Assembly: GCA_043802665.1 (NCBI GenBank)
Contig: JAZDKW010000002.1
Coordinates: 1-57,293 of the forward strand
DNA from: Patescibacteria group bacterium
Lineage (GTDB): Bacteria > Patescibacteriota > Kazan-3B-28 > UBA10110
Direction of reading: 5' to 3'
Length of the DNA: 57,293 nucleotides
Below the pieces are notes generated by a model. The model searched no databases. It was not told the DNA's origin and saw nothing but the letters and a program-made list of their open reading frames with translations. Of this stretch, positions 1 to 57,293 are shown piece by piece (within the stretch, counting starts at the first letter, position 1; the number at the start of each line of letters is the position of its first letter). Position numbers and translations under genes: made by a program.

Positions 1-330
1 TCCCAAATTCAGTTGCCAAAAACTAAAATTGCCCTTTCTGGATTTAACCGCAAACTCCTCCTCGTTCTACTCGTCGTCAGACATGCTCATCCATACCGGG
101 CAATTTTACTATTAGCAATCTGAATTTGCTCAATGGGGTAGAGGACAAAACCACCCAAACTCTGATGGCGGGTTGGGGGAAAACGCTCGAGTTCCAGTGG
201 CTGGCCTAAGGCGTCATTCTGGAGAAGCCGATGGGCATCGGATGACTCCAGAATCGTATAACCAGAAAATCAGGGCTGGGAGCGGAAAACTCTTGACTGG
301 GAGCGGATTTTGTGATATGTTAAAAATATT
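1..330 (+). repeat. Partial copy A of a composite intergenic module (long-range inverted repeats, degenerate CTCCAATG-type tandem units about 129-215, REP-like hairpin 213-256), cut by the window start
   Basis: Inverted arms CTAAAATTGCCC / GGGCAATTTTAC and CAAATTCAGTTGCC / GCAATCTGAATTTG. Units GCTCAATGGGG, CTCTGATGGCGGGTTGGGG and TTCCAGTGGCTGG resemble those at 19207-19320, 47350-47590 and 53058-53165. Confidence 0.6.
293..321 (+). promoter_or_regulatory. sigma70-like promoter of the DGR target gene (TTGACT-17 nt-TATGTT with TGn extended -10)
   Basis: TTGACTGGGAGCGGATTTTGTGATATGTT is nearly identical to the promoter at 53265-53293 (TTGGATGGGAGCGAGTTTTGTAGTATATT). Confidence 0.6.
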
Positions 331-397
331 GAGGCGTTAAATACCCTGTGCCTTAAAATCTAATTGAAAGAGGAATACGGATGCCTAAGGAACATCC

Positions 398-1168
398 GTG
401 ATCTTCATCATGAACTCATTATTTGTAGTGGCGGAAGCTATCCGCCGGTTAGTAACCTTGGCAGGCGAAAATCTGGAGATGGTGCTTCGCTGTTTCCAGC
501 GGGTCATCGACGATCCGGTCTATCGCCGTCAGGTTTGGCTGGCCATGACCGGCAAGCTGATTGTGAACGAGATGTCCAAGGACGAATGGATCGAGCGAGA
601 AACCAATGCCATGATCCAGCTCGGCCTGATGGATGCTGTTGTCGAAGAAAATGATGCTCTGCGCATCAAACAGATGGCCACCAAAGGTCAGTTCGGAATT
701 AATCACTACTTTATCCCGTCTGGCCTCACCCGTTCTCGACTTCTCGAACTTGCTGCCAAAGTCGGCATCAAGCTCAACTCCTCTCCGAATTGCGATGGCG
801 ACGAGATTCCCACCGAGGCAGGTATGCTCGAATGCGATTTGAGCACCATTATGCAGTCCACCGACAGTGCCCACCGGCCCTTCAACCTGGATTACAACGG
901 TCATCTGGCCTGGGCCAAGGAGCAAGGTGGAAGCGACCTGACCTCTGCTGAAGAGATGCTGTATCTCCTGATCCGGCATTCCATGGCATTCGGCCGCATC
1001 CTCTTTATGGGAGGATGGATCCGCTGTCGCAATCGTCGCGGTTCCGGCTTCCGGTTGCTTGTCAGCTTCGATGCCGGCGATGGTCTGCGCATCTCCTACG
1101 GCTTCGTTGGCTATTCCAGCTGGGGTTGGGGTGCCGTTCCCTGGAAGTTTACTCCCCTGGGAGCTTGA
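398..1168 (+). CDS. DGR target protein with C-terminal variable region; paralogue of 53354-53962
   Basis: 256-aa ORF. The start is uncertain: GTG 398 overlaps the stop of a 6-codon uORF (381-401) as GTGA, and ATG 410 is the alternative. The last 39 codons are the VR. It shares HYFIPSGL, LECDLSxIM, LxWAKxQGG, LTSAEE, YLLIR and WIRCRN blocks with 53354-53962. Confidence 0.85.
   Translation: MIFIMNSLFVVAEAIRRLVTLAGENLEMVLRCFQRVIDDPVYRRQVWLAMTGKLIVNEMSKDEWIERETNAMIQLGLMDAVVEENDALRIKQMATKGQFGINHYFIPSGLTRSRLLELAAKVGIKLNSSPNCDGDEIPTEAGMLECDLSTIMQSTDSAHRPFNLDYNGHLAWAKEQGGSDLTSAEEMLYLLIRHSMAFGRILFMGGWIRCRNRRGSGFRLLVSFDAGDGLRISYGFVGYSSWGWGAVPWKFTPLGA
1032..1149 (+). repeat. DGR variable region (VR)
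   Basis: 118 nt aligns without gaps to 1461-1578 (VR = TR minus 429). There are 23 mismatches, and 21 are at TR adenines. The 3' 22 nt (GGGGTGCCGTTCCCTGGAAGTT) are identical in both. Confidence 0.9.
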
Positions 1169-1201
1169 GCCCTTTTTCCTCTTTGATCTTTTGCCTTTTT
1201 T

Positions 1202-1230
1202 AGAGCCCGTCTCCGTTGGAGACGGGCTCT
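1202..1230 (+). promoter_or_regulatory. GC-rich hairpin downstream of the VR (candidate DGR target-recognition hairpin and/or terminator)
   Basis: AGAGCCCGTCTCC-GTT-GGAGACGGGCTCT, with a stem of about 12 bp, lies 53 nt after the VR end. There is no strong T-run after it. Confidence 0.55.
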
Positions 1231-1460
1231 TGCTGTATAATGGCTTAGAAATGGTAGTGAGGCTGAATGATCCAATCATTCAGTCCATCGTTTCCTCTCT
1301 TCTGGACAGCCAGAGCTGATGGTAAGGGATTAAGTTATCGTCAGGAGAGCTAACCAGCGGAGAGAACTTCTTGCTTCTTTCTAAGTCGTGCTATTTGCAC
1401 AAATAAAATACAGCCAACAGACATTTTCTGTGGCAGTGGGATGGATAAGAAGGAAGCTAT

Positions 1461-1578
1461 ATCGTCGCGGTTCCAGCAACTGGTTGAATGTCAACTTCAA
1501 TGCCGACAATGGTCTGAACGTCAACTACGACAACGATGGCAATTCCAACTGGAATTGGGGTGCCGTTCCCTGGAAGTT
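1461..1578 (+). repeat. DGR template repeat (TR)
   Basis: Non-coding copy of the VR, rich in AAY codons. In the VR frame it reads SSNWLNVNFNADNGLNVNYDNDGNSNWNWGAVPWKF. The surrounding 87-aa ORF (1388-1651) has no independent support. Confidence 0.9.
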
Positions 1579-1585
1579 CTCTCGG

Positions 1586-1924
1586 CTAGTTTTTTGTCGA
1601 TCGGACCCAACCTCCCAGCATTTTTCCTATTTCGTGCAATTCAAACTCTAATTTGATGTAGCGCTTGTCACTTAAACTGTTGGTGTCAGATGCCAGCCGA
1701 ATTAATAGCTTAATGACTTCGAGCTTACCGTGTGCCAATCCGAGATAATGATATTTCTTGATTGTATCTGAAGTTTGACTGGCTATAATGATGTTCTCGA
1801 TTAAATCTAGAGTGCTGGTTTGTATAATCTGGCCTAAGCTGTATCGTTCAATTTTAGGGAATTTTAACAAGCAATCATGCAAATTATGGTAGAAGTCATA
1901 CAATCGCTGAACGATTGGGATCAA
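1586..1924 (-). CDS. avd: Avd-like accessory variability determinant (four-helix-bundle, 23S rRNA IVS-protein family)
   Basis: 112 aa with family-typical FPKIERYSLGQIIQTSTLDLIENI and LGLAHGKLEVIKLLIRLA...EIGKMLGGWV segments. It starts at TTG and lies on the opposite strand to the TR and RT. Confidence 0.8.
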   Translation of the reverse strand: MIPIVQRLYDFYHNLHDCLLKFPKIERYSLGQIIQTSTLDLIENIIIASQTSDTIKKYHYLGLAHGKLEVIKLLIRLASDTNSLSDKRYIKLEFELHEIGKMLGGWVRSTKN

Positions 1925-2979
1925 CTCAAAATTTCGTTGGGGGGGGGGGTCTTAAAAGAAGAGTTTTTGATCATGTTAGTTTTAGTGAAGTAATATCTCT
2001 GGAAAATCTGTTCTTGGCTTGGCAGGAGTTTAGGAAAGGCAAACGGAGTAAGTTAGATGTTATGACATTTGAATATACTCTGGAAGACAACATCTTTCAA
2101 CTACATCACGATTTAGTCACGGGTGCTTACCGGCATGGGAATTATCAACAGTTTAAAATTACTGATCCAAAAGTAAGGTTGATTAGCAAATCAGGCATCC
2201 GCGATCGCCTGCTCCACCACGCAATTTATCGGGTGCTCTATCCGTGTTTCGACAAAACTTTTATCTATGATAGTTATTCTTGCCGAAACCGCAAAGGCAC
2301 TCATAAATCTTTTATTCAGCTACAGAAATTTGTCAGAAAGATAAGTAAAAATTATACTCAACCCTGTTTTGCTCTAAAGTCGGATATCCGTAAATTCTTT
2401 GACAGCATTGACCATAAGATATTGATGGATTTATTAAAAGAGCGAATCAATGACGAGCAGTTGTTAGATTTGCTTCAGAATATTATTAACAGTTTTGAAC
2501 ACTCACCCAGTAGAGGTATACCATTAGGGAATCTCACCTCGCAACTGTTTGCTAATGTCTATTTAGATCCTTTGGATAAGTTTGCGAAACATTATTTAAA
2601 AGCTAAACATTATCTCCGTTATGCCGATGATTTTATGTTCCTAAGTTCAGATCGAAATGAGTTAATAGGGTATTTGTTAGAGGTTAATCAATTTATCAAA
2701 ACTCAGCTCAAACTTAACATCCATCCTAATAAGATACATCTGAGGAAGTTTAACTGGGGGATTGATTATGTCGGTTATGTGGCCTTACCGCACTACTCAA
2801 TTCCCAGACGGAAAACAGCCCAAAGGATATTTAAGAAAATCAGACAGCTCTTGAAGAAAGGTGAGTTAGATAAATTAGCTAAAGCCATACCCTCATACCT
2901 TGGCTATCTTGGCCACGCCAATGCCTATAAACTTCAGAATGATTTGCTAAAAAGTTGTAGGGTAGGTAAGATTCCTTAA
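1915..2979 (+). CDS. DGR-type reverse transcriptase
   Basis: 354 aa with GIPLGNLTSQLFANVYL (the DGR hallmark [ILV]GxxxSQ) and RYADDFMF (YxDD). The only in-frame start is TTG 1915. An 11-G run at 1939-1949 lies in codons 9-12. Confidence 0.9.
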   Translation: MGSTQNFVGGGGLKRRVFDHVSFSEVISLENLFLAWQEFRKGKRSKLDVMTFEYTLEDNIFQLHHDLVTGAYRHGNYQQFKITDPKVRLISKSGIRDRLLHHAIYRVLYPCFDKTFIYDSYSCRNRKGTHKSFIQLQKFVRKISKNYTQPCFALKSDIRKFFDSIDHKILMDLLKERINDEQLLDLLQNIINSFEHSPSRGIPLGNLTSQLFANVYLDPLDKFAKHYLKAKHYLRYADDFMFLSSDRNELIGYLLEVNQFIKTQLKLNIHPNKIHLRKFNWGIDYVGYVALPHYSIPRRKTAQRIFKKIRQLLKKGELDKLAKAIPSYLGYLGHANAYKLQNDLLKSCRVGKIP

Positions 2980-3926
2980 CCTTTTACTTTTTTGTATTTG
3001 TTGTGAAAATTACGGTGTACTTCTTTGAGTTGGGGGTTGGTGATGTGGGTGTAGATTTGGGTAGTGGTGATAGAAGAATGTCCTAACATCTCTTGAACGG
3101 AGCGGATGTCAGCCCCATTAATTAGCAAGTCAGTTGCAAATGAATGCCTGAGGGTGTGCGGAGTGACTTTTTTTATGAGCCCAGCTAAAGTCGCATATTT
3201 TTGGACGATGCGCTGGATACTACGGGGGGTCAAGGATTCATGCGGGATAGCACCGGCATGAGAAATAAAAGCAGATTCAGCATTATCGGTTCGGCGTTTA
3301 AAATAGGTTTGCACCAATTGAGCGGCTTCCTTAGACAAAAATACTATCCGAGGTTTATCGCCTTTTCCCCGAACCATAAATTCTCCACGCTTAAGATCAA
3401 TGTGTTTGCGCTTTAGGTTAGTCAATTCGGAAACGCGGAGACCAGTAGAGAACAACACGGTTAAAATAGTCAGGTCGCGAAGTGACTCCAATTTATCATC
3501 TCGGGGGACGGCGGCGAAAATACTGCTGAGCTCATCTAACCCAAGAAAATCAATATGTCTTTCGGTAGTTTTGCCCAATTCAATTTTTTCGGCGGGCAAA
3601 GATTTAATATCTTGTTTAGCTAAGAACTTCAAAAAAGCGCGCAAGGCGATAATGTGGTAATTTTGGGTAACGGCTTTAAGTGGGTGGCCTTGATGGTCTT
3701 TGGTCCGGTTAAGATGTAGGCGATATTTACGGATTAAGGGGAGGGTGATGCGAGAAGGAGAAAGCTCGTGAGATTCTTCCGAAGCCGCAAATTCGGCAAA
3801 TCGACTAAGATAATGAGCGTAATTCTCGATAGTTTTAGGACTCCGATTTTTTTCAATCTCTAAGTGATCAAGAAAATCATCGATAAGTACGCTAAGGCTG
3901 CTCATAGTTATATTGTGCGACATCAA
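2976..3926 (-). CDS. Tyrosine site-specific recombinase, XerC/XerD family
   Basis: 316 aa with an N-terminal SAM-like domain and the C-terminal motif HTLRHSFATDLL...LGHSSITTTQIYTH. The 3' end overlaps the RT 3' end by 4 nt (convergent). Confidence 0.85.
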   Translation of the reverse strand: MMSHNITMSSLSVLIDDFLDHLEIEKNRSPKTIENYAHYLSRFAEFAASEESHELSPSRITLPLIRKYRLHLNRTKDHQGHPLKAVTQNYHIIALRAFLKFLAKQDIKSLPAEKIELGKTTERHIDFLGLDELSSIFAAVPRDDKLESLRDLTILTVLFSTGLRVSELTNLKRKHIDLKRGEFMVRGKGDKPRIVFLSKEAAQLVQTYFKRRTDNAESAFISHAGAIPHESLTPRSIQRIVQKYATLAGLIKKVTPHTLRHSFATDLLINGADIRSVQEMLGHSSITTTQIYTHITNPQLKEVHRNFHNKYKKVKG

Positions 3927-3980
3927 TTCGAGAGAAGCAACCCACCTCCAAATTTATGTATATAAAATGGCAAATTCTAA

Positions 3981-4010
3981 TAGTACACACGGTATATACC
4001 GTGTGTACTA
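3981..4010. promoter_or_regulatory. Perfect 30-bp palindrome (11-8-11), candidate dif-like Xer site or operator/terminator
   Basis: TAGTACACACG-GTATATAC-CGTGTGTACTA lies 55 nt upstream of the xer start codon. Confidence 0.4.
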
Positions 4011-4123
4011 TGGACGCTGATATTTTTTATAAATTTTTATCAGAAATTAGGGCAGTGGGATAGTGCCGAGATTAGATCAGAGCTCTATACTACAGATAAA
4101 TTTTCTGGAAAAAAAATCTTAGA

Positions 4124-5251
4124 TTAGCGGGGCAGATAATTGAGAGGGTTCAGTTGCTTGTTGTTTTGACGGATCTCAAAGTGAAGGTGGTACCCCGTTG
4201 AGCGCCCCGTAGTGCCCATAATACCGATCAACTGGCCTTGTTGGACATATTCTCCTGATTTAACCTTGAACTGGCTTAAGTGGGCATAATTAGTACTCCA
4301 GCCATTACCATGGTTGATGCTGATGAGATTGCCATAACCACCGTTGTAGCCAGTGTCAGTGTGTACTACTCCGGCGGCGCTGGCGTAGATACCCCATCCG
4401 TTCAGGCGGTTTAAGTCAACAGCCATATGCCCAAGACGGGGATTTTGGCTAATAAAGTGGGTAGGTGTTTCGGTGGGCCAGATAAATTTCCCGGAGTAAG
4501 ATACTGGGCTATAAGAGGGGACATTGATGTTACTGGCAGTGGGTGTGCTGGTTTGGGTTTTAGGAATGACGGCTCCGGGGATCAGTAGTTCCTGACCGGC
4601 AAAAATGGGATTGCCCGTAGTCAGGTCGTTATATTTTGCGATGTCATCAACCTTAACTTTATACCGGCTGGCGATGCTACTCAAAGTATCATTGCGCTTG
4701 ATGGTTACGAATAGCCCATCAATCGGCGGAATCCGCAATTCCTGCCCTACCTTGAGTGTGTCGCTGGTTAAATTATTGGCATATTTTATAGTCAGGACAG
4801 TCACGCCAAAATCGGAGGCCAAAGTGTTCAGGTTTTCGCCTGAGCGCACAGTGTATTGGATGGTGGCTTTTCGGGAGCTGCGGCTGATGATAGTTTCAGT
4901 TTGCCCAGTTTTGAAGAAATAGTCTCCACTGCTGTCCAGGGGAATAGTATATTCAGAGTTGTTAAATGATGGATTGCCCAATTCTTCTAAGTCGGCAGTG
5001 GAGGCCAATTGAGCGATTGTGCGATATCGCGCGCTGGTAGCCGTAGCTGCACCACCGATATCCTGAGCAGGATAGATTCTAAAACCCGAAATTATTACCA
5101 CGGCTGCTAAACCAACAATCCACCAGCGGGTATTATAAACTGCCAGATTGCGAGACATCCGTTGCCATTTAAAAGGGTTATGACGGCTACCAGAATTCCG
5201 ACTCAGTTTAATATTTCTGAGACCATGTTTGGAGTGACCGATTTGTCGCAA
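4124..5251 (-). CDS. LysM-repeat M23 family metallopeptidase (membrane anchored)
   Basis: One TM segment, two LysM-like repeats (YTVRSGENLNTLASDFGV and VTIKRNDTLSSIASRYKV) and the M23 signature GRSTGYHLHFEIR. Confidence 0.85.
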   Translation of the reverse strand: MRQIGHSKHGLRNIKLSRNSGSRHNPFKWQRMSRNLAVYNTRWWIVGLAAVVIISGFRIYPAQDIGGAATATSARYRTIAQLASTADLEELGNPSFNNSEYTIPLDSSGDYFFKTGQTETIISRSSRKATIQYTVRSGENLNTLASDFGVTVLTIKYANNLTSDTLKVGQELRIPPIDGLFVTIKRNDTLSSIASRYKVKVDDIAKYNDLTTGNPIFAGQELLIPGAVIPKTQTSTPTASNINVPSYSPVSYSGKFIWPTETPTHFISQNPRLGHMAVDLNRLNGWGIYASAAGVVHTDTGYNGGYGNLISINHGNGWSTNYAHLSQFKVKSGEYVQQGQLIGIMGTTGRSTGYHLHFEIRQNNKQLNPLNYLPR

Positions 5252-5485
5252 TAGTTCAGCAGTAGGAAGACTAATTTTTTTGCCCTTTCCGGAGCGGCGA
5301 CGAGACGAAAAAGGGAACTTAGATGAGGTGTTTATGATTTTCCTCGTGGTTTAATAGGCTGTAAAAGAAAGGTGTAAATTAACCTTTCTTAATAGTAGGC
5401 CCTATATATAAAAGCTGTTTTACAGATCCTCTATAACCGATGATTATATTATCAAGATAAAGAGGGTTTGTCAAGCTGGTAAGGG

Positions 5486-6499
5486 CTAATTTACCTGTAG
5501 GGAAGCCACTTTTTCCGTAAGGATGTTTTCTCCGCCAGCTGTCGTAACAACCAAAGAAAGTCGATAAATCCCAGGATAGTGAGGGGATGGGATTACTCCA
5601 CTAAAGACTCCGGAATTGTTGGTGTCGAAGAGAGGGTAAGGCCGACCATCAATCATTAGTTGGACAGCCTGAGTGTGAGAAGAGATGGGGACAAAAATCT
5701 GGAATGATTCACTAACTTTCACTGGGTTAGGGTTAATGCGCAAATTTGTTAAATCGATCTCCGGATTGGGAGTTCGGATATCTATGGTCACAGAAGCGCT
5801 GGCAGGACTGCGGATTCCATATTGGTTAACAACAACAGCAAATATTTTATGTTTTCCACTGCGGAGCGCTATTGTGTTGACAGAAAAATGGTTGTCTTTA
5901 ACTTCGGTAGTCGTGTTGAGCAGATCGTCTGCATATATTTCTATTTGGGTATTATCCGGGGCATCGCCCGATACAATCGGGGTTGCCGTAGTGAGGAGGG
6001 TATCAGTTAGGGGTGCTGTGATGGTAGCCTTGGCTGGTGGAGCAGGATCAAACACCTCAATGATGAGATTTTTAATCAAATATTTATAAGAGAATGCCAA
6101 GATAATTGTTTGGGGTTGGTCAGGGGCCTGCAACCAAAAACGCTGAGACACATCAGCTGGGGACATGGTAGCAGGATCTATAGTGGCTTGGCCACTCACA
6201 GTAGTAAGTTTAATATTGCTCCCGTCTAATAACTGCCCTTCAGTGTTTTTTAATTGGATATCAATGAAAATGGGGTCGGGGCTATCAGCAGCAATGTTAG
6301 TAGCTTGAGGAGTAATTTCCAACTGCACATGGGGGGTGGCCAGCGCCGCCCAATATTGGTATAAGGTAGTCAGACCGTCAGCATAAAGGAAGGATATGGT
6401 CCCCACAATTACTAATAATGCGGCAATTAGTAGAGATAGCCCGATTGATGTTTTGGGGGCATGTCGCGAAGTAGTTTTAGGGGTTGCCACTTTGGCCAT
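5486..6499 (-). CDS. Membrane-anchored hypothetical protein with Ig-like beta-rich ectodomain
   Basis: 337 aa with an N-terminal TM helix and repetitive beta-strand-like sequence. No catalytic motif was recognised. Confidence 0.6.
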   Translation of the reverse strand: MAKVATPKTTSRHAPKTSIGLSLLIAALLVIVGTISFLYADGLTTLYQYWAALATPHVQLEITPQATNIAADSPDPIFIDIQLKNTEGQLLDGSNIKLTTVSGQATIDPATMSPADVSQRFWLQAPDQPQTIILAFSYKYLIKNLIIEVFDPAPPAKATITAPLTDTLLTTATPIVSGDAPDNTQIEIYADDLLNTTTEVKDNHFSVNTIALRSGKHKIFAVVVNQYGIRSPASASVTIDIRTPNPEIDLTNLRINPNPVKVSESFQIFVPISSHTQAVQLMIDGRPYPLFDTNNSGVFSGVIPSPHYPGIYRLSLVVTTAGGENILTEKVASLQVN

Positions 6500-6613
6500 A
6501 GGAGCGATTAATTAAAAGCCTATCTCTATTGTGATAAGCAAGATATTTTTTTGTCAATTCATTTCTGTTATATTAAGGAAGTACTAAGGTCTTTAAAAAG
6601 AGTAAAGAGGAAA

Positions 6614-8017
6614 ATGGTTATTAGAAAGAAGGATCTAAAAACACGAGTGCGGGTAAGTAAGAGTTTGGCGATGGCCAAAGAGCCGGAAGTAACCGCTGTC
6701 GATACGGTGCATATTCTAAAGAAGCGTAGCCGGGTTGGCCGATTTGTAGGTATCGGTTTTGTAATAGCGGTTCTATTGTTATTGGGTTGGTTTGCTACTA
6801 AATTAGCTCTCAGTGGTTGGCAAGTATCCAAAGAATCTCTCTTAAAAGATTTATTTACTTTTGGTACCACGAGCTTGGTGGGAGAAACGCAAGGTCGGGT
6901 GAATATAGTGCTGTTGGGTATACCGGGTGAAGGAGATGATGGGCCAAATCTCACAGACACATTAATGGTTGCCAGTCTTTCAACTCAGCCAGATAAAAAT
7001 AGTTTTCTATTTTCTATCCCGCGGGATCTATACGTCCGGGTGCCGGGTTATGGCAACACTAAGATCAATGCGGTTTATGAAATTGGAAATAATCAGGAAA
7101 CGGGCGGAGGAGGGAAACTGACTTCTCAGATTGCAGGAGAAGTCTTAGGTTTGGATATTCCTTATTACGTAAAATTGGATTTTTCGGGGTTCAGCAAATT
7201 GATTGATGAGTTAGGTGGCGTAACTATAACGGTGGACAAAGATTTGTATGACGATAAGTACCCCAATAAGACTAAGGGTTATGAAATAGTTGATATCAAA
7301 GCCGGGACATACACTATGGATGGAGCTACAGCGTTAAAATATGCTCGTTCCAGGCAATCTACTTCTGATTTTGACCGAGCCTTGCGTCAGCAGAAGGTTT
7401 TGATCGCAGCTAAGGATAAAGCGATGCAGTTGAATTGGCTAAGTAATCCAGCCAAAGTTATTGCAACTATGGATATCCTGGCCGATCATTTCACAACTAA
7501 TATGAAATTGAGTGAGTTGAAACGGATGATTACTTTATTCAAGGATTGGGATGTCAATAAACTTGTGCATAAAGTCTTTGATGACTCGCCAGCCGGATTA
7601 CTCTATGGTACTCGGGTGGATGAGATTTATGTATTGCGTCCAGTAGGTGATGATCTAAAGGTGATCAGCGACTATGTCGCCAAAACTATTTCGAGTGAAA
7701 CTCCGGCAGAAGAGTTAAACCAACCGGTTAATGCAGAGCCACTAAAAGTAGAAGTTTTGAATGGCACTAATATCACTGGTTTGGCTCGGAAGATTGCTAC
7801 CCAGTTGGAAAAAGATAGTTACATAATAGTCAGTGTGGGCAATAATGCGGTTAAAGGATTCACGCGTACGATAGTCTACGATCTTAGTGGAGGTCAAAGA
7901 ATTTGGGAAGTACGCAAATTGGCAGAGAGTCTAAAAGCAGATATTGGGACGGATAAGATAGAAACTACCACGGGAGCATTGGCCAGAATAGTGTTGGGGA
8001 GCGAGGCGTCTAATTAG
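6614..8017 (+). CDS. LytR-CpsA-Psr (LCP) family protein with LytR_C-like C-terminal domain
   Basis: NIVLLGIPGEGDDGPNLTDTLMVASL...IPRDLYV...NTKINAVY. ATG 6614 is preceded by AAGAGG. The ORF track extends upstream to 6551. Confidence 0.8.
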   Translation: MVIRKKDLKTRVRVSKSLAMAKEPEVTAVDTVHILKKRSRVGRFVGIGFVIAVLLLLGWFATKLALSGWQVSKESLLKDLFTFGTTSLVGETQGRVNIVLLGIPGEGDDGPNLTDTLMVASLSTQPDKNSFLFSIPRDLYVRVPGYGNTKINAVYEIGNNQETGGGGKLTSQIAGEVLGLDIPYYVKLDFSGFSKLIDELGGVTITVDKDLYDDKYPNKTKGYEIVDIKAGTYTMDGATALKYARSRQSTSDFDRALRQQKVLIAAKDKAMQLNWLSNPAKVIATMDILADHFTTNMKLSELKRMITLFKDWDVNKLVHKVFDDSPAGLLYGTRVDEIYVLRPVGDDLKVISDYVAKTISSETPAEELNQPVNAEPLKVEVLNGTNITGLARKIATQLEKDSYIIVSVGNNAVKGFTRTIVYDLSGGQRIWEVRKLAESLKADIGTDKIETTTGALARIVLGSEASN

Positions 8018-8035
8018 TATTAGCAAAGAACAAAG

Positions 8036-8824
8036 ATGATCTGGGATTGGCTGTGGAGTTACCGTAAATTAGTACTCTTGGAAGTGATCCTACTTGGCCT
8101 TCTGGAGGCGATGTACTGGTGGCCGAAGCTACTCATTTGGTGGGTGGGAGCGGCTGTTTTAGTGGTAACTTTATTCGCTTGGTGGATTAGTAACGCCAAA
8201 TTCCAGCGCGATGTCGCAATATTTTCCGCGGAACTATTGTGGAGCGTATTATCTGGTATAGGGTTTTTGTCGTTTTCTTTGTTCAATCTTTGGCAAGCTC
8301 AACTGACAATTGTGGTGATAGCGATAGTGGCGGCGTTTATTGCATACTGCCACCAGCACCGGATTGACTCTGGTCACTGGAGCTTGCCAGCAATGAATTG
8401 GTTAGGATCGGTGAATTTGCTGATTCTTTTTGTTGCTACATTATCTTTGATGTTGCTGGTCAGGTTCTATCATATAAGTGTAGTCTGGTTGATGGTAGCC
8501 ACCGCTGTTCAGCTTATTTTGGCGTTGTATCTGTTATTTTGGCGACAAGATTTGCCCCGAAAAAAGCTATGGTTATATGCTGTGCTATTAGCCTTGATCG
8601 GGGAGGAAATAGTCTGGATGACTAGTGCTTGGTATAAGAATGCTTATTTTAAAGCCTTCCTACTCCTGGTAGTATATTATTTATTCTCCGAGCTGGTGGC
8701 GCATTATTTAAGAGGCAATTTGACGGTGCGGGTTGCGTTTGAATATATTGGAATAGCCTTAGTTTTAGTGTTGGCGCTGTTTATCTTCGATTGGTTGTTT
8801 ATTCTGGTTCCTAGTATCTTATAA
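8036..8824 (+). CDS. Polytopic membrane protein, function unknown
   Basis: 262 aa, multiple hydrophobic helices. Confidence 0.7.
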   Translation: MIWDWLWSYRKLVLLEVILLGLLEAMYWWPKLLIWWVGAAVLVVTLFAWWISNAKFQRDVAIFSAELLWSVLSGIGFLSFSLFNLWQAQLTIVVIAIVAAFIAYCHQHRIDSGHWSLPAMNWLGSVNLLILFVATLSLMLLVRFYHISVVWLMVATAVQLILALYLLFWRQDLPRKKLWLYAVLLALIGEEIVWMTSAWYKNAYFKAFLLLVVYYLFSELVAHYLRGNLTVRVAFEYIGIALVLVLALFIFDWLFILVPSIL

Positions 8825-8841
8825 TTAATAAGTTCAAATAG

Positions 8842-9960
8842 ATGGACAAAAAGGCACTGGATTATTTTTGGTACAGTTTATTCGGTGGTGTTTTAGGTGG
8901 AGCTTTACTGATTGGTTTATTTGTTTGGGGCGGTTGGTATCAATACAAAGGTACGGGTTCGGTTGCCCAACTGGTCAATCGGCAAGAAACAGTTACCTTG
9001 GAGGAGGATTCTGCCATCATTAATGTTGTAGCTAAAGTATCCCCTTCGGTGGTGAGCATTGTATCCACCCGCAATATCCAAAGTATTTTTGGTAATTTTG
9101 AACAGAAGGGGGCAGGCACAGGATTTGTCATCAAGTCCAATGGCCTGATTGCTACTAATCGGCACGTAGTGAGCACCCAGGCTGATTATACCGTGCTAAC
9201 TTCTGACGGCAAGAGCTATTCAGCAGAAGTAGTGGCAGAAGATTCTCTGAACGATTTAGCTATAGTAAGGATTAGTGCTAACAATCTGCCAGTAGCAGAT
9301 TTAGGAGATTCAGATGCCTTAAAAGTAGGCCAGCGCGTCGTAGCTATTGGTAATGCTTTAGGGGAATACCAAAATACGGTGACAGCGGGAGTAATTAGTG
9401 CTATTGGTCGAAGCATTACTGCTGGAGGAGGTGACGGTACCTCCGAACGATTAGAGGGGATGATTCAAACTGATGCCACCATCAACCCCGGGAACTCTGG
9501 TGGACCGTTAATTAATTTGGTTGGGCAAGTTGTCGGCATTAATACGGCAGTGGATCTACAAGGAAGTCAGATTGGGTTTGCCATCCCCATTAATAGCGTT
9601 AAGTCGGCGATAGATTCATATTTAGCTTCCGGAAAAATCTCCCGACCAATGTTGGGAATCCGATATATTACTCTTACTAAAGAAGTGGCCGCCCTTAACG
9701 ATATGAGTGTGACCCAAGGTGTTTTGATCACGCGAGGCGATAACCCAGGTGAGTTGGCGGTAACTCCGGGCGGTCCAGCCGACAAAGCTGGTATCAAAGA
9801 AAACGATATTTTAGTGAGTATCGATGGAAAAGAGATTAACGAAAACACCAGTTTGATCTCACTGCTTCGTAAATATAAACCTGGCGATACAATTACTGTC
9901 AAACTCATCCGATCTACTAAAGAAACGCAAGTATCGGTTAAGTTGGGCGAAATGAAATAA
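8842..9960 (+). CDS. HtrA/DegP-family serine protease with PDZ domain
   Basis: TNRHV...DLAIV...GNSGGPL catalytic-triad context, followed by a C-terminal PDZ-like segment. Confidence 0.85.
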   Translation: MDKKALDYFWYSLFGGVLGGALLIGLFVWGGWYQYKGTGSVAQLVNRQETVTLEEDSAIINVVAKVSPSVVSIVSTRNIQSIFGNFEQKGAGTGFVIKSNGLIATNRHVVSTQADYTVLTSDGKSYSAEVVAEDSLNDLAIVRISANNLPVADLGDSDALKVGQRVVAIGNALGEYQNTVTAGVISAIGRSITAGGGDGTSERLEGMIQTDATINPGNSGGPLINLVGQVVGINTAVDLQGSQIGFAIPINSVKSAIDSYLASGKISRPMLGIRYITLTKEVAALNDMSVTQGVLITRGDNPGELAVTPGGPADKAGIKENDILVSIDGKEINENTSLISLLRKYKPGDTITVKLIRSTKETQVSVKLGEMK

Positions 9961-10067
9961 AAAACCCCCGCATCAAGCGGGGGGAAGGCGGATTTAGCGC
10001 AGTCCAGCCTCCTTCTTAAAAGTGCAAAATTATTCTTTATAATACAATATTTCATTTCGCCCAATCC

Positions 10068-10092
10068 AAAAACCCGCTCGATGCGGGTTTTT
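10068..10092. terminator. Bidirectional intrinsic terminator between the htrA-like gene and the 10112-10810 gene
   Basis: AAAAACCCGC-TCGAT-GCGGGTTTTT. Confidence 0.7.
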
Positions 10093-10111
10093 GGTAATTT
10101 CTGAAGATAGA

Positions 10112-10810
10112 TTAATCGCGCTGTCTGATTTCTTTGCGCATATCGTCCAAAGCTTCACTGGCGGCTTTTTGACCTCCCAGACCAAAGGCAAGGCCTCCGG
10201 CTAAAGCGATCATGAAGAAGATAGCCATCATCAAGTAGTTGATGATAACGCTGGCTACTCCCAATTGATTCAGGGCGATGAGGATAGTAAAGATCCAAAT
10301 AACCCATTTGGTAACTGTAGCCAAGAAGTTAGCTGAACGGATGTGGGCAACACCAACGGCCCCTCTCACTACATGAGCAAAGAAGTTGGCAGCCAACATA
10401 CCAATTAGCATAATAGCGACGGCGACAAAGATGTTCGGTACGTAGTTGAGAATCTGATTAAGGAAATCAGTGACTTTAGCAAGCCCCAACACATCAGCGG
10501 CGGCCAGGAAGGCTATCAAGATGATAGTCCATCTGACTAACCCACCGATAAAATCGGAGGTTTCGAAGTCAACCCCGGCTTTGCGGAAGAAATTCCGAAA
10601 ACCAATTTTGTTTAAAGCTGCGTCTAACTTGATCTGCTTGAGGATCTGGGTTACTAGTCGATCTAAGCCATTGGCGATGATCCATCCGATGATTAGGATG
10701 AGCAAAGCGCCAACTAAGTTTGGCAGAAAGACTAAAAACCGATACCAGATGTCCTGCAGAGGGGTAAGCACAGCCGTACCCCAATTATTAAGAAGATTAT
10801 CTCCTTGCAT
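10112..10810 (-). CDS. Membrane protein (TM-helix-repeat / mechanosensitive-channel-like), function uncertain
   Basis: 232 aa with 4-5 TM helices. The N-terminal pattern resembles conserved TM helix repeat proteins. Confidence 0.6.
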   Translation of the reverse strand: MQGDNLLNNWGTAVLTPLQDIWYRFLVFLPNLVGALLILIIGWIIANGLDRLVTQILKQIKLDAALNKIGFRNFFRKAGVDFETSDFIGGLVRWTIILIAFLAAADVLGLAKVTDFLNQILNYVPNIFVAVAIMLIGMLAANFFAHVVRGAVGVAHIRSANFLATVTKWVIWIFTILIALNQLGVASVIINYLMMAIFFMIALAGGLAFGLGGQKAASEALDDMRKEIRQRD

Positions 10811-11015
10811 AAGCGGCTCCTTTCAAATTAATATAAATTAATAATAACTTGGCTAAGGGTAAATAAAACATCACAACTTTTCCCTGAGCGCACTTCCTTT
10901 GTCAAAGTCCTGATGCTCTGCTGATATTATAATTCAAATTAGTCCAGCTATCAATTGATGGTTAAGGTAAAATGCGATTTTTGTGTTGCAGATAACATAA
11001 ACTCCCCATTAGCTG

Positions 11016-11099
11016 TGGTGGACGAGGAGAGACTCGAACTCTCATGGGTTGCCCCGCTAGCTCCTAAAGCTAGTGCGTCTACCATTTCGCCACTCGTCC
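11016..11099 (-). tRNA. tRNA-Leu (anticodon UAG), CCA encoded
   Basis: Reverse complement is GGACGAGTGGCGAAATGGTAGACGCACTAGCTTTAGGAGCTAGCGGGGCAACCCATGAGAGTTCGAGTCTCTCCTCGTCCACCA. It folds as a cloverleaf with a long variable arm and anticodon loop TTTAGGA. Confidence 0.9.
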
Positions 11100-11214
11100 C
11101 GTTAGAAGTATCGCATATTTGGGCACTGGCGATACTAACTGACGAAATAAATAATTAAGCCTTTGCCGCCCCGGAAGGATAGAGACTTCTAACGGGACGA
11201 GTCCACTGATTAAA

Positions 11215-11799
11215 TTATATAGTAATTATATCTTTCAGTTTGTCGTATTTAGCAGAACTGATGCCAGTAACTTTCATCAGGTCTTCTTTGCGCTTGAATG
11301 GGCCCTTTTTTGTGCGATAGTCAATGATGTAACCAGCTGTAACTGGGCCAATGCCAGGCAAGGTATCCAGCTCGGCCGAGCTGGCCGTATTAATGTTCAC
11401 TGGCCCAGCGATCGAGGAGCCGCTTATACTGCTCACGATAGTATTACCAGCAGGAGGAACAGCTCCTTTAATGGGGATATAGATTTTACCATGATTAGCA
11501 AGCAGGGCCGCTCGGTTGATCGTGCGTGCTAACAATTCTGCATCGGCTTGGTCAGTAAGACCGCCAGCCTTTTGGATAGCATCTTCGATAATTTGTCCGC
11601 TGGCTAACTCGTATACTCCCGGCTGAGCAACAGCACCTGCGATATCAATTGTCACTGGTTCGCCGGCGACTACAGTTGGAGTAGTGTCCTGGCTGTGCCG
11701 GATGATAAAATAAGCTCCCACCAAGATGCTTAATGTTAGCACTACCCCCAAAGGAAGGGCAATGCGGTCTAATAATTTTTCATAATCGAAAGTCATCAT
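11215..11799 (-). CDS. comEA: ComEA-family DNA-binding competence protein (SLBB + helix-hairpin-helix)
   Basis: N-terminal TM segment and C-terminal NINTASSAELDTLPGIGPVTAGYIIDYR...GPFKRKEDLMKVTGI. Confidence 0.8.
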   Translation of the reverse strand: MMTFDYEKLLDRIALPLGVVLTLSILVGAYFIIRHSQDTTPTVVAGEPVTIDIAGAVAQPGVYELASGQIIEDAIQKAGGLTDQADAELLARTINRAALLANHGKIYIPIKGAVPPAGNTIVSSISGSSIAGPVNINTASSAELDTLPGIGPVTAGYIIDYRTKKGPFKRKEDLMKVTGISSAKYDKLKDIITI

Positions 11800-11877
11800 C
11801 CTCAGCTTACCCCGTTAGAAATAGCACTGCCATACCGCACTGATTATAATTTATCATTACCACTCTAATGGGGTTTA

Positions 11878-11927
11878 CTAAAAAGAAACCGGAACCTGGT
11901 ATAAATGATGATAGTTGGTTCCGGTTT
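11878..11927 (-). terminator. Intrinsic terminator of the 11934-12266 gene
   Basis: AAACCGGAACC / GGTTCCGGTTT stem, followed on the minus strand by TTTCTTTTT. Confidence 0.55.
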
Positions 11928-11933
11928 AGTGGG

Positions 11934-12266
11934 TCAAGTTTTTTCGACGCATTGTTGTTTCTCCTCTTCCTTTTTCTTTGCTTTGGCCGCTCTTTTGGCC
12001 TTTCCTTTGTTGGAGGCTATCGGCAAGGGTATTTTGATTTGTTTGCTACCCTGGCACCGTTTGTGGTCCAATTGGGGGCCAAACTCCGTTTGCCGGATGG
12101 GCAAGGTTGTGCTGAGCTGTTGCTTGATCCTGAACAGCATGATTGGGGATATCCCCCCTAACTGTTCGTCGATGTCGTCTGCTAAAGTATCATCCCCAGT
12201 ATCAAGCCATCTTTGGCACAGCTCAACCAGAGTGCTTTCTTTGCTTTGCCTTGGAGTTTCAGGCAT
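11934..12266 (-). CDS. Small hypothetical protein with lysine-rich C-terminal tail
   Basis: 110 aa. A strong SD (AAGGAGGTG) lies 7 nt before the ATG. The overlapping plus-strand ORFs lack such signals. Confidence 0.65.
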   Translation of the reverse strand: MPETPRQSKESTLVELCQRWLDTGDDTLADDIDEQLGGISPIMLFRIKQQLSTTLPIRQTEFGPQLDHKRCQGSKQIKIPLPIASNKGKAKRAAKAKKKEEEKQQCVEKT

Positions 12267-12345
12267 GATTGTTCACCTCCTTTCAAGGTGATAAGTAAAA
12301 GTACAGATGGTAAAACTTGACCAAAAATTGCACCACCTCTTTTAT

Positions 12346-14382
12346 TTACTCAGAATGGGGGAGAAAATTCAACTGGAGTTTTTGCTTAAGCGCGGGATGG
12401 TTTTTGAGCAGGGGATCTGTTTGGATTAGATTGATAGCGGCTTGATGAGTAGTTTTGATTAATTTTTCATCCATTAGATTGGCAATTTTTAATCGTAGGA
12501 AACCGGATTGCTGGGTGTCAAAGAAAGCACCGGGACCGCGTAGTGCCAAATCCATTTTAGCGAGAGCAGTGCCATCCTTAATTTTGATAAATGCCCGAAG
12601 CCGTTCGGAATTTTCCAGATCGTCCGTTTTGGTTTCTATCAAGCAGTACGATTGAAGCGTACTGCGTCCTACGCGTCCACGTAGTTGGTGCAGTCCTGCC
12701 AAACCAAAGCGCTCGGCGTCCTTGATCCAAATAACGGTGGCGGTAGGGATATCAATGCCTACTTCAATAACAGAAGTGGCCAGCAAAATATCTATTTGTC
12801 CGGCTTTGAAATCGCGCATAATTTTGAGTTTTTTTTCGGCTGGTATGCGGCCGTGTAAAGTAGCGGTCCTGGCCTTAGGGAAAAGGCGAGATAGATTTTT
12901 TATCTCTGAAGCAATCGAGGCCCGCTGGGTTTTTGTATCCTCCGCAATAAGAGGAGTAATAACAAAGATCTGATGGCCAGTCACAATTTCTTTATTAATT
13001 AATGCTTGTACCCGAGTGAGATTATTGGCTGTGGCCAGACGGGTGATAATCGGCAAGCGTCCGCGGGGGATATCGGTTAATGCTGAAACATCCAAATCAC
13101 TAAATAGAGCTAAAAATATAGTTCGGGGAATGGGAGTAGCACTTAGGCTAAGAAAATGTGGGGAAGTCCCTGCAGATTTGTTTTTTAGTTGATAACGCTG
13201 AGCGACGCCGAAGCGGTGTTGTTCATCCACAATCACCAAGTTAAGGCGGTCAAAAGCGACCTGTTTTTGGATAAGAGCATGGGTGCCGATAACGAGATCA
13301 ATTTTACCCTCAGCAATTTCAGAAGCAGAGGCCAATTTAATGCTCCCAGTCAGAAGGGTGGTCCGGATACCAAACTTCTCCATCAAAGGGGAAAGGCTGT
13401 AATAATGTTGCACGGCCAAGACTTCTGTTGGAGCCATTAGAGCTACTTGATAACCATTTTGGACACTGGCTACAATAGCGGCGGCGGCCACCACTGTTTT
13501 ACCAGAGCCGACATCACCCAGCAAAAGGCGATTCATAATCCGGCTGGAAGACAGGTCACGTAGAATATCTTTAATAGCACGGATTTGACTAAGGGTGAGT
13601 CGGAAATCTAATTGGTGGGAGAACTTATCCATAAAATCATTAGTAGTGGTGATGGGCTGGCTGGTTTGTTGGTTCCAGGTATGTTTGATAAAAACCAAAC
13701 TCAATTGGATCATAAAGAGTTCGTCAAAACTAAGGCGATATTTAGCTCGGTCGAGCTCGGGGAGGGAAGCTGGAAAATGAATGTTCTCTAAGGCAGTGGC
13801 CTGGGACATTAGCTGGTATTTTTTCACGATTGATTCCGGCAAGATTTCTGGTTGGTGACGAAGAGTGTTCAGAAGTGTTTTCATAACGCGGCGGATGACC
13901 TTGCTCCCAATGCCTGCTGTCTCTGCATAAATGGGCACAATGCGACCAGCATGCAAGGGAGCATGATCCTGATCAACTCGTTCAAAGACTGGGCTCATCA
14001 GTGTAGGCTTGTTTTGATATGTGCCAACCTTACCGCTAAAAAAATAAGTTTCTCCTTTCTTGAGCGTGGTCTGCAAGTAAGGCTGGTTGAACCAAGTCAC
14101 CGGTAATGGCCCGCTCGAGTCTTGAATGATGCCATTACTGATAAACATTCTTTTATATGGCGAACGGAAATGGGCGAGAGAAATTAACTTGGCTTGGGCG
14201 GTTATTCTATGGTCGGGTTGGGCCTGGGCGAGAGGGGAAATTACGCTAAGATCCTCCCAGCGGCGAGGATAGTTATCTATAAGATTGGCCACGGTTAAAA
14301 CCCCTAATTTTTGGAATTTTAGGGCTAAAGCCGGGCCGATACCCGGTAGATTGCTGATTGGGTCTGTAAAGAGGAAAAACAC
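12346..14382 (-). CDS. recG: ATP-dependent DNA helicase RecG
   Basis: 678 aa with a wedge/OB N-terminal region, GDVGSGKT (Walker A) and DEQHRFGV. Confidence 0.9.
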   Translation of the reverse strand: MFFLFTDPISNLPGIGPALALKFQKLGVLTVANLIDNYPRRWEDLSVISPLAQAQPDHRITAQAKLISLAHFRSPYKRMFISNGIIQDSSGPLPVTWFNQPYLQTTLKKGETYFFSGKVGTYQNKPTLMSPVFERVDQDHAPLHAGRIVPIYAETAGIGSKVIRRVMKTLLNTLRHQPEILPESIVKKYQLMSQATALENIHFPASLPELDRAKYRLSFDELFMIQLSLVFIKHTWNQQTSQPITTTNDFMDKFSHQLDFRLTLSQIRAIKDILRDLSSSRIMNRLLLGDVGSGKTVVAAAAIVASVQNGYQVALMAPTEVLAVQHYYSLSPLMEKFGIRTTLLTGSIKLASASEIAEGKIDLVIGTHALIQKQVAFDRLNLVIVDEQHRFGVAQRYQLKNKSAGTSPHFLSLSATPIPRTIFLALFSDLDVSALTDIPRGRLPIITRLATANNLTRVQALINKEIVTGHQIFVITPLIAEDTKTQRASIASEIKNLSRLFPKARTATLHGRIPAEKKLKIMRDFKAGQIDILLATSVIEVGIDIPTATVIWIKDAERFGLAGLHQLRGRVGRSTLQSYCLIETKTDDLENSERLRAFIKIKDGTALAKMDLALRGPGAFFDTQQSGFLRLKIANLMDEKLIKTTHQAAINLIQTDPLLKNHPALKQKLQLNFLPHSE

Positions 14383-14687
14383 GATTTTTATGCTCTGGGA
14401 GCTAAAAAGTACTTGATTTAATCAGAAAATAGGAGTATAATAGAAAGATAAGTGAAGGAGGGTTAATCTATATTAAGCTTAACCCCAACTATGAAGAAAA
14501 ACGACCAAATCATCAGTTTCGAAGGAATGCAATTTGATGCTACCAGGAGATCACGTTTACCCCGTTCTCGCCAGTGGAAAGCCCGGCGCCAAATCAAAAA
14601 CCGCCTGGGTATTGCTCGTAATCTGCGCAGTGTTTTCAGCAACCTCTTAAGCTGATAAATCCAAACAGGTTAAACAAAATAGTAAAG

Positions 14688-15881
14688 TTATTGTAGACGG
14701 ACGAATTTGCGTTTGCCTATTTGGATCACCATCTCACTTTGGGGGGTGATTTTTTGTTCAGGATCGGTTATTAACTGCCGATCAATTTTAATAGCCTTTT
14801 GTTCAATCATGCGTCGGGCTTCGGATTTGGAATCGACTAAACCCGCCACGACCAGCAAATCAATCATGTTGGTCGGCTCCATCGGGATTTTTACGGTGGA
14901 GATGTCTTCGGGTAACTCACCTTTCTGGAAAGTTTTAATAAAGTCGGCTTCAGCTTTATCGGCGTCAGCCGAGCTGTAGTACATTGTCACAATAGCTTTG
15001 GCTAACCGGATTTTAATGTCACGGGGGTTAGTACCTGATTTTAGTTCGTTAGTAATATTTGTTAATTCAGTTTCAGGCAAATTGGTGCAGAGCTTCCAGT
15101 AATCCATCATAATAGTGTCGGGGATGGACATAATTTTGCCAAACTGTTCTTCGGGCGATTCAGCGATACCGATATAATTGCCCAGACTCTTGGACATTTT
15201 TTTCACTCCATCAGTGCCCAAAAGAAGGGGCACAATCATAATGTCCTGTTCCGCTTGGTCAAACTTCCTTTGCAGGTCCCTCCCCATTAACAAATTGAGT
15301 TTTTGGTCGGTACCGCCCAGTTCTACATCAGCCTTAAGCTGGACAGAATCGTAACCTTGCATCACGGAATAAAGAGCCTCATGCAAACCTACTTCGCCGC
15401 CTTGCTTTGTGCGCTGTTTAAAATCATCGCGTTCAGTGACTTGGGCGATTGTTACATGAGAAAGGAGTTTAATAATCTGGGCTAAATCCATAGGGGTGTA
15501 CCATTCACTATTGCGCCGAATTTCGCATTTGTTCACATCCAAAATCTTTTCTACTTGTTCCAAATAGGTCTTGGCATTTTGTTCAATTTCTTCTTCGGTT
15601 AATACTGGGCGGGTGGCGTTGTGTCCGCTGGGGTCACCAATTTTGCTAGTATAGTCACCGATTAGAAAAATAACTGTATGACCAGCATCCTGGAATTGTT
15701 TCAGTTTCCATAATGAGACAGCGTGGCCGAGATGGAGATCAGGGCTAGTCGGGTCGACCCCAAGTTTAACGCGAAGTTTTTGCCCTGAGGTCAATCGCTT
15801 AGTTAAACTGGGAAGGGTGATAACCTCTTCCACATTACGGCTAATTATCTGGTCAGCGGAGTTATTATTTGGTTTAACCAT
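14688..15881 (-). CDS. tyrS: Tyrosyl-tRNA synthetase
   Basis: HLGH (class I HIGH variant), KMSKSLGN and a C-terminal S4-like domain. Confidence 0.9.
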   Translation of the reverse strand: MVKPNNNSADQIISRNVEEVITLPSLTKRLTSGQKLRVKLGVDPTSPDLHLGHAVSLWKLKQFQDAGHTVIFLIGDYTSKIGDPSGHNATRPVLTEEEIEQNAKTYLEQVEKILDVNKCEIRRNSEWYTPMDLAQIIKLLSHVTIAQVTERDDFKQRTKQGGEVGLHEALYSVMQGYDSVQLKADVELGGTDQKLNLLMGRDLQRKFDQAEQDIMIVPLLLGTDGVKKMSKSLGNYIGIAESPEEQFGKIMSIPDTIMMDYWKLCTNLPETELTNITNELKSGTNPRDIKIRLAKAIVTMYYSSADADKAEADFIKTFQKGELPEDISTVKIPMEPTNMIDLLVVAGLVDSKSEARRMIEQKAIKIDRQLITDPEQKITPQSEMVIQIGKRKFVRLQ

Positions 15882-15983
15882 AGTGATTTTCTTACGTCTT
15901 GATTATAGCAGAATAGGGACACCAGGATTTAGATTAACTGCTACTTTGTTATATAATGGGTTTTGTAAAAAGTAATCAAATCG

Positions 15984-18800
15984 GTGAAAGAATTACTTCC
16001 TTTTCAAAATAATTCTCGTGTCGCACGGGAACGGTGGCATCGCCGGGCGATTTCGCGTCGGCGGAAACGGCAGGTTGCTCATTGGTTGCGTCGGTTAGGG
16101 ATTGAAAGTATTCCCAAACTTATTTTAGGCGTAGCGGTGGTAATAATTTTGTTGATGTCTTTTTTGTCAGCGGTTTTAAGTATCGGTCTGCCCAACCCGG
16201 CCAGTATGACTATTCAAAAGCCAACAGAATCTACCAAGGTTTTGGATCGTAACGGAGTGGTGCTGTACGACATTTATAACGAGCGGCGTCGGACATTGGT
16301 ATCATTTAATGACATTCCCGATGTAGTGAAACAAGCCACTGTGTCTGCCGAAGATAGCAAGTTCTATCTACACGGAGGATTTGATATTCGCGGATTAATC
16401 CGGGGTTTAATTTTGAAGCCTTTGTCGGGCCAAGGAGTGCAAGGTGGGAGCACCATTACTCAGCAGTTTGTTAAAAACAGTTTTCTTACCCCCAGTCGGT
16501 CAATTATTCGGAAGATGAAAGAATTCATTTTGGCGGTAGAGATTGAGCAGTTATACACCAAAGACAAGATTTTAGAGATGTACTTAAACGCCATCCCTTA
16601 TGGCAATGCCTATTATGGAGTAGAAACAGCGGCGGAGGGGTATTTTGGCAAGTCGGTTAATGAAATGAGCTTGGCAGAAGCAGCTACCCTGGCGGCATTG
16701 CCGCAAGCTCCGTCGTATTATTCACCGTTTGGGGGTGACTATGAAAAACGACTTCTGCCCCGCAAGGACTGGGTATTAGAGCGGATGTTTAAAGAAGGTT
16801 ATATTTCTGATAAACAAATGCAGGAAGCTCAAACCGAAGAATTAGCTTTCTTGCCGCGCCGAGACAGTATTAGGGCACCGCATTTCGTGATGTATGTAAA
16901 GGAATTGTTATCAGAGAAATATGGTGAGCGATCGTTAGAAGAAGGCGGTTTTACCGTTACCACTACGTTGGATTGGGAGAAACAGAAAGCGGCGGAAGAT
17001 ATTATCGCCGCTCGGGCAGAGAACAACCAGGAAAAATATAATGCCAGCAATGCCGCTTTGGTTTCCATAGATCCCAACACAGGAGAGATTTTGGCGATGG
17101 TGGGATCGGCTGATTATTTCAATACAGATATTGATGGCTACGTTAATGTGACAGTGCGGGAGCGCCAGCCGGGTTCAGCATTTAAACCCATTGTATATGC
17201 GGCAGCTTTCTTGAAGGATTATAATCCTGCCACTATGTTAATGGATGTCCATACCGATTTCGGGAGCGGATATGATCCATATAACTATGACAATAAGTTT
17301 CGGGGACCGGTTTCGGTGCGGACTGCTCTGCAAAATTCATTAAATGTACCGGCGGCAAAAACCTTAGCTTATGTGGGGGTGAATGCCGCTATCGATTTGG
17401 CTCACAAGATGGGCATTACTACAATGACCGAACCGGATAGGTATGGCCTATCATTAGTTTTAGGAGGAGCTGAAGTTAAGTTATTAGATCTTACATCGGC
17501 TTATGGAGTTTTGGCTACGGGTGGCAAACGAGCCAAACCAATGTCTGTGCTCAAAGTGGAAGATAGCCGGGGGCGGGTTTTAGAAGAGCACCGACCAGAT
17601 ACTTTGCGAGAGGTTTTAGACCCGGAAGCGGCTTATTTAGTTAATAATGTTTTAAGCGATGATGCCGCTCGGGCCTATACTTTTGGGGCAGGGGGGCACC
17701 TGACCTTATCTGGCCGACCAGTTTGTGCCAAAACCGGGACTACTCAAGATTATCGCGATGGTTGGACGGTAGGTTACACTCCCGATCTTGTTACTGGAGT
17801 TTGGGTAGGCAACAATAATAATACCGAGATGGATCATGCCGCGGGATACACGGTGGCGGCTCCTATCTGGAATGAGTATATGCGCAAGGCGACTGCTAAA
17901 ATGCCGGTGAGGGAGTTTGCTGTCCCGGTAGGGATTCGCTCTGTGGTAGTGGATGAAGTATCAGGGAAATTACCCACTGATGCTACTCCCAGCACCAAGA
18001 CAGAAGTATTTGCGAGTTGGAATGTACCTACCGAACAGGATCCCATCCACAAAAAGGTGCGCGTAGTAAAAGCCAACCCCGATTATTTGGCTCCAGCGAG
18101 TTGGCCCGAAGATCAGACGGAATATAGGGTATTTGCCGAATTACATTCAGAGCGTCCGGATAATTCAGCTTGGGAGGATCCAGTGATCAAGTGGGCCAAG
18201 GAGAATGGTTATAACAATACTCCGACGCAGTACTATGACGGATCTGTGGTTAGTAGCGGTGAGATTAGTATTACTTCGCCCCAGAATGGTGATAAATTAA
18301 CCGGTGGTTTTACTGTTAACGCTACAGTACGCGATGCCGCTGGAGTTCAGGATGTTGGTTTCTATTATGACAGTAGTTTGATACGTAAGGTCAGTTCGGC
18401 CCCTTGGACGGCCGATGTGACCAGCGTAGTATTAGATGGCAAAACCCACCTGGTTACGGCGCGGTTGTTCAAAAAGGATGGTGGTACTATCGAAACTTCC
18501 ATTAGTGTCATAGCGGGGCAGACGCAATCGGATGTGGTAACAATGGATGTCCCCAGTTCTGGCTTTTTCCCGCTGGATTTAACAGCGCGGTTAACCGATA
18601 GGGGCAAACAGACGGATATTACTAAAGTCGAGGTTTATTTAGACAACAAATTAGAAGAATCATTTTTGCCAAATACTTCAGGGAGTTATACAACCCGAAT
18701 TAATAGTGGCATCAAGGGCCAGCATATCGCTTATGCCCAGGTTTATGATAAAGCCGGAGCTACTTATACAAGCAACACTGTTAACTTCGAAACCCGCTAA
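15984..18800 (+). CDS. Class A penicillin-binding protein (glycosyltransferase + transpeptidase) with C-terminal Ig-like repeats
   Basis: EDSKFYLHGG, GSTITQQ, SAFKP (SxxK) and KTGTT. About 200 extra C-terminal residues. GTG start. Confidence 0.9.
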   Translation: MKELLPFQNNSRVARERWHRRAISRRRKRQVAHWLRRLGIESIPKLILGVAVVIILLMSFLSAVLSIGLPNPASMTIQKPTESTKVLDRNGVVLYDIYNERRRTLVSFNDIPDVVKQATVSAEDSKFYLHGGFDIRGLIRGLILKPLSGQGVQGGSTITQQFVKNSFLTPSRSIIRKMKEFILAVEIEQLYTKDKILEMYLNAIPYGNAYYGVETAAEGYFGKSVNEMSLAEAATLAALPQAPSYYSPFGGDYEKRLLPRKDWVLERMFKEGYISDKQMQEAQTEELAFLPRRDSIRAPHFVMYVKELLSEKYGERSLEEGGFTVTTTLDWEKQKAAEDIIAARAENNQEKYNASNAALVSIDPNTGEILAMVGSADYFNTDIDGYVNVTVRERQPGSAFKPIVYAAAFLKDYNPATMLMDVHTDFGSGYDPYNYDNKFRGPVSVRTALQNSLNVPAAKTLAYVGVNAAIDLAHKMGITTMTEPDRYGLSLVLGGAEVKLLDLTSAYGVLATGGKRAKPMSVLKVEDSRGRVLEEHRPDTLREVLDPEAAYLVNNVLSDDAARAYTFGAGGHLTLSGRPVCAKTGTTQDYRDGWTVGYTPDLVTGVWVGNNNNTEMDHAAGYTVAAPIWNEYMRKATAKMPVREFAVPVGIRSVVVDEVSGKLPTDATPSTKTEVFASWNVPTEQDPIHKKVRVVKANPDYLAPASWPEDQTEYRVFAELHSERPDNSAWEDPVIKWAKENGYNNTPTQYYDGSVVSSGEISITSPQNGDKLTGGFTVNATVRDAAGVQDVGFYYDSSLIRKVSSAPWTADVTSVVLDGKTHLVTARLFKKDGGTIETSISVIAGQTQSDVVTMDVPSSGFFPLDLTARLTDRGKQTDITKVEVYLDNKLEESFLPNTSGSYTTRINSGIKGQHIAYAQVYDKAGATYTSNTVNFETR

Positions 18801-18959
18801 GTTCCCCTCCTGCCGGAGGAGGGGCTTGCCCCGTTAGAAGTTATATCATGGGACAAGTAGTATAGTATTGATTATTGAAGAGTTCTTGGCAAGAGACTTC
18901 TAACGGGGTAAAGGGAGGTGGGAGTATAATTCCTCTGGTTTTGTAAAATCAATAAAACT

Positions 18960-19395
18960 TTTCTTGCCACTTTTCTGGAAAAGTGGCGTAAAAGCTCCGG
19001 CCAGTCGTCGAGGCTATGAAATGGCAAAAATCTCTGGGTGTTAATGGGCCAAACTCTCCCGCCCCAGTTTAATTTCTTCATCCCAAGCGAAGTCGAGGGA
19101 TCTTTGTCTTTCCCGTCATCCTGAATTTATTTCAGGATCTTAAACTGGGGCGGGATCAAACATGGCCCTCACCCACAGAGATTTTACTCATTTCATAACG
19201 CCTCTCCTCCAATGCCCGGTTAGAAGGGAACAAAAACACCCAAACTCCAATGGCGGGTTGGGAATAGGGAAAAACGCCTCTCTTCCAATGCCCGGGTGAG
19301 GGGGCAAAACCCCAACGGCTCAACCCGTTGAGCCGTTGAAAATCAGTTCTGGGAGCGAATAATTCTTGACAAAAGAGCCGCTTTGGAGTATGTTC
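18960..19395 (+). repeat. Copy B of the composite intergenic module
   Basis: Hairpin GCCACTTTTCTGGAAAAGTGGC (18966-18987). Long-range stem 19004-19030 / 19170-19197 enclosing REP-like hairpins. Three CTCCAATG-type units (19207, 19245, 19282). Hairpin AACGGCTCAA-CCCG-TTGAGCCGTT (19314-19337), then the promoter. Confidence 0.7.
19366..19394 (+). promoter_or_regulatory. sigma70-like promoter (TTGACA-17 nt-TATGTT)
   Basis: Consensus -35 hexamer with 17-nt spacing, about 65 nt upstream of ATG 19458. Confidence 0.6.
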
Positions 19396-19457
19396 AAGTT
19401 AGCACATTAACAATGTGACTACTCAGGCGGTTGTACCGCCAAAAGGAGTGTGCTCTA

Positions 19458-19967
19458 ATGTTTAGAGCCAAAACATCATCAGGAGAATGGACCTTAGCCT
19501 GGAGGCTTTTGGTCGGCAAAAAAAACAGAGCATTTCTGAAAGCGGCGCAGGAAAAAGCCATAATTAGTCGGTATGATCCGGAGGTTTGGGTCACTTTCCA
19601 AAGAACCATCAAAGACGATGAAAGCATCATCGAAAAAACAGTCGTATGGTTTCTCGATTCGTCCAGTTGTGACTTGCAAACATGTGGTTCATTGCTGTCT
19701 TTGAGGCAGTGTGAAGAGGGGGCACCCTTTGCAATTATCAGTAAGGAAAAAATAGGACCACAGAATATCCTGTTGATAACTATTGTGAAGAAGTTTCGCG
19801 AACAGGATATGATTAATCTCGGCTACAAACGAAATGAGGATGGGGAATTCGAAGAAGACAACGCGAGATGTCGTTTCTCTGGTCTCGAGATTAACTCCAT
19901 GGAATGGTTTGAGTGGTTCGAATCCCTTCCAGATGGAGACGAGAGAAAAGAATTTTATCGTGATTAG
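19458..19967 (+). CDS. Hypothetical protein (169 aa)
   Basis: ATG 19458 is preceded by AAGGAG at 8 nt. The ORF track starts at 19431. No recognisable domain. Confidence 0.65.
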   Translation: MFRAKTSSGEWTLAWRLLVGKKNRAFLKAAQEKAIISRYDPEVWVTFQRTIKDDESIIEKTVVWFLDSSSCDLQTCGSLLSLRQCEEGAPFAIISKEKIGPQNILLITIVKKFREQDMINLGYKRNEDGEFEEDNARCRFSGLEINSMEWFEWFESLPDGDERKEFYRD

Positions 19968-19993
19968 TTAGCCTGACTCGTTGTACATTTATA

Positions 19994-20019
19994 CCACCCG
20001 AAAGGGTGGTTTTCTTTTT
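19994..20019 (+). terminator. Intrinsic terminator
   Basis: CCACCC-GAAA-GGGTGG followed by TTTTCTTTTT. Confidence 0.75.
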
Positions 20020-20079
20020 CAGGGAGGGTTGACGGGGGGGATGGTCTGGGGCAGGATATAATAGCTTTGTAGGTAATTT

Positions 20080-21369
20080 TTGAATATGAAATCAGAGAAG
20101 AAGGTAGAAAAATCTAAGGTTGAACTTCGGATTGAATTGGAGGCGAAAGAGTGGAAGGAGTGTGTTAAACAGGCGGCAGATAAATTGTCAGAGGGTTTAA
20201 ATATCTCCGGGTTTCGGCCGGGTAAAGCTCCATTAGAAGTAGTTATTAATAAAGTAGGGGAAACCCGGGTAGTTTCGGAAGCGGCCGAAATAGCCATTAA
20301 TAAGTTCTATTTAATAGCTTTGCAGGAACATCAATTATTGCCGATTGTTCAACCCAAAATATCAGTGGACAAAGTAAGCCAGTCTGCTCCGCTGGTCTTC
20401 CGGGCTGAAATCACGTTGATGCCAGAAGTGGAGTTGGGGGATTATAGTTCTATCCGAATAGAGCAAAACATACCACAAGCTGATCCAACCCGCGTTGAAG
20501 GGATGCTTAAAAATATTCAGCGTCAGCAGGCGAAGTTTAATCCGGTGGAGCGTGCTGTGCAGACGGGTGATTGGGTAGAAATTGATTTTACTGGCAAGAT
20601 TGAAGGAAAAGTTTTTGAGGGTGGCCAAAGCAAAAATCATCCCTTAATTGTGGGGGACGGCGTGTTTTTACCGGACTTTGAAGCCGCTTTGGTCGGGATG
20701 AAAGCAGGCGAAGACAAGACCTTCATGGTAACTTTCCCTGATGATTATCATAAATCAGATTTAACAGGCAAGGTTGTTGAATTCAACGTAAAGTTACATC
20801 GAGTTAAGGCAGTAGTTTTGCCCGAGATTAATGATGAATTGGCCAAAGCGGCAGGTAATTTTGCGACTCTGCAAACATTGCGAGACGATGTTGCTAAGTT
20901 TCTCCAAGAAGATGCTGTGAAACAAGAAACTGATCGGCAAAAGGAAGCCGCGATCAAGCAGTTGATGCAGGTGGCCAAAGTCAATTTACCCCCTGCTTTA
21001 ATTGAGCAAGAAATTGAAGTAATGTTGCATGATTTGACACATCAGTTAGAACATCGTCAGATGACGCTGGAAGAGTACCTCAAAAAGACTGGTGCTACCG
21101 AGGAAAAATTGAGAAATGATTGGCAGGAGATGGCCAAGGAACGCGTTTTGGCAGGGCTATCGTTGAATGCTTTTCGCAAAAAAGAGGGGATTGAAGCGAC
21201 CGATACGGATGTGGACTCAGAAATTAAACGCTTACAAGAGGCTTACCCACAGGAGAAAGACAAGATCGCCGATAAATATCAGCTGGCCGGGGAAAGGCAG
21301 AGATTGAAAACTTTACTTTCCGGTCAAATAGCAATAGAACGACTGTGGCAAATTGCCACCCAAAAGTAG
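20080..21369 (+). CDS. tig: Trigger factor
   Basis: 429 aa with N-terminal GFRPGKAP ribosome-binding motif, a central FKBP-like domain and a C-terminal helical arm. Confidence 0.9.
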   Translation: MNMKSEKKVEKSKVELRIELEAKEWKECVKQAADKLSEGLNISGFRPGKAPLEVVINKVGETRVVSEAAEIAINKFYLIALQEHQLLPIVQPKISVDKVSQSAPLVFRAEITLMPEVELGDYSSIRIEQNIPQADPTRVEGMLKNIQRQQAKFNPVERAVQTGDWVEIDFTGKIEGKVFEGGQSKNHPLIVGDGVFLPDFEAALVGMKAGEDKTFMVTFPDDYHKSDLTGKVVEFNVKLHRVKAVVLPEINDELAKAAGNFATLQTLRDDVAKFLQEDAVKQETDRQKEAAIKQLMQVAKVNLPPALIEQEIEVMLHDLTHQLEHRQMTLEEYLKKTGATEEKLRNDWQEMAKERVLAGLSLNAFRKKEGIEATDTDVDSEIKRLQEAYPQEKDKIADKYQLAGERQRLKTLLSGQIAIERLWQIATQK

Positions 21370-21573
21370 CATGTAGTGAATAAAAGTTGGCGATTAGTAA
21401 AGACCCTCACCCACCTCCCCTTGATGATAAGGGGAAGGGTTATCGTGCCCGTCATCCTGGCTTGACCAGGATCGTATAGATTAATTGTTGTACGATTCTG
21501 GAGTCGCCATAGGGCTCCCCAGAATGACGATATAAGGTATAATGGTTAGAGTTATCCTTAATCTCAAAAATAT

Positions 21574-22173
21574 ATGAGTTTGATACCTATGGTTATTGAA
21601 AAGTCTTCGTTTGGCGAGCGGGCCTTTGATATCTATTCCCGCCTCCTCAAAGACCGGATTATTTTTATCGGTGAACCGATTGATGATAATGTGGCGAATT
21701 TAATTATTGCCCAACTTTTGTTTTTGGAGAGTGAAGATCCCAAAAAAGATGTCTCTATGTACATCAATAGTCCTGGAGGATCGGTAACGGCAGGGATGGC
21801 CATTTACGACACAATGCAACATATCAAATGCGATGTTTCCACAATGTGCGTAGGGATGGCCGCTTCAATGGCCGCGGTACTACTCGCCGCTGGTGCTCAC
21901 GGCAAACGATTTGCTCTTCCTCATGCCCGGATTTTGATTCATCAAGTGATGGGAGGAGCGCAAGGCCAGGCCAGCGATATTGATATTCAAGCCAAAGAAA
22001 TTCTCCGAGTCAAGGTCATCCTAAATGAGATTTTAGCTGACCATACGGGCCAGACGGTAGGTAAGATTGAAAAGGATGCTGATCGCGACTTCTATATGTC
22101 AGCTGATGAAGCCAAAAAATACGGTTTAATTGATAAGGTTGCCGACAAAGCCAAAGTAGTCGCCACTGCCTAA
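21574..22173 (+). CDS. clpP: ATP-dependent Clp protease proteolytic subunit
   Basis: [17 protein letters not shown]...INSPGGSV...GMAASMAA...HQ. Confidence 0.95.
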
Positions 22174-22287
22174 AGAAGGGCACGGTATTAGGTGCCAAGT
22201 ACCAAGCGGTGGCCCCATTCGGTTCCTCCCCTGCTAATAAGGGGAGGGTAGGAGGGGATTGTTTTTGTGCCGTAAATCAGATAATCC

Positions 22288-22315
22288 TTGACAGGAGCGA
22301 GTTTTTTGATATACT
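22288..22315 (+). promoter_or_regulatory. sigma70-like promoter (TTGACA-16 nt-TATACT)
   Basis: CTTGACAGGAGCGAGTTTTTTGATATACT shares the GGAGCGAGTTTT core with the promoters at 293 and 53265. Confidence 0.55.
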
Positions 22316-22346
22316 GGTGTTAACAAAAAAAAGGAGGACTTTGACA

Positions 22347-22673
22347 ATGACAATGGGCTTGATGATCATCACCGCTGTTGCCTATATCATGGTTTTTCTG
22401 CTCTTTCTGTGGCGGCCCGGTGTGGCCTGTTTAATTCTCGGTGTCGCTATGTGGGTTTGCATGATTCTGAGCGGCTTGTTGCATCAGTTGACTCTGCCTT
22501 TGGCAGAAACTCGTTGGGCTCTGTTGGGTGGCATTGACCTTGCTCAGTCTGGTTGGATGTTGAGCGTGTTGTTGATTATTTTGGCGAGCGCGATGACAAT
22601 ATTGGGCATCGTCGGCGGTGTCAACAGAAGTTATTCTGAATGGATGTTAAAGGCCCCACCCTCACGCAAGTGA
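22347..22673 (+). CDS. Small membrane protein (108 aa, 3 TM helices)
   Basis: ATG 22347 lies 9 nt after AAGGAGG. The upstream part of ORF 22209 translates a REP-like repeat. Confidence 0.7.
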   Translation: MTMGLMIITAVAYIMVFLLFLWRPGVACLILGVAMWVCMILSGLLHQLTLPLAETRWALLGGIDLAQSGWMLSVLLIILASAMTILGIVGGVNRSYSEWMLKAPPSRK

Positions 22674-22684
22674 GGGTTTTTTTA
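22659..22684 (+). terminator. Intrinsic terminator
   Basis: CCCTCAC-GCAA-GTGAGGG followed by TTTTTTT. It overlaps the stop codon. Confidence 0.8.
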
Positions 22685-22756
22685 TACAACAAAATCCTTT
22701 ACTGGGGCTGGTTTTTTGGTATGGTAAGGTTATCTCGTACCTTAAGGAGGAGCTAA

Positions 22757-23032
22757 ATGAGTAAAGACGACGTAGACAGGATGTTGGGTAACGCTGAATG
22801 TACTCTTAGTATAAAAGAAGAGGAGATCGGTGGACTGGGAATAATGTTGAAAAAGATCATTGATACTCCGGAAATCTGGGCGGGTCTGGATAAAGCGGTG
22901 GCCCAAGCTAAAAGGGCAAGGTTCACAGATGCTATCCAGCAAATTGATCGGTTAAAAAAAGACACCATCGGTACGGTGAAGAATGAGATCTTTGATCTAC
23001 GCGAATACCAGCGACAGCGGACTACTGGGTAA
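22757..23032 (+). CDS. Small hypothetical protein (91 aa)
   Basis: An AAGGAGG SD precedes the ATG. A hairpin (GGGCAGTC-GTCA-GACTGCCC) with T-rich tail follows at about 23071-23100. Confidence 0.65.
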   Translation: MSKDDVDRMLGNAECTLSIKEEEIGGLGIMLKKIIDTPEIWAGLDKAVAQAKRARFTDAIQQIDRLKKDTIGTVKNEIFDLREYQRQRTTG

Positions 23033-23112
23033 CATTGTTTTCGTTGTTGTCAAAAATATCCTGTTTGTTGGGCAGTCGTCAGACTGCCCTGTTTTGTTAT
23101 GATGGTTGGGTA

Positions 23113-24051
23113 ATGAATATAGAAATATTGGCCCAAAATTTAGAGCTATTGGTTGGACAAGACCAAGCCAAACATCTCCTAAAACAATGCTTGATTCAAG
23201 GCAGTCGCAACGCGTATTTGTTGGTCGGACCGCCGGGGGTGGGTAAGGGTTGTTTGGCGCGGATTATAGCGGCCAGTTTCCATGACGAGACAGGGGTGAC
23301 CAAGATCCATCCTGATATTTTAGTTTTTGAAGACATTCTCCGTAAGAATGCTGGTGAAGGGGAAGAAAATCGCTGGAAAGCATCGGTGGATGATTTTATC
23401 CGGTTTGTATATTTGTCTCCCGTGAAATCTCGGGTTAAAGTAGGTATTATAGAAGATATCGACCGGTTTAGTCCCGGGGCCTTGAATGCTTTACTCAAGA
23501 CCTTGGAAGAACCTCCCTTGGATGCAATTTTAATTCTTACAGCCCAGGAGACAGCGCATATTTTGCCGACTATCCTTTCTCGCGTGCAAATAGTGAGATT
23601 GCACTATTTGATGGATACAGAGATTAAACAGTATTTGGACAAACAGGGCGCGGCGCGGGCTGAGGAAATTACTTGGTTAGCTAATGGGGCTGTTGGTCGG
23701 GCGAATCAATTAATTAGTGATGAAAAACTATTAGCCACGGCGTTAGCTGATGTGGACAAATTTAATTTTGTTATAAAAAAGGATCTTGGATTAGTGCTCC
23801 AGGCAGTCAATCTTCGCGATCGAGAAGAAGCCATTCAGTTATTGCATACTTGGTTGAATCTATCACGGAGAATATTGCTCTATCGCTGGATGGGAACCCC
23901 TTTACCTGCACAGTTAGAGTCTGGGGCTTCCCAGAAAACCGAGTTAGAACTGATCCGTTTAGTTGATCAGCTTAAGTCTGCCCTGTCTGCTGTTGAGGCT
24001 AACGCTAACGTGCGCATCGCCTTGGAAGCCACGGTATTATCTGTGATGTAA
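23113..24051 (+). CDS. holB: DNA polymerase III delta-prime subunit
   Basis: LLVGPPGVGKGCLA (P-loop-like), ALLKTLEEPP and SRVQIVRL. Start taken at ATG 23113, after the upstream terminator. Confidence 0.75.
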   Translation: MNIEILAQNLELLVGQDQAKHLLKQCLIQGSRNAYLLVGPPGVGKGCLARIIAASFHDETGVTKIHPDILVFEDILRKNAGEGEENRWKASVDDFIRFVYLSPVKSRVKVGIIEDIDRFSPGALNALLKTLEEPPLDAILILTAQETAHILPTILSRVQIVRLHYLMDTEIKQYLDKQGAARAEEITWLANGAVGRANQLISDEKLLATALADVDKFNFVIKKDLGLVLQAVNLRDREEAIQLLHTWLNLSRRILLYRWMGTPLPAQLESGASQKTELELIRLVDQLKSALSAVEANANVRIALEATVLSVM

Positions 24052-24114
24052 TCAGTTTTGTTATAATAGGGGAGTCGCTGAGATATAATTTAGTAGGACT
24101 ATAATTTTTAGCAA

Positions 24115-24717
24115 ATGGCAATGTTGGAATTAGTTATTTTTATTGCGAGTATCGTATTGGTAATGATAATTTTGAGAAAACTACCGCTGGAAAAAGAGGT
24201 GGTTAAAAAGTTAGCACATGAGGCAGGTCAGTTAGATAAGGAAGGGGAAGAAGAGGATAAAGATGAAGATATTATTGCCAAAGCCGATCGTTTAGCACAA
24301 GTGGGTGATTACCAAAAGGCGGAACGAATTTATCTGCGATTAATTACGAATGATCCCCAAAATTCCAGCTTGTATAACAAATTAGCCTTAGTCTATCTGG
24401 GGGATAAGAGTTACGATGATGCCGCCAATGCTCTTGAGCAAGCCTTGCAATTGGAGCCGGATAATGATACTTTTTATAACAACCAAGGACTGTTGTTGTA
24501 TCAACAGGGTCATTATGATGAATCGGTTGATAGTTACGAAAAATCTATCTCCATTAATAACAAAGTAGCATCGCGGTTTATGAATTTAGGGTTGGCCTAT
24601 TTTATGTCTAAGAAATATCGTAAGGCGGCTGATGCCTATGAAAAATCACTGATCCTTGAACCGCACAACGAGGAATTTAAACGGTTGTTAGCCGATGCCG
24701 AAGCTAAGCTCAAATAG
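24115..24717 (+). CDS. TPR-repeat protein with N-terminal membrane anchor
   Basis: Repeated Y-x-x-A-x-x-x-Y-E-K/A-L-x-L-x-P-x-N patterns. Confidence 0.8.
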   Translation: MAMLELVIFIASIVLVMIILRKLPLEKEVVKKLAHEAGQLDKEGEEEDKDEDIIAKADRLAQVGDYQKAERIYLRLITNDPQNSSLYNKLALVYLGDKSYDDAANALEQALQLEPDNDTFYNNQGLLLYQQGHYDESVDSYEKSISINNKVASRFMNLGLAYFMSKKYRKAADAYEKSLILEPHNEEFKRLLADAEAKLK

Positions 24718-24906
24718 TGCCGGTGTAGCTTCCTCCTACGCTTCATCTCATTGGGAATAGATCATTAGTCTCTCCCAATATAGATAGCGCTACGGAGGAC
24801 TGCGCAGTGGTATCTGTTTGCAAGAAGAGATTGGTTCTAGAGAACAAGCACGAAACATTGAAAAGAAGTTGAAAACAGGTTATTTAAAAGAATTATTGAA
24901 AAATTT

Positions 24907-24981
24907 GCCAACTTAGCTCAGCGGTAGAGCAGCTGTTTTGTAAACAGTCGGTCGTCGGTTCGATTCCGACAGTTGGCTCCA
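24907..24981 (+). tRNA. tRNA-Thr (anticodon UGU), CCA encoded
   Basis: Cloverleaf read as GCCAACT/AGTTGGC acceptor, GCTC-AGCGGTA-GAGC D arm, anticodon loop TTTGTAA, and GTCGG-TTCGATT-CCGAC T arm. Confidence 0.9.
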
Positions 24982-24995
24982 TGAATTGAAAACAT

Positions 24996-25081
24996 GCCGG
25001 GGTACTCAAGCGGTCAAAGAGAGCGGTCTGTAAAACCGTTGCCTTCGGGCTACGTAGGTTCGAACCCTACCCCCGGCACCA
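24996..25081 (+). tRNA. tRNA-Tyr (anticodon GUA), long variable arm, CCA encoded
   Basis: GCCGGGG/CCCCGGC acceptor, anticodon loop CTGTAAA, variable arm TGCCTTCGGGCTAC, and GTAGG-TTCGAAC-CCTAC T arm. Confidence 0.9.
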
Positions 25082-25209
25082 GTCTTCGCCCACCTATGGT
25101 GGGCTACGCCTGGCTTCGCCATTTTTTTGGTATAGTGCGATTCGAATTCTTGGAATGTTTGACGTTCTTGGGAAAGGGACTGGGAAAATGGTTTTGGTAT
25201 AGTTGATAT

Positions 25210-25911
25210 ATGGAGTTAGTGGCTAACGCAGGGAAAAATTTGGTGATCGAAATCGGTGGCAAACAATATGCCAGATTTCCTATAAAAACTCACATTATCA
25301 CCAAAGATGATGATATCTTAGAAGTTTGTAAAAAATATGCGGGATCACATTTGATGCCCGATGATATTTTATTTATTAGTGAACGCATTGTGGCAATATC
25401 GCAAGGGCGCGCGTTCCCTATCAAAGAGATCAAGCCGTCAGCTTTAGCTAATTTTTTGGTCAATTTTGTGCATAAATCTCCCTATGGTATCGGATTAGCG
25501 AGTCCGTGGACAATGGAGTTAGCTATCCGTGAAGCCGGAGTACCAAGAATTCTGTTAGCCGCCATAGCGGCGGCAGTAACTAAACCCTTTGGTTTGAAAG
25601 GCGTGTTCTACCGAATGGCGGGGAGCAATGTGAATGCGATTGATGGGCCCTGTTCGTACACCCTACCACCCTATAACGAATATGCTAAGTTGGCACCAGC
25701 CGATCCCAAGGCAGTAGCAGAGTCTATTCGCAAATCCTTGGGTAACGAAGTGATAATCATTGATGCCAATGATTTGGGGGTGGCCATTTTAGGCAAATCT
25801 TCTTCCGAAATTACTGATAATTTCTGCCGACAAGTATTTCAGGATAATCCCTTAGGCCAGTCATCCGAACAAACTCCCTTGTGCATTGTGCGAAAAAGTG
25901 GTTTAACATAA
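25210..25911 (+). CDS. CofE-like (F420-0:gamma-glutamyl ligase family) protein, function uncertain
   Basis: 233 aa. The pattern ISERIVAISQGRA...GIGLASPW...NAIDGP is recalled from the F420-ligase fold family. Not verified. Confidence 0.5.
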   Translation: MELVANAGKNLVIEIGGKQYARFPIKTHIITKDDDILEVCKKYAGSHLMPDDILFISERIVAISQGRAFPIKEIKPSALANFLVNFVHKSPYGIGLASPWTMELAIREAGVPRILLAAIAAAVTKPFGLKGVFYRMAGSNVNAIDGPCSYTLPPYNEYAKLAPADPKAVAESIRKSLGNEVIIIDANDLGVAILGKSSSEITDNFCRQVFQDNPLGQSSEQTPLCIVRKSGLT

Positions 25912-26006
25912 AATAGTTCATTAAATAAGACGATTCAATTCAGAGGGCCTTCCGGCTTTACGCCGGAGGGTATTTTCAGAATCAAGGTGCATATGTTCGA
26001 CTCGTC

Positions 26007-26034
26007 TTGACCCCAATCATAATGGGCATATAAT
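26007..26034 (+). promoter_or_regulatory. sigma70-like promoter (TTGACC-16 nt-TATAAT)
   Basis: Consensus hexamers about 60 nt upstream of ATG 26096. Confidence 0.6.
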
Positions 26035-26095
26035 AAATCAAACATTGATGCCCTTTGATTTTTAGAACAATCCCATATAAAAAGGAGGTGCTTTT

Positions 26096-26545
26096 ATGTA
26101 CCTCTGTAGTTTTTCAGTAATGGCTATTGGAGGGGAGAGTGTGCGGAGATCACAAGATTCTCCTTCCCAATCCGAGTTCCAGCCTGACCCCAAATTGGCC
26201 CAGGTGGGGATAATTATGCTTTCTGCGGGACTCAGCCACGTTCTCTATCGGGAATTGGTCAAAGATACTATCAAATTTCAAAAAAAAATCACTGGTGGTA
26301 CCTCGGTGATTGCACCGGATGGAGTGTTCAGGGCCGCTGGTCCAGTTTGTCTGATTGGCTATATGATGCCACCCGAGCCCGATCATCTCATTGTCCTCTC
26401 GGACATCGCGAACATTTGTAAGTATAGAGGGTGGATAAGGGTATGGCTTATTGTCAGTCGTGGGGAAAAGAATTTTGAGAGACTATCTCAGCAATTGAGC
26501 GGCCTGGGTTTGGAGGTAATTAATGCTCCAAAGACAGAAAAGTGA
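26096..26545 (+). CDS. Hypothetical protein (149 aa)
   Basis: AAGGAGGTG SD 6 nt before the ATG. Weak DUF2325-like pattern (DHLIVLSDIANICKYRG). Confidence 0.65.
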   Translation: MYLCSFSVMAIGGESVRRSQDSPSQSEFQPDPKLAQVGIIMLSAGLSHVLYRELVKDTIKFQKKITGGTSVIAPDGVFRAAGPVCLIGYMMPPEPDHLIVLSDIANICKYRGWIRVWLIVSRGEKNFERLSQQLSGLGLEVINAPKTEK

Positions 26546-26591
26546 TGGCACCGCTTTATTATCCGCACCGCTTTGGCAATCACTCTAAAAT

Positions 26592-26623
26592 AACCAGCTA
26601 CGTGGGGTGGCTGGTTTTTTTTT
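26592..26623 (+). terminator. Intrinsic terminator
   Basis: AACCAGC...GCTGGTT stem followed by a T9 run. Confidence 0.7.
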
Positions 26624-26659
26624 GTTATAATAAAATTAATAATTTGTACCTTTGCAAAA

Positions 26660-27012
26660 TACTATTGCCTATCGAGAGAATCGACATCCGAGATTCATCG
26701 TGAGGCAACTACGATCCATCCGCACCGCATGAAGGCGGAGCATATGACGACGGGCCGGTGAGACTTATCTCATCAACTCATCCGCGTCTCGTATTGGGCT
26801 CAGAAGTATCAAGTCTTTACAGCGCAGGTGGCTGGAGAGGAATTGGCAATCAAAAAAAAGGAGAAAGTTCTTTCTTTAATCTATGGTAGGTACAAGCCTA
26901 TCATCCTCCCCGGTCACCGAGCACTATCCAGGGTGGGAGGTCTGGTTTTCCTCCGCTGACGTCCCATCTCCGAATTAAGTTGAAGGGCCCCTAAGTGGGG
27001 CCCGAACTTTTT
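26660..27012 (+). ncRNA. Candidate structured non-coding transcript (about 340 nt, class unknown) ending in an intrinsic terminator
   Basis: No ORF of 60 aa or more on either strand. Several local hairpins are present. GGGAGG can pair with either the upstream CCTCCC or the downstream CCTCC. Terminator GGGCCCC-TAAGT-GGGGCCC plus TTTTT lies at 26985-27012. The 5' end is not defined. Confidence 0.35.
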
Positions 27013-27073
27013 AGATTGCCTATCATAGATCTAATCTGATACAATTTGACCAGGTTTCGATCATTATAAGAAT

Positions 27074-27184
27074 GCCGAGGTAGCTCCCGCCAGCAACGCT
27101 GGGGCGTAGCTCTTGCGGGCTGGCAGTGGTACCTGCCTGCCGGTTTACCTGCCGTTAGGCATGGTAGGCAGGGAGCAACTCCAT
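27074..27184 (+). pseudogene. Duplicated 5' exon of tRNA-Thr(GGU) interrupted by two hairpin insertions
   Basis: GCCGAGGTAGCTC [38-nt insert] AGTGGTA [41-nt insert] GAGCAACTCCAT. The non-insert parts are identical to 27222-27253. No 3' half follows. Confidence 0.7.
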
Positions 27185-27221
27185 CTAAACTATTAAATCA
27201 ATAAAACTTGTGTGTGTTAAT

Positions 27222-27498
27222 GCCGAGGTAGCTCAGTGGTAGAGCAACTCCATGGTAGAGCATTCACTCTCTGCCCACTGGCAAAGAAATTTGTTAGTGA
27301 ATCCCGAATAACGGTCAAAGATTAGTGCCGAATTAAGACCGTGGCGGTAAAATCGCCCGAACGACTGACAAGGGAGGCTTCGTCTCGCAAGAGAAATGCC
27401 TAAGATACAGTCTAATCCTCTCGTATATGGTAATAATATTTAAGGAGAGGTGTAAATGAAGGAGTAGGTCGTGAGTTCGAATCTCATCCTCGGCTCCA
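27222..27498 (+). tRNA. tRNA-Thr (anticodon GGU) interrupted by a 202-nt intron after position 36; CCA encoded
   Basis: The 5' exon (27222-27256, GCCGAGGTAGCTCAGTGGTAGAGCAACTCCATGGT) and 3' exon (27459-27498, AAGGAGTAGGTCGTGAGTTCGAATCTCATCCTCGGCTCCA) join into a canonical 75-nt cloverleaf. Confidence 0.85.
27257..27458 (+). ncRNA. Group I-like intron in the tRNA anticodon loop
   Basis: The 5' exon ends in U and the intron ends in G. GACTG/CAGTC (a P7-like pair) flanks a hairpin with a GCAA tetraloop (P8-like). GGTCAAAG (J3/4-like), a GGCG-GTAAAAT-CGCC hairpin, and a terminal CCTCTC...GAGAGG hairpin (P9-like) are also present. Its length is similar to known about 200-nt bacterial tRNA introns. 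Confidence 0.6.
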
Positions 27499-27802
27499 AC
27501 CTTCGCCTCCTTATGTCGATGAATAAGAGCGAAGGTTGCCCTCCGAAGCCCGCGACAGCGAATCGGCGAAGGATGGGCTGGCTACGGTTGGCTGCGCCGC
27601 TCAATGTATCCTTCCGGACAATTAAAGAAGATTGCTCTACGAGCATGTCCCGCGCATGCTGGGATACGGGCCGATTTGTAATTTGGGAAATTGACTTCGC
27701 CAATTTAGGAGAAATAGGATTGCGCATGGTTTTATTGCGTGGGGGCAGTTTTCTGGTAAAATGAGCTTAATATCTTGATCTTTGACAGCGGAGGTTTTGT
27801 TT

Positions 27803-28558
27803 ATGACAATCGACAACGATGAATTGGATTCTCTGGAATCCACTATTGACGACCTTGAAAAGGATGTACCAGCACTACTTGATCTGTGCCAGAGTGCCCC
27901 CAGCGTATACGAGGAACAAATAACCGAGTTAAGGCAACAGGTAGCAACCCTCACGAGAGATAATCAAGAGTTGCAAGATCTATTGAAAGTGGCAGAAGAA
28001 GAATGCACAGGATTAAAATTAAAGATCGGTGAAACGGAGGAACAGATTCGGGAGCTACAACGCCACAAGAAGAATAGTAAAGCAGACATTGAGTCTCTCA
28101 GAAAAGAAAACAAGAGGCTCAAACAAGATGCAGAAAGATTGATTTGCATTCTTGATGATGTGGTAGATGGTTTGCAAAGGGAAGAGACAGCGGAAGTTGC
28201 CGATGAGGCTTCTTCTTGTGATCACCAACTTGTTACTGGTGTTTTGGTCGGCTGTGGTGATGATTTCTGGGCTCGTTACAATATGCGGCAGTTGGGTAAA
28301 TTTTCAAAAGGGTGTCCAACAATCAGTTTCCTGGATGATCCCATATTAATGCTAAGTGGATCCAAATGCCCACCTATTCCCAAGGTAAATGTTGTAGTGT
28401 TAATAACCAGCGGGTTAACCCATACGGACAGTGATTCTGTGCGAACAATGGGCAAGAGTATGGGTGCGCACTTTATTGATGGTTATAGGGCATCGTTCAT
28501 GATCAAAGTTTTGAATGAATGGATTAAAAATCCGACATTTGCATCAGCATCTGCCTAA
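27803..28558 (+). CDS. Coiled-coil protein with C-terminal DUF2325-like domain
   Basis: The N-terminal 130 aa are heptad-rich (ELRQQVATLTRDNQELQDLLK...). The C-terminal VNVVVLITSGLTHTDSDSVRTMGKSMGAHFI resembles the DUF2325 motif. ATG 27803 lies 9 nt after GGAGG. Confidence 0.6.
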   Translation: MTIDNDELDSLESTIDDLEKDVPALLDLCQSAPSVYEEQITELRQQVATLTRDNQELQDLLKVAEEECTGLKLKIGETEEQIRELQRHKKNSKADIESLRKENKRLKQDAERLICILDDVVDGLQREETAEVADEASSCDHQLVTGVLVGCGDDFWARYNMRQLGKFSKGCPTISFLDDPILMLSGSKCPPIPKVNVVVLITSGLTHTDSDSVRTMGKSMGAHFIDGYRASFMIKVLNEWIKNPTFASASA

Positions 28559-28582
28559 GCTGGCATTATAGAAGTTTTTCAA

Positions 28583-28605
28583 CCCCTCTCAATAGAGGGG
28601 TTTTT
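28583..28605 (+). terminator. Intrinsic terminator
   Basis: CCCCTCT-CAAT-AGAGGGG followed by TTTTT. Confidence 0.8.
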
Positions 28606-28779
28606 ACATATCTTGGGGATGCAGGCTATGTCGCTCGCGAGCGACGCGGCGTATTATAATAAACAGTTATGATATTTCTACAACAGTATAACCCCACCCA
28701 TCCTCCCCTTATCTTAAGGGGAGGAGAAGAGAGAGGAGATTCATCACCCCCTCTTAAGATAAGAGAGGTAAGGGGAGTT

Positions 28780-29991
28780 ATGAATACCATTGCTATCAAC
28801 CAGGCGCCTTTGGCGGATCGGGTGCGGCCGAGTGGGCTGGAGGGGTTTTTTGGTCAGGAAGAATTGGTGGGCGAAAAATCGTTTTTACGGCAAGCGATCG
28901 CGACCGATACAACCCCCTCAATGGTTTTATGGGGTCCGCCGGGGAGCGGCAAGACCACCCTGGCCTATATTATTTCGAAACAAACTAACGCCGATTTTAT
29001 CCAAATCTCGGCAGTTAGTAGCGGCCTCAAAGATTTACGAGAAATCTTGGTCCGGGCGGAAGCTAATCGACAAACTGGCAAAAAGACAATTTTGTTTATT
29101 GATGAAATTCATCGCTGGAACAAAGCTCAACAAGATGCCTTGCTTCCTTATGTAGAAAAAGGAATCATCATTTTGATTGGCGCTACTACCGAAAATCCCA
29201 GTTTTGAAGTTAACTCCGCTTTAATTTCTCGGACGCGGGTGTTAGTACTACATAAATTAGATGAGAAAGCGATCAGAAAGATTTTGGATAACGCCTTGCA
29301 GGATAAAACTAACGGGTTGGGGAATGCAAACATAGAAATTTCTGATGAAAGCTTAGATTTAATTTCCCACGTAGCGAATGGCGATGCCCGGATGGCCTTG
29401 AATACTTTAGAGGTATGTGTTGGGCAGAATCAGCCCATTACATCCGAAGTAATCAAACAAGTTCTGCAAAAGATGCATCTTCAATACGATAAAACCGGCG
29501 AAGAACATTACAATATTATCTCCGCTCTGCATAAATCGCTCCGGGGCGGCGATGCGCACGCTTCGTTGTATTGGTTGGCCCGAATGTTGGAAGCGGGAGA
29601 AGATCCTTTATATGTCGCCCGGAGATTAGTGCGGTTTGCTTCGGAAGATGTGGGATTGGCAGATAATTTTGCCGTGGTCTTGGCGAATAATGTCTTTGAA
29701 GTCTGCCAGAAAATCGGGATGCCAGAATGTTCAGTCCATTTAACCCAATTAGTGATTTATCTTGCCCGTGCCAAGAAAAATATCGTAGCTTACCAGGCCT
29801 ATAGTTTAGCTAAAGATGATGTAGAAAAATATGGCAATCTGCCCGTGCCTTTGCATTTACGCAATGCCCCCACCAAACTAATGAAAGAATTGAAATATGG
29901 CGAAGGATATAAATATACCCCAATAGAAGATAGTTCAATCCAAACTTATTTACCCGAAGAACTCAAATCCCGCGAATATTTCCATGAATAA
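28780..29991 (+). CDS. rarA: Replication-associated recombination protein A (AAA+ ATPase)
   Basis: LWGPPGSGKTT, ILFIDEIHRWNK, GATTENPSF and the MgsA C-terminal helical domain. The ORF track start at 28669 would translate a REP-like repeat. Confidence 0.9.
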   Translation: MNTIAINQAPLADRVRPSGLEGFFGQEELVGEKSFLRQAIATDTTPSMVLWGPPGSGKTTLAYIISKQTNADFIQISAVSSGLKDLREILVRAEANRQTGKKTILFIDEIHRWNKAQQDALLPYVEKGIIILIGATTENPSFEVNSALISRTRVLVLHKLDEKAIRKILDNALQDKTNGLGNANIEISDESLDLISHVANGDARMALNTLEVCVGQNQPITSEVIKQVLQKMHLQYDKTGEEHYNIISALHKSLRGGDAHASLYWLARMLEAGEDPLYVARRLVRFASEDVGLADNFAVVLANNVFEVCQKIGMPECSVHLTQLVIYLARAKKNIVAYQAYSLAKDDVEKYGNLPVPLHLRNAPTKLMKELKYGEGYKYTPIEDSSIQTYLPEELKSREYFHE

Positions 29992-30008
29992 ATGTGTATA
30001 ATACCAAT

Positions 30009-30530
30009 ATGAAGAAATGGTGGTTAATTTTGCCGTTGGTGTTTTTGAGCTGGGGAGTAGCACTGCCGGCGCAAGCGGTTTGTCCAGTGTGTACGGGGGC
30101 AGTGATAGTTGGATTAGGGATTTCGCGTTGGTTGGGCGTGGATGACAGCATCACCGGGCTTTGGATCGGTGGAGTGTTGGCGATGGTAACTCTTTGGACA
30201 ATCAATTGGCTCAAAAAAAGAGAGATTAATTGGCTGTTGAAGTGGTGGCCATTGGGAAAATTGACCGTCTGGTTGGGCTATGCTGTGTTTCTATTTGGTG
30301 GCTTGTATCTATATGGTTCCTTTGGCCATCCCTTAAATCAATTGTGGGGGATAGATAAATTACTGTTGGGTATGTCGATAGGTGTCGGTGCGACTTACGG
30401 AATAGTCAACTTGTACTATTGGTTGAAAAGACGAAACAATAATAGGTCGTATTTTCCTTTTCAGCGGACAATGATGACCTTGACCGGATTAATCATTCTT
30501 AGTGTGATTTTTTATTTTTTAAGTAAATAA
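30009..30530 (+). CDS. Membrane protein, function unknown
   Basis: Signal-like N-terminus (MKKWWLILPLVFLSWG) and 4-5 TM helices. Confidence 0.65.
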   Translation: MKKWWLILPLVFLSWGVALPAQAVCPVCTGAVIVGLGISRWLGVDDSITGLWIGGVLAMVTLWTINWLKKREINWLLKWWPLGKLTVWLGYAVFLFGGLYLYGSFGHPLNQLWGIDKLLLGMSIGVGATYGIVNLYYWLKRRNNNRSYFPFQRTMMTLTGLIILSVIFYFLSK

Positions 30531-30540
30531 TTACGTAATT

Positions 30541-30576
30541 TAGTAAGTAATATAGTAAGTACTATAGTAAGTAATA
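30541..30576 (+). repeat. 12-bp tandem repeat x3 (TAGTAAGTAMTA) abutting the start codon of 30577
   Basis: TAGTAAGTAATA TAGTAAGTACTA TAGTAAGTAATA ATG. Confidence 0.8.
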
Positions 30577-31107
30577 ATGGCAGATAAAATCCAAAATTTA
30601 GATGCATTCATTCAAAAAGTGGATGCGATGAAGAAGGAAAACAAGCTGGACCTCTCTTCCGATCAGGATTTGAGCATCGCCATTATGAATTTGGTGAGTT
30701 TGGAGGAACATTTCTTTTTCACTGCCGCGAAAACCGAAAAAGAGAAGTATTACGATTTTATCGGCGAGATTCGGGAGATGCGGAAGTCCTTGATGCAAAA
30801 AATCGTAAAAAATCCCGAAGGGGAAATTTGGTGTATCTCCAAGCATTTATTAGCGGCCTCAATGCGGTTGATGGAAGTCGGCAATAAGCAATTAGGATTG
30901 GGCCGGAAAGAAGAGGCCTATGATTTATTCCAGAAATCCTACCAGCTCTATAATTTGTTCTGGGGACTAAATATGAATTTGATTGATGTCGGCGAGATCA
31001 AAAAGATAGATGAAGACGCTATCAATAAAAAAGACACCGAAAAGAAAGGTTTCTTAGGAAAATTAGGTGATGTTTTAAAAAAAGCCCTGAATTGCTGTCG
31101 GGAGTAA
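30577..31107 (+). CDS. Hypothetical protein (176 aa)
   Basis: Helical-looking sequence with no recognised motif. It occupies the position upstream of rplK but has no NusG/KOW features. Confidence 0.6.
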   Translation: MADKIQNLDAFIQKVDAMKKENKLDLSSDQDLSIAIMNLVSLEEHFFFTAAKTEKEKYYDFIGEIREMRKSLMQKIVKNPEGEIWCISKHLLAASMRLMEVGNKQLGLGRKEEAYDLFQKSYQLYNLFWGLNMNLIDVGEIKKIDEDAINKKDTEKKGFLGKLGDVLKKALNCCRE

Positions 31108-31156
31108 TTTACTGCTCTGGTTGACAAAAACAACCAGTTAATCAATAATATGCCTT

Positions 31157-31579
31157 ATGGCTAAGAAGATTAAAGCTAAGGTGAAATTGCAATGCCCGGC
31201 GGGCAAAGCCAATCCGGCGCCTCCTGTAGGCACGGCTTTAGGTCCTCACGGTATCCAGATTATGGAGTTTTGCAATCAGTTTAATGAAAAGACCCGGGAG
31301 ATGGGGGATACCATTATCCCAGCGGTTGTTACTATCTACGAGGATCGCAGCTTTGATTTTATTTTGAAACAGCCCCCAATGTCGGTGCTGATTAGAAAAG
31401 CGGCGGGCATTGAAAAAGGTTCTGGTAAACCCAATAAAGAAAAGGTAGCTAAACTGACTAAGGCTCAAGTGCGGGAAGTCGCAGAAAAAAAGATGTCGGA
31501 TTTGAATGCGAATGATATTGAAGCGGCAGCCAAAATTGTGGAAGGCACTGCCCGCAGTATGGGGGTAGAAACAGAATAA
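31157..31579 (+). CDS. rplK: 50S ribosomal protein L11
   Basis: [33 protein letters not shown]... Confidence 0.95.
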
Positions 31580-31783
31580 TTAATAAAGGGACCAGGATTA
31601 AGAGGTTTTAAATCCCCCTCCTGCCAGAGGAGGGGCGAGGGGAGGAGGGAGTAGATTAAGCACTCCCCACCTAACCTCCCCTCCGTAAGGGGAGGAACTA
31701 ATCGCTGTCCAGTAGTCTATAGTTACTAAATAATTGTGGGACCTGACCCAAGAGGTTAGGGTTTGTACCACGAGGAGGTAAAA

Positions 31784-32575
31784 ATGGCAGAAGAGAAAAA
31801 GAAGAGAGTGGTCAAGAAGTCGGCCAAAGCTAAGGCCGAGACTTCGGATAAACCGAAAAAAGATAAGAAAAAATCTCCGATCGATAAAATGGGCTGGGGC
31901 AAAAAGTATTGCGAAGCGGCCAAATTGGTGGATAAAAATAAGTTTTATCCGATCACCGAGGCAATGGAACTACTGACTAAAACTTCTCCGGTTAAATTTG
32001 ATGCCACAGTAGAAGCACATATCCAAACTGGATTGGATCCCAAAAAAGCCGATCAGAATTTGCGAGGAGTAGTATCAATGCCGGCTGGTTTAGGCAAAAC
32101 CATCAAGATTTTAGTGTTTGCCGAAGGGGCTGATGCCACAGACGCTAAAAAAGCAGGAGCAGATTATGTGGGCAGTGAAGATTTGGTGGATAAAATTAAA
32201 GGCGGTTGGTTAGATTTTGATCTCGCTATCGCCACGCCTAATTTAATGCCTAAAATCGGCCAATTAGGTAAAACTTTGGGCACTAAAGGCTTGATGCCAA
32301 ATCCCAAGAGTGGCACGGTAACGGCTGACCCGGCTAAAGCGGTGGACGAATTTAAAAAAGGTAAAGTAGAGTTTAAATTAGACAAGGATGCGATTGTGCA
32401 CCTGGGCTTTGGTAAGATCTCTTTGGGCGTTGACGGCTTAACTAAAAACTTTACAACTTTGTACAGAGCAATTATGGCGGCTAAACCCGCAAGCACTAAG
32501 GGCATCTACATTAAAAAGATTTCCTTAGCTTCCAGCATGGGTCCCGGCATCAAAGTTGATTTATCCAGCTTATAA
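31784..32575 (+). CDS. rplA: 50S ribosomal protein L1 with lysine-rich N-terminal extension
   Basis: ETVEAHIQTGLDPKKADQNLRG...VFA and GKTLGTKGLMPNPKSGTVT. ATG 31784 follows GGAGG. About 35 extra basic residues at the N-terminus. Confidence 0.9.
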   Translation: MAEEKKKRVVKKSAKAKAETSDKPKKDKKKSPIDKMGWGKKYCEAAKLVDKNKFYPITEAMELLTKTSPVKFDATVEAHIQTGLDPKKADQNLRGVVSMPAGLGKTIKILVFAEGADATDAKKAGADYVGSEDLVDKIKGGWLDFDLAIATPNLMPKIGQLGKTLGTKGLMPNPKSGTVTADPAKAVDEFKKGKVEFKLDKDAIVHLGFGKISLGVDGLTKNFTTLYRAIMAAKPASTKGIYIKKISLASSMGPGIKVDLSSL

Positions 32576-32658
32576 TTTACATTGGACTGTCATCCTGGGC
32601 CATTTTCACGTCATTCTGAAATAAATTCAGAATGACAAATAAAAAAAGGAGAAATTTT

Positions 32659-33093
32659 ATGTTCGTTAAAATCAAGCGAATTGATAAAACGTTGCCTCTG
32701 CCGGTTTATAAAACAGCTGGCGCGGTGGCATTTGATTTAATTTTGCGAGAAAGCGCCACAATAATGCCAGGGGAGATTAAAAGAATCCCCTGTAATGTGG
32801 TGGTGGAAATTCCCGAGGGTTATATGCTGATGTTGGCACCGCGGAGTAGCTTGCCTTACAAAAAACCCGGTATCATCCAAGCTAATATGGTGGGGATTAT
32901 TGATCAGGATTTTTGTGGGCCCAATGATGAATTGCAGTTCTCGGCTCACAATGTGAGCGACCACCCGATTACCGTGGAACGAGGGGAAACCCTTAGCCAA
33001 GCAGTATTTGTCAAAATCGAAAAAGCAGAATTCGTCGAAGTAGAAGAGATGTCTGCTCCCGATCGCGGCGGTTTTGGTAGCACTGACAAATAA
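32659..33093 (+). CDS. dut: dUTP diphosphatase
   Basis: AGAVAFDL, PRSS, GIIDQDFCG and the C-terminal RGGFGSTD motif. Confidence 0.85.
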   Translation: MFVKIKRIDKTLPLPVYKTAGAVAFDLILRESATIMPGEIKRIPCNVVVEIPEGYMLMLAPRSSLPYKKPGIIQANMVGIIDQDFCGPNDELQFSAHNVSDHPITVERGETLSQAVFVKIEKAEFVEVEEMSAPDRGGFGSTDK

Positions 33094-33110
33094 AAAAGGA
33101 GGAGCACGAT

Positions 33111-33746
33111 ATGCGCGGATTGTTCATTGTCTTTGAGGGGATCGATGGCGCCGGAACTGGCACTCAAATCCGATTGCTCAAAAAAAGATTGGAAGATCTT
33201 GGCCACATTGTGCATGACGAGGAAGAGCCATCAGAGCATCGGTTGCCATTTGGCAAGCAGGCGGATGATGTGCTGAAGAAGATAATTTCACATCCGGGGG
33301 ATAAAGAATTACAAATTCTGATGGTCAAGGATCGGGCACAGCATGTCAAACAAATCCAATCTTGGCTGGCATTGGGCCACATTGTGATTTGTTCGCGCTA
33401 CCTTTACTCTACCTTGGTCTATGGCCAAGCTAGCGATGTTCCTTATGATGAGCTTTGGGAAATGAACAAGAATTTCCCTCGGCCAAATATGGCCTTTTAT
33501 CTTGACATAACTGCCGAGGAATCAATCAGACGGGTTAAACGACGCGGAGCTCCACTGGAATATTTCGAGGTTCTGGAATTCCAAAAAAAAGTGCGAGGCC
33601 TATTTTCAGACATGATTGGCAGGCCAGAATTTCCAGAATTGCGCCTGATTAATGGGAAGTTGCATCCAAAAGAAGTGCACGAGCATGTTTGCCGGTTGGT
33701 CCAACCGTTCTTGCCAAGAGGACCAATCGTTTCTATCAGGAGTTAG
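33111..33746 (+). CDS. Thymidylate kinase-like protein with non-canonical P-loop
   Basis: Overall Tmk layout (IVFEGIDGAGTGTQ...CSRYLYSTLVYG). The P-loop Lys (GxGK[ST]T) reads GAGTGT and the DR(Y/H) Asp reads S. Confidence 0.65.
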   Translation: MRGLFIVFEGIDGAGTGTQIRLLKKRLEDLGHIVHDEEEPSEHRLPFGKQADDVLKKIISHPGDKELQILMVKDRAQHVKQIQSWLALGHIVICSRYLYSTLVYGQASDVPYDELWEMNKNFPRPNMAFYLDITAEESIRRVKRRGAPLEYFEVLEFQKKVRGLFSDMIGRPEFPELRLINGKLHPKEVHEHVCRLVQPFLPRGPIVSIRS

Positions 33747-33762
33747 GTTAACTTGAACATTC

Positions 33763-33797
33763 AAAAAGCCCGGACGTTAAGCCCGGGCGGTTTTTTT
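33763..33797. terminator. Bidirectional terminator between the convergent tmk-like and ThyX-like genes
   Basis: AAAAAGCCCGG...CCGGGCGG followed by TTTTTTT. Confidence 0.65.
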
Positions 33798-33815
33798 ATT
33801 GGGTGCAAATGAAAG

Positions 33816-35183
33816 TTACACTTTCCGTTGGAGAGGAAAGAAACGATCACAGTCAATCTTGAGATCGCGACCGCAATAACGTACCCCCTCGCCACATTTG
33901 CCTGATTGGAAACAGGGTGGTGCTAAATGCGCCAGAAATTCATCGGTGCAGTTGGGTTCATCAGCGATTTTATTCCGTAGCTGGCTGGAAATTCCATAGA
34001 TCTCCTGCTGAGTGCACCAGCATAATCTCTTTTCCTGCTCGTGCAATATGGCATTTACGTCCCCGCTCTTGGTGTATTCCACCATAGTTCCATAAGGGGC
34101 TAAGGTCTGAGCAAGCGCCGGATGTAGTCCGCTAGTCAGATCGGACCATATCCGGTATATAGAATAGATTTGATGCGTCAGATCCATTTCCCTAAGGATA
34201 GGGGGGCAATAGAACAGACCTGTCCACTGGACTGGGCCACGATTGATGCGGCGATGACGCTGGTCTTGTCCCATGGTTGCCAGAGAGATCATCACCCATG
34301 TTTTGATAGTGAGATTGTTGTTAGGCATGAACTTGGGATTATAGTATAGGGTGTCGATCGGATGCAAGTCGCCAAATTCAGGGTAGACCACATGACGCAG
34401 ATCACTTACTGACTGTATCTCGCAAGCGGGGTAGTTTACGTGCCAAGTCCTATTGGACTCCATGGGTTTGGGTTGAGATATAGTTGCAGGAGTGGGTTGC
34501 CGTTGGAACATATAGTCCAGTGATGGTTCGATGGATAGGATCCGTTGGGCCATCTCTTCAGTGAGATGAACCATAACCGGATCCCAGGAGACGCGGTAGA
34601 GGGCGGCCAATGTCGACAGGTTGATGGTGAAAGCGACCGCCGTGGGGAAGATTACTGGTATCACCATTCGTAGCTGCTCTTGGGCAAATTTTTTGGCATT
34701 CTGTCCGATGTATTGATCATTTGCCTCGGGCCGTTCTTTTCTAATGAAATCGGCCGCGATTATTGTTGCCCGATCGATATTGTCCTTGAATGTAGTCTGG
34801 CATAGGTTAATGTAATGTTCGATGCGGAAGCGTTGGTCGTCTGTTGTTTCAGGATAAAATTCCTGGACAAAGGCCATAATGTCTTTGATCGCGTCGGGGT
34901 CGGAGAACATACCGAAGCAAAATCTACCCGATCGTTGGCTGCTGACGTTGAAGTTCATATTAAGATGCAGCCCCAGAGTAATACTGCCAATGGGAACACC
35001 CTCTATGAAGAAGGTGAAATAGAGGTGCTGGATGACGGTGTGATGGCCAACCTTGAAAATTCTGTTCTCGATGTCGATGGTTTTGTCATCGACTGGCTCA
35101 GTAGCTTCATAACAAGTACGTGCCGCCTTGGACATTAATGTTAGTAGGTTAGTGTCCGGTTTAGAAAGAAGTTTAACTTGCAT
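33816..35183 (-). CDS. Tandem-domain ThyX-like (flavin-dependent thymidylate synthase family) protein with Cys-rich C-terminus
   Basis: 455 aa. The N-half has HHTVIQHLYFTFFIEG...LHLNMNFNVSSQRSGRF, so the ThyX RHR-x7-SQRY spacing is kept but RHR is lost. The C-half has GQDQRHRRINRG, so RHR is kept but the Ser is lost. The tail has CWC...C...C...C...C. Confidence 0.55.
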   Translation of the reverse strand: MQVKLLSKPDTNLLTLMSKAARTCYEATEPVDDKTIDIENRIFKVGHHTVIQHLYFTFFIEGVPIGSITLGLHLNMNFNVSSQRSGRFCFGMFSDPDAIKDIMAFVQEFYPETTDDQRFRIEHYINLCQTTFKDNIDRATIIAADFIRKERPEANDQYIGQNAKKFAQEQLRMVIPVIFPTAVAFTINLSTLAALYRVSWDPVMVHLTEEMAQRILSIEPSLDYMFQRQPTPATISQPKPMESNRTWHVNYPACEIQSVSDLRHVVYPEFGDLHPIDTLYYNPKFMPNNNLTIKTWVMISLATMGQDQRHRRINRGPVQWTGLFYCPPILREMDLTHQIYSIYRIWSDLTSGLHPALAQTLAPYGTMVEYTKSGDVNAILHEQEKRLCWCTQQEIYGISSQLRNKIADEPNCTDEFLAHLAPPCFQSGKCGEGVRYCGRDLKIDCDRFFPLQRKV

Positions 35184-35332
35184 ATAGGAGGAACCTCCGA
35201 GTCGTTATCGTGATATTTATGTCAAGATACGTGATAGAATTTGATTTTTCATTATAGCAGATAGATTTGGTAGGGGGGGATTGAACGGCTCAACGGGTTG
35301 AGCCGTTCAGGGAGCCGTTTAAAAAGGGCTGG

Positions 35333-35361
35333 TTGACAGGGATCGGGCATCATAGTATTAT
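35333..35361 (+). promoter_or_regulatory. sigma70-like promoter (TTGACA-17 nt-TATTAT), preceded by an AACGGCTCAAC-GGG-TTGAGCCGTT hairpin as in module B
   Basis: The consensus -35 hexamer and upstream block are homologous to 19314-19350 and 53195-53250. Confidence 0.55.
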
Positions 35362-35367
35362 CCAAAT

Positions 35368-35507
35368 ATCCTTTGAAGACCGTGGGTATCCACTCCGCTA
35401 CGAGCAGAGGGAGTAAAACCTACCGAGAAGGAACCACTGATTTCACTGATCAGGGATAGATTCCACTGATCAGGGCTGAACAGGGTTCGTCTCGGACGAA
35501 CTTTTTT
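35368..35507 (+). ncRNA. Candidate about 140-nt leader or small RNA ending in an intrinsic terminator (35485-35507)
   Basis: The promoter at 35333 is followed by non-coding sequence. Hairpin GTTCGTC-TCG-GACGAAC plus TTTTTT ends 4 nt before ATG 35512. Confidence 0.35.
35433..35455 (+). repeat. Left inverted repeat flanking the GxxExxY gene
   Basis: ACCACTGATTTCACTGATCAGGG matches the reverse complement of 35901-35923 (ACCACTGATTACACTGATGAACC) at 18 of the first 19 positions. Confidence 0.65.
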
Positions 35508-35511
35508 AAAA

Positions 35512-35877
35512 ATGTATCCAGAAGCAGATATTACATATGCAATTAGGGGGTCGGCATTTGATGTCTACAACCAACTGGGCCCCGGGTTACGGGAAGCGAT
35601 CTATCAGAGAGCCTTGGTAAAAAAGTTGATTGATCAAGGTTGGGTTTGCGAACTGGAAAAAATAGTTGATGTGCCGTTAGACGGTAAAACTCTCATCAAG
35701 CAGAAAATAGATTTGCTTGTTGCGAATAAGGTCTTAGTGGAAGTCAAAGCCAAAGGAAGTTTGTTGCCAATAGACGAAGCGCAGACGATTGCTTATCTAA
35801 AAGTTTCAGGGGTCCAGGTCGGGTTACTTATTAACTTTAGTTCCAGGCCCATCCAAATCAAACGTTTCGTCAATTAA
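35512..35877 (+). CDS. GxxExxY-family protein (PD-(D/E)XK-like)
   Basis: GPGLREAIYQRAL...DLLVANKVLVEVKA...EAQTIAYLKVSGVQVGLLINF. Confidence 0.8.
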   Translation: MYPEADITYAIRGSAFDVYNQLGPGLREAIYQRALVKKLIDQGWVCELEKIVDVPLDGKTLIKQKIDLLVANKVLVEVKAKGSLLPIDEAQTIAYLKVSGVQVGLLINFSSRPIQIKRFVN

Positions 35878-35893
35878 CATTAGTTATCAGTGT

Positions 35894-36027
35894 CATCTGT
35901 GGTTCATCAGTGTAATCAGTGGTAACTAAATCAGTATTTTATCACTGTAATCTTGTTTTGATCTGTGCCATCCGTGGTTTATCAGTGTAATCAGTGGTAA
36001 CTAAATCAGTATTTTATCAGTGTAATC
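35894..36027 (+). repeat. 75-bp tandem direct repeat (1.8 copies) containing the right inverted repeats (35901-35923, 35976-35998)
   Basis: CATCYGTGGTTYATCAGTGTAATCAGTGGTAACTAAATCAGTATTTTATCASTGTAATCT occurs twice and ends at the rplJ start. Confidence 0.8.
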
Positions 36028-36037
36028 TGTGGTTAAG

Positions 36038-36559
36038 ATGCCAAAAACAAGAGCTCAAAAAGAAGTGCAATTAGCCAAGCTGGTAGACAAGTTAAAATCC
36101 AGCAAGGCGGTGGTTTTGACTGAATTCACTGGCCTTACGATGGAAAATTTGGATACTTTAAGAGCTAAAGCCAGAAAGGAAGGGGTATCATTCCAAATAG
36201 CCAAAAATACTTTGTTAGATAAAGCCGCGAAAGAAGCAGGGATCGATGGTTTGATCACGCAGAAGATTGGCAAACAAATAGCAGTAGCAACCGACGGGGA
36301 AGATGAGGTAGCAATTTCCAAAGTAATTTATCAATTTGTCAAAGACAATAAGGAAAAGATAAAAATTTATGCCGGTATTATTGAAAAAAAGATTGTTCCG
36401 GTAGATGTGATCAATCAATTGGCACAGCTTCCGAGCCGCGAGGAATTGTTGACGAAATTAGTTTGGACAATGAATTCTCCTCTTTCAGGTTTTGTCCGAG
36501 TGTTGAATGGTCCGTTGCAAGGTTTTTACAATGTAGTTAAAGCTTTATCAAGTAAATAA
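36038..36559 (+). CDS. rplJ: 50S ribosomal protein L10
   Basis: MPKTRAQKEVQLAKLVDKLKSSKAVVLTEFTGLT. GTG 36029 is an alternative start. Confidence 0.9.
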   Translation: MPKTRAQKEVQLAKLVDKLKSSKAVVLTEFTGLTMENLDTLRAKARKEGVSFQIAKNTLLDKAAKEAGIDGLITQKIGKQIAVATDGEDEVAISKVIYQFVKDNKEKIKIYAGIIEKKIVPVDVINQLAQLPSREELLTKLVWTMNSPLSGFVRVLNGPLQGFYNVVKALSSK

Positions 36560-36575
36560 TATATAAGGAGTAAAT

Positions 36576-37079
36576 ATGGCAGATGAAGAAATGAAACAAG
36601 AAGAGACCGCTACTCCAGAAGCGGAAACAACCGCTCCTGCTACAGCAGAAGCCAAGGTCGAAGAAAAAATAGCGACCAAAGAAGTCGATACCAGCAAACT
36701 CTCCAAAGATGCTACGAAAGTAGCGGAGATGGTGGAGAAAATGTCAGTCTTGGAATTGGCCGATTTGGTTAAGGTTTTAGAAGATAAGTTTGGTGTGAGT
36801 GCCGCCGCCCCAATGATGATGGCAGGGATGGCTGGCGGAGGTGCCGCCGCGGCTCCAGCCGAAGAGAAGACGGAATTTGATGTACATGTAACTTCTGCTG
36901 GATCCAACAAAATCGGTGTGATTAAAGCCGTCCGCGAAGTGACTACCTTAGGCCTCAAGGAAGCTAAAGATTTGGTAGAAGCTTTGCCAAAAGTTTTGAA
37001 GGAGGGCATCAAGAAGGCCGAAGCCGAAGAGATGAAGGCCAAACTGGAAGCGGCTGGCGCCACCGTTGAACTCAAGTAA
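36576..37079 (+). CDS. rplL: 50S ribosomal protein L7/L12 with about 40-aa acidic N-terminal extension
   Basis: [23 protein letters not shown]...[24 protein letters not shown]...ATVELK. Confidence 0.9.
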
Positions 37080-37098
37080 TTAATACCAAGAATGAACC

Positions 37099-37123
37099 AA
37101 GACCCGCTTATCGCGGGTCTTTT
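37099..37123 (+). terminator. Intrinsic terminator after rplL
   Basis: AAGACCCGC-TTATC-GCGGGTCTT followed by TT. Confidence 0.7.
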
Positions 37124-37284
37124 GGTACTCATTCGTCATGCTGAATTTATTTCAGCATCTCTTGTACTAGTGTTGCTTAATCTAATTAGGAATATCGGTG
37201 GTGGAGATCCTGAAACTAGTTCAGGATGACGGGGGAGGTATAGACAGGATGACGGGGGAGGTATAGAGTTGTAATATTTAATCT

Positions 37285-38385
37285 ATGGCAGTTGAATTCA
37301 ACATTTTGGGTAAGGAGGGGAGGGCGAGGGCCGGGATTTTGCATACGGATCGCGGAGAGGTGCATACGCCGACAATCACGGTTAATTTTACTCCTGCCTT
37401 GCTCCGATCAGGATTATCGGCGAATCAATTGCAGGAATTGGGTGTGGAGATGATACTCACGAATACTTTGCACACGATGATGGAGAGTAAAATGCAAGCG
37501 CCGGACATCCATCAAAAGTTAGGTTGGGATGGGCCAATTTTTGCTGATTCCGGTGGTTTTCAGATGGTCAGCTTAGCTAAAAAGATGCGAGTAGAGCGTG
37601 ATGGTATCCGATTTACTTGGGATGGCACGGAATATAAAATTACTCCCGCACAGGTAGTGGAATGGCAGAAGCAAATGGGAGTAGATATTATTATGCCGCT
37701 TGACCGCGTCTGGCATTTAAGAGTGAAAAATCCTTTGGTCTATATCCAATCAGTTTTGACTACCGAAAAGTGGTTTCAAGCATCCCAAAATATCAGCGAA
37801 AATGTTTTTTATATTTTGCAAGGCGGATTAAATAAATTAGCACGGACTTTGAGTTTAAAATATGCTAATCAACATTTAGATAGTGGCGTTGCGGGAGTGG
37901 CGATTGGGGGGTTGGCTTTTGGTGAACCGCGACCCCAAATGTATCGGATGATTGATTTGTGCATCTCTAAATTACCTGAAAATAAACCGCGCCATTTATT
38001 GGGCGTGGGAGAACCAGTTGATTTATTGGAATCAATTGAACGTGGTATCGATACTTTTGATTGTGTCGCTTATACCCGCGAAGCCCGACATGGACGGTTG
38101 CTTACTAATCGCGGTTATTTGCGGTTGAATCGTTCCGAATACGTTAGTGATAATTTAGTAATCGAAGAGGGGTGTGATTGTCCGACTTGTCAGGCGGGGA
38201 TTAGTCGCGCTGAACTTCGCGCCGGGATGAAATCGGTAGATCCCATAGAGCACCAACAAACATTAATTAAATTAATGCTCCACAATATCCGTTTTTTAAT
38301 GCGGTTAATGGAACACTCCCGCGGAGCTATCAGAGAGGGAAGACTCCAGACATTCAAACAAGAATTTCTAACTAACTTCTTATGA
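37285..38385 (+). CDS. tgt: tRNA-guanine transglycosylase
   Basis: FADSGGFQ, LLGVGEP and CDCPTC zinc motif. Confidence 0.85.
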   Translation: MAVEFNILGKEGRARAGILHTDRGEVHTPTITVNFTPALLRSGLSANQLQELGVEMILTNTLHTMMESKMQAPDIHQKLGWDGPIFADSGGFQMVSLAKKMRVERDGIRFTWDGTEYKITPAQVVEWQKQMGVDIIMPLDRVWHLRVKNPLVYIQSVLTTEKWFQASQNISENVFYILQGGLNKLARTLSLKYANQHLDSGVAGVAIGGLAFGEPRPQMYRMIDLCISKLPENKPRHLLGVGEPVDLLESIERGIDTFDCVAYTREARHGRLLTNRGYLRLNRSEYVSDNLVIEEGCDCPTCQAGISRAELRAGMKSVDPIEHQQTLIKLMLHNIRFLMRLMEHSRGAIREGRLQTFKQEFLTNFL

Positions 38386-38400
38386 AGATAGCGAGTGCAT

Positions 38401-38434
38401 GCTATGAAAAACAACGGTCGTTGTTTTTCATAGC
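38401..38434. repeat. 34-nt perfect hairpin, copy 1 (GCTATGAAAAACAACG-GT-CGTTGTTTTTCATAGC)
   Basis: Identical apart from the loop to 39697-39730. The shared 5' flank is GCATGCTATG. Confidence 0.85.
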
Positions 38435-38669
38435 CATCCTTGGTTAAGTAATTGGTTAAGTAAATTGTCTCGCCCTCAGTTTGTATTTCGTCATCCTGGC
38501 TTTGTCCAGGATCGTATGATTTTTCCCCTCTGTCATCCCGAGCGTAGTCGAGGGATCTAAAACCGGAACGGTTTTTTTCTATTGCCAGACTGTAAAATTT
38601 CCGCTATATTGATGGCGGCACAATTAAGTTTTAATTTAACTTGTGACTACCTTGACAAGGAGGAATCCA

Positions 38670-39605
38670 GTGAAAATAAAACCCTGGGTAATCATCGTGA
38701 TTGTTTTTGCCATCGTGGAAATTTCCGGATTAATAATGATCCAGGTAAGGCATAACCAAAATGCCAAGCAGGTGCCAGCACCAATCGTTTCAGCAGACGA
38801 CTCATCGCACCAAACCATAAACGGTATCGCCATTATCGACGAAGACCAGTGGGACCAGCGAGTGAAGGATGAGATCGCATCCAGTCCAAATTCTTTAGAA
38901 GATAAATATCTCGGTAAAAGTTCCGAGGAGCTTGATGCTCAATTTCAGGCAGAAAGCGATTGGATTGCCAGTCAGCCGGGTTACGATGATAACATTACCC
39001 CAAATGGTAAAGCAGAAGACCGGGCCTCTGCCCAACAAAGCCCCAACATTGTGAGCGATATCCCCGCAGAAGTGGGTCTTTATATCGACAGTGGTTCTGG
39101 TTGGAAAAAGTTGTCTGTCCCTGAAGGGAATCTAAGTAAGGCTTTTATTCCGGTTGAAGACCCCCTAAAAGGAGCTATACAGGTTATGAGCGAGACTGAG
39201 GATTATACATTGTGTTTCTTTGACGAGGTTACATTAAGTAAATGGAAAGCCCAAGGAATCTCGCCTATAATCTGGGACGGGGTCCAAACGATTAAGATTG
39301 CAACCAGGCTGACGCCCGAAGGTAGAGTCAATGCTCAAAATAATCCCGAATCGCAAAGAGTTATGAATAGTGTGGTTGTCTATCCGTTGTCACGGCAGAC
39401 AGATGAATCTACGGAGAGTTGCCAGTGTGATGGTGATTGCTATGTCTGCTCTATAATAGAAGATATGCTCAATATGGTATCCGACAAATCTGATTACGAT
39501 GTAGGGGGTTATGCTTACGTAGACGTGGGCAGACCAAAAAGTGCCTCAGGATTGTATGTTTTAGGATATTGCGGCTCGTTAATATTGCTTCAACAGTCTC
39601 AATAG
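38670..39605 (+). CDS. Membrane-anchored hypothetical protein (311 aa), distant paralogue of 39872-40402
   Basis: GTG 38670 lies 7 nt after AAGGAGG. One TM helix. The C-terminal DKSDYDVGGYAYVDV...GLYVLGYCGSLILL resembles DKSDFEVGYLYFEFT...ELYCFKDGDQFILF. Confidence 0.7.
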   Translation: MKIKPWVIIVIVFAIVEISGLIMIQVRHNQNAKQVPAPIVSADDSSHQTINGIAIIDEDQWDQRVKDEIASSPNSLEDKYLGKSSEELDAQFQAESDWIASQPGYDDNITPNGKAEDRASAQQSPNIVSDIPAEVGLYIDSGSGWKKLSVPEGNLSKAFIPVEDPLKGAIQVMSETEDYTLCFFDEVTLSKWKAQGISPIIWDGVQTIKIATRLTPEGRVNAQNNPESQRVMNSVVVYPLSRQTDESTESCQCDGDCYVCSIIEDMLNMVSDKSDYDVGGYAYVDVGRPKSASGLYVLGYCGSLILLQQSQ

Positions 39606-39696
39606 TTTATTAATCTCCCTATAGTTCACATCAAGAAGAAGTGATGCAAGAACTTACGGGAGATTTTTTATTTGAAGAAAACTTTGGCGAGAGCAT

Positions 39697-39730
39697 GCTA
39701 TGAAAAACAACGGCCGTTGTTTTTCATAGC
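39697..39730. repeat. 34-nt perfect hairpin, copy 2
   Basis: GCTATGAAAAACAACG-GC-CGTTGTTTTTCATAGC. Confidence 0.85.
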
Positions 39731-39777
39731 GCTTCTATTTAATAATGAAGAAGCACTCTCTTGATTGAAATAAAACC

Positions 39778-39805
39778 TTGACTGGGGGCCAATTTCTGCT
39801 ATAAT
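39778..39805 (+). promoter_or_regulatory. sigma70-like promoter (TTGACT-16 nt-TATAAT)
   Basis: CCTTGACTGGGGGCCAATTTCTGCTATAAT. Confidence 0.6.
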
Positions 39806-39871
39806 CCAATCAGCAGGTTATGAACAAAAATGTAGCCTGACTTTGCAACTTAAAAACGAGGTGAATTAATT

Positions 39872-40402
39872 ATGAGGCTTGTCCGCATTGTTATTGCTCT
39901 TTTAGCCGTGGCGACCTTATTCGCCACAATCTCCTGCAAAGGCAAAATCGGTGGTCCGAATGTGCCCAAAGAGCCGGGCGAGTATTTAGACTTTTCTGGC
40001 CGGTGGGAGGCGATCGATAATCTGCCTCAAGTCACCGGTGGCTCGCTGTTATTCACCCAATTTTCGAGTGAGGAAATTGCACGGGCTGGTTATTCAAAGA
40101 TGACGAGGGACCGAGTGCGATATGCTATGCGAATGACACCGAGTCAGCGCCAACTAAAGTCGCTTATGGCCTTAGGAATATCAGCTGTATGTATCTATCC
40201 TTTAAAGTCTGTGGACCGAACGATTTGGGGAGATTGTAAAGGCGGTTGTTATCTTCCGGAGGGGAAAGGAGTCACTGCATCAGTAGACAAATCTGATTTT
40301 GAAGTGGGATATTTGTATTTTGAGTTCACTGATCTGCCTCCGAGCTCCACAGAGCTCTATTGTTTCAAGGACGGAGACCAGTTCATATTGTTTAAGCGGT
40401 AG
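39872..40402 (+). CDS. Putative lipoprotein (176 aa)
   Basis: Signal peptide with lipobox-like ATISC. SD GAGGTG. Confidence 0.7.
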   Translation: MRLVRIVIALLAVATLFATISCKGKIGGPNVPKEPGEYLDFSGRWEAIDNLPQVTGGSLLFTQFSSEEIARAGYSKMTRDRVRYAMRMTPSQRQLKSLMALGISAVCIYPLKSVDRTIWGDCKGGCYLPEGKGVTASVDKSDFEVGYLYFEFTDLPPSSTELYCFKDGDQFILFKR

Positions 40403-40460
40403 TAAGAATGTTTTGAAAACTCCTGCTGTCAGACTGTGATAAACAGTGACCGGGAGTTTT

Positions 40461-41315
40461 TTAATAGCTGATACCGAATTGAAGCCAGCTTATTTGAAGC
40501 TGGGGTAGTGCCACCTTTAAACGAGCAATTTCGGGAGGATAAGTTACCAGCCTCTCCCAATTAGGATCGACAAGCCAATTAGCGCCTTGCCCTTCCAAAA
40601 CTGTTTGGGACCAAACTGTTCCGGCCAAAAACAATTGGCGCAGATTGGATAACGGATAAAGCGGGGTAAAATCAACTACTTGCGTTTGAGCCAAATTCAG
40701 GGTTTCCAATTTGGTTAGTTGGCTTAAGGGAGACAAATTAACAACCAGAGTGTCTGATAAATTAAGACTGCGTAATTTTTTGAGATTAGACAAAGGAGCA
40801 ATATTACTGACGGGTGAAGAGGCGATGGTTAGCTGGGTCAATTGGGTTAGTTTGCCCACGCCAGAGATGTCTTGTACCGCCGTGTCATTAAGATCAAGTT
40901 CTTGTAAGTTGACTAATTTAATTAAAGGACTAAGGTCGGTAACTTGCTGTCCAGACAGAATGGATAAGCTTTCTAAACAAGTAAGATTTTTAATATCGGA
41001 TAACGCGGCGTTACCTTTCGATAAAACATTAAGGAAAAATTTGGTCTCGCTGGCCTCATCAAAATGGATTATTCCATTTAAGCTTCGGGTAGCATAGCCG
41101 TTAGCTTTACATAACTGATTGCTGGGAGCAGTGGGGGTAGATGTCGCCGCGGGAATATTATTAGCAGTGTTGGAGATCGGCTCAGGATAAACGGCTGGCT
41201 GACATCCGTGCATTAACCATAGAATCAAAATGATTAACCCAATTAAAATCGCCCCGCCATACCAGCGAGGGAGTTTATTTAGGCGCGATAGATAATACTT
41301 TAAATCAGGCGGCAT
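40461..41315 (-). CDS. Membrane-anchored leucine-rich-repeat (internalin-like) protein
   Basis: About 7 repeats of the 22-aa LxxLxxLxLxxxxVxDISPL type. Confidence 0.85.
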   Translation of the reverse strand: MPPDLKYYLSRLNKLPRWYGGAILIGLIILILWLMHGCQPAVYPEPISNTANNIPAATSTPTAPSNQLCKANGYATRSLNGIIHFDEASETKFFLNVLSKGNAALSDIKNLTCLESLSILSGQQVTDLSPLIKLVNLQELDLNDTAVQDISGVGKLTQLTQLTIASSPVSNIAPLSNLKKLRSLNLSDTLVVNLSPLSQLTKLETLNLAQTQVVDFTPLYPLSNLRQLFLAGTVWSQTVLEGQGANWLVDPNWERLVTYPPEIARLKVALPQLQISWLQFGISY

Positions 41316-41319
41316 TGCT

Positions 41320-42600
41320 TTACCTGATTAAATATGACGCTATGTTATCAATAGTCTGATTTAACCAAGTAGACAAATAAGTTAGTCCTTGGTTTATGCC
41401 ATCTACCAAGATGGTCCATAGTCCGGGAGTAGATGTAGCGGTATAAGCCGCAGGAGATTCAGTGACTGATGTATTGTCAGGTTCGGTGGCAGAAGAAGGT
41501 TTAAGGTTAAGCAAATCACTGAAGAAGCCACTGATAATTCCTGTTTGAGTAGCAGGTAATATGGCAATATCCTCAAAAGTATTGGTTTCAGTGGGGACAG
41601 TAGCAGACTGATCAGTTACTGGGGCTAAGGGAGTGATATCCACTAATGGTGGTTCTGTACTGCGTCTTACTACCAAAGAAGTAGAGGCAGTAAGAGCAGT
41701 ATTCTTTACTTGGACATTAATCGTAACCAAGCCGGGTTGGTGTGCGGTAACTAATCCGCTCTGGTCTACACTAGCGATGCTATTATTATTAGAGCTCCAT
41801 ATTAATAATCCGGGAGTAATGGGAATTTGTCTTCCATCGGTGTCCACCACAATCGCCAACGGCCGGAAGGCAGTCAGCGTATTTGTTAACATAATGGTGC
41901 TGTGATTAGGTAGAAGCGCAAGACTTTCCGGGATAGCGGTGTCTAACTCTTCGGCGGACTCTTCTTCTAATGGCAAAGTAGCAATGCTGTAAATTTGGGA
42001 TCTAGCATTAAACTTGATGGTGAGTGTCCCGTTTGCGCTGATAGTAATAGTTTTGGAAAGAGTGCGTAGAGTTTTGAAAGTAAATGCAGTTCCATTCATC
42101 GTCATACTGCCTAAACCTTTTACCCACACTTTAAAAGTTCCAGCATTCACGCCAGAGATAACTACTTGGTTGGCTTCGTTAATTTGTAAATAAGTGCCAA
42201 GATTTTTTACTCCGGTCGTGGATTTCCATTGTTCAAAATCAGCTCGGCCGTAATCGTCGTAACCCTTTATGTCAATTCCGAATAAAATCATCGATTGGCC
42301 ATAGAACAATGCTTGTCCGCCGGCGGGGGAAGAAACATCGGTGATAGTTTGAGTGGTAAATATACTATCGCTGGTGGCATCTGCAATCTGCTCAGCGGGG
42401 GAGAGGGTAGCGGCCATTGATCGGCTAAATAAGAAGGCCAAAACTACGCCGACCGCAATAATGGCCAGGAGTTCCCTTTTGGCGAGTTCTATTAATTGTT
42501 TGCCGAATCGGCGAGTTATTACAGCTTTCATTTTGGTTTTTATATCTGTTGTCGCTAGCAATCGGACCCAACTTTGGCATTTATTCCTATTATAACACAA
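41320..42600 (-). CDS. Membrane-anchored surface protein with Big_2-like Ig domain
   Basis: NNSIASVDQSGLVTAHQPGLVTINVQV. The likely start is the internal MKAVITRR at 42531. Confidence 0.7.
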   Translation of the reverse strand: MCYNRNKCQSWVRLLATTDIKTKMKAVITRRFGKQLIELAKRELLAIIAVGVVLAFLFSRSMAATLSPAEQIADATSDSIFTTQTITDVSSPAGGQALFYGQSMILFGIDIKGYDDYGRADFEQWKSTTGVKNLGTYLQINEANQVVISGVNAGTFKVWVKGLGSMTMNGTAFTFKTLRTLSKTITISANGTLTIKFNARSQIYSIATLPLEEESAEELDTAIPESLALLPNHSTIMLTNTLTAFRPLAIVVDTDGRQIPITPGLLIWSSNNNSIASVDQSGLVTAHQPGLVTINVQVKNTALTASTSLVVRRSTEPPLVDITPLAPVTDQSATVPTETNTFEDIAILPATQTGIISGFFSDLLNLKPSSATEPDNTSVTESPAAYTATSTPGLWTILVDGINQGLTYLSTWLNQTIDNIASYLIR

Positions 42601-42805
42601 TTAAAAAAATTTGTCAAATGTTTCTTTGATGTGGTTGACGGAGAGCAGACTAATAATGTATATTCCAACTGCGAATATAGTTATCAGAGGACGGTTGTCA
42701 ACGAAGATTTGCCTGTCCCTGCCCCGAGTGTTTAGATAGACTTCCGTCTACTGGAATGTATACTATAATTCGCCCCGGGCTTCTTGACTTCAAGCCCGGG
42801 TTTTT

Positions 42806-43369
42806 CTATCCGTTAAGGAATGGATGGTGAGAGACTAAGTTATGAATTGGGCCGCGGGGAGTGAGGGTGCTGGCCATCAAATCGATACTGGTAACTGATG
42901 TTGGGGGCGGCAGAATTATTTTGGTAGTAAGGGATTGCAAAGTAGCAAGGTCTTTGGTGCTAAGTGGGGCCTTAACCCTTGCTAAAGTGAGGTGTGGCTT
43001 AAAAGGTTTAGTATCTAATGTCGGCACCAGTTTCCGCAGAGATTTGGTTAAATCAGTTTGCAACTCCATTAATCGTGGGCCCATCACTCCTATCCAAATA
43101 GTTTGGGGTTGGTTAAAATTTGGAAAAGCGCCCAGGCGAGTGCAAGCCAATTCGAAAGGATGATGCTGGTTAGCTACCAAGGTAAGCACATCGCGAATAG
43201 CGGGGATAGAATCTATTTCGATGTCACCCAGAAACTGCAAGGTCAGATGCAGATTGTCGGCTTTGGCGGTGCGCAAGGCCGGACTTGTTGGTAGTTGGGA
43301 GGATATCTTTAGCAACGCCAGTTTAGTGGCGGTGCTTAGGTTAATGGCTACAAATAGACGCTGTTTCAT
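42806..43369 (-). CDS. thpR: RNA 2',3'-cyclic phosphodiesterase (2H family, ThpR/LigT)
   Basis: Two HxTx motifs: HLTLQFLG and HLTLARV. Confidence 0.85.
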   Translation of the reverse strand: MKQRLFVAINLSTATKLALLKISSQLPTSPALRTAKADNLHLTLQFLGDIEIDSIPAIRDVLTLVANQHHPFELACTRLGAFPNFNQPQTIWIGVMGPRLMELQTDLTKSLRKLVPTLDTKPFKPHLTLARVKAPLSTKDLATLQSLTTKIILPPPTSVTSIDLMASTLTPRGPIHNLVSHHPFLNG

Positions 43370-43506
43370 TAATGGAATTCATTTATAGGAGTTAATCATC
43401 TTTAATATACTAAATGTTTCAGGAGGTTCATAGGAGTAGAGGTGACAGGAAGCTTGTGATAGTATAAATTGGTAATATGATAGATAAGGCTTAATTCCTT
43501 AATTTT

Positions 43507-44823
43507 ATGGCGAAGAAAACTGGTTGGTTGTTTGCGATAATCATGCTTCTCCTTCTCGGAGCTCTTATTATTGATGTTCCGGCCGTAGCGAAGTTTGTCG
43601 GTTTTAAACAGGGCTGGACGATTCATAAGGGCTTAGATTTGCAAGGAGGAACCCACTTGGTCTACCAGACCGATTTAAGCAAAGTTACCGCAGGAGATGA
43701 AAGCTCAGCTGTGGCTGGAGTAGTCGATGTCATTCGTCGCCGGGTGGATGCTTTAGGAGTGACAGAGCCTATCATTCAAAAGACTAAAGATAATTCGCGG
43801 GTGATTATAGAATTGCCCGGCATTAAGGATGTAAATCAGGCTATCAATTTGATCGGTGAAACTGCCCAATTGGAATTTCGCGAAGGAATCTTGGATAAAA
43901 GCATTGATAAAGACGGTAAAGCACTTTCGGTGAGCTACGATGATTGGAAAGACATTGGTCTGACCGGAGCTTATTTCGCTCGGGCGGAGGCTCAGATTGA
44001 CCAAAGTAGTACATCGCTGGTGCGCAAGCCGGTGGTGGCGATTGAGTTTGATAGTGAAGGGGCAAAGATTTTTTCCGAGGCGACCAAGCGCAATTTGCAA
44101 AAACCTATAGCTATCTTTTTGGACAAGCAGTTATTGTCTGCCCCAACCGTTCAAGATGAGATTACAGATGGCAAAGCGGTAATCAGCGGCAGTTTCACAA
44201 TCGAGGAGGCAAAACAACTAACAATTCAGTTAAATGCTGGTGCTTTGCCCGTCCCGGTTAAATTAATTTCTCAGAGCAATATCGGCGCTACTTTAGGACA
44301 AGAGGCTGTGAATAAAAGTATCGTTGCCGGTTTGCTTGGGTTGCTGATGGTACTGGTCTTTATGTTAGTGTACTATCGTATGCCGGGTTTGTTGGCCTCG
44401 TTTGCTTTGATGGTCTATGCAAGTATTTCCTGGGCTCTATTTATCTTTATCCCGGTAACGATGACCTTAGCGGGCATCGCTGGTTTTGTGATCTCCGTTG
44501 GCATGGCAATTGACGCTAATATCTTGATTTTTGAAAGAATGAAGGAAGAGATCAGGGAAGGCCGAAGTATTATCGCGGCTATTGATGCGGGTTTTTACCG
44601 GGCGTGGAGTTCCATCCGCGATTCCAACATTGCTACTTTAATTACCTGCGTGATTTTGTATTATTTTGGATCGGGTTTGATTCGGGGGTTTGCCTTGACT
44701 TTGGGCATCGGTGTATTTGTTAGTATGTTCACTGCCATTACCGTAACGCATACATTTTTGCGGTTGGTAGCCGCGACACCATTGGTTAAGAAATATAAAT
44801 TATGGGGAGCTAAGGCGCTATGA
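43507..44823 (+). CDS. secD: Protein translocase subunit SecD
   Basis: GLDLQGG, periplasmic domain and C-terminal 6-TM region. Confidence 0.9.
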   Translation: MAKKTGWLFAIIMLLLLGALIIDVPAVAKFVGFKQGWTIHKGLDLQGGTHLVYQTDLSKVTAGDESSAVAGVVDVIRRRVDALGVTEPIIQKTKDNSRVIIELPGIKDVNQAINLIGETAQLEFREGILDKSIDKDGKALSVSYDDWKDIGLTGAYFARAEAQIDQSSTSLVRKPVVAIEFDSEGAKIFSEATKRNLQKPIAIFLDKQLLSAPTVQDEITDGKAVISGSFTIEEAKQLTIQLNAGALPVPVKLISQSNIGATLGQEAVNKSIVAGLLGLLMVLVFMLVYYRMPGLLASFALMVYASISWALFIFIPVTMTLAGIAGFVISVGMAIDANILIFERMKEEIREGRSIIAAIDAGFYRAWSSIRDSNIATLITCVILYYFGSGLIRGFALTLGIGVFVSMFTAITVTHTFLRLVAATPLVKKYKLWGAKAL

Positions 44824-45719
44824 TTAATGTCGTCAAAACTTTTAAGTGGTGGTTAGGTTTCTCGGCTGTTATGCTGATCATCGGAATTACAGCGATGTTT
44901 GTTTATGGGTATAACACTGGCATTGATTTTGCCGGAGGGACGATTTTGGAAGTGCAAGTTGCCGGACCAAAAGTGCCAACAACGACTGATGTAAAAGCCG
45001 CAATAATTTCGGCCTATAAAACCCAAGCCAATCTTGATGTGGCGGCTCAAACTACGGGAGATGATAGATATTTTGTGCGCAGTACCCAGATTAATAATGA
45101 CCAAAAAAATAACATTCTCACTACTTTGCAAGCAGGGTTTAGTCAAGTCAGCGAATTGCGATTTGAGTCTGTGGATCCAACGATTGGATCGGATGTAGTG
45201 CGCAAGGCTGTCTTGGCAGTCATTTTAGCTATCATTGGCATTCTGCTTTATGTAGCCTATGCTTTCCGGCGCGCTTCCGGCGAGATGAGTGCCTGGCGGT
45301 TTGGCAGTGCGGCGGTACTGGCTTTGGTACACGATACCATAATTTTATTAGGTATATACGCAATAGTGGGCAAATTCTTTGGTGCCGAAGTGGATAGTAT
45401 GTTTATTACAGCGATGTTAACGATGTTAGGTTTTTCGGTACACGATACAATTGTTACTTTTGATCGCATCCGTGAAAATCTGCGTCGTCGTGCCGGTGAA
45501 AATATCGTGATGTTAGTGAATGACAGTATCGTGGAGACCGTAGTTCGTTCCATTAACACATCGTTTACTTTACTTTTGGTTTTGGTAGCGATGTTTTTCT
45601 TTGGCGGTCCTACCATCAAATACTTTACCTTGGCTATGATTATTGGCGTAGTCGTGGGAACTTATTCGTCTATTTTTATCGCCTCACCTTTGTTATTGAT
45701 GGGGCATAAAAAATCCTAA
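44820..45719 (+). CDS. secF: Protein translocase subunit SecF
   Basis: GIDFAGGT...HDTIVTFDRIREN. Start overlaps the secD stop (ATGA). Confidence 0.9.
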   Translation: MINVVKTFKWWLGFSAVMLIIGITAMFVYGYNTGIDFAGGTILEVQVAGPKVPTTTDVKAAIISAYKTQANLDVAAQTTGDDRYFVRSTQINNDQKNNILTTLQAGFSQVSELRFESVDPTIGSDVVRKAVLAVILAIIGILLYVAYAFRRASGEMSAWRFGSAAVLALVHDTIILLGIYAIVGKFFGAEVDSMFITAMLTMLGFSVHDTIVTFDRIRENLRRRAGENIVMLVNDSIVETVVRSINTSFTLLLVLVAMFFFGGPTIKYFTLAMIIGVVVGTYSSIFIASPLLLMGHKKS

Positions 45720-45730
45720 ACTTTTAATCT

Positions 45731-47023
45731 ATGACGAACACTAAAATTATTCAGATCCCCCGGGGGCTCAAGGACGTTTTGCCAGATGAGCAACGGTACT
45801 GGTTTTGGTTGGAGAATAATTTTCAGGATATTGTACATGCCGCAGGATTTGAACGGATTATTTTACCCGCTTTTGAGTCCACGGATCTGTTTAAACGTAG
45901 CGTGGGGGAGTTCACTGACATCGTGACTAAACAGATGTACACTTTTAAAGATTTAGGCGGTAATAGCGTGACTTTACGTCCAGAAGGAACGGCCGGAGCG
46001 GTCCGGGCTTACTTAGAACACGGAATGCGCACTTGGCCCCAACCGGTTAAATTATATTATTGGGGACCGATGTATCGATATGAACGGCCGCAGGCTGGAA
46101 GATGGCGGGAATTTTATCAATTTGGCTTGGAATTATTTGGTGATAACGAACCAATCGCCGATGCTTTATTAATCAGTACGGTCATGCGTTATTACCAAAA
46201 GATTGGTCTGAAGGATTTAGTGGTGAGAATTAACAGTTTAGGTACACCAAAATCCCGGGTCAAGATGGTAGCCGCTTTAGAAAAGGTCTTAAACAACCAC
46301 AAAAAAGATTTATGTGAAGATTGTAAGATTCGCCTCAAAAAAAATATTTTACGGGTGTTAGATTGCAAAGTAGCTAAATGCCAAACGATTGTGGCTGAAG
46401 TGGGTCATATCCTAATGGATAATCTAGATCCGGAATCTAAAAAAAGATTCACCAAAGTCTTGGAATGTTTAGATGAGATGAAAGTAGGGTACGAATTAGA
46501 TCCTAACTTAGTTCGGGGGCTGGATTATTACACGCATACTATTTTTGAAATAGTTATTCGGGGGCAGGATCAAGCGCTGGGTGGTGGTGGACGTTATGAT
46601 GGTTTGGTTAAACTGTTGGGTGGAGCGGACACTCCTGCTATCGGTTATGCTGGCGGAGTAGAACGTACCATAGATGCTCTCAAACAACAGGCGGTGACGG
46701 TGCCAGAAGTGGCTAAGACAGACGTCTTTATTATCCAGTTAGGAGAACGAGCGCACGCTAAGGTTATGGAAATAACGGCTGGTTTGGAGCAGGCGGGTCT
46801 CCGGATATCCAGTTTGATAGGCCGAGGTAATATCCAGGCTCAGCTTAAGATGGCTAGCCAATTACATAGTCCACTGACTCTGATTATTGGTGATCAGGAA
46901 TTACATGATAAAAATGTAATTTTGCGGGATATGCAGGATCGGGCTCAGGAAACGGTTTTGGATCGCAATATAATCAAAATGGTTTTGCAGAAATTGGAAG
47001 AAAAAAAAGCCATTAAACTCTAA
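45731..47023 (+). CDS. hisS: Histidyl-tRNA synthetase
   Basis: Class II motifs (LRPEGTA, YRYERPQAGRWREFYQ, GGGGRYD) and an anticodon-binding domain. Confidence 0.9.
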   Translation: MTNTKIIQIPRGLKDVLPDEQRYWFWLENNFQDIVHAAGFERIILPAFESTDLFKRSVGEFTDIVTKQMYTFKDLGGNSVTLRPEGTAGAVRAYLEHGMRTWPQPVKLYYWGPMYRYERPQAGRWREFYQFGLELFGDNEPIADALLISTVMRYYQKIGLKDLVVRINSLGTPKSRVKMVAALEKVLNNHKKDLCEDCKIRLKKNILRVLDCKVAKCQTIVAEVGHILMDNLDPESKKRFTKVLECLDEMKVGYELDPNLVRGLDYYTHTIFEIVIRGQDQALGGGGRYDGLVKLLGGADTPAIGYAGGVERTIDALKQQAVTVPEVAKTDVFIIQLGERAHAKVMEITAGLEQAGLRISSLIGRGNIQAQLKMASQLHSPLTLIIGDQELHDKNVILRDMQDRAQETVLDRNIIKMVLQKLEEKKAIKL

Positions 47024-47184
47024 TCCCAATTCTTATTTCTGTTATCCGACAATTCTTCCGTCATCCTGAACTTGTTTCAGGATCTTGTGCTGTCTTCCCG
47101 ACCTATTCTGTGTCATCCTGAGCGTAGTCGAAGGATCTGTTGCTTTCCTAAGCAACCCAATTTCCTGCTACTTTTCTATAAATT

Positions 47185-47625
47185 CTTTTGTTACCTTTCT
47201 AGAAAGGTAACACCAAAGTCCCAGCCCGTTCGTCGGGACTATGTAATGGATGAATTTCTGGGCGCTCTCGCTGAACTCGGCCGATAACACATCGGCCTCA
47301 AACATGCAGCTTCGCCCACAGAAATTCATCTCATTACATAACATCCCTCCTCCAAGGGCTGGAGCTAAAAACTAAAAGATTCGAGCTCCAATGCCCGGTT
47401 TTAGGGAACAGAAAAGACGCTCAGACTCCACTGGCGGGTTAGGGGAATAAACGCTCGGGCTCCAAGGGCTGGAGCTAAAAACTAAAAGACTCGAGCTCCA
47501 ATGCTCGGTGTAGGGGAAGGGAACAAAATCGCTCAAACTCCAATGGCGGGGGTTAAAGGACAGAGAAATGCTCAGGCTTCGATGGTTAGAGTAAAATCAA
47601 TTATTTTTTGCTGGTATGATGTATT
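47185..47625 (+). repeat. Copy C of the composite intergenic module
   Basis: Hairpin GTTACCTTTCTAGAAAGGTAAC (47190-47211). Long-range stem 47240-47264 / 47313-47340. Seven CTCCAATG-type units (47350-47590) with a 110-bp higher-order repeat. Extended -10 TGGTATGAT (47612-47620). Confidence 0.7.
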
Positions 47626-47649
47626 AAGAAAGGTTAACGTGCTAATAAA

Positions 47650-47976
47650 ATGGATCAGGAGAGATGGGGAGAGATTTTAGACCGCGTCCAGGCCCAATTT
47701 TCGGTAACAGAACACACCAAGGAGCCGGATGCTGAAGGAAATGGCCAAGTGGAAACGCTGGTCTTTGCTGGTCCAATAGGGAAGATCAAGTTAGTATGGT
47801 CCACCCGGCCAATGGTCTTAGATAAGAAAATCGTGGGGGCACATCGGAGAGGGGCGAGCAAGGCGCAATACGAATACACATATTCCGATACCGAGAAAAC
47901 TCATCGACTGGAAGCTTATCGCGAAGTTGACGGAGAATGGCAGGAATTAGATCCCAGCCAAATAGCCGATGTTTAA
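47650..47976 (+). CDS. Hypothetical protein (108 aa)
   Basis: The ORF has plausible composition and overlaps the next gene start. No obvious SD. Confidence 0.55.
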   Translation: MDQERWGEILDRVQAQFSVTEHTKEPDAEGNGQVETLVFAGPIGKIKLVWSTRPMVLDKKIVGAHRRGASKAQYEYTYSDTEKTHRLEAYREVDGEWQELDPSQIADV

Positions 47977-48613
47977 GAATCGGGAAGAAGCGGCACAACG
48001 ACTAACCGAATTATTAGAAAGCTCTTTTAGGAACCAGCCAGATACTCTTGTGTTGGCGATCCCTCGCGGAGGTGTGGCTGTGGGCGCAATAGTAGCCCAA
48101 AAGTTAGGCCTTCCTTGGGGAGTTTTAGTAGTGCGTAAGTTAGGTTATCCTGGCAACCCCGAGTTCGCAGTAGGCGCGGTAGATGCTGACGGTGATTATG
48201 TTTTGGGCACAGAGTTTGTCCAAAGTAGTCTATCGAAGACGCCGGAATTTAAAAAGATTCTCGAACAAGAATTAAAAGAAGTCCGCCGGCGGACGCGGCT
48301 ATTTAATCCTCGGCCATTGGAGCTGGCTGATCGTAATGTAATCTTAGTTGATGATGGGATAGCAACCGGTCAGACCAATTTGGTAGCGATAAGGTATCTT
48401 CAGCGGCATGGGGCTAAAAAAGTGGTAGTGGCGGCACCAGTGGCTTCATCTGACGCTGTAGAGTTATTAAAGTCTGCGGATGCCCAAGTGGTTGTTTTGG
48501 AAACTCCGGTTGATTTTATGGCAGTGGGGCAATTTTATGAGCATTTCCCTCAACTTACGGATCAGGAAGTGCTTGGTATAATTGACGATGGTTTCCTTAC
48601 ATCGTCATCCTGA
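47969..48613 (+). CDS. Phosphoribosyltransferase-family protein
   Basis: PRPP-binding loop VILVDDGIATGQT. Confidence 0.75.
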   Translation: MFKNREEAAQRLTELLESSFRNQPDTLVLAIPRGGVAVGAIVAQKLGLPWGVLVVRKLGYPGNPEFAVGAVDADGDYVLGTEFVQSSLSKTPEFKKILEQELKEVRRRTRLFNPRPLELADRNVILVDDGIATGQTNLVAIRYLQRHGAKKVVVAAPVASSDAVELLKSADAQVVVLETPVDFMAVGQFYEHFPQLTDQEVLGIIDDGFLTSSS

Positions 48614-48666
48614 GCTTGGAACGTCAGACGTTCCTTGTCGAAGGATCTCATATAGTATAATTCTTA

Positions 48667-49065
48667 ATGATGACAGATTTAATTACCAATCAGGATTGTG
48701 TGTTTTGCAAAATTATTCGGCATGAGATTCCGGCAAACGTGCGGTTTGAAGACGACGAGATAATTGCTTTTGACGATATTAATCCCTCGGCTCCTATCCA
48801 CGTCTTAGTTATCCCGAAAGTCCATATCCCCAGTTTGACCGCGGTGGGGGAAGGCGACCAAATGCTCTTGGGTAAACTGGTGTACCGAGCCAAATTATTG
48901 GCAGACCAGCTTAATATCGCTGAACCAGGGTATCGGGTATCTATTAATGTAGGCAAATGGGGTGGTCAGATCGTTCCTCATTTGCACTTGCATATATTGG
49001 GCGGGGTTCCTTTGAGCGAAATTTTCACTGAAGCCGAAGCGACATCTCAGATGGTCACAAAATAG
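48667..49065 (+). CDS. HIT-family (histidine triad) protein
   Basis: CVFCKI...HLHLHILGG. Confidence 0.9.
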   Translation: MMTDLITNQDCVFCKIIRHEIPANVRFEDDEIIAFDDINPSAPIHVLVIPKVHIPSLTAVGEGDQMLLGKLVYRAKLLADQLNIAEPGYRVSINVGKWGGQIVPHLHLHILGGVPLSEIFTEAEATSQMVTK

Positions 49066-49126
49066 CCCTGTTGCCAACCAGAATAGTGGGGTTGACTACA
49101 CCTGAAGAACAGGTTATTATTTGTTT

Positions 49127-49330
49127 ATGTCAAGTTACGTAAAACGTAAAGAAAAAGAGAGCTTCGAGGCGATGATGCGCCGGTTCAACCGCATGGTGTT
49201 GATGAGTAAGTCACTCACCGAAGCAAAAGAGCGCCGGTTTTTTGCGAAACCAGTTGCCAAAAATCAACGCCGGGCTAGTGCAGTGCGTAAAGAAAGAATC
49301 CGCACTCAAAAAAAGAAAGAGCTGTATTAA
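49127..49330 (+). CDS. rpsU: 30S ribosomal protein S21
   Basis: SFEAMMRRFNR...EAKERRFFAKP...RKERIR. Confidence 0.85.
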   Translation: MSSYVKRKEKESFEAMMRRFNRMVLMSKSLTEAKERRFFAKPVAKNQRRASAVRKERIRTQKKKELY

Positions 49331-49343
49331 ATTAATTCAAAGA

Positions 49344-49778
49344 ATGGATATTAAAGTTCAAGTTCAATCCGAATTAACCGCCGCTCTCAAAAATAGAGAG
49401 GATCTTAAACTCCAAACTCTACGCTTGCTATCCAACGCTATTCATAACGAAGAGATCGCTCAGGGTAAAGCTTTGGACGAAGCCGAGATTTACACTGTGA
49501 TCAAGCGCGAAGTTAAAAAGCGTAAAGAAGCCGTTGAAAGTTTCCAAACCGGCGGTCGGCCGGAGCAAGCGGCGAAAGAAGAGGCTGAATCAAAGATTTT
49601 AGAGGCTTATCTGCCTGCCGCGATGAGTGAAGAGGAGATTCTAAAGGTGGTAGAAGCGGAGATCGCGGCTAACCCAGGTGTTAAAACGGGCCAAATTATT
49701 GGGGCAGTGATGAAAAAGATCGGCAACCAGGCTGATGGTACTGTCGTGGCCAAGTTAATCAATGCTAAACTAAGTTAA
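49344..49778 (+). CDS. yqeY: GatB/YqeY-domain protein
   Basis: ELTAALKNREDLKLQTLRLL...VIKREVKKRKEAVESF...IIGAVMKK. ATG 49344. Confidence 0.8.
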   Translation: MDIKVQVQSELTAALKNREDLKLQTLRLLSNAIHNEEIAQGKALDEAEIYTVIKREVKKRKEAVESFQTGGRPEQAAKEEAESKILEAYLPAAMSEEEILKVVEAEIAANPGVKTGQIIGAVMKKIGNQADGTVVAKLINAKLS

Positions 49779-49788
49779 TTAGTTGTGG

Positions 49789-50244
49789 ATGTCTCGGGTA
49801 TTTATTGGTTATGGTAATTATGGCATTGACGGAGTGGACGAGGAGTTCATTCGTTTTATTTTTGATATAACCTTAGGTTCAACTCAGAAAACATTAGACA
49901 GTGAGGCAGGCGTTATTATTGCAGACGAAGAGCAGATAGCCAAACTTAATCATCGCTATCGCGGAAAAGATCAATCTACCAATGTGCTGTCCTTTACTAA
50001 TACCGAAATGAAAGGGAGTTACCCCACCGAGTCAGATGACAATTATTTGGGCGATGTTTATATCTGCCATCCAATATTACAGCGAGAAGCCGAAGAACTA
50101 AAAGTGTCAGAAAAAGAAAGGTTTGCCCAGTTGTTTGTGCACGGGTTGTTGCATCTTTTAGGATTTGATCACGAGGATACCGTTGCCGCGAAAGCGAAAG
50201 AGATGGAGGTTTTGGAAGACAGGATTGTTCAGTTGGTAATGTAG
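49789..50244 (+). CDS. ybeY: rRNA maturation RNase YbeY
   Basis: HGLLHLLGFDH zinc motif. Confidence 0.85.
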   Translation: MSRVFIGYGNYGIDGVDEEFIRFIFDITLGSTQKTLDSEAGVIIADEEQIAKLNHRYRGKDQSTNVLSFTNTEMKGSYPTESDDNYLGDVYICHPILQREAEELKVSEKERFAQLFVHGLLHLLGFDHEDTVAAKAKEMEVLEDRIVQLVM

Positions 50245-50351
50245 GGACGAACGCTGAAGGAATAACCAATTGGCGGGGAACGATATCTCGCTTATAATGG
50301 GTGGAGAACATTAGGAGAACGTCAAACGTTCTAAGGAATTAAATAGCTTGC

Positions 50352-51566
50352 ATGAGGGAAAAAGTTACCATTGGCATCGATGTTGGCAGTTCGGAAGTTG
50401 TCGCTATCGTCGGCCAACGCGGGGAAGACGAAATGCACCCCAATATTATTGGGGTTGGTGTGCAAGAAAACAGTGGTTTGCGCAAAGGGGTGGTGACTGA
50501 TGTTGAAGAAACGGTAGCGGCAATTACTGGAGCGCTGGATAAAGCCGAACGGATGGCGGGCGTTCCCATCGAAGGAGCGTTCATCAGTATTAATGGCGAA
50601 CATATCCAATCTGCTAATACGCGGGGGTTAATTTCAGTTGCTCATAGTGAAGTTGGGAGTGATGATATTATGCGAGTGATTGAGAGTGCCCAAACCGTAG
50701 CTTTACCAGCGAACCGAGAGATTATCCATGTCATCCCGCGGACCTTTATTGTGGATGGCCAAGATGGCATCAGGGACCCCATTGGGATGTCCGGGACACG
50801 GTTAGAAGTGGATGCGCACGTAATTACCGGCTCCTCCCCTTTTATCCGAAATTTGCAAAAGACCGTTGAACAGGCCGGAGTGAGTATTGCTAATTTTGTT
50901 TTGTCACCGCTGGCGGCCAGTAAAGCGGTGCTATCTAAGAAACAGAAGGAGTTGGGGGTAGTAGTGGTGGATATCGGGGCAGGGACCACTGGTTTAGTAG
51001 TCTTTGACGAGGGTGATGTGTGTCATTCCGCGGTTCTGCCGATCGGTTCGGGCCACCTTACTTCCGATATCGCAATTGGCCTTCGCACTTCTTTAGATGT
51101 GGCGGAAAAGGTAAAAATTGAATACGGCATGGCCAGCTCTCTAATGTTGTCCGACAAGGACACAGTGGATCTCTCGCGTTTTGATAAGTCGGAAGACCAA
51201 GTAATCTCCCGTCGCTACATCGCAGAAATTATTGAAGCGCGATTGATGGAGATTTTTATGATGATTAAAACCGAACTCAGAAAAGTTGGGAAAGACGGAA
51301 TGCTACCAGCGGGTGCAGTGTTGGTGGGCGGGGGAGCTAAACTCCCTGGCATTATTGATTTTGCGAAAGATCATTTAGGATTGCCTGCACAAATTGGTTT
51401 TCCAATCGAACTGCGGGGAGTAGTGGATCGATTGGATGATCCTCGATTTGTTACGGCCATCGGTTTAGTATTGTGGGGATTAGACGAAAATAATAACCTG
51501 TCCTCTTTTTCTCGTGAACCAAATTTTGGCGGAGTTTTTGCTCGTTTGAAGAACTGGTTTAAATAG
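50352..51566 (+). CDS. ftsA: Cell division protein FtsA
   Basis: Actin-fold motifs (GIDVGSS, VVDIGAGTT, VLVGGGAKL). Confidence 0.9.
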   Translation: MREKVTIGIDVGSSEVVAIVGQRGEDEMHPNIIGVGVQENSGLRKGVVTDVEETVAAITGALDKAERMAGVPIEGAFISINGEHIQSANTRGLISVAHSEVGSDDIMRVIESAQTVALPANREIIHVIPRTFIVDGQDGIRDPIGMSGTRLEVDAHVITGSSPFIRNLQKTVEQAGVSIANFVLSPLAASKAVLSKKQKELGVVVVDIGAGTTGLVVFDEGDVCHSAVLPIGSGHLTSDIAIGLRTSLDVAEKVKIEYGMASSLMLSDKDTVDLSRFDKSEDQVISRRYIAEIIEARLMEIFMMIKTELRKVGKDGMLPAGAVLVGGGAKLPGIIDFAKDHLGLPAQIGFPIELRGVVDRLDDPRFVTAIGLVLWGLDENNNLSSFSREPNFGGVFARLKNWFK

Positions 51567-51770
51567 GGTTATCCACATTTTGGGGGCAATTCGTGGTGTG
51601 GATTAAATATGGCTTTTTCAGCTCCGAAGGCCTGTTTATTTACAATATTTTAATATCTTTGACTTCTGTTTATCTACTAAGATATAATGAAGTGTCGTTG
51701 GGTGGATAACGTGGGGATTATTTGTGGATTACTTAACTGAAATCAAATAATGCTTAGGAGGAATAATTAT

Positions 51771-52871
51771 ATGAGCTCGCGGAAAACGGTCGCCGATTTT
51801 ACGGGTGAAGGGGTATTTGCTCGTATCAAAGTCGTAGGGATAGGCGGGGGAGGTTCGCATGCAATCAATCGCATGATTGATGCCAATATTAGAGGCGTAG
51901 AATTTGTAGCAGTGAATACTGATGCTCAGGATTTGCACTATTGCGGTGCCCCCACTAAAATCCACATTGGTCAAACTACTACGCGCGGACTCGGCGCTGG
52001 AGCCGATCCGGAAAAAGGCAAGAAGTCCGCGGAAGAAAATAAAGAAGATATTTACGCCGCACTCAAAGACGCCGATATGGTTTTTGTAACTTACGGCGCA
52101 GGCGGTGGCACGGGCACTGGTGCCGGTCCGGTTATTGCAGAGATCGCTCGCGAGCTGGGCGCTTTAACGGTTGCGGTAGTAACCAAGCCTTTCTCGTTTG
52201 AGGGTTTGCGCCGCCGGAAGATCGCCGAAGAAGGGGTAGAAGAGCTCCGTTCCCGCGTGGATACTTTAATTGTTATTCCTAATGATAGATTATTACAGGT
52301 TATCGATAAAAAAACTTCTCTTTATGATGCTTTCTCGGTGGTGGACGATGTTTTGCGGCAAGGTGTTCAGGGTATCTCCGATTTAATCACTCAGCACGGG
52401 ATGATTAACGTGGACTTTGCCGATGTAAAAGCGATTATGTCCAATTCTGGTTCAGCGTTGATGGGTATCGGCCGAGGAACAGGGGACAGCAGGACCTTAG
52501 AGGCGGCTAAACAGGCCATTGACAGCCCTTTGCTGGAACTGTCCATTGATGGTGCCAAAGGCATCTTATTCAACGTTACAGGCGGTCCAGACTTGGGAAT
52601 GTATGAAATTGATGAAGCGGCCCGAATTATTACCGAGGCGGCCGATCCCGATGCCAATATTATCTTTGGTGCGGTGATTGATGAAGCGATGCAGGGCGAA
52701 GTTAAGATCACTGTGGTTGCCACTGGTTTTGAAGATGATATGTACAGCGTTGGCCCGGGACGGAAGCGGATGGAAGCGATGCATGCTGGGATGCCGGCCA
52801 AAGAGGAAACAGTGGAAGAAGATAGGGATGAAATTGATGTCCCTGCGTTTATCCGCAAAAAAATTAAATAG
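51771..52871 (+). CDS. ftsZ: Cell division protein FtsZ
   Basis: [10 protein letters not shown] tubulin signature. ATG 51771 lies 9 nt after AGGAGG. Confidence 0.95.
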
Positions 52872-52904
52872 ATTTTTGATACTCTTGCAGAGTAACCAGA
52901 ATTG

Positions 52905-53295
52905 TTTTTGCCACTTTTCTAGAAAAGTGGCGTAAAAGTCCCAGCCCGTCGTCCTCGCTATTCGCCTAATAAAATTGCCTTACTGCTTTCGCCAAACTCG
53001 CTAATGCTCGGACAGTTGGCTTCGCAACAGCAATTTTATTGGCTCATCACGCTCGGACTCCAAGGGCTGGCAGAAAAACCAAGACGCCTCTCCTCCAATG
53101 GCCGGCTGAAAAAGAAACGCTCGAACTCCAATGCCCGGGTGAGGGGGAAAAACCCCAACGGCGAAGGACAAACCCGAAAAAAGAACCAAGAATGAACGGC
53201 TCAGGGGGTTGCCTGCCCGGCCAGGGAGCCGTTGAAAATTAGCTCTGGTTGGACAAAAATAACCTTGGATGGGAGCGAGTTTTGTAGTATATTGA
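52905..53295 (+). repeat. Copy D of the composite intergenic module
   Basis: Hairpin GCCACTTTTCTAGAAAAGTGGC (52910-52931). Inverted arms GCCTAATAAAATTGC / GCAATTTTATTGGC. Three CTCCAATG-type units (53058, 53093, 53126). CAGGGAGCCGTTGAAAAT block, then the promoter. Confidence 0.7.
53265..53293 (+). promoter_or_regulatory. sigma70-like promoter (TTGGAT-17 nt-TATATT), homologous to 293-321
   Basis: TTGGATGGGAGCGAGTTTTGTAGTATATT. Confidence 0.55.
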
Positions 53296-53353
53296 TATTA
53301 TCAAGGAATCACTTTGAAATCTCAAAAAATTTTCATGAAAGAGGTGCACAGCT

Positions 53354-53962
53354 ATGATTGTTGCAGGTTCTATTATGAACTCGGGGGTATGGATCAAACG
53401 CGAGACAGCGGCCATGGAGAAGCTTGGCATCATCGGACAGGAAACGGCAATCGCCAAGGCCGCTAATCTACCCAATGGTGTGAACCACTGCTTTATCCCG
53501 TCCGGTCTCGACCGCAAGAGGCTGATCAAACTCGCAGGTGAGAGTGGTGTTAAAGTTAAATTCAGTTCGTCGCCAAACCGCGATGGCGAGGGAATCTTGA
53601 CCGAAGCCGGCATACTTGAGTGCGACCTTTCGGCCATCATGACCCTTAGGGGCCCTGATCGCTGGCCGTTTAATTTGAATGCCGACGAGCACCTGCTTTG
53701 GGCTAAAGATCAGGGTGGAGATGGCTTGACTTCAGCCGAGGAAGCCATCTATCTCCTCATCAGGGCCTACATGGCATTCGGGAAAATCCCCTTTATGGAT
53801 AAATGGATCCGATGCCGGAACTACTGCGGTTCTGGTTCTGGCTCTCAGTTGCTGGTCGGGTTCTGGGCTGGTTCTGGTCTGCGCGTTCGCTACGGCCAAG
53901 GTGACCACCATTCTTCGGACTATGGTGCCGTTGCTCGGAAGTTTACGCCCCTTGTTGTTTGA
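53354..53962 (+). CDS. Paralogue of the DGR target protein with VR-like C-terminus
   Basis: 202 aa, alignable to 398-1168 over the C-terminal 160 aa. The C-terminal WIRCRNYCGSGSGSQLLVGFWAGSGLRVRYGQGDHHSSDYGAVARKF corresponds to the VR/TR segment. SD AGAGG precedes the ATG. Confidence 0.8.
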   Translation: MIVAGSIMNSGVWIKRETAAMEKLGIIGQETAIAKAANLPNGVNHCFIPSGLDRKRLIKLAGESGVKVKFSSSPNRDGEGILTEAGILECDLSAIMTLRGPDRWPFNLNADEHLLWAKDQGGDGLTSAEEAIYLLIRAYMAFGKIPFMDKWIRCRNYCGSGSGSQLLVGFWAGSGLRVRYGQGDHHSSDYGAVARKFTPLVV

Positions 53963-54002
53963 TTTTTATTCCTTTTGATTGTTTGTTCTCGAACTCATAC
54001 AC

Positions 54003-54027
54003 CCCGATATTACATCGGGGTTTTTTC
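54003..54027 (+). terminator. Intrinsic terminator
   Basis: CCCCGAT-ATTAC-ATCGGGG followed by TTTTTT. Confidence 0.8.
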
Positions 54028-54456
54028 ATATGTAAGAGTTGTCATCCTCTGGCTTGACCAGAGGATCCAGACAAAAACAAAAAAAGAAATGTTTTTATCT
54101 CTCTGGATTCCCGAATCCATCCTGCGTCTAATCTCTTCCCAAAATAGGATATTTATCCTCTTTGGGAAATAGATAAGACTACGGAGGACTATCGTAGCTC
54201 CGATTATCATTAGGTAATTTGGGTCGGGAATGACAGGAAAGGAAAAACTTTCCGCCGGAAGGGAATGCAGCCAGGCCGAGATGACAATCGGAGAAAAACT
54301 TTTTGGGCTGGGGGCGATTTTTTATAGACCTTCTTGGCAACTGGGGACGGTGTGATACGTTTAGTTTGCACTGACTAAAGTGCTTCAGGGGGTGGAGTCG
54401 TTTTGTAGTCAGCGAACAAAATTATCGGAAGTCTTTAATACACTTTAGGAGGTGGT

Positions 54457-57293
54457 ATGGCAGTAGCTCGCACGGGAGTTAGATTAGTAACTCGGTATTT
54501 CACAAAGGAGGGAGAGAATGTTTTTGATAAAGAAGAATGGGGAAAGCGCAGAGCCTATTTGTTTGATAGCAAAGCCAACCAAGTCTTGATTGATTGGGAG
54601 GTAGAGGCGCCGGTGGCCTGGTCGGATACCGCGGTAAATATCGCCGCTTGGAAATATTTCCGCCGCAAAGGGGTACCCACTCCCGAGGGACGCGAAAACA
54701 ATGTCCGTCAGATGTTAGATCGGGTGACCATGGCTGTCACTAAGGCGGGGCAAGATCTCGGTTATTTTGATAATGCCGAGGAAGCCCAAGTTTTTTATGA
54801 TGAGTTAGCCCACTTACTATTACACCAAAAGGCGGCGTTTAATTCACCAGTTTGGTTTAATGTTGGCATCTATGAAAAATACGGTATTACTCGGCCAATG
54901 GATGCCAATTTTTATTGTTACAGTCCCGCTACCGGACAGATTGAAGATTCCTTAGATACTTACATGCACCCCCAATGCAGTGCCTGTTTTATCCAATCCA
55001 TAGAAGACACTCTGGAGGATATTTTTGATTTAGTAAAACGCGAATCCCGTTTGTTTAAGTGGGGTTCGGGAACGGGAACTAATTTTTCCTCTCTGCGTTC
55101 TCGCTTTGAAAAACTTTCTACTGGCGGGAATCCCTCGGGGATGCTCTCATTTTTGAAAGTTTTGGATGCGGGCGCAGGAGCGACCAAATCCGGTGGTATC
55201 ACTCGGCGGGCGGCCAAGATGGTCATCGTGAACATCGATCACCCCGAAGTGGAAGATTTTATCAAATGGAAAGCCCACGAAGAAGAAAAGGCTCAAGCAT
55301 TGATTCGGGAAGGTTACGATGCGGACTTCAACGGCGAGGCCTACCAGACAGTGGCGGGGCAGAACTCCAACAACTCTGTCCGGGTGACCGATGAATTTAT
55401 GCAATCCTACTTAAACGACGGCGAGTGGCAGACCAAAGCAGTAACTACCGGTGCTGTGGTGCAAACTTACAAGGCGCGCGATTTGATGCGCCTTATTGCG
55501 GAATCGGCCTGGAAGTGTGCTGACCCTGGCATGCAATACGATACTGCTATTAACCGCTGGCATACTTGTAAATCTTCGGGGCATATTGACGCCAGCAATC
55601 CTTGCAGTGAATTTATGTTCTTGGATAACTCGGCTTGCAATTTAAGTTCGATCAATTTGGTTAAATTCGCCGATGAGGATGGCAACTTTGATATAGAATC
55701 TTTTCGGAAAGCGATAGAGGTTATGATTTTGGCCCAGGAAATCTTGGTGGACTATGGTTCCTATCCGGTCCATTCCATCGCTCTTAACAGCCATAAGTTT
55801 CGCCCTTTGGGCCTCGGCTACGCTAATTTAGGAGCTTATTTGATGCGGCTGGGTCTTCCGTACGATAGCGAATCTGGACGAATGATGGCCGCCGCCATCA
55901 CTGCTCTAATGACCGGTCGGGCTTATGCTATGTCGGCCAAGATTGCTGGTCGAATCGGCTCATTTGACGATTACCAGATTAATTCCGCTGGGATGTTAGG
56001 GGTTATGGAGATGCATAAATCTGCGCTGGGGAACTTGCGGAATGTACCCGAACCAGAATTATCCGTCGCGGCCGCGGCCGATTGGGAAGAAGCTTTAAAT
56101 CTGGGAAAAGAATTTGGGTTTAGAAACGCCCAAGTAACTTTGTTGGCCCCCACAGGCACGATTGGGCCCCTAATGGATGTGGACACTACTGGCATCGAGC
56201 CAGATTATGCTTTAGTTAAATATAAAAAGCTCTCCGGCGGTGGCGGGTATGCCATTATTAATCAATCGGTTGAACCAGCCTTGAAGAATTTAGGTTACAC
56301 CGGCGATCAAATTGAACAGATTAAACAGTATGTATTAGAACAAGGCACGATGGAAGGTGCACCAGAAATCAAATTAGAACATCTGCCAATCTTTGATTGC
56401 GCCAATAAGTGCAACGGCGGAGTGCGGTTTATCGCACCGATGGGACATATTGAAATGATGGCGGCCACCCAGCCATTCCTCTCCGGTGCAATTTCCAAAA
56501 CAGTGAATATGCCGGAAGAGGCCACCATTGAAGAAATTGAGAATATCTACATTGAGGCGTGGCGCAAAGGACTTAAAGCCATCGCGATCTATCGGGATAA
56601 CTGCAAGGCCTCTCAGCCGCTCACGGCCAAGGGAAGCAGTCAATCCGGTACGTTGATGGTGCCCTCGCGGCATCGGGATCTACCGCATACAAGGGAAGGG
56701 CTGACGCACAAAGTTATCATTAACGGTCAGCACCGGATTTATATCACGGCTAATCGGTTTGAGGATGGTGATTTAGGAGAGATATTTATCAGTGCTGGCA
56801 AAGAAGGCTCGGTAGTTTCGGGTTTACTCAATGCGATGGCGATGCTTTGTTCTAAAATGTTGCAAGAAGGCGCTCCTGCCGAAACTATTGTCACCTCATT
56901 CCTTAATTTACGGTTTGATCCTTGGGGAGCGACGGATAATGCCGATATCCCGATGGCCAAATCCATTACCGATTACATCGCCAAATGGTTGGGAATGAAT
57001 TTCTTGCCCTTGGACCGCCAAGTGGCCCTGGGGATTATTAATGGTCACGGAATGGCCAAGAATGGCAATGGAGATGGAGAAAGCAATGGGGATAGTTTCT
57101 TATCCGAAAAAGAACCAGCGGATTCTGCTCCCAGTGCGGATCAACCAGTGCTAACTTTAAATGTGAGTGCTAACGGTCAGTCTAAGGATAGCTCCGATTA
57201 CAAATACGCGCCGGTCTGCCCGACTTGCGGGGCGCTGATGGTTAGATCTGGCACTTGTTTTTATTGCAAAGAATGCGCCACCACCACCGGCTG
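54457..57293 (+). CDS. nrdJ: Adenosylcobalamin-dependent (class II) ribonucleotide reductase, 3' end beyond the window
   Basis: The frame is open from ATG 54457 (SD AGGAGGTGG) to the window end. Motifs: CSACFI, KWGSGTGTNFSSLR, NPCSEF, APTGTI, ISKTVN and a C-terminal CPTCG...CKEC zinc ribbon. Not in the ORF track because no stop is present. Confidence 0.9.
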   Translation, partial: MAVARTGVRLVTRYFTKEGENVFDKEEWGKRRAYLFDSKANQVLIDWEVEAPVAWSDTAVNIAAWKYFRRKGVPTPEGRENNVRQMLDRVTMAVTKAGQDLGYFDNAEEAQVFYDELAHLLLHQKAAFNSPVWFNVGIYEKYGITRPMDANFYCYSPATGQIEDSLDTYMHPQCSACFIQSIEDTLEDIFDLVKRESRLFKWGSGTGTNFSSLRSRFEKLSTGGNPSGMLSFLKVLDAGAGATKSGGITRRAAKMVIVNIDHPEVEDFIKWKAHEEEKAQALIREGYDADFNGEAYQTVAGQNSNNSVRVTDEFMQSYLNDGEWQTKAVTTGAVVQTYKARDLMRLIAESAWKCADPGMQYDTAINRWHTCKSSGHIDASNPCSEFMFLDNSACNLSSINLVKFADEDGNFDIESFRKAIEVMILAQEILVDYGSYPVHSIALNSHKFRPLGLGYANLGAYLMRLGLPYDSESGRMMAAAITALMTGRAYAMSAKIAGRIGSFDDYQINSAGMLGVMEMHKSALGNLRNVPEPELSVAAAADWEEALNLGKEFGFRNAQVTLLAPTGTIGPLMDVDTTGIEPDYALVKYKKLSGGGGYAIINQSVEPALKNLGYTGDQIEQIKQYVLEQGTMEGAPEIKLEHLPIFDCANKCNGGVRFIAPMGHIEMMAATQPFLSGAISKTVNMPEEATIEEIENIYIEAWRKGLKAIAIYRDNCKASQPLTAKGSSQSGTLMVPSRHRDLPHTREGLTHKVIINGQHRIYITANRFEDGDLGEIFISAGKEGSVVSGLLNAMAMLCSKMLQEGAPAETIVTSFLNLRFDPWGATDNADIPMAKSITDYIAKWLGMNFLPLDRQVALGIINGHGMAKNGNGDGESNGDSFLSEKEPADSAPSADQPVLTLNVSANGQSKDSSDYKYAPVCPTCGALMVRSGTCFYCKECATTTG

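Follow-up and report, generated by a model that had tools for sequence, protein, structure and literature searches.

The locus at 398-2979 raises the question of whether a protein gene, a partial copy of its 3′ end, an Avd-like open reading frame (ORF) and a reverse transcriptase (RT) gene together form a DGR and, if so, of which type and in what state of activity. The window, i.e., the whole 57,293-nt stretch of DNA that was analysed, carries ftsA/ftsZ and tRNAs and is therefore considered to be cellular chromosome. The locus is very probably a chromosomal DGR of the standard Patescibacteria/CPR type, with a target gene that contains the variable repeat (VR), a template repeat (TR), an avd gene on the opposite strand and an RT gene. 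It is a complete but ordinary example of the DGRs that are common in CPR bacteria, and every defining component is present. The one unusual feature of this otherwise ordinary element is a run of G residues at the junction of avd and RT.

Template and variable repeats

The target gene (398..1168, + strand) is an ORF that encodes 256 aa from a GTG start, with its C-terminal ~40 aa diversified. The VR (1032..1149, + strand) is at the 3′ end of this gene and represents codons 212-251 of the 256. It aligns with the TR (1461..1578, + strand) without gaps over 118 nt at an offset of 429, as a preliminary description of this DNA had stated. A per-base tally reproduces the 23 mismatches counted there, 21 of which are at TR adenines, and the two exceptions are those given originally: T1481 of the TR opposite C1052 of the VR, and G1520 opposite A1091. 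The same TR/VR pair (D1) was recovered independently by a repeat search. Substitutions from TR to VR at the 21 adenines comprise ten A to G, eight A to T and three A to C, and only 2 of the 88 non-A positions of the TR differ in the VR. With 30 A in the 118 nt of the TR, the hypergeometric probability that at least 21 of 23 mismatches fall on A is 3.2e-14.

The translated TR reads YRRGSSNWLNVNFNADNGLNVNYDNDGNSNWNWGAVPWKF, a string equal to the one reported before, and the codon reading bears out that TR adenines are mostly in AAY codons. Eighteen TR codons, mostly AAY, have an A at position 1 or 2, and 16 of these differ in the present VR. The TR had also been termed non-coding. This is not strictly so, as an 87-codon ORF (1388-1651) crosses it; the ORF is a relic of the origin of the TR.

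An ORF that runs through the TR, together with the second, diverged target paralogue that is present in the window, might be taken to mean that the TR is an ordinary duplicated gene fragment, i.e., a pseudogene copy of the target 3′ end that has undergone normal mutation, with the RT gene adjacent only incidentally. However 21 of the 23 mismatches concern a single base (P = 3e-14), and the same arrangement with A-only mismatches is found in 18 independent loci. In addition, the mismatches of the true paralogue involve all four bases, and 29 of the 53 are at positions other than A. The duplicated-fragment explanation is effectively refuted, and we assign it next to no probability.

A search of both strands for additional VRs, in which the TR-A positions were ignored, revealed none besides the known VR and a weak match at 53826. 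The latter is the 3′ end of the diverged paralogue, whose mismatches to the TR are spread over all four bases. It was rejected as a current target, since it is no closer inside the VR (63%) than outside of it (64%) and differs at 29 of the 88 non-A TR sites.

An IMH-like 3′ boundary (1126..1160, + strand) is seen in the alignment at the end of the VR. It starts with the G+C-rich GGGGTGCCGTTCCC and consists of 24 nt identical to the TR, followed by a diverging segment. Thus the identical 3′ end previously pointed out is present, but its length is 24 nt (1126-1149 = 1555-1578) and not 22 nt. The homology was also said to end abruptly. The sequences do diverge after the identical stretch, yet matches persist at 6 of the 11 positions that follow, as is the behaviour of IMH and IMH*. 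Two TR adenines inside the IMH-like stretch, 1574-1575, are unchanged in the VR. Read from the alignment, the VR has a putative IMH at its 3′ end, and the TR ends in an IMH* that is not identical to it.

Reverse transcriptase, Avd and the sequences that surround the template repeat

The RT gene (1915..2979, + strand) encodes 354 aa when translated from a TTG at 1915, and the protein matches Pfam RVT_1 (6e-23) and the PHROG RT family (9e-104). The motifs LGNLTSQ and YADD that first drew attention to it are both present. Its best solved relative is the RT of the Bordetella phage DGR (8ub7_A, E = 3e-45, residues 24-340), versus E = 7.5e-20 for the best group II intron RT, and this agrees with the initial assignment to the DGR class rather than to retrons or group II introns. 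A G-x-LTSQLFANVY motif is common to the window RT and the Bordetella DGR RT. As judged by the closest solved structure and by this motif, the RT belongs to the DGR clade.

The top-scoring NCBIfam models are nevertheless those of a group II RT/maturase (137.7 bits), Drt3a and a retron RT. This might be expected if the repeat had nothing to do with the RT and the enzyme were that of a retron, a group II intron or a defence-associated DRT. These matches are far below the curated cut-offs of 300, 200 and 235 bits, respectively, and the NCBIfam models matched include no DGR RT model. By contrast, among solved structures the Bordetella DGR RT leads by 25 orders of magnitude. A maturase/X or endonuclease domain is absent from the protein, the window contains no group II or retron RNA of Rfam, and all relatives have the RT in tight linkage with Avd and a TR. 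An RT of another class is thus considered extremely improbable.

The avd gene (1586..1924, − strand) encodes 112 aa from a TTG start, is antisense to the TR and RT, and is situated 7 nt from the TR end. Profile matches confirm the Avd-like ORF that had been placed next to the repeat pair, with the correction that it is on the minus strand (1924 to 1586). The protein scores 81.3 bits with the NCBIfam equivalog DivGenRetAVD, for which the cut-off is 80, and also matches Pfam bAvd (8.1e-20) and the PHROG family “Avd protein of DGR” (9.8e-20). The avd and RT starts overlap by 10 nt in a head-to-head orientation. No second RT or avd gene was detected in the window. A XerD-like integrase gene at 2976-3926 was considered as part of the element and rejected, since it is not conserved beside the RT in relatives.

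In genome loci with related RTs, avd is antisense to and head-to-head with the RT gene in 18 of 21. In 18 related loci the TR abuts the avd 3′ end, the VR is 340-520 nt upstream and mismatches are almost only at A sites. An architecture termed “B3”, TR-(avd)-RT, represents 90% of the DGRs in the CPR set of Wu et al. 2018 (PMC5758913), and the layout found here, TR 1461-1578 (+), avd 1924 to 1586 (−) and RT 1915-2979 (+), equals B3. The CPR DGRs of that set and those of clade 2 in Roux et al. (PMC8144416) have the same order of components, the reverse-strand avd and the target upstream on the TR strand. They are likewise chromosomal, are found in Patescibacteria MAGs, and have the same kind of target, without a recognisable domain, signal peptide or membrane segment. 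Nothing essential is different in the window element; its target family, with 20 known members, is unnamed. The hosts of all named target homologues and of nearly all RT-related loci are Patescibacteria, Kazan, Paceibacterota or “Saccharibacteria”-labelled MAGs. The window DGR adds one well-resolved case to a class already catalogued in the hundreds.

Several non-coding elements are found between the VR and avd. A perfect 13-bp G+C-rich inverted repeat with a 3-nt loop (I7, 1202..1230) was detected by the repeat search 53 nt past the VR end. A G+C-rich inverted repeat downstream of the IMH is found in about a third of DGRs and is not universal. Of 18 related loci, 9 have a comparable hairpin at a distance of 42-61 nt past the VR (10 of 19 when the window is included), mostly with a T-run thereafter, and these equivalents look like terminators. 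The window hairpin has no T-run. It is either the DGR hairpin/cruciform element or the terminator of the target gene.

The TR transcript may have its promoter at TGTATAAT (1234..1241, + strand), a candidate extended -10 element read directly from the DNA. L007, the closest relative, and L001 have the identical sequence, and TATAAT-like sequences come directly after the hairpin in other relatives. The candidate was not called by a promoter consensus scan because there is no -35 match. Further downstream, before the TR and after a small hairpin, is the motif ATAAAATACAGCC (1403..1415, + strand), which is conserved among diverged relatives. This motif is near-identical in the window and in L001, L007, L010, L013, L014, L020 and L024, and is similar in other loci. 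No Rfam family matches the TR region.

A long-range inverted repeat (I2) that brackets the TR was also found by the repeat search. Its upstream arm (1352..1370, + strand) is complementary at 17 of 19 positions to the downstream arm (1573..1591, + strand), which is formed by the IMH*-like 3′ end of the TR and the next 13 nt. In a duplex test that compared self with cross-locus energies, the pairing covaries across loci (permutation p = 0.00075); the signal came from the restricted test with its cross-locus control, and an unrestricted RNAduplex analysis of long flanks gave z near 0. The repeat matches an element class reported by Handa et al. (bioRxiv 10.1101/2023.10.23.563531).

The prototype DGR, that of Bordetella phage BPP-1 (mtd-avd-TR-brt), has in common with the window element an adenine-specific flow from TR to VR, a C-terminal VR, an Avd partner, an IMH-like identical 3′ end, possibly the downstream G+C-rich inverted repeat, and a homologous RT (E = 3e-45) with the shared G-x-LTSQLFANVY. 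Both also appear to have a duplex between RNA upstream of the TR and RNA at or beyond the TR 3′ end. However BPP-1 is a phage element whose target is a tail-fibre tip, whereas the window element is cellular and its target is a small soluble protein. The hairpin is directly after the IMH in BPP-1 and 53 nt after the VR in the window, and the window RT ORF begins with a poly-G run. A further difference is that avd in the window is antisense and between TR and RT, so that the RNA downstream of the TR is antisense-avd sequence, as opposed to a dedicated spacer in BPP-1.

A possible mode of action can be outlined from these features. A transcript would start after the target-gene hairpin, at ~1250, and would carry a structured leader of ~210 nt, the TR, antisense-avd sequence and the RT ORF. 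The leader at 1352-1370 is predicted to pair with the TR 3′ boundary at 1573-1591, in a manner that resembles the upstream/downstream duplex described for Bordetella DGR RNA. RT and Avd would copy the TR into cDNA with misincorporation opposite adenines, and this cDNA would replace the VR at 1032-1149, the 24-nt identical IMH-like end setting the 3′ boundary. The 18 TR codons with an A at position 1 or 2 would in this way diversify an otherwise conserved C-terminal domain of a small soluble protein.

The target protein

Searches with the target aa sequence produced no Pfam, NCBIfam or PHROG matches, and a PDB profile search was also empty; matches to Diablo/SMAC at E ~0.2 were dismissed as noise. 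The homologues detected number only 20, and each comes from a CPR MAG or a metagenome. By sequence homology, the target is a member of a small, unnamed family that is found only in Patescibacteria. An alignment of the family displays a conserved scaffold and a hypervariable C-terminus. When column diversity was assayed across the 21 sequences of the target family, columns whose TR codon has an A at position 1 or 2 had 8.3 different residues versus 3.9 elsewhere (p = 5.6e-5).

The target had been described as lacking an obvious signal peptide, and this holds for its relatives: no qualifying hydrophobic segment is present in any of 20 family members according to a simple Kyte-Doolittle and uncharged-run heuristic, used in place of SignalP or TMHMM. 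The accompanying proposal that the diversified protein may be cytoplasmic is consistent with the hydropathy of the whole family. It is not a new lead, since the lack of membrane or signal segments in CPR DGR targets is an observation already in print (Roux et al. 2021, PMC8144416). This small family of soluble CPR targets bears on what non-membrane DGR targets do.

In structure modeling with AF2, the target gave a pLDDT of 83. The best Foldseek match of the model is the Bd2740 CTD (prob 0.99, E = 0.02, TM 0.58 on the target length), which is a variant C-type lectin fold described as matching Mtd in trimer mode. Weaker fold matches are to BDCA2, intimin, herpesvirus UL45 and a DUF1566 protein. 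The model suggests that the C-terminal domain probably has a C-type-lectin-like fold, with fold-search E-values that are weak. Solved DGR variable proteins are absent from the top 50 Foldseek matches, and Pfam and PDB profile searches gave no sequence-level match to any lectin or FGE-type domain. The C-type-lectin DGR proteins Mtd and TvpA resemble the target in that variable residues are in the last ~40 aa and alternate on predicted β-strands; unlike proteins of the Mtd/TvpA type, the target displays no lectin match at the sequence level, and its Foldseek E is 0.02 at best.

Activity of the element and the poly-G run at the avd/RT junction

Mutagenic retrohoming in the window had been proposed to be recent, but this is more than the sequence shows, and the TR has changed since the VR was last rewritten. 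In L007, whose cassette is 92% identical, the TR base at the place of T1481 is a C, as it is in the window VR. T1481 is therefore a TR mutation that postdates the last VR rewrite. The VR bears one non-A change, A1091. No population variant of this VR came to light: the target is alone in its 90% cluster, and the two members of the relative's cluster are identical.

Diversification is seen in a sister element present in three near-identical genomes (L046, L047 and L050). The three TRs are identical and the VRs differ at 28 sites, 26 of which are at TR adenines; the remaining 4.5 kb are ~99.9% identical. DGRs of the clade to which the window element belongs are active in nature.

The state of the window RT gene is relevant here. 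The RT ORF has a G11 homopolymer (1939..1949) at its 5′ end; the start codon of avd, on the opposite strand, is 14 nt away. The only in-frame start of the RT is the TTG at 1915; the frame of an ATG further upstream, at 1877, is off by one base across the run. The position at which translation of the RT starts, as far as it can be read from the DNA, is uncertain. The alignment with the Bordetella RT begins at residue 24 of the window RT, every conserved block is kept and the ORF is uninterrupted from the TTG.

A silenced or decaying DGR should be considered, i.e., one that was active once, in which the link between the RT and its start codon was lost at the G-run, and TR and VR are each drifting on their own. 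The RT of L007 starts at an ATG whose window counterpart, on the far side of the G11 run, is out of frame, with only the TTG left, and one TR-side and one VR-side non-A substitution have occurred since the last homing; both would fit such a loss. However the RT ORF is intact from TTG 1915 with all of the Bordetella-conserved blocks, there is no damage to Avd, the IMH or the hairpin, and differences between TR and VR affect just 2 of 88 non-A positions. Moreover, about half of the related loci have no in-frame start, and these include members of the lineage whose VRs are still diversifying. Because the no-start state is shared in this way, the frame state of the RT looks reversible or irrelevant rather than degenerative, and silencing of the window element is unlikely.

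The G-run recurs as G6-G13 in 61 of 76 related loci (~80%), with RT identities down to ~45%, and its length need not be a multiple of three. Near-identical genomes differ by no other indel. In two lineages of near-identical genomes, length variants differ in whether a conserved upstream ATG is in frame, and the run often separates the RT from any in-frame start codon. In L022 and L025 it is located upstream of the RT start codon.

From this pattern we tentatively suggest, as a possibility we rate as less likely than not, that the G-run is a conserved, slippage-prone switch that sets whether the DGR RT is made. Gain or loss of one G, in DNA or during transcription, would shift the RT core into or out of the frame of the start codon. 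Diversification could then be turned on and off reversibly, and the cell could lock in a useful target variant. If so, the largest group of cellular DGRs would have a simple and testable means of on/off control within the element itself. In the literature that could be searched, neither a description of this run nor a connection of DGRs with such tracts was found.

Poly-G/C contingency tracts are associated with phase variation in Neisseria, Campylobacter and Bifidobacterium pilus genes (PMC4965091, PMC9187656). Unlike these tracts, the DGR G-run is known from comparisons between genomes and not from switching within a population, it is also part of the 5′ leader/promoter region of the divergent avd gene, and it precedes the RT start codon in some relatives, as in the two loci mentioned above. 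Like these tracts, the G11 run is a G/C homopolymer of at least 7 nt near the 5′ end of an ORF, the DGR run varies by single bases between near-identical genomes, and whether an upstream start codon is in frame depends on its length.

Repeats, reverse transcriptase and gene order

The diversity-generating retroelement (DGR) called at 398-2979 in the preliminary description is correctly identified as complete, and is of a known kind, i.e., the standard type of the candidate phyla radiation (CPR). The variable repeat (VR, 1032-1149), at the 3′ end of the target gene (398-1168, plus strand), aligns without gaps over 118 nt with the template repeat (TR, 1461-1578). By a per-base tally 23 positions differ, and at 21 of these the TR base is an adenine (A to G, 10; A to T, 8; A to C, 3). 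The TR contains 30 A's; the probability that at least 21 of 23 mismatches would then lie on A by chance is 3e-14, and the adenine specificity first described is thus upheld. The two exceptions are T1481/C1052 and G1520/A1091. The same TR/VR pair was recovered independently by a repeat finder. The identical 3′ end had been put at 22 nt and is in fact 24 nt long; beyond it 6 of 11 positions match, a decay as expected for an IMH (identical 3′ boundary of the VR) and its non-identical TR counterpart, IMH*. The TR had also been described as a non-coding copy, but an 87-codon open reading frame passes through it, a relic of the TR's origin.

The reverse transcriptase (RT, 1915-2979, plus strand) matches Pfam RVT_1. 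Among solved structures the closest is that of the Bordetella phage DGR RT, 8ub7_A (E = 3e-45, residues 24-340 aligned), with the best group II intron RT behind it (E = 7.5e-20), and scores against the NCBIfam group II, retron and DRT models are all far under their cut-offs. Alignment with 8ub7_A shows the G-x-LTSQLFANVY block and the YADD motif to be common to both proteins, in agreement with the DGR hallmark reported earlier. The Avd-like reading frame beside the repeats passes the NCBIfam equivalog model for DGR Avd (81.3 bits, cut-off 80) and matches Pfam bAvd and the PHROG "Avd protein of DGR", with the correction that it lies on the minus strand (1924 to 1586).

In its order (target/VR, TR, avd, RT) and in its antisense avd, the window element has the B3 architecture of Wu et al. 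2018, which formed 90% of their CPR set and was almost absent elsewhere (PMC5758913). Genome loci with related RTs (n = 21) were fetched from Kazan, Paceibacterota, "Saccharibacteria"-labelled and other Patescibacteria MAGs, and avd is antisense and head-to-head with the RT in 18 of them. In 18 related loci the TR adjoins the avd 3′ end, the VR is located on the same strand 340-520 nt upstream, and the TR/VR mismatches are almost all at TR adenines. The window cassette is 92% identical to that of its nearest relative, L007. Compared with the window TR, the L007 TR (about 7052-7178) lacks 30 nt internally, and the L007 VR is full length; thus TR and VR lengths are out of step in L007. In two assemblies, L003 (6001-7104) and L004 (same coordinates), the target has a TR-like, AAY-rich 3′ end (...FNADAGLNVNYDNHSNRNWHYGAVAR) and runs directly into the antisense avd without a separate TR; either VR/TR recombination has collapsed the cassette or the repeat was collapsed in assembly.

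Target protein and its diversification

Searches with the target of Pfam, NCBIfam and PHROG, and of the PDB by sequence, gave no match. Among 5.8 billion proteins searched there were only 20 homologues, all from metagenomes or Patescibacteria-labelled MAGs. A confident AlphaFold2 model made with the family alignment (pLDDT 83, pTM 0.81) predicts a helical N-terminal part and, at the C-terminus, an alpha/beta domain with the VR in its last five strands. Of the PDB structures matched by Foldseek, the C-terminal domain of Bdellovibrio Bd2740 ranks first (probability 0.99, TM 0.58 on target length), albeit with a weak E-value of 0.02; this domain, as its authors describe it, has a variant C-type lectin fold, with a trimer mode matched only by Mtd, the variable protein of the Bordetella phage DGR (PMC10769870). 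Lectin-like structures also make up the weaker matches (BDCA2, intimin, herpesvirus UL45 and a DUF1566 protein). A C-type lectin fold, for which structure prediction was first suggested as a test, is rated as likely from these predictions. By a simple hydropathy test, no member of the target family has a signal-peptide-like or membrane-spanning segment, which extends the earlier observation on the target to its whole family. Roux et al. 2021 reported the same for CPR DGR targets and left open whether these are truly non-membrane.

Diversification is evident at the family level. Where a column is templated by a TR codon having A as its first or second base, the 21 sequences of the target family average 8.3 different residues, as against 3.9 in other VR columns (p = 5.6e-5). 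Thus the family as a whole has been diversified at templated sites. Direct evidence of activity comes from a sister element, present as L046, L047 and L050 in three samples and about 99.4-99.5% identical over 4.5 kb. The TRs of the three are identical, and their differences lie almost all within the 81-nt VR (in L047, VR 1614-1695, TR about 2004-2085), where 26 of 28 variable sites are at TR adenines, a natural snapshot of diversification. No near-identical genome or cluster variant of the window locus itself was found. At the site of T1481 the L007 TR has C, as does the window VR; the mutation of the TR thus postdates the last rewriting of the VR. The TRs of L007 and L001 (a related locus) both keep G1520, so that A1091 is a VR-side change. 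The retrohoming had been described as recent, which these two changes leave unestablished; drift between window TR and VR amounts to only 2 of 88 non-A sites.

A 202-aa paralogue of the target (53354-53962, plus strand; 53% identical, without the N-terminal ~58 aa) has a VR-like degenerate 3′ end (53826-53943) and its own terminator hairpin, with no TR, avd or RT nearby. Homing from the TR would homogenise non-A sites, yet 29 of 88 of these differ from the TR, and DNA identity to the target is no higher inside the VR (63%) than outside (64%). The paralogue is therefore ruled out as a current target; its IMH-like stretch has three mismatches. Two other family members, L006 and L009, have no RT within 3-6 kb of flank, and the L005 contig stops 187 nt past its target and gives no information on RT linkage.

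Hairpin, TR-bracketing repeat and poly-G run

A perfect 13-bp, G+C-rich hairpin (1202-1230) begins 53 nt after the VR. Comparable hairpins are found 42-61 nt past the VR in 9 of 18 related loci, most of them with a T-run and, after it, a TATAAT-like box. From this comparison, the window hairpin would be at least as likely a terminator of the target gene as a DGR cruciform. TGTATAAT at 1234-1241 is a plausible candidate for an extended -10 promoter of the TR transcript. The TR is bracketed by an inverted repeat (1352-1370 and 1573-1591) in which 17 of 19 positions pair. The TR 3′-end sequence differs in other loci, and the upstream partner changes along with it: GAGAGAACUUC/GAAGUUCUCUC in the window, AGACACUCC/GGAGUGU in L014 and L020, and GAUUUCU/AGAAAUC in L021. 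Upstream regions pair better with their own TR end than with those of other loci (permutation p = 0.00075). The repeat matches the upstream/downstream duplex inferred by Handa et al. for most Avd-containing DGRs, those of CPR included. In the leader, a small hairpin is followed by a conserved motif, ATAAAATACAGCC (1403-1415).

The element itself is standard; the one feature that could repay follow-up is a poly-G run at the avd/RT junction. The RT reading frame starts at TTG 1915, followed by G11 at 1939-1949. The L007 tract is one base longer (C7G7) and has an upstream ATG in frame; the equivalent ATG of the window, at 1877, is out of frame with the RT. A run of 6-13 G's, most commonly G9-G11, occupies the same position in 61 of 76 related loci examinable there. 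Besides the window, such a run occurs at this site in L001, L003, L010-L018, L020-L027, L030-L034, L038-L042, L045-L056, L058-L068, L070, L072, L073, L078, L081 and L083. Run lengths are not multiples of three, GGG makes up only 18% of glycine codons in the window genome, and the RT of L022 and L025 begins downstream of the run, at an ATG preceded by an SD. These features suggest that selection acts on the nucleotide sequence rather than on a Gly-Gly-Gly peptide.

The run is flanked by the conserved RT N-terminus and, on the opposite strand at a distance of 5-15 nt, by the avd start codon. The preferred reading, suggested by sequence comparison, is that the run may switch or throttle RT expression through slippage; alternatives are that it functions in the leader or promoter of avd, or as an RNA element. 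No in-frame ATG, GTG or TTG lies upstream of the run in 18 of 38 unique tract-bearing loci, and the run is the sole indel among near-identical genomes. L027 and L048 match L051 at every position but for a single 1-nt gap over 5963 nt (G11 vs G12), and the only gap between L046 and L050 is of 1 nt in 4480 nt (G9 vs G8); the L052 run is G7. In both lineages run length alters the frame of a conserved upstream ATG, which is in frame for G12 and G8. Uncertain assembly of homopolymers could account in part for the length differences, but not for conservation of the run. No paper linking DGRs with a poly-G tract was found in the searchable literature, which excluded the key CPR DGR paper.

Chromosomal setting

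The window contains ftsA, ftsZ and three tRNAs, and thus represents a cellular chromosome. A gene for a XerC/XerD-type tyrosine recombinase (2976-3926, minus strand) converges on the RT gene, with a 4-nt overlap at the RT stop codon. It is not conserved beside the RT in relatives, and therefore probably has no connection with the DGR. A perfect 32-nt palindrome (3980-4011, ATAGTACACACGGTAT/ATACCGTGTGTACTAT) lies immediately upstream of the recombinase gene, and an imperfect inverted repeat of 40 nt (4-43 and 89-128, 78% complementary) is found at the very start of the contig. The G+C content of the target gene (~50%) is markedly higher than that of the RT gene (37%, 2001-3000) and than the window average of 45%.

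Follow-up and report, generated by a model that had tools for sequence, protein, structure and literature searches.

Repeats of the REP/BIME, BOX and ERIC types act at gene ends as 3'-end barriers, processing sites or insulators. REPs are imperfect palindromes of 20-40 nt that carry a GTAG head and have a cognate RAYT, a Y1 HUH transposase, and the units of BIMEs alternate in orientation, while the BOX elements of Streptococcus pneumoniae follow the modular scheme boxA - boxB(n) - boxC. Type III toxin-antitoxin loci consist of near-identical tandem repeats, followed by a terminator and then by the gene of a ToxN-type endoribonuclease. Kazan-group and other CPR bacteria have very small genomes, in which there is little room for repeats. 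Integron attC sites are marked by the boxes RYYYAAC...GTTRRRY, and TIGR arrays are composed of two alternating 8-12-nt repeats with 9-nt spacers and are served by a Nop-domain Tas protein (Faure et al. 2025, PMC12045711).

In a 57-kb stretch of DNA (57,293 nt in full, referred to here as the window), four blocks are genuine copies, called A to D, of an undescribed, heavily base-paired non-coding repeat of one lineage of Kazan-group Patescibacteria. What a previous sequence-only reading of the window had noted as a single module is three things side by side, namely a core element, tandem units carrying the motif CTCCAATG, and a hairpin with a promoter. The five-helix element and its debris occupy about one site per 12-14 kb in a tiny genome, and the persistence of the element behind the genes for RNR, FtsZ and PBP1A across species, even inserted in an operon, points to a real cost or benefit.

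Results

Genomic setting of the window

The window stems from the chromosome of a Patescibacteria (CPR) bacterium of the Kazan group. It encodes PBP1A, trigger factor, ClpP, HisRS, SecDF, FtsA/FtsZ and ribosomal proteins, and its FtsZ shares 83% identity with the FtsZ of 'candidate division Kazan bacterium RBG_13_50_9'. Three tRNAs were the sole Rfam matches across the whole window. The GC skew is positive throughout, and the + strand is therefore the G-rich strand of one replichore. Two DGR-target paralogues with 53% identity (genes 398-1168 and 53354-53962) lie downstream of copies A and D, respectively. Since the 5' end of the window falls inside copy A and its 3' end 8 nt before the stop codon of RNR, where related loci carry a copy, the repeats appear to break assemblies, and both ends probably mark such breaks.

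Fold of the core element

The homologous, ordered blocks that the sequence-only reading had placed at four positions are all present on the + strand with their parts in the order described, which is also the order found in relatives. They are not low-complexity noise, the outcome that it had weighed against its own proposal. Single-sequence folds, which agreed among copies, gave a core of 150-260 nt with the 5' to 3' layout of hairpin P0, linker, P1, internal loop, P1b, P2, asymmetric loop, P3 and often P4 (Table 1). P0 is a 22-nt hairpin with 9-10 bp and is followed by the 7-9-nt linker GTAAAAG(CT). P1 comprises 7 bp, in which CCNNNCA pairs with TGNNNGG, and is separated from the 8 positions of P1b by an internal loop with GTC opposite TCCAA, whereas P2 varies between 15 and 28 bp around a conserved AAAAT/ATTTT tract and P4 accommodates inserted REP hairpins. 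The conserved unpaired junctions are GTAAAAG, GTC, TCCAA and the P2/P3 loops. Between copies the arms of P1 covary as pairs (CCCGCCA/TGGCGGG, CCGACCA/TGGTCGG, CCAGCCC/GGGCTGG, CCCGTCA/TGACGGG, CCGGACA/TGTCCGG and CCGGGCA/TGCCCGG).

Both the perfect 22-nt hairpin and its following linker had been recognized before and were found again. The main type of P0, GCCACTTTTCTRGAAAAGTGGC, is palindromic through its centre, occurs in copies B and D (0 expected by chance) and is confined to the blocks, and copy C carries the GTTACC..GGTAAC variant. The long-range stems of the sequence-only reading are real as well and represent helix P2 of the conserved fold, with the coordinates in copies B and C now revised (Table 1). 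The interior of copy A, CAAACTCC..CGTCAGACATG, is similar to the copy at one of the related loci, which are numbered here with the prefix L (L008). Solo P0-like hairpins (..ACTCTTTCAAAAGAGTAAC CAGAATT) stand directly upstream of P0 in copy D, L013, L020 and L021, and the P0 variant of the solo hairpin at copy D is the head of a full copy in L003 (3683-3837).

Table 1. Positions in the window of the element copies, their helices and tandem units, and neighbouring features
Feature	Position	Strand	Details
DGR reverse transcriptase	1915-2979
Xer-like recombinase	2976-3926	-	Matches Xer models
Copy A core	1-128	+	5'-cut by the window start inside P2; P2 arms ~5-35 and 93-128
Copy A, three degenerate 3'-strand units	128-204	+	GCTCAATGGGG ~128-140, CTCTGATGGCGGG 160-172, GTTCCAGTGGCTGG 191-204
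Copy A, REP-type hairpin	209-263	+	GGCGTCATTCTGGAG..CTCCAGAATCGTATAA
Promoter block of DGR target gene 398-1168	266-321	+	CTGGGAGCGGA twice, 276-286 and 297-307
Promoter boxes of DGR target gene 398-1168	293-298, 316-321	+	TTGACT, TATGTT
Copy B P0	18966-18987	+	Followed by linker GTAAAAGCT, 18988-18996
Copy B 5' strands	18997-19014	+	P1 18997-19003 (CCGGCCA), loop GTC, P1b 19007-19014
Copy B P2	19015-19041 with 19170-19197	+	Within 19015-19197
Copy B P3	19046-19050 with 19164-19168	+
Copy B P4	19057-19072 with 19140-19155	+
Copy B, two REP-type hairpins	19073-19141	+	Inside the P4 loop
Copy B unit 1	19198-19219	+	P1b 3' strand 19200-19207, TCCAA, P1 3' strand 19213-19219
Copy B, two extra units	19220-19306	+	Motifs 19245-19257 and 19283-19295
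AACGGCTCAA/TTGAGCCGTT hairpin and promoter block of ORF 19458-19967	19314-19394	+	Hairpin 19314-19337
Promoter block of ORF 19458-19967		+	CTGGGAGCGAA 19349-19359, TTGACA 19366-19371, TATGTT 19389-19394
Coreless hairpin and promoter	35283-35358	+	GAACGGCTCAACGGGTTGAGCCGTTC; TTGACA promoter; upstream of GxxExxY gene 35512-35877
Copy C full core	47190-47368	+	P0 variant GTTACCTTTCTAGAAAGGTAAC, 47190-47211
Copy C P1	47221-47227 with 47356-47362	+
Copy C P2	47239-47265 with 47313-47340	+
Copy C, five or six extra units	47369-47590	+	Motifs 47386, 47426, 47460, 47496, 47538; degenerate near 47578
Copy D, solo P0-like hairpin	52886-52904	+	GATACTCTTGCAGAGTAAC + CAGAATT; directly upstream of P0
Copy D full core	52910-53076	+	P0 52910-52931
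Copy D P1	52941-52947 with 53064-53070	+
Copy D P1b	52951-52958 with 53051-53058	+
Copy D P2	52964-52978 with 53030-53043	+
Copy D, two extra units	53084-53149	+	Motifs 53093-53105 and 53126-53138
Split hairpin and promoter of DGR target gene 53354-53962	53195-53293	+	AACGGCTC..GAGCCGTT, 53195-53233
Promoter boxes of DGR target gene 53354-53962	53265-53270, 53288-53293	+	TTGGAT, TATATT

Relatives and covariation

When species-representative genomes were scanned with P0 plus linker, 3 loci were obtained in two Patescibacteria MAGs, and a metagenome scan added 24 more, while viral contigs gave 0 matches; the order of parts was identical in every match of the genome and metagenome scans. A covariance model, whose construction the sequence-only reading had suggested, was built and revealed strong covariation among 30 full copies; the window contributes 3 of these and 22 related loci the other 27. 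In a model built from the relatives, the window copies at 52910, 47190 and 18966 scored 163.6, 72.3 and 77.9 bits, respectively (E-values between 1e-16 and 1e-39), and no other full copy was detected in the window with filters off.

RNAalifold predicted 40 pairs from 19 copies, 23 of them with compensatory change, and in the alignment of all 30 copies double changes were observed at 32 of the 40. The paired cells amounted to 95.2% compared to 76.5% after shuffling, and the covariation score of 0.474 contrasted with 0.137 for shuffled alignments (0/500) and with 0.10 or less when partners were slid by 1-3 columns. Although the 30-copy alignment was fitted to the model, the same pairs were recovered from a MAFFT alignment and independent single-sequence folds. 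The core is an element under structural constraint, as documented by this very strong covariation. Plain-sequence similarity among the four blocks is restricted to patches of 15-36 nt, and their homology is therefore architectural. The likeness of copies A and D claimed earlier was not upheld, since these share only 42 nt at 74%, in the promoter region, and B and D have more patches in common.

In permissive scans of copies B and D against Rfam 15 the best E-values were 0.72 and 1.7, for unrelated families far below their cut-offs, and in the whole-window scan at gathering score no family matched the element. Likewise, no description of it was found in the literature on CPR repeats, attC and REP. 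Within the reach of Rfam and the searchable literature, the family is thus undescribed.

Tandem units

The units have the consensus 'ACGCTC-NNN-CTCCAATG-NNN-GG + A/G-rich tail' and follow each other in direct orientation with a period of 33-42 nt, about 36. As the sequence-only reading had it, they are present in tandem; however, they do not form an independent repeat, since the consensus corresponds exactly to the 3' strands of P1b and P1 with the loop TCCAA between them. The motif CTCCAATGSCSGG, with at most 2 mismatches, matched 20 times in the window compared to 4.35 expected matches, and 13 of the 20 lie inside the four blocks, all on the + strand. Among first units, 23 of 28 are perfectly complementary to the P1 5' arm of their own element, and that of copy B shows one C.C mismatch against its arm. 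Extra units behave differently: 16 of 30 match the 5' arm of another family member (mean 7.2 and maximum 14 of 30 in 2000 control draws) and only one matches its own. The first unit closes its own element. The extra units, which match the arms of other members but hardly their own, look like remnants, that is, 3' ends of other members or local duplicates. Among those of copy C, a block of three units is tandemly duplicated (110 nt). At L018, upstream of a Xer gene, the core (CCCGCCA) is followed by one unit (AAAC,TGGCGGG) and a second one (TCCC..), and the syntenic locus L027 has a different core (CCCGTCA), its own unit and then the two units of L018, so that units 1-2 of L018 are units 2-3 of L027. 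A genomic-island model, in which the element would serve as a target gene and, like a tRNA gene, have its 3' end replaced, was rejected because the extras match the arms of others and not their own.

Neighbouring hairpins and promoters

Neither the REP hairpins nor the AACGGCTCAA hairpin nor the promoter is part of the core; all of them lie beside it. REP-type hairpins (GTCATYC..GRATC) surround the elements and also occur inside the P4 loop of copy B, and the hairpin type of copy A was found again directly upstream of P0 in L001 and L024. The optional AACGGCTCAA..TTGAGCCGTT hairpin described earlier is present next to copy B, with a split variant next to copy D, and the promoter pattern of its block reads GAAAAT..CTGGGAGCGRA..TTGACA-17-TATGTT. 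The proximal fragment that had been noted with a promoter at 35333 was confirmed as a hairpin with a promoter block and without a core. The same combination, again coreless, precedes ORF226 of L029, and many cores are without such a block. Since hairpin and promoter are found without a core, the block belongs to the downstream gene. The inclusion of a promoter and a small ORF in the module could therefore not be sustained, the more so as copy C shows no consensus promoter before ORF 47650.

Position relative to genes

Counted from the upstream stop codon, the core starts at a distance of 0-170 nt on the sense strand, and several copies start at the stop itself. Behind RNR, L003, L029 and L034 have its start right at the TAG stop; behind FtsZ, the distance to the stop is 1 nt in L037/L038 and 5 nt in L033. 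Only 13-15 nt separate the element from the next ORF in L034 and L033, so that it is intercistronic there and would have to be transcribed. In contrast, the downstream neighbours of the 30 copies are unrelated and include DGR targets, tRNAs (L002, L025), RNase P RNA (L006), TsaD (L013), RNR (L022), NrdH-like, YajQ-like and NUDIX genes as well as convergent genes. The constant relation is that to the upstream gene and not, as had been proposed, to a following accessory ORF. Neither a + strand promoter ahead of P0 in copies B, C and D nor a + strand terminator in blocks B or D was predicted, and four terminators of unassigned strand were predicted in block C. A U-tract directly following a G+C-rich hairpin, which defines intrinsic terminators, does not occur after any helix of the element. 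Hairpins with a T-run that resemble such terminators are located at 54000-54027 of the window and behind FtsZ in L028. From this arrangement we infer that the element is probably transcribed together with the upstream gene.

Gain, loss and mosaicism

Eleven syntenic loci were fetched via FtsZ homologues and scanned with the covariance model. Copy C sits between HisRS and an ORF (ORF105), a site that is filled in the window and L037 and empty in L028, L029, L030 and L033-L036. In these seven relatives the two genes overlap or lie 5-12 nt apart, and by this gene order copy C sits inside what relatives have as a predicted operon. No target-site duplication was seen when the filled and empty HisRS sites were compared, at a junction blurred by divergence. 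The site downstream of FtsZ is filled in the window, L001, L022, L003, L037/38 and L033 and empty in L028, L031, L034, L029, L035 and L036; L028, L031 and L034 instead have a hairpin with a T-run that looks like a candidate intrinsic terminator. Downstream of RNR a copy is present in L003, L029, L031, L033, L034 and L036 and missing in L035. PBP1A is followed by a copy both in the window and in L010 (75% amino acid identity), the two being of different subtypes. L022 lacks the DGR target of the window, and L027 lacks the DGR that the window and L018 have. An IS110-family transposase in L031 was considered as a link and dismissed, as its flanks share no sequence with the element.

Copies are also mosaics. 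Copy L001a joins P1/P1b arms of the L017 type to a P2 of the type of window D and L002, and window B, L013 and L020 share their outer helices but have wholly different P3/P4. L001 contains three tandem copies. Both copies of L033 have TTCGAA where the window clade has TCCAA, a concerted change within the genome that suggests a co-evolving partner.

Discussion

RNA or DNA level

The helix cells of the alignment comprise 1145 Watson-Crick, 11 G.T and 14 A.C combinations, and approximately 10 one-sided changes stand against 223 two-sided ones, with many flips between CG and GC. In selected RNA folds, G.U pairs usually make up several per cent and A.C combinations are far rarer. The near-absence of wobble suggests that pairing is kept by copying or by selection at the DNA level, and together with the two-sided changes it argues for DNA-level pairing or frequent copying. 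As DNA, both strands fold equally well (z-scores of -3.4 and -4.1). However, the copies lie in sense orientation at gene ends, some of them between cistrons, and their unpaired junctions are conserved, all of which speaks against a purely DNA role. With compensatory changes at most of its pairs and almost no wobble, the element represents a test case for RNA selection, ssDNA selection or a copying mechanism.

The best reading of these sequences, to which we give about even credence, is that of a REP/BIME/BOX-like structured repeat that is transcribed in 3' tails and copied at the DNA level. The element would form the tail of the upstream gene's mRNA, where its stable hairpins might serve as a 3'-end barrier, a processing site or an insulator. 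At the DNA level, copies would be gained, lost, tandemly duplicated and recombined with one another, and a genome-specific partner, either a protein or an enzyme, probably recognizes the conserved unpaired junctions. Against this reading stand the pairing, which differs from that of typical RNAs, the equal folding of both strands, the resemblance of P0 to a DNA palindrome and the lack of the U-tract of a classical terminator; moreover, no transposase, HUH enzyme or dedicated integrase was found in the window, whose only recombinase is a generic Xer.

More tentatively, the core may represent a new class of shape-recognized element with a dedicated co-evolving partner, being either an ssDNA recombination or insertion site or a multi-copy structured RNA. 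If so, the ssDNA site would organize gene gain beside core genes in reduced CPR genomes, and the variable 3-4-bp stretches of P1/P1b would be self-matching labels that pair the two ends of each element.

Taken by itself, the ssDNA version is unlikely in our view. By analogy with integron attC and the attP of CTX phage, the compound hairpin would be a folded ssDNA site that a tyrosine recombinase or HUH enzyme recognizes by shape, and recurrent insertion or strand exchange at the same places would have left the extra units and the solo P0 hairpins as scars. The Watson-Crick-only pairing without wobble bias, a shape kept while sequence varies and an attC-like geometry of 7-bp helix, unpaired 3/5-nt spacer, 8-bp helix and variable terminal structure are consistent with this, as are the gain and loss of copies among relatives and the variable genes (DGR target, DGR) directly downstream at some sites. 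In addition, the top strand is the G-rich strand, corresponding to the lagging-strand template, in 20/25 loci and 4/4 window copies, although this orientation is confounded with gene orientation. A Xer-like recombinase is encoded less than 3 kb from copy A in three genomes; however, it is a generic Xer, the product of 2976-3926 reaching 131 bits compared to a cut-off of 265 in the integron-integrase model (TIGR02249). Moreover, a crossover inside the site would give mismatched hybrids, whereas most first units match their own 5' arm, there are no cassette arrays but housekeeping genes between copies, and the FtsZ-RNR gap varies even without an element. Regarding P0 alone, a role as chromosomal dif site beside Xer was rejected, as the GC skew stays positive upstream of the L017 copy as well as across the window and P0 is multi-copy. 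A dimeric protein operator is unlikely too, given that arm variants covary within one genome and the loops of distant variants are not palindromic.

We consider it quite improbable that the core is a family of stand-alone, multi-copy structured RNA genes acting in trans, for instance as the RNA of a ribonucleoprotein. In favour of this, the element has five covarying helices with conserved unpaired junctions, the copy behind RNR is retained across genomes at 78-90% FtsZ identity, the junction motifs change together within a genome, and the lack of an Rfam match would make it a new class. On the other hand, no + strand promoter of its own was predicted ahead of P0 in copies B, C and D and no + strand terminator in blocks B or D, and the element abuts the stop codon in three loci, nearly lacks G.U pairs and is absent at orthologous sites of close relatives. 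Furthermore, no helix is the same among the copies of one genome, which would be odd for a single function in trans.

The interpretation as a composite, promoter-carrying mobile module or shared regulatory region driving small accessory ORFs, including DGR targets, has become very hard to maintain. Small ORFs do follow 4/4 window copies, two of them being DGR-target paralogues, and copies A, B and D have similar promoter blocks; however, the genes downstream of the 30 copies are unrelated and extend to tRNAs, RNase P RNA and convergent genes, and block and core occur without each other, with copy C lacking a promoter match. Finally, a guide-RNA or antitoxin-RNA array (TIGR or type III ToxI-like) deserves almost no credence despite the period of the units, their location upstream of small ORFs and the occurrence of TIGR systems in CPR (PMC12045711), since each degenerate unit has one conserved motif with variable parts of 3-4 nt that pair with the core, no Nop-domain protein is found among the window ORFs, and the downstream ORFs differ from copy to copy, being mutually unrelated and without Pfam or NCBIfam match. 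Remnants of the element could nevertheless be mistaken for guide-RNA-like arrays.

Comparison with known systems

In its behaviour the element resembles REP/BIME, BOX and ERIC elements, yet the defining features of each of these classes are missing, as are those of MITEs, attC sites, TIGR arrays and ToxI repeats, in agreement with the sequence-only reading, which had been able to assign the architecture to no known class. With TIGR arrays it shares the tandem period of ~36 nt and the occurrence in CPR, but the dual-repeat/9-nt-spacer architecture and the Tas protein are absent. In contrast to MITEs, it does not end in inverted repeats, its ends being P0 and the A/G-rich tail, and its inverted arms, P1/P1b, differ between copies. 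Shape over sequence, a 7-bp helix followed by a spacer, a second helix and a variable terminal structure, mostly Watson-Crick pairing and one orientation for all copies are features in common with integron attC sites. However, the P1 arms CCNNNCA / TGNNNGG do not correspond to the attC boxes, and the element is longer, has the extra 5' hairpin P0 and forms no cassette array.

Similar to BOX, the element shows a fixed modular order with a variable number of a ~40-nt unit, an intergenic location, stable predicted folds and no encoded protein. The sequences are unrelated, however, and what is repeated here is a 3' strand, that of the helices closing the element itself, with the first unit matched to a variable 5' arm. 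Compared to REPs, it is a five-helix fold of 150-260 nt without a GTAG head, its units are direct half-helices, and no RAYT was found among the window ORFs (Pfam) or among the precomputed Pfam domains listed for the called genes of L028-L038. Nevertheless, like the REP/BIME/REPIN elements of Proteobacteria it is extragenic or intercistronic, located at gene 3' ends, multi-copy and hairpin-forming, with four copies in 57 kb placed close behind stop codons and between cistrons in L033/L034. Co-transcription with the upstream gene, which for this element is presumed, would be a further likeness. Moreover, as in REP/BIME, the copies are mosaics of few motif types with a variable number of units and fall into genome-specific sequence classes, and the complementarity of their hairpins is kept by compensated changes.

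Short repeats within and around the cores

Short REP-type hairpins of two families, with the consensus GTCATCCTGAAyTTrTTTCAGGATC for family 1 and GTCATCCyGAGCGwAGTCGArGGATC for family 2, are dispersed through intergenic DNA of the window and of many related loci, and one of the window copies of the structured non-coding element (copy B) has two such hairpins as insertions within its P4 loop (19073-19141). In addition, a 14-nt palindrome, CCGCCAGCTGGCGG, was found as an insertion at the same junction of helices P2 and P1b in three independent core copies as well as at other places, and may be a tiny mobile palindrome. Moreover, three distant variants of helix P0 share an A.C mismatch at one same stem position on the + strand, which reads G.T on the - strand, and a further P0 stem (L033, 11097) has a bulged A at this position, which is possibly a recognition feature.

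Coordinates of features in the window and in related loci (L numbers)
Feature	Location	Remarks
DGR template-like repeat	window 1461-1583	123 nt
DGR reverse transcriptase	window 1915-2979	
Xer-type tyrosine recombinase	window 2976-3926	- strand; matches XerC/XerD/XerA models
CTGGGAGCGRA / GGGCTGGGRGCG motif, window	276-307, 19349-19359, 22281-22326, 22691-22736, 53259-53304, 54295-54320	
CTGGGAGCGRA / GGGCTGGGRGCG motif, relatives	L017, L018, L021, L023, L011	
REP-type hairpins	window 19073-19141, 37133-37161, 38528-38558, 47058-47138, 54040-54075	
Palindrome CCGCCAGCTGGCGG inside cores	L002 about 240-255; L006; L022	
Palindrome CCGCCAGCTGGCGG at other places	L001 about 735-750; L003 about 6665-6680; L005	
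P0 variants with A.C mismatch	L029 15071-15098; L031 15164-15193; L033 14516-14545	

Repeats and insertions outside the element family

Between a GxxExxY gene and the gene for ribosomal protein L10, the window carries two tandem, ATCAGTG-rich 68-nt copies (35886-36028; 93% identity, 75-nt spacing), and short motifs resembling theirs occur at 35430-35480. A 44-nt repeat containing a hairpin (38391-38434 and 39687-39730; 95% identity) flanks an ORF (38643-39605) for which no family match was found. In a Kazan genome, about five 33-nt units (GGGTTTCCCTCCGTTCGTCGGGACCTGGTACAGC) lie in tandem upstream of nrdR (L031, 11490-11690) and are unrelated to the degenerate units trailing the cores. An IS110-family transposase (Transposase_20; L031/L032, 5058-6092) is inserted between the HIT and S21 genes in one Kazan genome and has no sequence in common with the element repeat family.

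Genes, window ends and promoters

The window harbors a diversity-generating retroelement (DGR; 398-2979 plus 53354-53962), whose template-like repeat is 80% identical to positions 1032-1154, at the end of the target ORF 398-1168, and 63% identical to positions 53826-53948, at the end of the target ORF 53354-53962; the two target proteins share 53% identity. A DGR occupies the same site in the relatives L018 and L017, and L027 is without one. The DGR reverse transcriptase gene is convergent with that of the Xer-type recombinase, with a 4-nt overlap, and adjacency of this recombinase to an element copy is conserved in L018 and L027.

Position 1 of the window falls within copy A, and its end (57293) lies 8 nt short of the stop of a ribonucleotide reductase gene, the exact site of an element copy in L003, L029 and L034; the contig was probably broken at element repeats at both positions during assembly.

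Promoters of the window lineage have common features beyond the two hexamers: the CTGGGAGCGRA / GGGCTGGGRGCG motif recurs upstream of the -35 hexamer and within the spacer, and possibly serves as the binding site of a regulator or of an alternative sigma factor.

Follow-up and report, generated by a model that had tools for sequence, protein, structure and literature searches.

Positions 27222-27498 of the window, the whole 57,293-nt stretch of Patescibacteria DNA that was analysed, form, with a probability of about 0.9, one functional tRNA-Thr(GGU) gene whose nucleotides 36 and 37 are separated by a compact group I intron that has no ORF and is IC3-like. The sequence-only reading had placed two exons around a 202-nt intron after position 36, and these exact boundaries are confirmed by the sequence, by ARAGORN in intron mode and by intronless alleles (Table 1). 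Joined, the exons give a canonical 75-nt tRNA whose anticodon loop reads AUGGUAA and whose CCA is encoded. The 5′ exon holds the 5′ strand of the acceptor stem, the D arm, the 5′ strand of the anticodon stem and the loop through GGU (27254-27256); the 3′ exon holds A37-A38, the 3′ strand of the anticodon stem, the variable loop, the T arm, the 3′ strand of the acceptor stem, U73 and the CCA (27496-27498). The intron starts with AGAGC and ends with AAATG. In intron mode, ARAGORN places a tRNA-Thr(ggt) at [27222,27498], its 202-nt intron directly 3′ of the anticodon, and finds no other intron-bearing tRNA in the window. Default ARAGORN makes no call at 27222-27498, nor does Rfam at gathering thresholds, which reports three ordinary tRNAs in the entire window. 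The minimum free energy fold of the pre-tRNA (-93.8 kcal/mol, z = -4.3 relative to shuffles) comprises the cloverleaf together with P1, P2, P4/P5, P6, P7/P8 and P9.

Table 1. Coordinates of the split tRNA-Thr(GGU) gene, its intron helices and the upstream exon copy in the window.
Feature	Position	Strand	Description
Degenerate copy of 5′-exon nt 1-33	27074-27184	+	Direct repeats D1 and D4; folds
tRNA-Thr(GGU) 5′ exon	27222-27256	+	GCCGAGGTAGCTCAGTGGTAGAGCAACTCCATGGT; sequence, ARAGORN intron mode, L003 allele
P1	27254-27275	+	GGU/AGAG (27254-27260; splice site after GGU) pairs with CUCUGCC (27269-27275); MFE fold
Group I intron	27257-27458	+	202 nt, no ORF; between U36 and A37
P2	27276-27299	+	10-bp helix, GAAA tetraloop L2 at 27286-27289
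P3, 5′ strand	27302-27305	+	UCCC; partner 27372-27375
P4/P5	27311-27342	+	P4 27311-27316 with 27337-27342; P5 27320-27323 with 27331-27334
P6 hairpin	27343-27357	+	GGCGG / UCGCC; both-side changes at 4/5 pairs
P7, 5′ strand	27363-27367	+	GACUG, inside the R-like element CGAACGACUGACAAGGG; partner 27408-27412
P3, 3′ strand	27372-27375	+	GGGA; forms pseudoknot with P7
P8	27376-27400	+	GGC/GCC and UCUC/GAGA; CUUCG...AAAUG internal loop; GCAA loop 27387-27390
J8/7 and P7, 3′ strand	27401-27412	+	UAAGAUA and CAGUC
P9 hairpin	27417-27450	+	CCUCUC / GAGAGG, variable apical part; both-side changes at 6/6 pairs
Omega-G, 3′ splice site	27458	+	Last nucleotide of the intron; the 115 listed family genes can also be split with a terminal G
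tRNA-Thr(GGU) 3′ exon	27459-27498	+	AAGGAGTAGGTCGTGAGTTCGAATCTCATCCTCGGCTCCA; sequence, ARAGORN intron mode, intronless alleles

Among syntenic relatives, the intron is present in the tRNA-Thr(GGU) gene of L001 and L004 and absent from that of L003 and L006. The 5′ exon is identical to positions 5052-5087 (36/36 nt) of the intronless L003 allele at 5052-5126, the 3′ exon is ~93% identical to the intronless allele over a stretch that extends into the 3′ flank, and the intronless alleles pin the junction to within 1 nt. To judge by these sequences, the intron site carries a precise presence/absence polymorphism. The intron of L001 is 90.6% identical to that of the window, and the acceptor stem (GCCCACG/CGUGGGC) and the T stem of the split gene of L001 have changed in a compensatory manner. 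Hence, the exons are under selection and the split gene is maintained as a working tRNA.

To find further homologues, GTDB genomes were scanned with a pattern of the R element, the S element and the T loop, which matched at least 119 stretches. Among the matches listed, ~115 carry this intron at this position, with tRNA-Thr(GGU) as the host in every case and intron lengths of 177-231 nt; nearly all of these family members come from Patescibacteria. All 115 listed genes can be split after nucleotide 36 into products that are called tRNA-Thr(ggt), although the test for a terminal G is partly circular, as the split itself was chosen by the rule that the exon ends in U and the intron in G. The earlier view that tRNA-Thr(GGU) is not a classical host holds, but the host is not rare; it is very common in Patescibacteria, which makes the novelty smaller than first assumed. 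ARAGORN in intron mode often moves the family junction by one or two bases, giving a wrong anticodon (Arg-GCG, His-GUG, Pro-GGG), and apparent tRNA-Arg(GCG), His, Pro and Leu hosts were rejected after inspection of the junctions, as all are tRNA-Thr(GGU) genes mis-split by 1-2 nt. Two pattern matches, L022 (Marivirga) and L031, were placed outside the family by the covariance model R1 described below. As for possible vectors, a blastn search against INPHARED gave no phage match, and the pattern scan of IMG/VR gave three stretches, none of them a family member by model R1. A cyanobacterial origin of the window was rejected, with only two occurrences of the HIP1 motif GCGATCGC; by its RarA homologues, the window belongs to Patescibacteria, close to Moranbacteria.

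The locus could also be a dead tRNA-Thr pseudogene in which an unrelated sequence, for instance a small mobile element, has inserted and whose halves are no longer expressed as tRNA. This would fit the silence of default tRNA finders and Rfam and the degenerate copy of the 5′ half upstream, by which tRNA fragments are seen to accumulate at the locus. We regard it as very improbable, since neither exon is damaged and the CCA is present, the spliced product is close to the intronless L003 orthologue, L001 keeps the split gene with its compensatory exon changes, and, among the matches listed, the insertion recurs at one site and with a covarying structure in ~115 species. Moreover, ARAGORN in default and intron mode found no second tRNA-Thr(GGU) gene in the window.

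The secondary structure was evaluated on 111 distinct introns (median identity to the window 67%) in a plain MAFFT alignment. In this set, 92.4% of the cells are paired, compared with 76% after shuffling and at most 46% with slid partners, and double changes occur at 38 of the 54 pairs (1082 cells). None of 500 shuffles, which carry no correction for phylogeny, reaches any of these measures. Helices P1, P2, P3 (the pseudoknot partner of P7), P5, P6, P8 and P9 covary, while P4 and P7 are invariant, and a model-based alignment gives the same picture. Covariation thus bears out a group I core of P3 to P9 in canonical order, including the P3/P7 pseudoknot. Together with the U·G pair in P1 and the terminal G, this pseudoknotted core, covarying in 111 homologues, supports the original assignment of a group I intron in tRNA-Thr(GGU).

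At the 5′ end, the splice site is the wobble pair U27256·G27273, and the internal guide GCC (27273-27275) pairs with the anticodon GGU. The splice-site U·G pair is present in 110/111 introns and the two G-C pairs between anticodon and guide in all 111, while the extension of P1 covaries. Both-side changes are observed at 10/10 pairs of P2, and C-G to U-A double changes at three pairs of P3, with 4-5 sequences at each. Five pairs of P4, a helix outside the search pattern, are invariant and the sixth alternates between U·G and C-G; J4/5 is AAA and J5/4 is AA. The segment GGTCAAAG, first taken as J3/4-like, is instead the 3′ end of the P4 5′ strand together with J4/5. The assignment of GACTG/CAGTC as P7 around the GCAA-capped hairpin, which is P8, proved correct, as did that of the terminal hairpin as P9.

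P7, the presumed guanosine-binding helix, and J8/7 are invariant in the family, but both were demanded by the search pattern, so their invariance is uninformative and provides no covariation evidence. The same pattern required CGAACGACUG and AAGAUACAGUC, which resemble the R/S-type consensus; the J8/7-P7 segment of the window, AAGAUACAGUC, matches the RF00028 consensus AAGAUAUAGUC, and we take the 5′ strand of P7 to match canonical group I R/S elements. All 7 pairs of P8 covary and its loop stays GNRA in close relatives. A GAAA loop on P2 coincides with a receptor-like internal loop in P8 (CUAAN/CUUCN...AUG) in 50/59 introns and a non-GAAA L2 with a plain P8 helix in 42/52 (50/9 vs 10/42, Fisher p = 1.6e-12, uncorrected for phylogeny), and P8 is the presumed receptor for L2. 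P10 with the 3′ exon is weak in the window (AAGGAG against CUCUCU, with an A·C mismatch).

The covariance model R1 was trained without the window and without its relatives of ≥90% identity. It matches the window over its full length with 200.6 bits (E 1.6e-59) and no non-canonical pair flagged, which makes the window the fourth-best of ~118 strong matches, and the window intron retains every position of the core that is invariant in the family. In view of this score, the fold z-score and the intronless syntenic alleles, the split gene is not a chance pattern. The Rfam group I model proposed as a check gave no significant match: RF00028 scores the window with 11.5 bits (E 4.7; gathering score 50) in a largely wrong alignment, and at its gathering threshold it recovered none of 20 family loci. 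The lack of a covariance-model match, which had been set down as evidence against the intron, would therefore mislead. We read the failure of RF00028 as a limit of sensitivity, presumably that of a single model spanning all subgroups, and not as evidence against group I membership.

A location in the anticodon loop is also typical of archaeal tRNA introns, and a protein-spliced bulge-helix-bulge intron of the archaeal or eukaryal type, or a group II intron, was considered. The former is at odds with insertion at 36/37 instead of 37/38 and with a 5′ junction that lies inside the 7-bp P1 and not in a 3-nt bulge; for the latter, 202 nt is far too small and a domain V-like element is absent. Size and conserved core are group I-like, and bacteria are not known to have the splicing endonuclease; either type appears hardly conceivable here.

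The group I intron probably splices itself. The two-step, guanosine-initiated mechanism general to group I introns (PMC3984707) would be expected here as well. P1 of the precursor arises from pairing of the anticodon G34-G35-U36 with the guide 5′-GCC-3′, its U36·G wobble marking the 5′ splice site. Within the core, P4-P6 would stack alongside P3-P7-P8-P9, an arrangement secured by the P3/P7 pseudoknot and, putatively, by a tetraloop-receptor contact between L2 (GAAA) and P8. In the first step, a free guanosine bound in P7 would attack after U36; in the second, the terminal G27458 would replace it and the 3′-OH of U36 would attack after G27458. U36 would thereby be joined to A37, releasing the intron and a normal 75-nt tRNA.

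We infer the IC3 subgroup from the architecture, a compact core in a tRNA anticodon loop with helices P1-P9 only and neither P5abc nor P2.1, and from its likeness to the Azoarcus intron. With the IC3 introns of Azoarcus tRNA-Ile(CAU), Agrobacterium tRNA-Arg(CCU), cyanobacterial tRNA-fMet and tRNA-Leu(UAA), the window intron shares a size of ~200 nt, the absence of an ORF, a position in the anticodon loop directly after a U, a P1 in which the anticodon pairs with a 3-nt guide and a U·G wobble is included, a P2 GAAA loop, a presumed P8 receptor, the lack of P5abc and the terminal G. The introns in tRNA-Ile and tRNA-Arg likewise lie at 36/37. Docking of the L2 tetraloop into a P8 receptor is a feature of IC3 introns. 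Unlike these introns, the one described here has tRNA-Thr(GGU) as host, GCC as guide and a family in Patescibacteria instead of Cyanobacteria or Proteobacteria; its J8/7-P7 segment resembles the general group I consensus, of which Tetrahymena is an example, presumably more closely than it does that of Azoarcus.

Upstream of the gene, the degenerate copy of the 5′ exon also takes in the 3 nt preceding the gene (from 27071), and two hairpins are inserted into its D loop (27087-27124 and 27132-27172). It is probably a recombination scar outside the functional gene. Comparable upstream copies of the 5′ exon occur at six other family loci, and exon-fragment duplications flank some family loci. The hairpin insertions were rejected as dispersed repeats, as the window holds no other copy; one 43-nt match was found upstream of a tRNA-Thr(UGU) gene in L071. 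The spacer following the 5′-exon copies was likewise rejected as a conserved structured RNA, its alignment being poorly conserved apart from GGTAATAAACAGGTC and a T-arm-like fragment.

About half of the family loci have, flush against the 5′ end of the split tRNA gene, an ORF of ~195 aa whose product combines a helix-turn-helix (HTH) domain with a LAGLIDADG-like motif; in L004 this ORF (P0121) spans 4970-5557. The intronless syntenic relatives L003 and L006 do not carry it, and neither the ORF nor a relic was found in the window, using an ORF HMM against the six-frame translation and tblastn. Within the motif G-x-G-L-Y-W-G-E-G, residues G79, G81, E86 and G87 are invariant. Pfam LAGLIDADG_3 matches 8/38 members below threshold, a profile search of the PDB returned the HTH domain only, and hhalign against a hand-entered I-CreI sequence gave no match. 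An AF2 model (pLDDT 88.7) had no significant Foldseek match in the PDB; in BFVD it weakly matched LAGLIDADG and DNA endonucleases of phages (E 2e-3 to 5e-2). The protein may be a free-standing homing endonuclease.

LAGLIDADG proteins can also act as maturases. With such a protein next to so many family loci and a weak P10, the intron might be derived from group I but have lost autocatalysis, so that it would depend on a maturase, a chaperone or removal by host nucleases. We consider this improbable, because the window has an intact invariant core and a near-top family score in spite of the missing ORF, and because the ORF also adjoins an intronless tRNA-Thr(GGU) gene (L132/L133), which is not what an obligatory splicing factor would suggest. 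The Azoarcus intron and other small IC3 tRNA introns splice themselves efficiently.

The intron could be one half of a mobile system specific for tRNA-Thr(GGU) and widespread in Patescibacteria, whose parts would be the ORF-less intron, with its guide to the anticodon GGU, and the free-standing endonuclease encoded next to the 5′ end of the tRNA gene; we put this forward tentatively, as a possibility with the odds against it. The endonuclease would cleave tRNA-Thr(GGU) genes that lack the intron, with immunity coming from the intron or from anticodon-stem changes as in L132. Partial exon duplications such as that at 27074-27184 would be repair scars, the window lineage would have lost the endonuclease gene while retaining the intron, and the family would be a group I lineage outside the reach of Rfam. 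Collaborative homing of this kind, by a free-standing endonuclease and an ORF-less group I intron, is exemplified by the cyanophage psbA intron with F-CphI. The adjacency of ORF and intron-bearing gene in about half of the loci, the two intronless relatives without the ORF and the exon-fragment duplications beside some loci resemble that system, while the ORF-less window, the ORF beside an intronless gene in L132/L133 and the putative identity of the endonuclease set it apart.

The intron is a genuine element from a large family overlooked by standard annotation tools, and it extends a known type by one new member. A preprint on group I introns in CPR tRNAs reportedly stresses a novel insertion site in its title; the element described here is of the same kind and from the same phylum, but its site, 36/37, is not novel. 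As group I introns in CPR tRNAs, some of which are hard to find for this reason (2021 paper), are already in the literature, the novelty is modest. Established group I hosts include fMet and Ile2 tRNAs (PMC8450103), and tRNA-Thr(GGU) joins the classical bacterial examples as a fifth host tRNA. The guide sequence of the intron reads the anticodon itself, and more than 110 natural variants of a ~200-nt ribozyme can be used for work on structure and folding. tRNAscan-SE is not built to handle introns of this sort, which it misses according to its authors (PMC8450103); as default ARAGORN and Rfam are also blind to the split gene, tRNA-Thr(GGU) will appear to be missing from many Patescibacteria genomes, which skews estimates of completeness and inferences on decoding. 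If the neighbouring ORF encodes a homing endonuclease, the family would provide a clear case of an intron and a free-standing endonuclease cooperating in reduced genomes.

In intron mode, ARAGORN places a single split tRNA gene in the window: tRNA-Thr(ggt) at [27222,27498], whose 202-nt intron directly follows the anticodon. This reproduces the exons from which the sequence-only reading had assembled a canonical 75-nt tRNA with the anticodon loop AUGGUAA. Joined, they form a cloverleaf with the anticodon GGU and a discriminator U, the CCA being encoded in the gene. At this location neither ARAGORN with default settings nor Rfam at gathering thresholds makes a call; elsewhere in the window the two report only tRNA-Leu, tRNA-Thr(UGU) and tRNA-Tyr. 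The 277-nt precursor folds at -93.8 kcal/mol (z = -4.3, 0/200 shuffles equally stable) into the cloverleaf and hairpins readable as P1, P2, P4/P5, P6, P7 around P8, and P9. We consider the observation confirmed and its interpretation supported, and put the probability of a functional group I intron in this gene at about 0.9, self-splicing itself being predicted.

The insertion site follows from syntenic alleles. Genes in the vicinity code for ClpP, DNA polymerase III delta', a TPR protein, an F420-ligase-like protein, RarA, and ribosomal proteins L11 and L1. By its RarA homologues the window belongs in Patescibacteria (CPR), near Moranbacteria, and the order ClpP - holB - TPR - tRNA-Thr(UGU) - tRNA-Tyr - ... 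- RarA is kept in all four close RarA relatives fetched with flanks. In two relative loci, L003 and L006, the tRNA-Thr(GGU) gene at the equivalent site has no interruption. By blastn, exon 1 is identical to L003 5052-5087 (36/36), and exon 2 matches from 5087 at ~93%, the aligned stretch extending beyond the gene end. Because both exons align contiguously to this intronless allele, the insertion is precise to one ambiguous A, and these alleles back the claimed position after anticodon nucleotide 36. The same intron occupies the same site in L004/L005 (93% identity) and L001/L002 (90.6%). L001 differs from the window by compensatory changes in the T stem and the acceptor stem (GCCCACG/CGUGGGC in L001); selection therefore maintains the split gene as a tRNA. 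The few intron differences between the three are all pair-preserving (G·U to A-U in P2 and P6, C-G to U·G in P4), and the P8 loop remains GNRA (GCAA, GUAA, GUGA).

Two side observations concern the RarA region. The longest RarA ORF in the window starts 37 codons ahead (28669-28780) of the start of its homologues (~402 aa), the extra segment crossing a palindromic stretch rich in purines/pyrimidines, CCCCTTATCTTAAGGGGAGG...CCCCCTCTTAAGATAAGAGAGG; translation probably begins at the ATG of position 28780. An RVT_1 reverse transcriptase gene lies 2-5 kb downstream of RarA in L001, L002, L004 and L005, adjoined in L002 and L005 by a bAvd-like gene, and this locus looks like a diversity-generating retroelement.

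The intron belongs to a large family. GTDB species-representative genomes were scanned with ACGACTR N{20,50} AAGATAYAGTC N{45,75} GTTCRANTC, a pattern joining the R element, the S element and the tRNA T loop, which returned at least 119 stretches. Nearly all matches listed are Patescibacteria MAGs, from Paceibacteria/Parcubacteria groups, Saccharibacteria, Doudnabacteria, Moraniibacteriota and Gracilibacteria/Peribacteria; the complete Wolfebacteria genome CP011209 is also among them. When split by the group I rule (exon ending in U, intron ending in G), all 115 intron-bearing genes among the matches listed are tRNA-Thr(GGU) interrupted after nucleotide 36, with CCATGGT|AA at the junction in 109; once spliced, each is recognized by ARAGORN as tRNA-Thr(ggt). 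At least 111 introns are distinct, 177-231 nt long, with a median identity to the window of 67% among the matches listed. Three loci with an identical upstream ORF (L129-L131) hold intron variants of unlike length, which are either internal deletions or assembly variants.

A P1-P9 model drawn on the window sequence was counted on a plain MAFFT alignment (A2) of the 111 introns among the matches listed, each extended by 10 nt into both exons. Standard pairs occupy 92.4% of cells, against 76% in shuffled alignments and at most 46% when partners are slid by 1-3 columns. Both sides change in 38 of 54 pairs, with 1082 such cells against 311 expected. None of 500 shuffles, which ignore phylogeny, matched any pairing measure; the slid-partner control, which retains relatedness, is equally clear, and a model-fitted alignment gives the same numbers. 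Double changes occur at every pair of P2, P8 and P9, at most pairs of P5, P6 and the P1 extension, and, as C-G to U-A, at three pairs of P3, a strand of which forms a pseudoknot with P7. P4, which lies outside the search pattern, is invariant at five of six pairs, the sixth changing only from U·G to C-G. The invariance of P7 is uninformative because the search pattern fixed it.

Loop L2, of GNRA type, varies together with P8. Where L2 is GAAA, P8 usually has an asymmetric internal loop (CUAAN...UAUG or CUUCN...AAUG) resembling the 11-nt GAAA receptor, whereas with GCAA, GUAA, GGAA or GYGA it is a short plain hairpin (50/9 vs 10/42 among the matches listed; Fisher p = 1.6e-12, phylogeny-uncorrected). 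Several seeming exceptions are artefacts of a crude classifier. The window combines GAAA with the variant CUUCG...AAAUG. Small IC3 tRNA introns, e.g. that of Azoarcus, characteristically have an L2-P8 tetraloop-receptor contact. A covariance model (R1) of 100 family members (alignment A3), built without the window and its relatives of ≥90% identity, finds one match in the window, at 27247-27468 (200.6 bits, E 1.6e-59), full length and with zero non-canonical pairs flagged, rank 4 of ~118 strong matches over all loci listed. Together with the covariation, this match upholds the proposed group I identity.

Among the matches listed, 110 of 111 introns have U·G at the splice site, and anticodon G34-G35 pairs with guide CC as G-C in all 111. 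The anticodon GGU forms the exon strand of P1 and GCC (27273-27275) its guide, and because of this pairing the family is confined to tRNA-Thr(GGU). Site, family, helices and selection on the exons are shown above; catalysis, with a putative G-binding pair, would follow the standard group I pathway (PMC3984707): exogenous guanosine would attack after U36, the terminal G27458 would move into the G site, and U36 would attack the 3' splice site to yield U36-A37. The putative P10 pairing is weak (AAGGAG with CUCUCU, one A·C mismatch).

The Rfam group I model RF00028, proposed as a check by the sequence-only reading, gave no significant match (11.5 bits, E 4.7) and aligned only the J8/7-P7 segment sensibly; at its gathering threshold it found 0 of 20 family loci. 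All architectural features examined for group I membership are present, and we take the miss to be a sensitivity limit of a single model for all group I subgroups, not counter-evidence. ARAGORN in intron mode shifts the junction by 1-2 nt in ~40% of the matches listed, including L011, L015, L019, L023, L025 and L030. The apparent hosts tRNA-Arg(GCG), His(GUG), Pro(GGG) and Leu(GAG) were rejected, as inspection of the junctions identified them as such mis-splits of tRNA-Thr(GGU); these false anticodons are an annotation hazard for CPR genomes. The authors of tRNAscan-SE 2.0 state that detecting introns of this sort was no aim of the program's design (PMC8450103).

The nearest known elements are IC3 introns in anticodon loops of bacterial tRNAs, hosted by Azoarcus tRNA-Ile(CAU), Agrobacterium tRNA-Arg(CCU), and cyanobacterial tRNA-fMet and tRNA-Leu(UAA). 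By analogy the Thr(GGU) intron would work like these, and its 36/37 site is the position used in the Ile and Arg introns, whereas host tRNA, guide sequence and phylum differ. IC3 is listed among the bacterial subgroups, with Azoarcus structures cited (PMC3984707), and fMet and Ile2 hosts are mentioned in PMC8450103. Group I introns of CPR tRNAs are noted in passing in PMC8172020 and are the topic of a 2025 preprint cited by PMC12641178. With these bacterial IC3 and CPR tRNA introns, the kind of element is already known. The literature searched, to which that preprint did not belong, does not name tRNA-Thr as a bacterial group I host, in line with the claim that Thr(GGU) is not a classical one. 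Further CPR tRNA genes carry 185-250-nt introns after U35, namely tRNA-Tyr(GUA) at three loci and tRNA-Asp(GUC) at one. Two of the Tyr introns, searched with the Thr-intron model, match it weakly (20 and 16 bits) and so probably represent separate group I families.

Coordinates of the split gene and associated features
Feature	Locus	Position	Strand	Remark
5' exon	window	27222-27256	+	GCCGAGGTAGCTCAGTGGTAGAGCAACTCCATGGT
Intron	window	27257-27458	+	202 nt
3' exon	window	27459-27498	+	AAGGAGTAGGTCGTGAGTTCGAATCTCATCCTCGGCTCCA
Degenerate copy of 5'-exon nt 1-33	window	27074-27184		148 nt upstream of real gene
Upstream 5'-exon copy	L122	7537-7697		
~195-aa ORF	L004	4970-5557		
~195-aa ORF	L001	4927-5514		
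~195-aa ORF	L054	6472-7056		
~195-aa ORF	L112	4625-5218	-	
ORF and intronless tRNA-Thr(GGU)	L132	1501-2153		
ORF and intronless tRNA-Thr(GGU)	L133	350-1002		
Intron variant	L129	2155-2344		126 bits
Intron variant	L130	2155-2324		110 bits
Intron variant	L131	2155-2361		163 bits
Tyr/Asp intron locus	L011	7625-7895	-	
Tyr/Asp intron locus	L038	7162-7436	-	
Tyr/Asp intron locus	L056	6997-7291	-	
Tyr/Asp intron locus	L078	26-351		
RVT_1 region	L001	8888-10338		
RVT_1 region	L002	8888-10413		
RVT_1 region	L004	11783-12778		
RVT_1 region	L005	7064-8534		

Fragments of the exons recur near the gene. The degenerate copy in the window belongs to a repeat that takes in the 3 nt preceding the gene and starts at 27071, with exact repeats AATGCCGAGGTAGCTC (27071 and 27219) and GAGCAACTCCAT (27173 and 27242). 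Two GC-rich hairpins, of 38 nt (27087-27124) and 41 nt (27132-27172), interrupt the D loop of the copy, which is unable to form P1 because the GGU anticodon is absent. Promoter-like hexamers (27016-27073) and a terminator-like hairpin (26985-27003) directly precede it. The second hairpin (27131-27173) is 86% identical over 43 nt to a hairpin at L071 2527-2567, which precedes tRNA-Thr(UGU) of a distant MAG by ~85 nt, and may be a small mobile hairpin element. Six further loci have a 5'-exon copy 140-176 nt before the intron-bearing gene, near-perfect over the whole 36-nt exon in L122, L015, L035, L050 and L107 and more diverged in L101. These copies go on with the intronless junction GGTAA (GGTAATAAACAGGTC) and a decayed 3' half. 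In the near-perfect ones, the acceptor sequence matches the lineage-specific one of the gene downstream of each copy, a pattern suggestive of gene conversion, of selection, or of a role as alternative 5' splice donor. In L054, a partial 5'-exon copy (nt 1-25, ~6400) lies just upstream of a ~195-aa ORF and a perfect 37-nt 3'-exon copy (~7933) follows the intron-bearing gene at a distance of 543 nt, an arrangement that resembles an ORF-plus-gene cassette lodged within an older tRNA-Thr gene.

This ORF lies on the same strand, -6 to +155 nt from the tRNA 5' end, at ~54 of the ~113 distinct family loci listed (four in the table and ~50 further), among them L001 and L004, the intron carriers closest to the window; several of the copies are fragmentary. 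The window holds no trace of it, and the intronless syntenic relatives L003 and L006 lack it. Searched from the protein side, three of four clusters have an intron-bearing tRNA directly downstream. In the fourth (L132, L133) the tRNA-Thr(GGU) gene has no intron and its start is overlapped by the ORF; its anticodon stem is UUUGC/GCAAA instead of the usual ACUCC/GGAGU, possibly a target-site change that protects in place of the intron. The protein family comprises 1750 mostly unnamed clusters, named members being hypothetical, HTH-domain or DUF3606-domain proteins. An HTH domain lies at the N-terminus of the protein, its motif G-x-G-L-Y-W-G-E-G is invariant, and the structure model is confident (pLDDT 88.7). 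For likeness to LAGLIDADG nucleases, Pfam is sub-threshold, a PDB sequence search and Foldseek against PDB are negative, and Foldseek against BFVD gives weak matches to phage LAGLIDADG and DNA endonucleases. These suggestive matches hint that the protein may be a free-standing LAGLIDADG-type homing endonuclease, and we hypothesize that it cooperates with the ORF-less intron. If true, such a cooperating endonuclease would explain both the patchy distribution of the intron among close relatives and the exon-fragment scars.
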